A DNA stretch of 32,000 nt from Solitalea canadensis DSM 3403 (GTDB lineage: Bacteria > Bacteroidota > Bacteroidia > Sphingobacteriales > Sphingobacteriaceae), in NCBI RefSeq assembly GCF_000242635.2, contig NC_017770.1, forward strand, positions 1,468,669-1,500,668, written 5' to 3'. Positions within the stretch are counted from its first letter, which is position 1. The number at the start of each line of letters is the position of its first letter. A program made the position numbers and the translations under genes. The notes beneath the pieces are model-generated. The model had not been told where the DNA came from and searched no databases. It was given only the letters and a program-made list of their open reading frames with translations. This document shows, piece after piece, positions 1-32,000 of the stretch.

Positions 1-282
1 AGTTCGGTCCCTATCTGTTGTGGGCGTAGGATATTTGAGTGGACCTGACCTTAGTACGAGAGGACCGGGTTGGACGAACCGCTAGTGAATCAGTTATGAC
101 GCCAGTTGTACAGCTGAGTAGCTACGTTCGGTCGAGATAAGCGCTGAAAGCATCTAAGTGCGAAACTCACCACAAGATGAGATATCCATACAGGATCGTG
201 GAAGATGACCACGTTGATAGGCTACAGATGTAAAGGTGGTAACATCAAAGTCGAGTAGTACTAATCATCCGAAACTTTCTGC
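1..282 (+). rRNA. rrl: 23S rRNA, 3'-terminal ~280 nt (truncated by window start)
   Basis: Universally conserved 23S domain V/VI strings are present: AGTTCGGTCCCTATCTG, TAGTACGAGAGGACCGG, GCTGAAAGCATCTAAG, GTTGATAGGC, GTACTAATC. The 3' end is estimated to +/-10 nt by analogy with the E. coli 23S terminus. Confidence 0.95.
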
Positions 283-355
283 AAAGAAAGCCTCGTTTAC
301 TTTCTGCGGTAGTAACTTCTTTCAAAAATATGTCTAAAAGAGATTCAAAAGATAT

Positions 356-466
<111 letters not shown>

Positions 467-474
467 TTTTATAC

Positions 475-512
475 AAGCCCGTTGGTGAATAACCAATGGG
501 CTTTGTTTGTTT
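475..512 (+). terminator. rho-independent terminator of the rRNA operon
   Basis: AAGCCCGTTGG-TGAATAA-CCAATGGGCTT forms an 11-bp stem with one G-U pair, followed by TGTTTGTTT. It lies directly after the 5S gene. Confidence 0.6.
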
Positions 513-684
513 ACAGCCCAACCAATTGGTAGTAAACTACACGGTGGATCGGTTCCCTTTGGGTAGTTATTGGTTTTGTACCTAAAGGCACAACAAAGCT
601 GAATAAATGACTATACCTACCGAGCTGTTGCACCTGATGGCGCAATGCCTGAAACGACGTAAGACCGTCAGGTATAAAGGTATC

Positions 685-1053
685 CTGTCCGGAAATGAAT
701 TGTCCAGGCATTTACATTTAGTCAACAGATTCTTCGTGCCTCAGGATGACACACCGTTGGGTCCATTGTGCTAATTAAAATTTATGTAGAAGATTGCTCC
801 AGCGGAGCAAACATCGGTAGCCATGACACATCCCAAAAACAATTGTGCCGTTAGGTACAAAACAGTAGCCGGTTCGGTAATGAACTGTCCAGCCATACGC
901 ATTTAGTCAACGGATCCTGTGTGCCTCAGGATGACACACGGTTGATCGATTGTGCTAGTTAAGTAGTTCCTTAGTTGATACTTTAACGTAAGGAAAGTTC
1001 CAGCGGAGCAAAACATCGGTAGCAATGACGTCCAAAAAGCGGTTGTGTCATCA
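685..1053. repeat. two tandem ~195-bp non-coding repeat units built from short hairpin modules (REP-like)
   Basis: Unit A runs 685-879 and unit B 880-~1053. Shared blocks are ATGAAYTGTCCAG, CATTTAGTCAACRGAT, GTGCCTCAGGATGACACAC, ATTGTGCTA and TCCAGCGGAGCAAA(A)CATCGGTAGC. The internal spacer differs between units (24 vs ~41 nt). The modules are small stem-loops, e.g. TTGCTCC-AGC-GGAGCAA and TTGTGCC-GTTA-GGTACAA. An inverted copy of the second module sits at 574-591. Confidence 0.75.
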
Positions 1054-1062
1054 GAATTATTA

Positions 1063-1470
1063 TTATTCTTCTATATAAAAATAATCTTCAATTAAACGTT
1101 TAATGATAAGTATTGGAATAACTATTAAGAAGGAAATCCAGACTGTAGGTTGATTGTTTAAAGTTTTAAGTAATTCCTTCGTTAAAAATAGAATTGAAAC
1201 TAAACAAGAGAATCCATATAAAAGATATTTCCAATCAAAAATCCCTTCTTTTATAATCAGGAGTATGGAGCTTCTGTTTTCAATTTCAAGTTTTAAAACT
1301 TTGCCCTTGCCGAATACTATATAGACACAATCGTTTGAATTTATGTTAAACCTTTTTTCTTCAGATGAGTAAAATGCATATTTCTTGTTATTAATAATAA
1401 CATGTGCGGGTCTGTTCTTTAGAAAATAGTTGTTTTGTCGTTTTATTATGATTTGACAATCATTTATCAT
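1063..1470 (-). CDS. hypothetical small membrane protein (orphan, very AT-rich)
   Basis: 135-aa ORF with an ATG start. The N-terminal ~75 aa are soluble and Asn/Lys/Ile-rich, followed by two hydrophobic segments (YLLYGFSCLVSILFL, VWISFLIVIPILII). I recognise no family motif. Local GC is clearly lower than in neighbouring genes. Confidence 0.5.
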   Translation of the reverse strand: MINDCQIIIKRQNNYFLKNRPAHVIINNKKYAFYSSEEKRFNINSNDCVYIVFGKGKVLKLEIENRSSILLIIKEGIFDWKYLLYGFSCLVSILFLTKELLKTLNNQPTVWISFLIVIPILIIKRLIEDYFYIEE

Positions 1471-1822
1471 GTGTAGTGCTTTTATGAATTAAGCTTTATT
1501 TATTATAACCGGCAATATAGGCTTTTGCCGCTTTGTCGGGTTTGATGTATCATTGCTGAATCGTTTTTTATCAGTAATAATATATCTTCAATGAACTCTA
1601 TTTGGTTGTACTCCTCTTCTTTTTATACATCACATAAATAGATAATTGTGCATAGAATATGTTTTTCATTACTATTCTATAAGCATACAAATTGCATTGT
1701 ATCTTTTTTACTATTAGAAATACAATATAGTTACAAGTTAAGTGTAACTACATTTTTAAAGACTTTAATTAGAGCTACATCAAATTTTAATCTATCTTAG
1801 TTCCCCCTAACTAACCATAATA

Positions 1823-4300
1823 ATGAAGAAAGCATTCGTTTTTTTATCAATTATTTTATTTCCATTCATTGGTTTGCGTGCTCAGCAACCTAAGGTTTAC
1901 AGCTCTTCTGAAATTTTACTTGCACTGAAAAAGCTGAATACATTTGGTTCTGCACTTTACGTGGCTGCTCATCCAGATGATGAAAATACACGGTTGATTG
2001 CATGGTTAGCTAATGAAAAGAATGTTAGGACTGGGTATTTATCAATGACTCGTGGTGATGGTGGGCAAAATCTTATTGGTGATCAACAAGGGGAATTGTT
2101 AGGGTTGATCAGAACACAGGAATTGTTGGCTGCCCGAAGAGTTGACGGTGCTGAACAGTTTTTTACAAGAGCAAACGACTTTGGTTTTTCGAAGAATCCT
2201 GAGGAGACATTTAAAATTTGGAATAAAGACTCCATCCTGGCTGATGTAGTTTGGACAATCAGGAAATTTCGTCCGGATGTTATCATAACACGGTTCGCTA
2301 CTGATGGAAGTGGAGGACATGGTCATCATACAGCTTCAGCTATTTTGGCGGAAGAAGCATTTACAGCTGCAGCAGATCCTAACCGTTTTCCTGAACAATT
2401 AAAGTATGTACAACCTTGGCAAGCAAAGCGGTTGCTTTATAATAATGCATCTCGTTTTTGGAATCCTAATGCGGATATGACTGGGAATGTTGCTGTAGAG
2501 GTGGGTTCTTATAATGCAATGCTTGGAAAATCTTATGGTGAGTTAGCTGCTGAAAGCAGAAGCATGCATAAGAGTCAGGGATTTGGGTCGGCTAAAACTC
2601 GGGGTTCTGTAACTGAGTATTTCAAGAATATTAAAGGATATGCAGCTGAAAAGGATATTTTCGACGGTATTGAACTTTCGGCTAATCATGTTGCCGGTGC
2701 TGAAAGCTTTATGCAATGGTCGAAGAAAGCACAGGATGAATTTTTAGCTGATGAACCGGGGACAGTTATTCCTGATTTATTGAATGCTTATAAGGCTTTA
2801 GATTCTATTCAAGACTCTTACTGGAAAAATCAAAAAAGGAAAGAACTTGAAAATGTATTGTTAGCTTGTTCAGGAATATACCTGGAAGCTACTGCATCTG
2901 ATTATTATGTGGCTCCGGGGGATGTTTTGAAAGTGGCTGTTTCTGCAATCAATCGCTCTGAGGCTTCAATCGTACTTGAAAAAGTAATATTGCCGCAAGG
3001 TTCAAATAGCTCGCCTCAGAAAAACTTAGAAAAAGATCAACTTTATAAAGAAGATAAATCATTGACTCTGGATACAAAAATTGCCTATAGTAATCCTTAT
3101 TGGTTGACAGAGAAGCATTCGGAAGGGCTATTTCGTGTTAATGACCCTTTACTTATTGGATTAGCTGAAGCTCCAGAACCTATTGAAGCTCAATTTGTAC
3201 TGTCTTATCAGGGCCAAATTATTTCAATTAGTAAACCTGTTGTGTATAAGTGGGTTGATCCTGTTGACGGAGAATTATATAGACCCGTTGAAGTTACGCC
3301 TCCGGTTATGGTAAATCTTGATGCTAAGTCGTATATTTTCCCTAATGGGCAATCAAAAAAAATACGTGTATTAATAAAAGCAGGTAAAGATAACTGTTCT
3401 GGTTCTGCATCGCTTGAAGTACCAGCCGGTTGGAAAGTTTCACCTGCATCTATTCCTTTCTCTTTTAAAAAGAAAGGTGAAGAGCTGGCCGTAGAGTTTA
3501 ATATTACGCCATCCTCAGAAAATGCAACAGTAGGAGTAAAGGCACATGCAACTGTTGATGGTCAAATTTACGGCAAAGGTTTACAGGTAATTGAATATAA
3601 ACATATTCCTACTCAAACTTTATTTCCGGACGCAGAAGCAAAGCTTGTTAGATTTAACATTAATCATAAATCAAAAACTATCGGTTATATAAAAGGTGCA
3701 GGTGATGATGTGCCCCGTAGTTTAGAACAAATAGGTTATGAGGTAAAGATGTTAAATGATGGGATGCTCAGTAACGGAGTTGATCTATCAGTTTATGATG
3801 CCATTGTAATTGGAGTTCGCGCTTATAATACCAATGAACGCATGAAGTTTTATTATAATAAACTGATGGATTATGTTAAAAACGGAGGTAATCTTATTGT
3901 TCAATACAATACCAATAATTTTCTGGGCGGTGTGAAGTCAGAGATAGGTCCTTATCCGTTTACGATTTCCCGCGATAGGGTTACCGATGAGAATGCTGAG
4001 GTTCGTTTTGAATTACCCAAACATAAAGTGTTAAACACTCCTAATAAGATAGGAGCAGATGATTTTAAGAACTGGATACAGGAAAGAGGTATTTATTTCG
4101 CTGGTGATTGGGATAAAAATTATGAAACTCCGTTTAGCCTAAATGATCCTAACGAAAACTCTTCTAAAGGCAGTACGCTTATCGCAAAATACGGGAAAGG
4201 GCATTTTGTATATACGGGTTTGGTATTCTTTAGGGAATTGCCTGCAGGTGTTCCGGGAGCATATCGCTTATTCGTGAATATGATTGAACTTGGTAAATAA
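1823..4300 (+). CDS. secreted multidomain PIG-L/LmbE-family deacetylase (825 aa)
   Basis: Signal peptide MKKAFVFLSIILFPFIGLRAQQ. The N-terminus has LmbE/PIG-L zinc-site motifs (AHPDDENTRL, GGHGHHTAS). The long C-terminal region ends in a ThuA/GATase1-like segment (YDAIVIGVRAYN...GGNLIVQYN). Confidence 0.85.
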   Translation: MKKAFVFLSIILFPFIGLRAQQPKVYSSSEILLALKKLNTFGSALYVAAHPDDENTRLIAWLANEKNVRTGYLSMTRGDGGQNLIGDQQGELLGLIRTQELLAARRVDGAEQFFTRANDFGFSKNPEETFKIWNKDSILADVVWTIRKFRPDVIITRFATDGSGGHGHHTASAILAEEAFTAAADPNRFPEQLKYVQPWQAKRLLYNNASRFWNPNADMTGNVAVEVGSYNAMLGKSYGELAAESRSMHKSQGFGSAKTRGSVTEYFKNIKGYAAEKDIFDGIELSANHVAGAESFMQWSKKAQDEFLADEPGTVIPDLLNAYKALDSIQDSYWKNQKRKELENVLLACSGIYLEATASDYYVAPGDVLKVAVSAINRSEASIVLEKVILPQGSNSSPQKNLEKDQLYKEDKSLTLDTKIAYSNPYWLTEKHSEGLFRVNDPLLIGLAEAPEPIEAQFVLSYQGQIISISKPVVYKWVDPVDGELYRPVEVTPPVMVNLDAKSYIFPNGQSKKIRVLIKAGKDNCSGSASLEVPAGWKVSPASIPFSFKKKGEELAVEFNITPSSENATVGVKAHATVDGQIYGKGLQVIEYKHIPTQTLFPDAEAKLVRFNINHKSKTIGYIKGAGDDVPRSLEQIGYEVKMLNDGMLSNGVDLSVYDAIVIGVRAYNTNERMKFYYNKLMDYVKNGGNLIVQYNTNNFLGGVKSEIGPYPFTISRDRVTDENAEVRFELPKHKVLNTPNKIGADDFKNWIQERGIYFAGDWDKNYETPFSLNDPNENSSKGSTLIAKYGKGHFVYTGLVFFRELPAGVPGAYRLFVNMIELGK

Positions 4301-4308
4301 GACTTTGT

Positions 4309-4345
4309 AAAGGCATACGTTTAATAGACTTGTGCCTTTGTTATT
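4309..4345 (+). terminator. weak stem-loop after the deacetylase gene (possible attenuating terminator)
   Basis: AAAGGCATA (4309-4317) pairs with TGTGCCTTT (4331-4339): 9 bp with one G-U and a 13-nt loop, followed by GTTATTCTATTTG. The large loop and poor U-tract make this uncertain. Confidence 0.3.
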
Positions 4346-4359
4346 CTATTTGTATAAGG

Positions 4360-4470
4360 ATGAATGATCAGTCATTAGTCAAGAAATGGAATCGTCTATA
4401 CTTTTTAGTAATAGCATTCCTATTAGTTGAAATCATTTTATTTTATTACCTGACCAGTTACTTTTCATGA
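4360..4470 (+). CDS. 36-aa single-pass membrane micro-protein, translationally coupled to the symporter
   Basis: Not in the ORF track because it is under 60 aa. I translated it as ATG..TGA = MNDQSLVKKWNRLYFLVIAFLLVEIILFYYLTSYFS. It has a basic N-terminus (KKWNR) and one ~23-aa hydrophobic helix. Its TGA stop overlaps the symporter ATG (ATGA at 4467-4470). Confidence 0.55.
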   Translation: MNDQSLVKKWNRLYFLVIAFLLVEIILFYYLTSYFS

Positions 4471-6185
4471 GGCAACTTGATTGGCTTGTTCTGATTTTAA
4501 CTCTTTCATTTATCGTTTTTTATGGTCTTTGGAAGAGTCGGAAAAACAGGGATACTGAGACCTACCTTCGTGCGAATACATCTCCTTGGTATATGGTGGG
4601 GCTTACCATTATGGCTACTCAGGCCAGTGCTGTAACTTTTCTATCGGCACCTGGACAAGCATATACCGATGGGATGCGCTTTGTACAGTATTATTTTGGT
4701 TTACCATTAGCGATGTTGGTATTGTGTCTTACGGCTGTTCCTATTTATCATCGACTTAAAGTTTATACTGCTTATGAATACCTAGAGGGGCGTTTTGACC
4801 TGAAAACACGTTCATTAGCCGCATTTCTGTTTTTAGTTCAGAGAGGACTGGGAACCGGTATTACTGTTTTTGCTCCAAGTATTATTCTTTCTTCCATTTT
4901 TGGATGGAATATCTATGTAACCAATTTTGTGATTTGTGCAGTAGTTGTTATTTACACTGTAAGCGGTGGAATAAGAGCGGTTAATTATACCCAGATGGGA
5001 CAAATGACCATTATTCTGTCGGGTATGCTCATTGCGGGAATTTTAATTGCTTCACTTTTACCTAAAGAGGTAGGTTTTACAGATGCGTTAAAACTTGGTG
5101 GGAAACTAGGTCACATGAATATTATCGATCTGAAATTCGACCTTAATAACAAATACAATATTTGGTCGGGTATTTTGGGCGGTTTCTTTTTAGCACTATC
5201 GTATTTTGGAACAGATCAATCTCAAGTTGCTCGTTATTTAACGGCTAAAGATACTACCGAAAGCAGGTTAGGTTTGTTGTTTAATGGCATGGTTAAGATT
5301 CCTATGCAGTTTGGTATTCTATTAATAGGGGTATTATTATTGATATTTTACCAATTTCATGAAACACCAGTATTTTTTAATAATGTAGAAATAGAAAAGC
5401 TTGAAAAAAGTAAATATGCTGTTGACCTAAAGCAAATAGAAAGTAAGCATTCCGTCTTATTTCAACAAAAGAAAGAGCATGCCGAAGCAATGGTAACCGC
5501 TTTAAAGGCCAATGATGAAGCATCGATAGGAAAACTTCAGCATTCATTGAGAACAGATCAGGAGCAATTAAAAGCTGTTCGCACTGATCTTAAAAACCTG
5601 ATGATCAAAAATGATGAATCAGCAAATACTGAAGATGTTAATTATATATTTCTGTGGTTTGTGAACAATCATTTTCCGGTTGGTATGGTAGGATTGCTAA
5701 TTGCTGTAATTCTTGCTGCATCGATGTCATCCTCATCTTCTGCATTGCAGGCTTTAGCATCTACATCAGTTATCGATATTTATAAGAGAAGTGTCCGTCC
5801 TGATCAAAATGATGCACATTATTTATCGGCATCAAGATGGGCTACAATTATATGGGGCTTTTTAGTAATGTTGGTTGCTGGTTTGGCTACTCGATTAGGA
5901 AGTTTGATAGAAGCTGTTAACGTTTTAGGATCATTGTTTTATGGTGCTATTCTTGGTATTTTTATGGTAGCCTTTTTTATGAAATGGATTAAAGGAACTG
6001 CCGTTTTCTATGCTGCTCTAATTACCCAAATATTGGTATTGCTAGGATACTCATTTACAAATATTTCCTTTTTATGGTATAATTTAATTGGCTGTTTACT
6101 TGTGATGTTTATATCTCCTGTTCTTCAGTTAATTATTCCAGTTCATGATGAGAAAAGTGTAATGTCTTCAACAGATAATCGCTGA
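4467..6185 (+). CDS. sodium:solute symporter (SSS/SSF family) with a large hydrophilic insert
   Basis: 572 aa, polytopic, with SSF-like blocks (ATQASAVTFLSAPGQAY, TAYEYLEGRF, GTDQSQVARYL). A ~90-aa Lys/Glu/Gln-rich helical insert lies between hydrophobic segments (nt ~5379-5646). Confidence 0.85.
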   Translation: MRQLDWLVLILTLSFIVFYGLWKSRKNRDTETYLRANTSPWYMVGLTIMATQASAVTFLSAPGQAYTDGMRFVQYYFGLPLAMLVLCLTAVPIYHRLKVYTAYEYLEGRFDLKTRSLAAFLFLVQRGLGTGITVFAPSIILSSIFGWNIYVTNFVICAVVVIYTVSGGIRAVNYTQMGQMTIILSGMLIAGILIASLLPKEVGFTDALKLGGKLGHMNIIDLKFDLNNKYNIWSGILGGFFLALSYFGTDQSQVARYLTAKDTTESRLGLLFNGMVKIPMQFGILLIGVLLLIFYQFHETPVFFNNVEIEKLEKSKYAVDLKQIESKHSVLFQQKKEHAEAMVTALKANDEASIGKLQHSLRTDQEQLKAVRTDLKNLMIKNDESANTEDVNYIFLWFVNNHFPVGMVGLLIAVILAASMSSSSSALQALASTSVIDIYKRSVRPDQNDAHYLSASRWATIIWGFLVMLVAGLATRLGSLIEAVNVLGSLFYGAILGIFMVAFFMKWIKGTAVFYAALITQILVLLGYSFTNISFLWYNLIGCLLVMFISPVLQLIIPVHDEKSVMSSTDNR

Positions 6186-6266
6186 TAATTTGCCGGATTT
6201 TTGTAAAAGCTTTTTAACTTAAGGAGAGAAAGTGCTAATACTGGAATAAATCTTATCTAAATCATA

Positions 6267-7394
6267 ATGAAAAAAATAGTGCGCTCAGTTTTCATTGGAC
6301 TGCTCTTTATTAATTTGTCATTTGCTTCTGCACAGCTTAAACCCGGATTTGATGCAGCTGAATATGCCGGATTACTAACTTTGCGGTTTGATTCTTTAGC
6401 TATTGGTTACCAGGTTCACGTTACCCCGTCGCTTTCTTATAAATTATTATACCAATCTCCTGAAGTTGGCTTGTTCAATAAATGTGATTTCTGGCTTCGG
6501 AATGATAATGTGGTAATAATAAATATCCGTGGAACAATCAATAAAACAGAATCGTGGCTGGAGAATTTTTATTCGGCAATGATTCCAGCAACCGGGCAAC
6601 TACAGTTGAATGACAGTACATTGTTTAACTATAAACTTGCTGAACGCACTGATGCTTATATTCATGTAGGCTGGACAATTGGAATAGCACATTTGGCTCC
6701 AATAATCGTAAGTGAGCTTAATAAATTGTATAAGTCAGGGTATAAAGAAGTGATCATTTTTGGTCACAGCCAGGGGGGAGCTATCGCTTATTTAACGCGT
6801 TCTTATTTGCAATACTTACCCGCAACTCAGCTTCCTAAAGATATTATTTATAAAACGTATTGTAGTGCAGCACCCAAACCAGGTAATCTGTATTATGCTT
6901 ATGATTTTGATTTTATTACGCGTGATGGCTGGGCTTTACGGGTTGTAAATACGGCCGACTGGGTTCCCGAAACTCCATTAACGGTTCAAACTTTATCTGA
7001 TATGAATCAGGCAAATCCTGTAGTAGATTACAAAAACTCTATTCAGTCAATGTCGTGGTTGGTACGTATGTATGTTAATTCAGCTTATAAAAAGATGGAC
7101 CGTACAGCAGATAAGGGAGTTAAGTATTATCAAAAATACTTAGGCAACATGGTTTTCAAACAGGTGAAGAAAACATTGCCTCAGCTGAAAGAACCTGCCT
7201 ATGCCCCAAGTAATTATTATTTACCTGCGGGTACTCAAGTGGTACTAATGGCAGATTCTGCTTATTATCAAAATTTTAAGTTTACAGGTAAGAACGTATT
7301 TGTAAACCATATGTACGAACCGTACCTGTATCTATTGAATAAATATTATCCTGCGAATCAGTTCGTTGGTCAGAAAAAAGCTATTGACAATTAA
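6267..7394 (+). CDS. secreted class-3 (Lipase_3-like) lipase / alpha/beta hydrolase
   Basis: Signal peptide MKKIVRSVFIGLLFINLSFASAQ. Nucleophile elbow VIIFGHSQGGAIAYL (GxSxG). Size and layout are typical of bacterial class-3 lipases. Confidence 0.7.
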   Translation: MKKIVRSVFIGLLFINLSFASAQLKPGFDAAEYAGLLTLRFDSLAIGYQVHVTPSLSYKLLYQSPEVGLFNKCDFWLRNDNVVIINIRGTINKTESWLENFYSAMIPATGQLQLNDSTLFNYKLAERTDAYIHVGWTIGIAHLAPIIVSELNKLYKSGYKEVIIFGHSQGGAIAYLTRSYLQYLPATQLPKDIIYKTYCSAAPKPGNLYYAYDFDFITRDGWALRVVNTADWVPETPLTVQTLSDMNQANPVVDYKNSIQSMSWLVRMYVNSAYKKMDRTADKGVKYYQKYLGNMVFKQVKKTLPQLKEPAYAPSNYYLPAGTQVVLMADSAYYQNFKFTGKNVFVNHMYEPYLYLLNKYYPANQFVGQKKAIDN

Positions 7395-7438
7395 GAAAAT
7401 TATAGTAGATTTCACTTCCAATTTGTGTATAAACTTAT

Positions 7439-8389
7439 ATGAAGAATCTTATTGTAATGGCTATACCCGGCTTTGTCATTTTATTGATAGCCGAGCTAGT
7501 TGTGGCTTACCTGCAAAAAAAACATGATGAATACTTTGATGCAAAAGATACTGCAAGCAGCTTATCAATGGGCATCGGAAATGTTATTATAGGGTTTATC
7601 AGTAAAGCAATCATTCCTGTAGCATTAGCATTTGTATACGATTTCAGGTTTTTTACTTTCCCTGAACACGGATGGTGGCCATGGATGGCATGGGTACTTT
7701 GTTTCTTTGCCGACGATTTTTCTTATTATTGGTTTCACCGTACCAGTCATAGTGTGCGATATTTCTGGGCATCGCACGTAGTACATCATTCTTCTCAAAA
7801 ATATAATCTTGGTACAGCTTTAAGGCAAACCTGGACCGGTAATTTATCAGGCTCATGGTTGTTTTGGCTTTGGATGCCTTTAGTTGGATTTACCCCGACA
7901 ATGATTACCACAATGATGGCTATTAGTTTGTTATATCAGTTTTGGATTCATACGGAGATCATTAAAAAAATGCCAAAACTAATAGAGTTTATATTTAATA
8001 CACCGTCTCATCACCGTGTTCATCATGCTTCTGATGTTAAGTATTTAGACCGTAATCATGCTGGTATTTTAATTATTTGGGATCGAATGTTTGGCACTTT
8101 TGTAGAAGAAGAAGAACATCCAACTTATGGATTAACTAAAAATATTGAAACCCATAATCCTTTTATTATTGCATTTAATGAATGGGGGGCAGTAATAAAA
8201 GATATTTGGAACGCACCTACATTTAGGGCCAAGATGGGTTATTTGTTTGGACCTCCGGGATGGAGTCATGACGGGAGTCGTAAAACATCAGCTCAGCTTC
8301 GGGCAGAATTACGACAACTAGCTTCGGATCAGGTAAAGACTAATACGACTAATGATCCCATTGTTAAGCCAACAACTGAATTAGTATAA
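7439..8389 (+). CDS. membrane fatty-acid hydroxylase/sterol-desaturase superfamily di-iron oxygenase, alkylglycerol-monooxygenase (AGMO/TMEM195)-like
   Basis: Histidine boxes FHRTSH, HVVHHSS and HHRVHH are present. Extended blocks SHVVHHSSQKYNLGTALRQ, LLYQFWIHTE, NTPSHHRVHH, AGILIIWDRMFGTF and GPPGW match, from memory, the conserved core of animal AGMO. N-terminal TM helices are present. Confidence 0.75.
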   Translation: MKNLIVMAIPGFVILLIAELVVAYLQKKHDEYFDAKDTASSLSMGIGNVIIGFISKAIIPVALAFVYDFRFFTFPEHGWWPWMAWVLCFFADDFSYYWFHRTSHSVRYFWASHVVHHSSQKYNLGTALRQTWTGNLSGSWLFWLWMPLVGFTPTMITTMMAISLLYQFWIHTEIIKKMPKLIEFIFNTPSHHRVHHASDVKYLDRNHAGILIIWDRMFGTFVEEEEHPTYGLTKNIETHNPFIIAFNEWGAVIKDIWNAPTFRAKMGYLFGPPGWSHDGSRKTSAQLRAELRQLASDQVKTNTTNDPIVKPTTELV

Positions 8390-8396
8390 AAAGGAG

Positions 8397-8418
8397 AAGA
8401 GAACCACTAGGTTCTCTT
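8397..8418. terminator. bidirectional stem-loop between convergent genes
   Basis: AAGAGAACC-ACTA-GGTTCTCTT forms a 9-bp perfect stem. T-rich sequence follows on + (TTCTGTT) and CTCCTTTTT follows on -. The right arm overlaps the last codons and stop of the - strand methyltransferase. Confidence 0.55.
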
Positions 8419-9618
8419 TTCTGTTATAATGACTTTGTATTTGCCTTCTGTCGTTTTAGTGAAAAAGAGGTAGGTACCTCCTCCATCAGCAATGTTCAGG
8501 ATTTTTCTGATTTCATCAACCGACACTGGAAAATTACGTTTAGTGATATTAGCCTTAGTGACTCCTTTTTGTTTTAGTGTTTTCTTAAGTGTTTTAGGTT
8601 GATAATCAAGTGTTTCAATGATTCTGAAAACTCTTCCAGGAAATTCATCCAGCTGATCCATATCGGTATAGTAAAAACCATCTTCTTGATCAGAACTTGC
8701 AGCTAAAAAGCCAAAGTATTTATTCAATAGTTGATTACAGGTGCGACTTTTGTAAAAGGCAACATCTGGTTCAAGTAAGTATCCGGAGAAGGTAGTTACC
8801 GGAGTAAGGTCAATTATTGGATGGTCTTTTTCAAAAATAAACCGTTGCTCTTTCCCTTTTCTATTGAGCAGTATAACATCGGATTGAACACTCTTGGGGT
8901 TCTCAAAATCAAATTCAAGCAATATTTCCTTACATTCATTATCTACTGAAACTACAGCTAAGTTGCTAAGGTTAGCAAATCTTCTCCAAGCTTCAGTATT
9001 ATCAAAAAGAGGAGAGGCCTTTACTACTAATTTGCGGCAAAGTTGTGCTGTAACAGGAAGAATTTCATAGAGATCAGGCGAACAATCCTCAAATAAGAAT
9101 ACACGGTTTTTAGTGTCGTCTCGACGTGCCGGATCTACGAATATGAGATCAAACTTTTCTCCTTTGTAATCAGCAAGAAATGCTTCAGCCGCCTGATTAA
9201 TCAGTTCAACATTAGTTGCACCAAGTAGCTTAAAGTTGTATCTAGTAATGTTTGCCAATACTGGAGACAATTCAAGACTAGTTACTTTGTTGAACTTCTT
9301 CGAGAAATAGAAGCTGTCGACACCCAATCCGGCTGTCAGATCAAGGCATATATTTCCGGAATAGTCTTTTAAGGCTGCTGCGGCTTCACTGCTTGATTGT
9401 TCATAAGATAAAGGCGGAATAATGCACAAGGCCTGATAGTAGGAAGGAAGCTTTAAGCGGGCACGTTGCAGGTATTTTAGCTGCGTGGAAATACTATTTA
9501 CAGGAAGGTGGGCTGATTTGTAAGATAAAGCAAATTTTAAAGGATCCGAACTGATGTTTTTACGAATCAGATCGCGGGCTTCGGTACTTGTCAAAAGTTC
9601 AAATTCTTCCTGTGTCAT
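8407..9618 (-). CDS. class I SAM-dependent methyltransferase, probably with a C-terminal THUMP-like domain
   Basis: 403 aa. Motif I LDLTAGLGVDSFYF and post-I/acidic motif LIFVDPARR indicate a Rossmann methyltransferase core. The ~130-aa C-terminal extension fits the Bacteroidetes MTase + THUMP-like architecture, but that domain call is from memory only. Confidence 0.7.
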   Translation of the reverse strand: MTQEEFELLTSTEARDLIRKNISSDPLKFALSYKSAHLPVNSISTQLKYLQRARLKLPSYYQALCIIPPLSYEQSSSEAAAALKDYSGNICLDLTAGLGVDSFYFSKKFNKVTSLELSPVLANITRYNFKLLGATNVELINQAAEAFLADYKGEKFDLIFVDPARRDDTKNRVFLFEDCSPDLYEILPVTAQLCRKLVVKASPLFDNTEAWRRFANLSNLAVVSVDNECKEILLEFDFENPKSVQSDVILLNRKGKEQRFIFEKDHPIIDLTPVTTFSGYLLEPDVAFYKSRTCNQLLNKYFGFLAASSDQEDGFYYTDMDQLDEFPGRVFRIIETLDYQPKTLKKTLKQKGVTKANITKRNFPVSVDEIRKILNIADGGGTYLFFTKTTEGKYKVIITEKRT

Positions 9619-9655
9619 TTGTAATGTTGAGAAAGTTGGTAGAAAGTATACTGTT

Positions 9656-10330
9656 TTATTTATCCCTTAGCGTAATTTCATCTATTTGAAGATAATAAAA
9701 GTCAGATTTAGCTTCTATATGACTTTCCTGGATAACCATTGTTTTATTAAAAATAGGACCGTCTAGAACCAATGTATGGTATTCACCTTGTTCACCACAA
9801 ATATCAATTCCCTTCAGTTCACGGAACATCGATAATTGATCAATTTTAGAAGGATTGATCCGATCTCCGACCCAGCTGCTGGTAAACCAAGGTTTGCGAA
9901 CCAATGAGAAAATAACCCTGAAATCTTCGTTGGGAATTCTGTTGATAAGTTCCATTCGATCAATTTGCCAAAGGGGCGTATAGACTTCCATTCCCACCGC
10001 TTCACTACGTTCTTTAATCCAGCTGGGAAAGTTGTTCACTTCATCAATATCACCACTGATCAATAACTCTATTCCCAGGTCATTTTTAAGATTTTGAATT
10101 GCATCCTCATAGCCCTCTTTAAAAGGCTCGTTTATCTCCACTATTTTATGAGGTATACCTAATGCTTCGGACTGGAGTTTTAGGATTGGAAGGGGATGAG
10201 CTAGAAAATCAGCATTCTTTGATGGGGCAAACGTAATCAGGTAATGAACAGGAATATTTTCTTTCAACGCTTGATGTAATGCGAGGACACAATCTTTCCC
10301 TCCCGTCCATAATATTGCTGCTGATGTCAT
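9656..10330 (-). CDS. Dph6/MJ0570-like N-type ATP pyrophosphatase (PP-loop family; annotated 'diphthine-ammonia ligase'-like)
   Basis: AILWTGGKDCVLAL is a variant SGGKDS PP-loop, and GEQGEYHTLVLDGP matches the GEGGE(F/Y)ET.VLD motif of MJ0570/Dph6. I moved the start to ATG 10330 (MTSAAILW). The track's start at 10384 is a TTG inside the rpmA terminator stem. Confidence 0.75.
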   Translation of the reverse strand: MTSAAILWTGGKDCVLALHQALKENIPVHYLITFAPSKNADFLAHPLPILKLQSEALGIPHKIVEINEPFKEGYEDAIQNLKNDLGIELLISGDIDEVNNFPSWIKERSEAVGMEVYTPLWQIDRMELINRIPNEDFRVIFSLVRKPWFTSSWVGDRINPSKIDQLSMFRELKGIDICGEQGEYHTLVLDGPIFNKTMVIQESHIEAKSDFYYLQIDEITLRDK

Positions 10331-10354
10331 TCGTAAATTTATTGCAAAGTAGTT

Positions 10355-10392
10355 CAACAAAAAAGCCTTTGGCAAAGGTACCAAAGGCTTTT
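10355..10392 (-). terminator. rho-independent terminator of rplU-rpmA
   Basis: On the - strand, AAAAGCCTTTGG-TACCTTTG-CCAAAGGCTTTT forms a 12-bp perfect stem running into TTTTTTGTTG. It starts 19 nt after the rpmA stop. Confidence 0.85.
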
Positions 10393-10410
10393 CTATAATT
10401 TAAACGTTCA

Positions 10411-10692
10411 TTAGTTTTTTGCTTCAGAAGCAGGAGCTTCGAAAGGAATAACTGAAACGTATGATTTGTCGTTTCTTTTCTTTTTGAAAACAACTGTACC
10501 ATCAACTAATGCAAACAAAGTATGGTCTTTACCGATACCTACGTTTTTATCAGGATTGTGTTGTGTACCACGCTGACGAACGATGATGTTACCTGCGATA
10601 GCAGTTTGACCACCAAAAATTTTAACGCCAAGACGTTTACTGTGTGATTCGCGACCGTTCTTCGAACTACCGGCCCCTTTCTTATGTGCCAT
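10411..10692 (-). CDS. rpmA: 50S ribosomal protein L27
   Basis: [28 protein letters not shown]... is the canonical L27 N-terminus. Confidence 0.97.
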
Positions 10693-10715
10693 TTCTTAAA
10701 TTCCTTTCTTAATGA

Positions 10716-11027
10716 TTAGAATACAATGTTTTCGATCTGAATTTTGGTGAACGACTGACGGTGTCCGTTTTTGCGTTTGTAACCTTTACGACGTTTTTTC
10801 TTGAAAACGATCACTTTATCACCTTTTAAGTGAGATAAGATTTTTGCTGTTACCTTTGAACCAGAAACGTTTGGAGCACCAACAGAGATTTTGTCACCGT
10901 TAGCCACAAGCAAAACATCGCCAAATTCAATACTAGCGCCCTCATCTCCTTGTAAACGATGTACAAAGATCTGCTGGTCTTTTGCAACTTTGAATTGTTG
11001 CCCTGCTATATTTACTATTGCGTACAT
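10716..11027 (-). CDS. rplU: 50S ribosomal protein L21
   Basis: MYAIVNIAGQQFKV..., a basic C-terminus KKRRKGYKRKNGHRQ, and the conserved rplU-rpmA order. Confidence 0.97.
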   Translation of the reverse strand: MYAIVNIAGQQFKVAKDQQIFVHRLQGDEGASIEFGDVLLVANGDKISVGAPNVSGSKVTAKILSHLKGDKVIVFKKKRRKGYKRKNGHRQSFTKIQIENIVF

Positions 11028-11058
11028 GATGAAATAAATAATTTATTTAAACGAGGTG

Positions 11059-11066
11059 CAAAAATA
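11059..11066 (-). promoter_or_regulatory. candidate Bacteroidetes -7 promoter box (TATTTTTG) for rplU-rpmA
   Basis: The - strand TATTTTTG matches the TAnnTTTG consensus 31 nt upstream of the rplU ATG. The only nearby TTG (-33-like) is 14 nt upstream, closer than usual. Confidence 0.35.
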
Positions 11067-11116
11067 GAAAATACTAATGACAATTGAAAGTTAGTTTCTG
11101 AAAAATGTTAAATAGT

Positions 11117-13447
11117 TTAGCATTCTTGATTCTTTCCTTCATTCAAATTCATTTCCACTAATACCTCATCCAGATTTCTTACCAGCGCATCTGCATTATC
11201 ATGGTTAAAAACCATTGGCGGCTTAATTTTTAATACGTTGTATAAGGGTCCGTCTGTACTGAGCAGAAATCCGCGTTCTTTCATTTTTTCTACAATTTCA
11301 TCTATCTCAGGTACAGCAGGTTCAAGGGTTTCTTTATTTCTGATCAGTTCGGCACCTACAAACAAACCATAACCCCGAACATCACCTATAATTGGATGCT
11401 TCTCTTTAAGTGATGATAAACCAGCCATCAAATAATTTCCGGTTTCTAACGCATGTTGCTGCATTTCTTCTGATTGAATGGTGGTTAATACAGCAATTCC
11501 GGTTGTCATAGAAACCGGATTTCCTCCGAATGTATTAAAATATTCCATTCCGTTGTTAAATGCTTCAGCGATCTCGGTAGTAGTTACAACTGCTGCCAAT
11601 GGATGACCGTTGCCAATCGGCTTCCCTAAAACCACCATATCCGGCACCACATTCTGTAGTTCAAAACCCCAGAATTTTTCACCAACACGTCCAAATCCAA
11701 CCTGAACTTCATCCGCAATACATACTCCACCTGCTGATCTGACGTATTTGTAAACTTCTTCAAGGTAGTTTTCAGGTAAAGGGATTTGTCCACCTACTCC
11801 TAAAAGTGTTTCACAAATGAAAGCAGCCGGGGCTTTATCCTCTTTTTCGAGTTTTTCAATCAGCTGTTGAACGCTTTTTGCGTACTGGGCTCCTGCATCT
11901 TTATCCTCATAACGATATTCACCACGGTACAGGTCCGGATTTTGAGCTTTATGAATATGTGGTGGCTGACCAAAGCCACCTTTACCATCAAATTTATAGG
12001 GGCTTAATTCCATGGCTACAGTTGATGTACCATGGTAAGCATGATCCAATACAATTACATCCTTTTGTTTAGTAAAATGACGGCTCATCCGGATGGCAAG
12101 ATCGTTGGCTTCGCTACCTGAATTGGTAAAAAAACAAACATTCAACGATGGTGGCAGCGTTGCACAAAGCATTTTTGCATAGTTGGTTAGATTGTCATTT
12201 AGGTAACGGGTATTGGTATTGAGCGTTGCAATTTGTTGTTGCATAGCTTTTACCACAGTTGGATGACAATGGCCTACATGACTTACATTGTTTACACAAT
12301 CAATATAGGTTCTTCCTTTATCATCATAAAGGTATTGGAAAGCTCCTTTAATAATTTTGAGTTTCTTTTTGTAGCTGATACTAAGGTTTCGTCCAATGAG
12401 TTCTTTACGCTCTTTTAACAACGTAGCGTAATCATCGTCCTGCTTAATGATCGGAGTATATCCACAAGCTATCCGCAGTTCATTTTCAACTAATACAGGA
12501 TTTGTTTTAATCAGTTTGAACAACAAATCCCATGCAGGTCGTTCAGTTATAAAATGATGTTGATTATCGCTTTGCAACGAGGCGTTATAAGCAGATTTGG
12601 TTACACTTATACAAAGGCGTGCACAAATAAGGTAATATAGAACTTCAATTTCTGTTTCTGTTAACGGATTTTCATGATGGTAACCTTTAACTACATTAGC
12701 CGCCACCATAACCGGATTTTCTTTATCCAGCATGGCATAAGTACAGGCAATTGCCACGTTGTTAATAACCTGCGAAAATACCATGTCACCAAAATCAATC
12801 AAACCGACGATCGAATTGCCACTTACCAGTACATTATAATCATTGGCGTCATTGTGAATAACTGCCGTCCGTAATGAAGGTAATTTGGGCAGGACTTCCA
12901 TCTCAAATTGTAGCAGAAAATAATCAGCAATCCGGCGTTTCTCATGATCCTTAATATAATGCAGGTCTTTTCTTGCATCCAGTGCATTACGGATATCCCA
13001 TTCATAATACCTGTTTATCGATGGGTGAAAAAATCCGGCAAGCGCACTGTCCATTTTTCCCAGGAATATACCAAGATCGACTTGCAATTCATTACTATGC
13101 TGTTGCTCCTCTACCCAAAAATTACCGTGAAGGAAATTTAATATCCTTAGATAATATTGATTTCCATTTAAGGTAATTGCAGTTAAAGATTGCGCCGTTC
13201 TGTTGGGTATAACCTGTTGAAATTTATTGGCAATACCTGATTGCGACAGGTGGTCAAGGATTTTAATCTGAGCCTCTAAAAAATGATAATCGTGTGCATC
13301 GGTTGATATTTTACCAATAAACTGCCCTCCGGATTCATCAGTAAGTAAGAAATTCTGCTCGTCATAACCATTTAAAGTTTTTGCTTTAACAATTAAATTA
13401 TAATGCTGTGCAACGAGTTGCTCTATATTTTGTTCAGTGAAGCTCAT
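11117..13447 (-). CDS. bifunctional fusion: N-terminal APH/hydroxylysine-kinase-like kinase + C-terminal class-III PLP enzyme of the AGXT2L (phospho-lyase) type
   Basis: 776 aa with no signal peptide. Kinase part (aa 1-~330): YDEQNF, catalytic loop [13 protein letters not shown] (HxDxxxxN) and IDFGDM. PLP part (aa ~345-770): [32 protein letters not shown] and PLP-lysine motif [10 protein letters not shown]. From memory, both halves track animal HYKK and PHYKPL/ETNPPL block by block. Confidence 0.85.
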
Positions 13448-13471
13448 GAGTTGTTTCTAATTAGTGCTTTT

Positions 13472-18603
<5,132 letters not shown>

Positions 18604-18637
18604 TTCAGTTTAAGTTAAGTGAATGGTAAGAGAAACC

Positions 18638-18799
18638 CTAACCCCTAAAGGGGGATTCTGACAGTGCTAACTTTGTTTTTGTAGTCACTTGGCTAAATCT
18701 TTACCTTCAAGAATTTCTAACTCGAGTGATAAGAAATCCTTATTACTCAAGTTAGAAATTGGTAAAGGGTTTAGATATTAGTTCCCTTTTAGGGGTTAG
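18638..18799. repeat. 162-bp nested imperfect palindrome (REP/MITE-like structured element) in the susD-GH2 spacer
   Basis: Three paired tiers are visible. The outer tier pairs CTAACCCCTAAA (18638-18649) with TTTAGGGGTTAG (18788-18799) and continues to GGG/CCC across a 1-nt bulge. The middle tier pairs CTTTACC (18699-18705) with GGTAAAG (18761-18767). The inner tier is a 21-bp stem, 18712-18732 with 18740-18760, with 2 mismatches and loop GAAATCC. There is no ORF. Confidence 0.75.
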
Positions 18800-18833
18800 T
18801 AGGGGTATTTCCCTGTGCGCTGTCATTCTTCTA

Positions 18834-18861
18834 CTCCTTTCCCTTCATGAGGGGAAAGGAG
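18834..18861 (-). terminator. stem-loop immediately downstream of susD (terminator or mRNA-stabilising hairpin; no U-tract)
   Basis: CTCCTTTCCC-loop-GGGAAAGGAG forms a 10-bp GC-rich stem 13 nt after the susD-like stop. A T-run does not follow, so classic intrinsic termination is uncertain. Confidence 0.45.
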
Positions 18862-18873
18862 TATGTTAAAACA

Positions 18874-20433
18874 TTACCAGTTCTTAGCCTGATGAATATT
18901 AGGATTCTTGCTTATTTCAGCAAATGGAACCGGATAGATATCGTGTTTTCCATTGATGAAATTGTTAGCAAACTCGTGATTATGGTTTGTCAAAACCGTT
19001 TTAATAGGTTCCGGGGCTGATTTGCTACGTGCCCAACGGTAAAGGTCGGCCCAACGGATACCAAATTCCATTGATAATTCACAAGGACGCTCATGATGGC
19101 GAATCTGTTCTCTTAATTGAGCAGTACTCAAGGCCACTAAAGGAGCAGCTTTGGCACGCTCACGAACACGATTTACAACTGTTAATGCCTCAGCGGTTAG
19201 TCCACGCTCATTCAGTGCCTCAGCGTGCATCAACAGAACATCAGCAAAACGCATTAGGTGTATATTAACACCTGTATAATTTTTATTATCAGCTAAATCA
19301 GCTGGATAGGCATATTTTTTAAAGAATACATGATAGTTTAACCCATCTTTTACATCCGAATACTTCATTTCAACTCCCTGTTCATTTACAACAGGTGCTT
19401 TAGAATTAGGATCATCGAAGAATAAGGTCGCATAAACACGATCGCTGTACGTACCATTGTCGGTTTTATCTTTCATAAACTCGCTTTCGAGATAAGGAGA
19501 AGGGTAAAACAACTCCCAACCATTCAAGGCATAAGACGAAACTTCCCAGGCAATTGGGTTGCGGGCATCAAAACTGTTGGTTCTGTCGGCGCTGAACTGA
19601 ATTTCAAACAAGGATTCCTTGTTGTTTTCAAAAGCTCCGTTAAAGTTATCACCATAGTTAGCCATCAGGTCATATTTTCCACTGTTAATCACACCTGCAA
19701 ATTCGGTGTTGGCATTCTCGAATTTTTCCTGGAATAGGTATGCTTTCCCCAGATAGGCCTGAGCTGTATATTTAGTAGCTCTACCCACCTCATTTCCGGC
19801 ACGACTTTCCGGCAGAAATTGTACACCTTCTTTAAAGTCGCTTTCTATTTGGTTCCAGATGTCTTCTTCTTTTGCTTCAGACGGGTAAAAATCAATTTCT
19901 TCTTTTTGGACTTTAGTGATTAAAGGAATGTTTTTGAAATAATTAATCAGGGTGAAATAATAATAGCCTCTCAGGAATTTGGCTTCAGCAATCATCATTT
20001 TCTTTTCCTCATCTGATAAACCATTTTGTGCATTACCCGAAACATTAGGAATATTTTCAATACACTGGTTTGCACGACTTATTCCGGCAAAGCAAGAATG
20101 CCAAAGATTTGTAAACGTGGATTCATCAGTGGTGTAGGTATACGAATGAAGCGACTTTCCATAACCTTCTGCTTTGTTATTGATGATCTCATCCGATTTA
20201 TAAGTGGATGAAATATAAAGTTCCTCAAACCAAGTCCATTTGTCTCCACCTGCCGATCGTAATGCGGCATAGGTCGATAAAATTCCCTGTTCTGCATGTT
20301 CTTTGGTTTTCCAGAAGGAACTTCCTGATAGGTCTTTTTTATTTTCTTTATCCAGAAAATCCTTTTCGCAAGCGGTGGAAGTAAAAACCAACGCAGCTGT
20401 GATTATATATAAATGTTTCTTTAACGTTTTCAT
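18874..20433 (-). CDS. SusD/RagB-family outer-membrane glycan-binding lipoprotein
   Basis: Lipoprotein signal (ALVFTSTAC). A 519-aa TPR-like helical protein 18 nt downstream of the SusC-like gene, with typical SusD blocks (AEAKFLRGYYYF, LMRFADVLLMHAEA, YPVPFAEISKNPN). Confidence 0.9.
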   Translation of the reverse strand: MKTLKKHLYIITAALVFTSTACEKDFLDKENKKDLSGSSFWKTKEHAEQGILSTYAALRSAGGDKWTWFEELYISSTYKSDEIINNKAEGYGKSLHSYTYTTDESTFTNLWHSCFAGISRANQCIENIPNVSGNAQNGLSDEEKKMMIAEAKFLRGYYYFTLINYFKNIPLITKVQKEEIDFYPSEAKEEDIWNQIESDFKEGVQFLPESRAGNEVGRATKYTAQAYLGKAYLFQEKFENANTEFAGVINSGKYDLMANYGDNFNGAFENNKESLFEIQFSADRTNSFDARNPIAWEVSSYALNGWELFYPSPYLESEFMKDKTDNGTYSDRVYATLFFDDPNSKAPVVNEQGVEMKYSDVKDGLNYHVFFKKYAYPADLADNKNYTGVNIHLMRFADVLLMHAEALNERGLTAEALTVVNRVRERAKAAPLVALSTAQLREQIRHHERPCELSMEFGIRWADLYRWARSKSAPEPIKTVLTNHNHEFANNFINGKHDIYPVPFAEISKNPNIHQAKNW

Positions 20434-20451
20434 ATTACTGGTGTTGATTTG

Positions 20452-23400
20452 TTAAAAGTCGAATGATAAACCTGCGAAGAAGCTCCGTGAAAGAGGATAG
20501 AGACCTCTGTCAACTCCACGGGCAAACGTCGAATAATTAACAATTCCCGGATCATAACCTGTGTATTTAGTAATGGTAAACACATTAGTAGCTCCGGCAT
20601 ATATTCTAAGACTATTCAGTTGTGGCAGCTTAACCTTATATCCGATCTGGATGCTTTTTAAACGGAAGTAAGAACCATTTTCAAGGAAACGATCAGAAGG
20701 AAGGCTGTTGTTGCCATTTGGGTCCTGAACTGTAGTACGTGGAATATCTGAATTAGGGTTTTCCGGAGTCCATGCATCTAGCAAATCTGTAGACTTATTA
20801 TGAATGGTATTCTGATACATCAGGCGTTTTGCACCGTTGTAAATTTTGTTACCCTGTGCACCCTGAAATAGCATGCTCATATCGAAACGTCCCAAACTTA
20901 AGTTTGCGGTTAGGCCGTATTCGAACTTAGGTAAACCACTTCCCATAAAGATGCGATCGTCATCATTTAATTCGCCATCGCCATTGGTATCAACAAATTT
21001 CACATCACCAAGCTGGGCATTAGGCTGATAGGCTTTAACAGCATCTAAATCTTGTTGGGTTTTAATTACTCCTGCCGTTTTATATAAATAGAATCGTCCG
21101 ATTTCTCCACCTACTTCTGTTCTGGTAGTAGGGAAGTTGTTGAAATCCATATAACCGTCAGTGAAAGATTCACCTGCGAAACCAAGTTTAGTCACCTTGT
21201 TGCGGTTCAAGGTAAAGTTTCCGGTTACGTCAAATTTTAGTTTTCCTGCAGTGCCTCTGTATGAAAGAGCCATGTCAATACCCTTGTTCTCCATTTCAGC
21301 TGCATTTTTGTATGGATTAAACAACAGACCTCCACTTAAAGGAAGCGGAACTGTAACCAACATGTCGCTGGTGCGGGTTTTAAATACGTCAACTACAAAT
21401 GTTAGTTTTTCATTCAACACTGAAAGATCCACTCCGGCGTTAAAAGTGGCTGATTCTTCCCATTTAATATCAGGGGCTGAAGCAGAAGTTACAATACCGC
21501 CAGTAAAGATTTTCTGGCGAATTCCGGTTCCTAAAGGATAGTTCACTGCATCATTACCTGCATTAATAACAGGAGGCAGGTATTGATAATTTGGAATGCT
21601 CTGATTTCCTAAAGTTCCGTAACCGGCACGGATCTTCAGGTCGTTAATTACTGATGATTGGAAGAATTTTTCGCTGCTAACTCTCCATGCTCCTGAAAAC
21701 GAATAAAAAGTTCCATACTTGTAGCTTGGTGCAAAGCGTGAGGATCCGTCAACACGGACAGTTGCTGCCAGTAAATACTTGTCATTGTAGGCATAATTGG
21801 CTCTTGCAAACCATGAAATCAGTGAGCTTTCAACCAGTGTACCTCCAGAAGATTTATCTCCCAAACCCGAATTTAATGCCCACAGATCGTTTGATGGCAG
21901 GTCATTATTACTGCCTGATAGTGAACGCAGGCGATCGCTTTCCTGAGAATATCCTGCAAGAGCATTCAGCGCATGAACATTATTAAATGTTTTATTGAAA
22001 GTTAACACAGCATTCAAGATGCTGCGATTGTATTTACTTCTTCCTTCATATAACTGGGCATTAGGGTTTTGAACTTTTGCACCCATGTAATAAGTAGGAA
22101 TATGCGAATAGGCATAGCTGTCGTCGAGATTAATACCATATTGCAAACGGAATGATAATGGTTGAAGGATTTGATATTCACCATAAATATTCCCTATTAA
22201 TGAGGTACGTTGCTCCGAATTGTCTACCAACGTCTGAATACCTACCGGATTGGTGGCATCGATCATTTCTGTTCCGATTCTGCCTCCGAAACCACCGTCA
22301 TTTTCAGAATTGTATACAGGAAACTGAGGAACACGGTTAATCATTTCATAGATTAACGGATAACCTGCATTTTGTTGGTTTGCGGTACTTTCATTAGAAC
22401 CTTCCAGCATGCGTCGGTCTGATGAAAGAAAAGTCATCGACTCGCCAAATTTGAATTTTCCTTTGGTGATATCTGTGTTTACCTGTACGTTATATTTCTG
22501 AAAATTAGTGTTGATTACAATACCTTTCTGATCGTATCTGCCCAATGATACATTCATTTTAAGATCCTTTGACCCGCCCGAAAGACTTAAATCGATTTTG
22601 CTTTCCGGTGCGGCCTGAAAAAATTCATCCTGCCAGTCGGTATTCGGGTAAGCTTGTGTTTGACCGTTGCCATCTACATAAGTATTGCTTGCAGTGTAAT
22701 CAAGTGGGGCTTCTCCATCATTCTTTTGCGTCTGCAACATGATCTGATTGTATTGCGACTGGTTGGTAATGGGTAAACGTTTTGAAAGCTGGTTTACTCC
22801 ATAGTAAGAATTGACATTGACTTTTATTTTTCCGTCTGTGCCTCGCTTGGTAGTTACCTGGATTACACCGTTTGAAGCTCTTGAACCGTAAATAGTAGCT
22901 GCAGAGGCATCTTTAAGTACATCAATCGATTGAATATCATTCGGATTTACAGAATTGATATCACCCGGAATACCATCGATCACATACAAAGGATCATTGT
23001 TTCCGATCGTACTTAATCCGCGAACTCTGATAATAGGAGCAGCGCCGGGATCTCCGGAACCTGGTGCCACCATAACACCTGCTGCTTGTCCCTGAAGCAT
23101 GGTACCCACATCGCCGCCAGTGAGTTTTTCCATGTTTTTAACATTAACACTTGAAACTGCACCTACAACATCGCGTTTGCGTTGTGTACCATAACCTACT
23201 ACAACTACTTCTTCAAGTCCTTTTGCTTCGGTTTTTAACTTGATCACAAGCTCTTTACGTCCGTTTACTGCAACTTCCTGAGTTTCAAAACCAATAAAAG
23301 AAGCAATAATGGTTGCATTTGACGGAACATGATTCAGCGTAAACTCTCCATTTCCGTTGGTGCTGGTGCCAATGCCGGTGTTCTTGACAGATATATTAAC

Positions 23401-23829
23401 GCCGGGAAGTTCCTCGCCCTGATCTGACACTACTTTTCCCTTTATGTTTATATTGTCCTTTGGGTCGTTTCCCGATGCCTTGGTCTGCGGACGGAGCATA
23501 ACGATATCCTTGTCATACTTGATTTCAAGGTTAGTTTGTTTGACGATCTCATTAAGTAATTCTTCAACAGTTCGTTCTTTGGAAACAATAGTTACTTTTC
23601 CTGCATTGGTAAGATCGTTGCTGTTGAAAGAGATCTTAACAGAGGTTTTTGATTTTATCTGATTTATAGCACTGACCACCTCAGTATCTTTAAATCCGAT
23701 GGTTATCTTTTGTTGCAGTTCAGGAGCATTCTGGGCTTGTGCTCCCATTGCAATCATAAATCCGGAAAGAAGTGCAAGCACATGCCGTACCAGCTTTCCC
23801 GATAAGGATAGGGTAAATTTTTCATTCAT
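20452..23829 (-). CDS. SusC-type TonB-dependent receptor/transducer with N-terminal signalling (STN) extension
   Basis: 1125 aa with a signal peptide. An STN-like N-extension (ITIGFKDTEVVSAINQIKSKTSVKISF) is followed by a CarboxypepD_reg-like domain (IKGKVVSDQGEELPGVNISV...NGEFTL), a plug (VVVVGYGTQRKRD) and a barrel ending ...AGLSFDF. Confidence 0.92.
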   Translation of the reverse strand: MNEKFTLSLSGKLVRHVLALLSGFMIAMGAQAQNAPELQQKITIGFKDTEVVSAINQIKSKTSVKISFNSNDLTNAGKVTIVSKERTVEELLNEIVKQTNLEIKYDKDIVMLRPQTKASGNDPKDNINIKGKVVSDQGEELPGVNISVKNTGIGTSTNGNGEFTLNHVPSNATIIASFIGFETQEVAVNGRKELVIKLKTEAKGLEEVVVVGYGTQRKRDVVGAVSSVNVKNMEKLTGGDVGTMLQGQAAGVMVAPGSGDPGAAPIIRVRGLSTIGNNDPLYVIDGIPGDINSVNPNDIQSIDVLKDASAATIYGSRASNGVIQVTTKRGTDGKIKVNVNSYYGVNQLSKRLPITNQSQYNQIMLQTQKNDGEAPLDYTASNTYVDGNGQTQAYPNTDWQDEFFQAAPESKIDLSLSGGSKDLKMNVSLGRYDQKGIVINTNFQKYNVQVNTDITKGKFKFGESMTFLSSDRRMLEGSNESTANQQNAGYPLIYEMINRVPQFPVYNSENDGGFGGRIGTEMIDATNPVGIQTLVDNSEQRTSLIGNIYGEYQILQPLSFRLQYGINLDDSYAYSHIPTYYMGAKVQNPNAQLYEGRSKYNRSILNAVLTFNKTFNNVHALNALAGYSQESDRLRSLSGSNNDLPSNDLWALNSGLGDKSSGGTLVESSLISWFARANYAYNDKYLLAATVRVDGSSRFAPSYKYGTFYSFSGAWRVSSEKFFQSSVINDLKIRAGYGTLGNQSIPNYQYLPPVINAGNDAVNYPLGTGIRQKIFTGGIVTSASAPDIKWEESATFNAGVDLSVLNEKLTFVVDVFKTRTSDMLVTVPLPLSGGLLFNPYKNAAEMENKGIDMALSYRGTAGKLKFDVTGNFTLNRNKVTKLGFAGESFTDGYMDFNNFPTTRTEVGGEIGRFYLYKTAGVIKTQQDLDAVKAYQPNAQLGDVKFVDTNGDGELNDDDRIFMGSGLPKFEYGLTANLSLGRFDMSMLFQGAQGNKIYNGAKRLMYQNTIHNKSTDLLDAWTPENPNSDIPRTTVQDPNGNNSLPSDRFLENGSYFRLKSIQIGYKVKLPQLNSLRIYAGATNVFTITKYTGYDPGIVNYSTFARGVDRGLYPLSRSFFAGLSFDF

Positions 23830-23876
23830 AATAAAAGGGATAGATTGGATATGTTTTAAAATTGGTTGCTAGTTTA

Positions 23877-24920
23877 TTAGTTTTTATTTCTTAATGTGAT
23901 CGTGTTATTTTTTACTTCATAATTAAGGTGGGTAACATAAGCTATCGCAGCAAGCACCTCTTCAGGTTTCTTATTAAGAAATTCACCGTTAAAGCGTACT
24001 GATTTTTTTACATTGGCAGGAGGGACGATCTTCACCCCGTACCAATATTCAAGCTGTGAAGCTATTTGTTCTACAGATGCATCTTTAAAGATCAGCTTGC
24101 CTTCTTTCCAGTTGTTTTCGGCAATCAGGTCAAATGATTGCTTGCGTAAATCCGGACTATCGGCGTTCAGGTAAACAGCTTCTCCCGGATGAAGAATAAC
24201 TTCCATTTTAGATTCATCCTTTAGCTGTTGAGAAACGCGTACTTTCCCTTCCAGAAGTGAAACTTTAAGTTGCTGGTCAAAGTCGTACTGGCGTACTTTA
24301 AATGAAGTTCCTAATGCCTGTACTTTTAGATTACCGGCTGCAACAATAAATGGTTTTTCCTTGTTATGGGCAACATCAAACAATGCTTCTCCTTTAAGGT
24401 TCACTTCTCGTTTTTGCGCATTAAAGTTGTCGGAAATGCTGATGCTTGAGTTTGAGTTAAGTATTACTGAAGTTCCATCAGGCAGTTTAACAGTTTTGCG
24501 CTCGCCTTTAGCTGATGCGTAAGTCGTAAAATGTGCGGTTGCAGTAGAATATGTTTTGGCTGAAAACTCGCGGACGAGCCAGATGCCGCCGATGGAAAGA
24601 ACCACGATGGCGGCAATAGTGGCTACTCGTTGAATTATATTGATTGGCTTAAGTTGGATTGAACGTTTTTGCGAATTTCTATTAATCTCCCATATGGCTT
24701 GCTGTAGCTTACCTAGTTCTTCTTTTTTCTCGGTTTCCGATAATTGAATGGACATAGAAACAAACAAAGACTTTGCTTCTGAAAATTCTGCTTGTTTCTC
24801 CGGATGGTTCTTGATCCATTCTTCCCAAAAGGCAATATCACTTTCATTGCTTTTAAAGCAATAATTAATGAAAGAGTCGTTGGTTAGAAAATCTTCAACA
24901 GTATAACGTTCAAATTGCAT
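23877..24920 (-). CDS. FecR-family anti-sigma factor / transmembrane sensor
   Basis: 347 aa. It has an N-terminal cytoplasmic helix bundle, a single TM helix (IAAIVVLSIGGIWLV), a periplasmic FecR domain (DGTSVILNSNSSI, GEALFDV) and a C-terminal domain that contacts the transducer. It sits between the ECF sigma and SusC genes. Confidence 0.88.
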   Translation of the reverse strand: MQFERYTVEDFLTNDSFINYCFKSNESDIAFWEEWIKNHPEKQAEFSEAKSLFVSMSIQLSETEKKEELGKLQQAIWEINRNSQKRSIQLKPINIIQRVATIAAIVVLSIGGIWLVREFSAKTYSTATAHFTTYASAKGERKTVKLPDGTSVILNSNSSISISDNFNAQKREVNLKGEALFDVAHNKEKPFIVAAGNLKVQALGTSFKVRQYDFDQQLKVSLLEGKVRVSQQLKDESKMEVILHPGEAVYLNADSPDLRKQSFDLIAENNWKEGKLIFKDASVEQIASQLEYWYGVKIVPPANVKKSVRFNGEFLNKKPEEVLAAIAYVTHLNYEVKNNTITLRNKN

Positions 24921-24982
24921 ATTCTTTGTTTTTAGTAAAGAGTATGTCCGACGAAATTTTTACCAAGAAAATTCTAACTTTT

Positions 24983-25570
24983 TTAAAATAATTTTTGGTC
25001 AGATAAAATCCAGCAGATTATTATTGGTAAAGTAACCTCCTGACGCATCAGGCTAATGGCTGCATGAATGGTGTTATAGATTGTTCTTACAGAAATAGAG
25101 GTACGCTCGGCAATTTCTTCATAACTCAATTGCTCAAAGAAACGTAAGCGGATTAATTCTTTTTGCCTTGCAGTGAGTTTATTGATCGCAGCTTCTATGC
25201 GTTGCTTTCTTTCATAATCTTGTTCACGGTCAATAAGCAATTGTTCATATGAACTCACTTCTGGCTCCACAGGCAATGTGTCGTAGGTTTCAAGGGTTCT
25301 TTTGTTGATAGCTTTTATCAATCTGCGTTTATAGCTAATGAAAATATAATGTTGTATCTGACGGATGTCTTCTAGTTTTTCACGCTTGATCCAAAGGTCA
25401 ACAAAGATGCCGTTAATATGTTCTTTTACGACTTCACGGTCATGGCTTAATCGCAGTCCGAAACGAAATAGTTTATCATAGGAAATCTGGTACAAACGAT
25501 AAAAGGCCCGTTCATTACCAAGTTGTACCTCATTCCATAGCCAATTATATTCCTCGTTGTTATCCTGCAT
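24983..25570 (-). CDS. ECF-type RNA polymerase sigma-70 factor
   Basis: 195 aa. Region 2 (FYRLYQISYDKLFRFGLRL...DLWIKR) and a region 4 helix-turn-helix (LSYEEIAERTSISVRTIYNTIHAA) are present. It heads the FecR-SusC-SusD run. Confidence 0.88.
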   Translation of the reverse strand: MQDNNEEYNWLWNEVQLGNERAFYRLYQISYDKLFRFGLRLSHDREVVKEHINGIFVDLWIKREKLEDIRQIQHYIFISYKRRLIKAINKRTLETYDTLPVEPEVSSYEQLLIDREQDYERKQRIEAAINKLTARQKELIRLRFFEQLSYEEIAERTSISVRTIYNTIHAAISLMRQEVTLPIIICWILSDQKLF

Positions 25571-25734
25571 AGCTTAAATAATAGACCGGTTTTTATATCA
25601 AATTTCTGAAGAATATAATTGTATATAATTTGAAGGTACAAAGTTGAATGAAAGAAGTGAAATGCTGTTGAAAATAAAATTGAATTTTATCTCATTAGTG
25701 GAATGAGAAATGGAAATGAGTTTCACATTGATAT

Positions 25735-25774
25735 AATAAAAAAAGGTCCGTCGCAGATTAACCGGACGGACCTT
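25735..25774 (-). terminator. rho-independent terminator after the 162-aa gene
   Basis: On the - strand, AAGGTCCGTC-(12-nt loop)-GACGGACCTT is followed by TTTTTATTAT. It starts 17 nt after the stop at 25792. Confidence 0.8.
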
Positions 25775-25791
25775 CTATTACAATTTGAAAC

Positions 25792-26280
25792 TTATTTAGT
25801 TTCGCTTTCTTCAATTTTGGTTTCTATGAACTTCTTAAGTTCTCTTACACGCTCCATGTATTGTGGTTTCTGCATTGCTTTATCATCCCAAACAATACTC
25901 TTGCATTTTTTTTGATAACACATGTTAATGAAATAGCGAGGAGTTGTAGCTTCCGGTCCGCCAATCATTTGGTCAGGCATATCAAAAAACATCTGGTCCC
26001 ACATTTTCTGGTGGATCTCTTTGATTGTGGCTTCAGGTAAAACCACTTTTTCAGTAATTAAAGAATCCTGTTCATTACGGTATTTTAGCAACTGTGTCTT
26101 CGAATTATAATCGTAAGCCACTTTATCACCGATTGAAGCTTTTACCTCGATATGGTCAAATTCTACAATTTTATAGTGGGCCTTCATAAAGTAGGCCGTA
26201 TAATAATAATATACCATGTAGATCAAAAATGATCCGACGATCATGGTCAATAAATAAATCTTTTTAAATCTGTCACTCAT
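25792..26280 (-). CDS. hypothetical N-terminally membrane-anchored protein (162 aa)
   Basis: One N-terminal TM helix (IYLLTMIVGSFLIYMVYYYY) is followed by a soluble domain with a CxxxxC pair (CYQKKC) and an acidic tail. It lies 31 nt downstream of the DAACS transporter on the same strand and is followed by a strong terminator. I recognise no family. Confidence 0.6.
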   Translation of the reverse strand: MSDRFKKIYLLTMIVGSFLIYMVYYYYTAYFMKAHYKIVEFDHIEVKASIGDKVAYDYNSKTQLLKYRNEQDSLITEKVVLPEATIKEIHQKMWDQMFFDMPDQMIGGPEATTPRYFINMCYQKKCKSIVWDDKAMQKPQYMERVRELKKFIETKIEESETK

Positions 26281-26311
26281 TTTCCTTTAATATATAACCG
26301 TATGCTTAGTA

Positions 26312-27733
26312 TTAATGTTCGCTTACCTTTTCGAGTTCTACATCATCATCAATCGGCTCGCCTAATTCACCTTCCCATTTACTTACCACAGCCGTTGCGA
26401 TACTGTTACCAACCACATTTGTAGCCGAACGTCCCATATCTAATAACGGATCAATTCCTAATAACAATGCAAGACCAGCCTCCGGAATGTTAAATGTTGC
26501 TATAGTTCCCGCGATAACCACTAATGAAGCTCTTGGAACCCCGGCAATTCCCTTACTGGTTAGCATCAATATTAACAACATTGTCATTTGTTGCTCAAAT
26601 GAAAGATGAATGCCATACGACTGTGCAATGAATAATGAAGCAAAAGTCATGTACATCATCGACCCGTCAAGGTTGAAGGAATAGCCTAATGGAAGCACAA
26701 AGCTTACAATTTTGTTTTTACAGCCAAAACGCTCAAGCTGTTCCATGGTTTTAGGGTAGGCAGCTTCACTACTTGCTGTACTAAATGCCAATAAAATAGG
26801 CTCTTTAAGTCGGCCGATAAGGTTGAAAGAGCGTTTGCCTAAAATGGTTGAACCGATTAAGGTTAATATCAACCATAAGAGTAGCAAGCCTCCGTAAAAC
26901 TCAACGATGAAGATGGCATAGGTTGATAAAATACCTAAGCCCTGTTTTGCAATAATGGCGGTCATGGCTCCGAAAACTGCAAATGGAGCGAAGTTCATTA
27001 CATAACCGGTAACTTTTAATATAACATGGGCAACTGCATCAAACAATTTGATAACAATTTTTCCCTGCTCACCAATAGCAGCTGTTGCAACACCAAAGAA
27101 TAAGGCAAATACAACGATTTGCAAGATCTCATTGGTAGCCATTGATTCAATTACACTTTTAGGGAATACGTGTGCAATAAAGTCTCTGAAACTCAATGCT
27201 GCTTTTTGTATACCTGTGCTTGTATGACTGTCGGGCAGTGGAAGGTTCATTGCTTCTCCCGGGCGGAAGACGTTTACCAATATCATTCCTAATACCAGCG
27301 AAAGTAAACTTGCGCTAAGGAACCATAATAAGGTCTTTCCGCCAATACGGCCAACAGCCCTGATGTCACCCAATTTTGCCACACCCACAATAAGCGTGGT
27401 AAGTACCAACGGAGCAACGATCATTTTTATCAATCGCAGGAAAATGTCACTTAAAACGGTAAACATTTCAAGTTTTTTCTCGCGCGCTTTATCATTTTCT
27501 GATTTACTTTTTTGAGCAGTTACAATCTCAGCTTTTAATTGCTTGTAGTCAGCTGAGGTACTATCAGTAACGGTAGTCAGCTTTTTTTCAGCCTGTTCGA
27601 TTTGGGCTGTGGCTTTTATAATACCGTCATTATAAGTATGGATGTAGGAAATGTTTAGCACATAACCCAATACAATGCCCAAAATGAGGGCAATAAAAAT
27701 ATAAAGGGTTAGTCTGTTTTTCTTCTGCTTCAT
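26312..27733 (-). CDS. dicarboxylate/amino acid:cation symporter (DAACS; GltP/DctA family)
   Basis: Family blocks are present: IFLRLIKMIVAPLV, SSEAAYP, GYSFNLDGS, TSKGIAGVPRASL and DMGRSATNVVGNS. I prefer ATG 27733 (MKQKKNR). The track start at 27760 is a TTG overlapping a -7-like box. There is a ~55-aa hydrophilic insert after TM1. Confidence 0.88.
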   Translation of the reverse strand: MKQKKNRLTLYIFIALILGIVLGYVLNISYIHTYNDGIIKATAQIEQAEKKLTTVTDSTSADYKQLKAEIVTAQKSKSENDKAREKKLEMFTVLSDIFLRLIKMIVAPLVLTTLIVGVAKLGDIRAVGRIGGKTLLWFLSASLLSLVLGMILVNVFRPGEAMNLPLPDSHTSTGIQKAALSFRDFIAHVFPKSVIESMATNEILQIVVFALFFGVATAAIGEQGKIVIKLFDAVAHVILKVTGYVMNFAPFAVFGAMTAIIAKQGLGILSTYAIFIVEFYGGLLLLWLILTLIGSTILGKRSFNLIGRLKEPILLAFSTASSEAAYPKTMEQLERFGCKNKIVSFVLPLGYSFNLDGSMMYMTFASLFIAQSYGIHLSFEQQMTMLLILMLTSKGIAGVPRASLVVIAGTIATFNIPEAGLALLLGIDPLLDMGRSATNVVGNSIATAVVSKWEGELGEPIDDDVELEKVSEH

Positions 27734-27757
27734 AGAAAAGGATAAATTGATAAACCG

Positions 27758-27765
27758 CAAAACTA
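27758..27765 (-). promoter_or_regulatory. candidate -7 promoter box (TAGTTTTG) for the DAACS operon
   Basis: The - strand TAGTTTTG matches TAnnTTTG 24 nt upstream of ATG 27733. No well-spaced -33 TTG was found. Confidence 0.35.
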
Positions 27766-28004
27766 ATAAAAAGAATGAGCCTACATAGCGTGTGCAATAG
27801 GTTGTAATCAGTTTTCTTTTAAAACAATGATTATAGTTTGTTGGTAATAACCGGAATATGTTATCGGACTCTTATTATTGGTCATACATTCTTATATGTT
27901 GGGCTCTTTTGGTCAGACGACAAATCTTTTCTTTATTGTTCTGCAGATGTAATGAACGCTTAGTTCTTAAGGTAAGAATTTATCTTGAAAGAGGAGAGAG
28001 GTGA

Positions 28005-28036
28005 AAACGAAAAGGCCATCAATACGATGGCCTCTC
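28005..28036 (-). terminator. rho-independent terminator of trxB
   Basis: On the - strand, GAGAGGCCATC-GTATT-GATGGCCTTTTC is followed by GTTTTC. It starts ~22 nt after the trxB stop. Confidence 0.8.
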
Positions 28037-28057
28037 AATAGTATAAAATAAACTAAA

Positions 28058-29032
28058 TTAGTTGCTTAAATCTTCTGCATATACAGAGCTATGCTCTTTT
28101 GCTGCAATATAACGTTCAGCATCTAATGCTGCCATACAGCCTGAACCTGCAGCAGTAACAGCTTGACGATAAATATGGTCTTGTACGTCGCCGGCTGCAA
28201 AAACACCTTCAACATTTGTTTTAGTGCTGCCAGGTTGTGTAATGATATAACCGTTTTCATCCATATCAAGCCAACCTTTGAATACATCTGTATTCGGTTT
28301 GTGGCCGATAGCAACAAAGAAACCGGTAATATCAATTGTTTTTTCTTCTCCGGTTTCGTTATTAACGATAAGTGCACCTGTTACATTTTGTCCATCACCT
28401 AAGATCTCTTTTGTTTCAGAGTGATATAAAACTTCAATGTTTGGCGTATTTAATACGCGGTGTTGCATTGCTTTTGAAGCACGCATTTCACCTTTACGCA
28501 CGATCATGTATACTTTTTGACAAAGTTTGGCAAGGTAAGTTGCTTCTTCAGCTGCGGTATCACCTGCACCAACAATTGCTACATCTTGTTTACGGAAGAA
28601 AAATCCATCGCAAACAGCGCATGCAGAAACGCCAAAACCATTATACTTCTGTTCCGATGGTAATCCCAGCCATTTTGCAGAAGCTCCTGTTGAAATAATT
28701 ACTGCATCAGCAGTTACAGTTTTGCCATCATCCAATGTTACTTTGTGAGGTAACGATGAAAAATCAACGGCAGTTACGATTCCGAAACGTACTTCTGTGC
28801 CAAAACGCTCAGCTTGTTTCTTGAAGTCTTCCATCATTTCCGGACCTTGAGTTCCTTCAGGATAACCTGGAAAATTCTCAACTTCAGTAGTGGTGGTTAA
28901 CTGTCCTCCCGGTTGAAGCCCGGTGTACATAACAGGTTTAAGATCTGCGCGAGCTGCGTAAATTGCCGCTGTATAACCTGCAGGACCCGATCCGATGATC
29001 AGGGTGTGAATGTGTTCTACTTCGTTCGACAT
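28058..29032 (-). CDS. trxB: thioredoxin-disulfide reductase
   Basis: GSGPAGYTAAIYAAR (FAD GxGxxG), redox-active CAVCDG, an NADPH site VAIVGAGDTAAEEA, and GVFAAGDV. Confidence 0.96.
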   Translation of the reverse strand: MSNEVEHIHTLIIGSGPAGYTAAIYAARADLKPVMYTGLQPGGQLTTTTEVENFPGYPEGTQGPEMMEDFKKQAERFGTEVRFGIVTAVDFSSLPHKVTLDDGKTVTADAVIISTGASAKWLGLPSEQKYNGFGVSACAVCDGFFFRKQDVAIVGAGDTAAEEATYLAKLCQKVYMIVRKGEMRASKAMQHRVLNTPNIEVLYHSETKEILGDGQNVTGALIVNNETGEEKTIDITGFFVAIGHKPNTDVFKGWLDMDENGYIITQPGSTKTNVEGVFAAGDVQDHIYRQAVTAAGSGCMAALDAERYIAAKEHSSVYAEDLSN

Positions 29033-29106
29033 TTTTGTTCTTTCTCTTTATTATGTTTAGGTTATTGATTGGTTACTAAATCTAAGCTATAAGTTAATAC
29101 CTTTAA

Positions 29107-30192
29107 TTAGCAAAGGAATCCTCCGCCAATTAAATCATTTCCTTCATAGAATACAGCTGATTGTCCCGGCGCAATAGCCGATACCGAATGATCAAAATTC
29201 ACTTTGATCAAATCACCGTCCTGGACAATAGTACTCATTGTACCTGAATCTTTATACCTGATTTTTGTAACAGCTTCGATAGGCTGATTAATAGAATCGT
29301 ATTTGATCAGATTGTGATTTCTTACAAACGCCTGAGCGCTTTTTAAATCTTCTTCCTTTCCTAAAACAACGGTATTGGTTTCGGGTATAATGCGGGTAAC
29401 AAATACCGGTTCTCCCAATGCAATACCTAATCCTTTACGCTGACCAATAGTGTAAAATGGGTATCCTTTATGTTTTCCAACTTTTCTTCCGTCTGTTAAC
29501 ACAAAATCGCCACCATCAACACGCGATTCTAAATCTGGGACGCGGTGTTTCAGGAAAGAACGGTAATCATTATCAGGAACAAAACAGATCTCATAACTTT
29601 CACTTTTGTTAGCCAAATCTACCTGACCCATATCCATTGCCATTTGGCGAATTTCTGTTTTCTTAAAGCCTCCTAATGGAAGTTTAGTTCTGCTTAAGTT
29701 ATATTGAGAAACACCCCAAAGTACATAGGATTGATCTTTATTGTCATCCAGACCTTTGGAAACGACATAACGGTTATTTTCTTGGCGGATCTGAGCATAA
29801 TGTCCGGTAGCAATAAACTCACAATCCAGTTTATCTGCACGTTTCATCAACGCTTCCCACTTAATGTGTGTATTACACAATACACATGGATTAGGTGTGC
29901 GTCCGGCAAGGTATTCATCAACAAAATTGTCGATAACAAAATTGCCAAACTCATCACGGATATCTAATATATAATGGGGAAATCCATATTCAACGGCTAA
30001 AGAGCGAGCATCGTTTATAGAATCCAAGCTACAACAGCCTGTTTCTTTTGATGATGAACCGGAAGATGCATAATCCCAGGTCTTCATGGTGAGGCCAATA
30101 ACTTCATAGCCTTGCTCATGAAGCATAATAGAGGCTACTGAACTATCGATGCCTCCACTCATTGCCACTAAAATTCTTCCGTGTTTACTCAT
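29107..30192 (-). CDS. mnmA: tRNA 2-thiouridine(34) synthase
   Basis: PP-loop VAMSGGIDSSV, catalytic Cys contexts (NPCVLCN, ESYEICF) and DQSY; 361 aa. Confidence 0.95.
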   Translation of the reverse strand: MSKHGRILVAMSGGIDSSVASIMLHEQGYEVIGLTMKTWDYASSGSSSKETGCCSLDSINDARSLAVEYGFPHYILDIRDEFGNFVIDNFVDEYLAGRTPNPCVLCNTHIKWEALMKRADKLDCEFIATGHYAQIRQENNRYVVSKGLDDNKDQSYVLWGVSQYNLSRTKLPLGGFKKTEIRQMAMDMGQVDLANKSESYEICFVPDNDYRSFLKHRVPDLESRVDGGDFVLTDGRKVGKHKGYPFYTIGQRKGLGIALGEPVFVTRIIPETNTVVLGKEEDLKSAQAFVRNHNLIKYDSINQPIEAVTKIRYKDSGTMSTIVQDGDLIKVNFDHSVSAIAPGQSAVFYEGNDLIGGGFLC

Positions 30193-30205
30193 ATTTTTTA
30201 AACCG

Positions 30206-30213
30206 CAAAGATA
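30206..30213 (-). promoter_or_regulatory. candidate -7 promoter box (TATCTTTG) for mnmA
   Basis: The - strand TATCTTTG matches TAnnTTTG 13 nt upstream of the mnmA ATG, which would give a very short leader. No clear -33 element was found. Confidence 0.3.
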
Positions 30214-30403
30214 GGCATTTGGTTTTTGCTATGAAATCATTTATGCGTCAGGCAATGGTAAAATTGTAGGGTAGAGTAGGCAAGGTTAATAGGTGTATGG
30301 TTTAAATGCCCTCTTTAGGTGAGAATTAAATAAATGGCATTGTTTTATCTATTAGTTGTTGTAACAATTTATTTAATGGACGCTCAACAATAACATACAA
30401 GCT

Positions 30404-30967
30404 ATGAGATTAAACTATCAACTTGTTTTACTTGGTTTGATAATTTTACCCGGAATTATTTCATGTAATTCAAATGAGAAAGCAGAGAAAAATGTGACAG
30501 TAAATGAAATGGAAATTCCTCATATTAAGAGAGATGCTGATTTTGTGGTAAAAGCATTAAATATGGGAATGTTCGAAGTTCAGGCAGCGCAGTTAGCTGA
30601 AAAAAAGGCTTCTACAAAAGAATTGAAAGTATTGGCAGCAAAGGTAGAATCTGAACATTCAAAAGTTAACGAACAACTTGCAATTCTTGCTACTGAGAAA
30701 AATATAACCGCACCTGATTCAATCACTAATGATATGCAAGATAAAGTAATGAAGCTGTCTCAACTTAAAGGCGAAGACTTTGATAAAGAATATGCTACTA
30801 TAATGCTCAATCAACATCGTGAGGTAGTTGATGAGTTTGAACAGATATCTATTAATGCGGTGGATGCTGATATTAAACAATTAGCAATGGATGCATTACC
30901 TGCTATGCGTACACACTATGAAGAAGCTGTGAAAGTAAAAGATGCTGTCGAGAAAAAATACAAATAA
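30404..30967 (+). CDS. DUF4142-family lipoprotein
   Basis: Lipobox LPGIISC. Two helical repeats of the DUF4142 type are present (DADFVVKALNMGMFEVQAAQLA..., FDKEYATIMLNQHREVV). Confidence 0.75.
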   Translation: MRLNYQLVLLGLIILPGIISCNSNEKAEKNVTVNEMEIPHIKRDADFVVKALNMGMFEVQAAQLAEKKASTKELKVLAAKVESEHSKVNEQLAILATEKNITAPDSITNDMQDKVMKLSQLKGEDFDKEYATIMLNQHREVVDEFEQISINAVDADIKQLAMDALPAMRTHYEEAVKVKDAVEKKYK

Positions 30968-32000
30968 TCAGCGGTCAAATCTAAATAAATGAGCGTCCTG
31001 ATTTGATCTTTTTAAAATAAGATCACGTATTATTTCTGCAGCAATAACATTAAATGTAATTCCATTACCTCCAAATCCAAGGGCAAAGTAACTATTAGCC
31101 AGTTTTTTATAAGGTCCAATAAATGGTAACCCATCAGGGGTACTAGAAAATGTGCCTGTCCAACTAAACTCCGTTTTGAAATCAATCATAGGAAATTTTG
31201 ATTTAAAACTTCTTTCTAAAGCTTTACCTTTTTCTTTTAATAATGCATCACGTTTTTTAGGATTAAAAAATGACTCATCTTTTCCACCAATTACGATGCG
31301 ATGATCAGTTGTAGATCGAAGGTAGAGGTAGGGGCTGGCTGTTTCCCAAAGTAAACAATTGTCGAATGACCAAAAATTATCTGTTGAATACTGTTCACTT
31401 GCAATTACATAAGTTGAAGTAAGTGTAAAAAGTTTCTCGGCAATGTAATTAACAGATTCATACCCTGTAGCATATACTATTTTTTTTGCTGTGACTGTGC
31501 ACCCATTTTCTGTAGTTAGAATGACACCTCTGCTTCGGTGATCAAATTTTACCACATTTGTTCGATCAAATATAGGAACGCCTTTTTTTTTTGACCATTG
31601 ATGCAACAGATGAACGAGCATGTAAGTATCTGTTTGAGCACCGCTTTGGGATAAAATACCACCTTCAGAAGTAAACGTAAATTCCTTTTGAATTCGTTGT
31701 TTGTCCAACTTTTCTACGTTGAATCCATGTTTTTTTCTTACTATATATTCATTGTCAATCAGTGCTTTATGTTTTTTGTAAGAAGCAAAAAAGAAACTTT
31801 TTTTATGTTGAAAATCCGATAGTTTTATTTCATTGGCAATGTCCTGCAATTTATAAATAGACTCCTCGCATAGTTTATAGCTCTTCACTGCCTCTTTTTC
31901 GCCTCTAATTTTAATAAGTTTATAAAGCGGCATATCAATCTCATATTGAAGTAAACCCGTACTGGCACATGAGCTGCCTAACCCTATTGATCTTGCATCA
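30968..32000 (-). CDS. FAD-dependent oxidoreductase (DAO family), N-terminus beyond window end
   Basis: DAO-like C-terminal blocks are present (IVIGGKDE, GTFSSTPDGLPFIGP, LGFGGNGITF). The frame stays open upstream of the track's Met at 31933 (...DARSIGLGSSCASTGLLQYEID-MPLYKL) to the window edge, so the true start and FAD-binding GxGxxG lie outside the window. Confidence 0.8.
   Translation of the reverse strand, partial: DARSIGLGSSCASTGLLQYEIDMPLYKLIKIRGEKEAVKSYKLCEESIYKLQDIANEIKLSDFQHKKSFFFASYKKHKALIDNEYIVRKKHGFNVEKLDKQRIQKEFTFTSEGGILSQSGAQTDTYMLVHLLHQWSKKKGVPIFDRTNVVKFDHRSRGVILTTENGCTVTAKKIVYATGYESVNYIAEKLFTLTSTYVIASEQYSTDNFWSFDNCLLWETASPYLYLRSTTDHRIVIGGKDESFFNPKKRDALLKEKGKALERSFKSKFPMIDFKTEFSWTGTFSSTPDGLPFIGPYKKLANSYFALGFGGNGITFNVIAAEIIRDLILKRSNQDAHLFRFDR

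What the first reader, a model, noticed from the sequence alone, without database searches (positions are those of the whole stretch)
11117..13447. Single-polypeptide fusion of an APH-type small-molecule kinase with an AGXT2L-type PLP enzyme (predicted kinase + ammonia/phosphate-eliminating lyase, not a transaminase)
One 776-aa ORF joins two domains with no intervening stop.
- **Kinase domain:** complete, with HNDANDYN catalytic loop and IDFGD.
- **Class-III PLP domain:** complete, with [11 protein letters not shown] and PLP-Lys in [10 protein letters not shown].

In animals the two homologous activities are separate proteins (HYKK; PHYKPL/ETNPPL). There the 'aminotransferase' fold acts as a phospho-lyase on the kinase product. 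A fusion implies substrate channelling of a phosphorylated amino alcohol. Automated annotation would probably call this an aminotransferase, which would be wrong if the animal precedent holds. The bacterial substrate (5-hydroxylysine, ethanolamine or another amino alcohol) is unknown.
Basis: partly seen in the sequence, partly recalled or inferred. Interest (0 to 1): 0.6.

Follow-up and report, generated by a model that had tools for sequence, protein, structure and literature searches.

The report
Hydroxylysine kinase/phospho-lyase fusion closing a collagen-sugar locus
The 776-residue protein is a real but already known type of two-enzyme fusion that most likely phosphorylates the collagen amino acid 5-hydroxylysine and then splits off phosphate and ammonia. 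Its neighbours suggest that the bacterium imports sugar-tagged hydroxylysine and removes the sugars first.

Summary
One intact 776-aa ORF on the minus strand (11117-13447) joins an APH-fold kinase to a class-III PLP domain, and all four quoted motifs are present.

- **PLP half:** it scores 481 bits to human ethanolamine-phosphate phospho-lyase and 312 bits to the Arthrobacter phospholyase. No transaminase, racemase or decarboxylase in the PDB scores above 179 bits.
- **Not an artefact, not new:** thousands of Bacteroidota proteins share the architecture, and one is already named [quoted passage not shown]. As I recall, bacterial fusions of this type led to the 2012 identification of the human enzymes.
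- **What I add is the substrate.** In 37 of 62 related loci the gene follows SusC/SusD, a beta-galactosidase (GH2, or GH42 instead) and a YgjK-type GH63 alpha-glucosidase (GH31 instead in two loci). It is often followed by HglS, L-piperidine-6-carboxylate dehydrogenase and a D-2-hydroxyglutarate-dehydrogenase-like oxidase. This points to Glc-Gal-hydroxylysine of collagen, degraded via 2-aminoadipate semialdehyde.
- **In this genome:** the seven-gene locus is a ~14.7-kb insertion absent from congeners. The downstream lysine-pathway genes lie about 313 kb away.

The scan reached the same reading earlier on other genomes. Nothing has been assayed, and channelling is untested.

The parts
11117..13447 (-). 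776-aa bifunctional ORF (P0001): APH-fold kinase fused to an AGXT2L-type PLP phospho-lyase. It has no signal peptide.
12443..13447 (-). Kinase half, aa 1-335 (Pfam APH aa 26-259). The catalytic loop HNDANDYN lies at nt 12833-12856 and IDFGD at aa 217-221.
   Evidence: The nearest named Atlas clusters are 'Hydroxylysine kinase' (a lead only).
11138..12415 (-). PLP phospho-lyase half, aa 345-770 (Pfam Aminotran_3 aa 364-763). The PLP-lysine motif [10 protein letters not shown] lies at nt 11600-11629, and the Lys609 codon at 11621-11623.
13472..15427 (-). GH63 YgjK-type alpha-glucosidase with a signal peptide, 24 nt upstream of the fusion. Proposed to remove the alpha-1,2-glucose from Glc-Gal-Hyl.
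   Evidence: [quoted passage not shown]
15436..18603 (-). GH2 LacZ-type beta-galactosidase with a signal peptide. Proposed to release hydroxylysine from Gal-beta-O-Hyl.
   Evidence: In one search it scores 1017 bits to NF052611, above the 999-bit cut-off.
18874..20433 (-). SusD-family lipoprotein
20452..23829 (-). SusC/RagA TonB-dependent transporter with an N-terminal STN signalling domain
23877..24920 (-). FecR-type anti-sigma factor
24983..25570 (-). ECF sigma factor, the first gene of the inserted seven-gene cassette

Best explanation
The ORF encodes a cytoplasmic bifunctional 5-hydroxy-L-lysine kinase / 5-phosphohydroxy-L-lysine phospho-lyase.

**Enzyme steps (inferred).**
- The N-terminal APH-fold domain phosphorylates the 5-hydroxyl of hydroxylysine, using ATP or GTP.
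- The C-terminal class-III PLP domain binds the neighbouring epsilon-amine as an aldimine on Lys609. It eliminates phosphate and releases ammonia and 2-aminoadipate 6-semialdehyde (equivalent to piperideine-6-carboxylate). No 2-oxoacid acceptor is needed.

**Place in the locus (inferred).** It is the last gene of an ECF-sigma/FecR-controlled SusC/SusD locus.
- The transporter would import collagen-type Glc-alpha1,2-Gal-beta-O-hydroxylysine, free or on short peptides.
- The periplasmic GH63 would remove the glucose and the periplasmic GH2 the galactose.
- The semialdehyde would then enter the genome's lysine pathway, encoded about 313 kb away: piperideine-6-carboxylate dehydrogenase, an aminotransferase that I did not identify, HglS, and a D-2-hydroxyglutarate-dehydrogenase-like oxidase, ending at 2-oxoglutarate.

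**Shown versus inferred.** Shown: the domain architecture, the intact motifs, membership of the lyase clade by sequence, the conserved gene context, and the insertion. Inferred: every catalytic activity, the nucleotide used, the substrate, and the cell compartments (from signal peptides only).
For: **Architecture and motifs:**

**Lyase clade:**
- PDB scores are 481 bits to ETNPPL and 312 bits to the A1RDF1 phospholyase, against 179 bits or less for all transaminases, racemases and decarboxylases.
- The best NCBIfam models are the kinase-lyase fusion families PRK06148 and PRK06149. The next model scores 270 bits.

**Context in 62 related loci with at least 9 kb upstream:**
- 48 have a beta-galactosidase.
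- 38 have a GH63.
- 43 have SusC and SusD.
- 37 have all three.

**Function kept while the family or gene order changes:**
- GH42 replaces GH2 in Flavobacterium.
- GH31 replaces GH63 in L029 and L078.
- At least four different gene orders occur (L080, L112, L015 and the window).
- Three-domain homologues, only 34-37% identical in the kinase half and 51% in the lyase half, also sit beside GH63 and/or GH2; L112 also has SusC/SusD (L111, L112).

**Downstream chemistry:**
- HGLS is adjacent in 19 of 69 loci and an aldehyde dehydrogenase in 15 of 69.
- L117 has one co-directional cluster: HglS, aldehyde dehydrogenase, GH63, GH42, the fusion, then an FAD/Fe-S oxidase, with a divergent Lrp/AsnC regulator.
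- That aldehyde dehydrogenase and the window genome's own copy both pass the NCBIfam equivalog cut-off for L-piperidine-6-carboxylate dehydrogenase (826 and 832 bits, cut-off 730). The oxidase's best match is the D-2-hydroxyglutarate dehydrogenase YdiJ.
- An Xaa-Pro aminopeptidase lies directly upstream in L037 and L063.
- The window genome carries LysR / saccharopine dehydrogenase / HglS / P6C dehydrogenase / oxidase at G000:C1 positions about 1,153,600-1,161,150.

**Compartments:** GH2 and GH63 have signal peptides and the fusion has none.

**Glucosidase:** the GH63 is a YgjK homologue (E 8.8e-91) that keeps the catalytic Glu and the acid motif. [quoted passage not shown]
Against: - As far as I know, no bacterial member has been assayed.
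- The best solved relative is the phosphoethanolamine enzyme ETNPPL. No entry named PHYKPL appeared among the PDB hits, so the two specificities could not be compared.
- Kinship of the kinase half with animal HYKK was not tested directly. The PDB gives only weak hits, E about 0.004, and Atlas names are automatic.
- 12 of the 62 loci have no glycosidase or SusC context. Flavobacterium also carries a second, non-PUL paralogue. The enzyme therefore also works outside this locus, perhaps on free hydroxylysine or on another substrate.
- The window's locus has no inner-membrane transporter and no peptidase.
- The related loci are kin, so the counts overstate independence.
Confidence: 0.7

Rival explanations
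1. The fusion is an ethanolamine (or similar small amino alcohol) kinase joined to an O-phosphoethanolamine phospho-lyase. The product would be acetaldehyde, as with ETNPPL and Arthrobacter A1RDF1.
For: The two best solved relatives are both phosphoethanolamine lyases. An Atlas neighbour cluster is named ethanolamine-phosphate phospho-lyase.
Against: - No PHYKPL entry was among the PDB hits, so ETNPPL may rank first only for lack of one.
- Ethanolamine use would not explain conserved linkage to a beta-galactosidase, an alpha-glucosidase and SusC/SusD.
- It would not explain linkage to HglS, P6C dehydrogenase and a D-2-hydroxyglutarate-dehydrogenase-like oxidase.
- No acetaldehyde dehydrogenase or eut-type gene showed up in the ORFs I scanned with Pfam, though most loci were probed only with a fixed tblastn set that had no such query.
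Confidence: 0.1
2. The fusion is a kinase/lyase for a different glycosylated amino alcohol released by the same two glycosidases. Candidates are a sphingoid base from a glycolipid or a non-collagen hydroxylated diamino acid.
For: The substrate is inferred only from context. Bacteroidota make and meet many glycosylated amino alcohols. 12 of 62 loci lack the glycosidases.
Against: - The recurrent neighbours are specific to the 2-aminoadipate branch of lysine catabolism. The P6C dehydrogenase passes an equivalog cut-off, and HglS is present.
- Of the glycoconjugates I know, only the collagen disaccharide Glc-alpha1,2-Gal-beta-O-Hyl carries a YgjK-type Glc-alpha1,2-Gal epitope on an amino alcohol (own knowledge; PMC8626586).
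Confidence: 0.12
3. The C-terminal domain is a genuine omega-transaminase that needs a 2-oxoacid, and the kinase acts on something else.
For: The Pfam family is Aminotran_3 and most database names say aminotransferase. AGXT2-type transaminases are the nearest non-lyase relatives of this clade: At3g08860 is 36% identical to 5G4I (PMC6750192).
Against: - There is a gap of about 300 bits between ETNPPL and any transaminase.
- Kinase and PLP domain stay linked whether fused, fused with a third domain between them, or encoded by adjacent genes. This fits a phosphorylated intermediate.
Confidence: 0.04
4. The fusion is an assembly or frameshift artefact of two genes.
For: None found.
Against: The same full-length architecture occurs in at least 80 independent assemblies, including complete chromosomes. 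The window comes from a single 5.2-Mb contig.
Confidence: 0.01

Closest known systems
Vertebrate hydroxylysine kinase (HYKK/AGPHD1) plus 5-phosphohydroxy-L-lysine phospho-lyase (PHYKPL/AGXT2L2). Source: Veiga-da-Cunha et al. 2012, J Biol Chem 287:7246. The paper is not held here; its content is from my own knowledge, and it is cited in PMC12138971 and PMC5714238.
   Same: The same two folds (APH kinase, class-III PLP) and the same proposed two-step chemistry, ending in 2-aminoadipate semialdehyde, ammonia and phosphate. As I recall, the abstract says that bacterial two- and three-function fusions of this kind prompted the assignment of the human enzymes.
   Different: Here the two activities are one polypeptide in a bacterium, encoded in a SusC/SusD locus with two glycosidases. 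Orthology to HYKK or PHYKPL was not tested, because no reference sequences could be obtained.
Human ETNPPL (PDB 6TOR) and the Arthrobacter aurescens A1RDF1 phospholyase (PDB 5G4I/5G4J)
   Same: These are the closest solved relatives of the PLP half, at 481 and 312 bits. They align end to end, including the PLP-lysine loop.
   Different: Both are stand-alone phosphoethanolamine lyases. The context here points to 5-phosphohydroxylysine.
Bacterial three-domain proteins of NCBIfam PRK06148 / PRK06149 (about 1000 aa; kinase, middle domain, class-III PLP domain)
   Same: These are the best NCBIfam matches, at 988 and 638 bits. Members in G429 and G333 also sit beside GH63 and GH2.
   Different: The window protein lacks the middle domain (Peptidase_M23 by the Pfam labels of such proteins) and scores below both curated cut-offs (1128 and 973).
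Lysine catabolism through 2-aminoadipate, 2-oxoadipate, D-2-hydroxyglutarate and 2-oxoglutarate (AmaB-type P6C dehydrogenase, HglS, YdiJ-type dehydrogenase), as described in Pseudomonas putida (own knowledge)
   Same: The same enzyme families lie next to the fusion in many relatives, and in a separate operon in this genome.
   Different: Here the pathway would be entered at the semialdehyde from hydroxylysine, not from lysine.
Animal protein-glucosylgalactosylhydroxylysine glucosidase PGGHG (GH65) (PMC8626586)
   Same: It carries out the reaction proposed here for the neighbouring GH63: removal of the alpha-1,2-glucose from Glc-Gal-Hyl.
   Different: It belongs to a different glycoside hydrolase family and clan, so this is an analogy and not homology.

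Membership tests
AGXT2L-type ammonio-phospho-lyases (ETNPPL/PHYKPL) | Class-III (fold type I) PLP domain with the Schiff-base lysine in the conserved loop | tested here: met
   PF00202, E 1.8e-77. [10 protein letters not shown] aligns with MGKPMGNGHP of ETNPPL.
AGXT2L-type ammonio-phospho-lyases (ETNPPL/PHYKPL) | Closer in sequence to characterised lyases than to any characterised transaminase, racemase or decarboxylase | tested here: met
   481 and 312 bits against 179 bits or less in the PDB. The genome's own paralogues are about 30% identical. AGXT2 and PHYKPL themselves were not available for comparison.
AGXT2L-type ammonio-phospho-lyases (ETNPPL/PHYKPL) | Active-site residues specific to phosphate elimination | not tested
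   The structural papers that define these residues (Cuetos 2016; the 6TOR paper) are not in the held library.
AGXT2L-type ammonio-phospho-lyases (ETNPPL/PHYKPL) | Releases phosphate and ammonia without an amino acceptor | not testable with these tools
   Needs an enzyme assay.
HYKK/AGPHD1-type hydroxylysine kinase | APH/protein-kinase-like fold with the HxDxxxxN catalytic loop and the DFG-like metal-binding Asp | tested here: met
   PF01636, E 1.7e-20. HNDANDYN at aa 198-205 and IDFGD at aa 217-221.
HYKK/AGPHD1-type hydroxylysine kinase | Orthology to animal HYKK rather than to homoserine kinase II, choline/ethanolamine kinases or APHs | tested here: inconclusive
   PDB hits are weak only (homoserine kinase 2PPQ and APH(2'')-Id, E about 0.004-0.007). 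The nearest named Atlas clusters are 'Hydroxylysine kinase', but homoserine-kinase clusters have the same score. No HYKK sequence was available.
HYKK/AGPHD1-type hydroxylysine kinase | Phosphorylates 5-hydroxy-L-lysine | not testable with these tools
   Inferred from linkage to the lyase, to Glc-Gal-removing glycosidases and to P6C dehydrogenase and HglS.
NCBIfam PRK06148 / PRK06149 (three-domain kinase / middle domain / PLP proteins) | Whole-protein score above the curated cut-off | tested here: not met
   988 bits against a cut-off of 1128, and 638 against 973, each in two separate stretches. The middle domain is absent.
Bacteroidota polysaccharide-utilisation locus (PUL) | Adjacent SusC/SusD pair co-directional with glycoside hydrolases | tested here: met
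   TIGR04056 at 854 bits, the SusD Pfam domains, and GH2 and GH63 on the same strand with gaps of 8 and 24 nt.

The most novel reading that the evidence does not exclude
The fusion is the committed cytoplasmic step of a mobile Bacteroidota uptake locus dedicated to the collagen glyco-amino acid Glc-alpha1,2-Gal-beta-O-hydroxylysine. This would be a bacterial catabolic route for hydroxylysine glycosides for which I found no description. It would also give YgjK-type GH63 glucosidases a physiological substrate. In this genome the locus arrived as one seven-gene insertion and feeds a lysine pathway encoded elsewhere.
Probability: 0.55. Interest if true: 0.65.

Novelty: new member of a known kind. 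Interest (0 to 1): 0.42.

Why it matters
- **Annotation.** Most sources call this family an aminotransferase. Naming it a hydroxylysine kinase/phospho-lyase would correct annotation for thousands of Bacteroidota genes.
- **Collagen turnover.** Hydroxylysine and its Glc-Gal glycoside are hallmark collagen modifications, yet I found no description of how environmental bacteria consume them. The conserved locus gives a complete, testable pathway from outer-membrane import to 2-oxoglutarate.
- **GH63 function.** The locus suggests a natural substrate for GH63 YgjK-type enzymes, whose physiological role has been unclear as far as I know.
- **Limits.** The fusion itself is not a discovery.

Tried and rejected
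- **The 2012 paper.** Veiga-da-Cunha 2012 (PMC3293546) is not held. I rely on my memory of its abstract and on two papers that cite it for fusion or comparative-genomics evidence.
- **Named animal sequences for a tree.** I searched with the PLP half alone, shortened to exclude full-length fusions. The results were swamped by partial metagenomic fragments of the same fusions. No tree against PHYKPL, ETNPPL, AGXT2 or GabT could be built, so PDB and NCBIfam score gaps stand in for it.
- **Solved relative of the kinase half.** Only marginal hits appeared.
- **Lyase-specific active-site residues.** The structural papers are not in the library.
- **Prior description of a bacterial Glc-Gal-Hyl locus.** Four literature searches found none. 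This shows absence only from the held library.
- **Expression evidence.** Only DNA runs from compost, manure and soil metagenomes hold the sequence, so I did not lay reads.
- **Promoters and terminators around the gene.** Counts were no higher than in shuffled sequence.
- **Structure prediction.** I judged it unlikely to settle substrate or channelling, because no coordinates are returned. I did not run it.
Full report
**Observation.** The window has one 776-aa ORF at 11117-13447, on the minus strand, with an ATG start and no internal stop.
- Pfam finds APH (aa 26-259, E 1.7e-20) and Aminotran_3 (aa 364-763, E 1.8e-77).
- The N-terminus has no signal peptide.
- The start is conserved: homologues align from residue 1.

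**The fusion is real and common.**
- A whole-length search hit its ceiling of 8000 scored candidates, all significant. The 120 best listed are 764-820 aa long, 64-84% identical to the query, and carry both Pfam domains.
- Eighty genome loci from Chitinophagaceae, Flavobacterium, Pedobacter, Saprospiraceae and unclassified Bacteroidota encode it full length, several on complete chromosomes.
- In an even sample of the phylum, 35 of 401 genomes (25 of 180 genera) have a lyase-clade match at E ≤ 1e-100.
- These matches come in three architectures: about 770 aa (two domains), about 960-1140 aa (with a middle domain) and about 445-500 aa (stand-alone lyase).
- One genome has adjacent unfused kinase and lyase genes (L113).
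- A frameshift artefact is excluded.

**What each half is.**
- The PLP half scores 481 bits (E 5.5e-143) to human ethanolamine-phosphate phospho-lyase (6TOR). It scores 312 bits to the Arthrobacter phospholyase (5G4I).
- The next PDB entries are racemases, dialkylglycine decarboxylase, GabT and ArgD, at 179 bits or less.
- The alignment to ETNPPL runs end to end, and Lys609 matches the PLP lysine.
- The best NCBIfam models are the kinase-lyase fusion families PRK06148 and PRK06149. Both score below their cut-offs because the middle domain is missing. The next model scores 270 bits.
- The genome's own class-III paralogues are about 30% identical.
- The kinase half has an intact catalytic loop and metal-binding Asp.
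- It has no close solved relative. Its nearest named Atlas clusters are called hydroxylysine kinase, but that is a lead only.
- By sequence, "kinase plus phospho-lyase, not transaminase" is the well-supported reading. No activity has been measured.

**Not new.**
- One homologue is already named [quoted passage not shown] (P0057). An Atlas cluster carries the same name.
- PMC12138971 cites the 2012 paper on HYKK, PHYKPL and ETNPPL as its example of a gene fusion revealing enzyme function. PMC5714238 lists the same paper as a success of comparative genomics.
- From my memory of its abstract, bacterial two- and three-function proteins of exactly this type prompted the hypothesis. I could not read the paper itself.

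**Substrate, from gene context.** In the window the fusion is the last of seven co-directional genes:
1. ECF sigma factor.
2. FecR anti-sigma factor.
3. SusC with an STN signalling domain.
4. SusD.
5. GH2 beta-galactosidase.
6. GH63 YgjK-type alpha-glucosidase.
7. The fusion.

The last three are separated by gaps of 8 and 24 nt. GH2 and GH63 have signal peptides.

I took 80 related loci and probed them by tblastn. Of the 62 with at least 9 kb of upstream sequence:
- 48 have a beta-galactosidase.
- 38 have a GH63.
- 43 have SusC and SusD.
- 37 have all three.
- 12 have none.

These loci are kin, so the numbers are not independent. The function, however, survives changes that inherited synteny cannot explain:
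- GH42 replaces GH2 in Flavobacterium.
- GH31 replaces GH63 in two loci.
- At least four different gene orders occur.
- Three-domain homologues of only 34-37% and 51% identity sit beside GH63 and/or GH2; L112 also has SusC/SusD (L111, L112).

The GH63 is a clear YgjK homologue (E 8.8e-91) with its catalytic Glu and acid motif intact. [quoted passage not shown] Glc-alpha1,2-Gal-beta-O-hydroxylysine is the collagen disaccharide unit (PMC8626586).

**Downstream chemistry.**
- The expected lyase product is 2-aminoadipate semialdehyde, which is equivalent to piperideine-6-carboxylate.
- Among 69 loci with at least 5 kb downstream, HGLS (2-oxoadipate to D-2-hydroxyglutarate) lies within the ±10-kb locus in 19 and an aldehyde dehydrogenase in 15.
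- L117 has a single cluster with a divergent Lrp/AsnC regulator: HglS, aldehyde dehydrogenase, GH63, GH42, the fusion, then an FAD/Fe-S oxidase.
- That aldehyde dehydrogenase passes the NCBIfam equivalog cut-off for L-piperidine-6-carboxylate dehydrogenase (826 bits, cut-off 730). The oxidase's best match is the D-2-hydroxyglutarate dehydrogenase YdiJ, below its cut-off.
- Xaa-Pro aminopeptidase genes lie directly upstream in L037 and L063, which suits proline-rich collagen peptides.
- The window's own genome has the same pathway about 313 kb away: a LysR regulator, saccharopine dehydrogenase, HglS, P6C dehydrogenase (832 bits) and the oxidase.

**Specific to this genome.**
- None of 4 congeners, nor any of the other same-family genomes sampled (20, 7), has the fusion. 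The congeners also lack a GH63 orthologue.
- In two congeners the dicarboxylate-symporter gene and rplU lie about 0.6-0.7 kb apart. Here they are 15.3 kb apart.
- The whole seven-gene locus is therefore a ~14.7-kb insertion. It is shared only with an 84%-identical relative from a metagenome (L013).
- The fusion groups with Chitinophagaceae-dominated clades in an unresolved part of a FastTree tree. SusC, SusD and GH2 are 59-69% identical to Chitinophagaceae versions.
- This suggests lateral acquisition. I did not establish a donor.
- Near-identical DNA occurs in compost, manure and soil metagenomes.

**Channelling.** Unfused adjacent genes exist, and so do versions with a large middle domain between the halves. 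The relative geometry is therefore not conserved. Co-expression and avoiding a free phosphorylated intermediate are equally good reasons for a fusion.

**Earlier findings of the scan.**
- I formed the collagen-glycoside reading (notes), before looking at the earlier findings.
- Follow-up agents reached the same reading on other genomes (e1-2457319, e1-2457741, e1-2464199, e1-2459342, e1-2453787).
- These are not independent evidence.

**Verdict.**
- The fusion is a new member of a known kind.
- The most likely function is 5-hydroxylysine kinase / 5-phosphohydroxylysine phospho-lyase at the end of a Glc-Gal-hydroxylysine utilisation locus (confidence 0.7).
- I found no paper describing such a bacterial locus. 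That is where any novelty lies.

Noticed in passing
window 11100-25600: The seven-gene ECF/FecR/SusC/SusD/GH2/GH63/fusion cassette is a ~14.7-kb insertion between a 162-aa gene and rplU. In congeners G002 and G004 the symporter gene and rplU are only about 0.6-0.7 kb apart. No integrase or repeat boundary was looked for.
   Followed up: partly
L031 and L033 (Flavobacterium sp. W1B); L037 and L039 (F. gillisiae): Some Flavobacterium genomes carry two paralogous fusions in separate tree clades. One is in the SusC/SusD-GH63-GH42 locus. The other is outside any PUL, next to an AraC regulator or an Xaa-Pro aminopeptidase, and near a saccharopine dehydrogenase.
   Followed up: partly
L111 (G333) and L112 (G429); also about 25 ORFs of roughly 960-1140 aa: The three-domain relatives carry a middle domain between kinase and lyase (Peptidase_M23 by the Pfam labels of such proteins). 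Two of them also sit beside GH63 and GH2. What a peptidase-like domain does in this enzyme is unexplained.
   Followed up: no
L102 (G000:C1:1147000-1165000): The genome's lysine-catabolism operon (LysR, saccharopine dehydrogenase, HglS, P6C dehydrogenase, YdiJ-like oxidase) lies just downstream of a Mutator-family transposase and a GH20 hexosaminidase.
   Followed up: no
G418:C52:47666-49936 (L106): A 44%-identical two-domain homologue has two in-frame TGA codons. It may be a pseudogene, a sequencing error or recoding.
   Followed up: no
L018 3461-6674: In one Chitinophagales locus, GH2 plus the fusion are preceded by a sodium:solute symporter and a GFO/IDH/MocA oxidoreductase instead of SusC/SusD. 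This may be an inner-membrane uptake variant of the same pathway.
   Followed up: no
window 11117-15427: Near-identical DNA is held by compost, manure and soil metagenome runs (word shares up to 0.91). No RNA run was found.
   Followed up: partly
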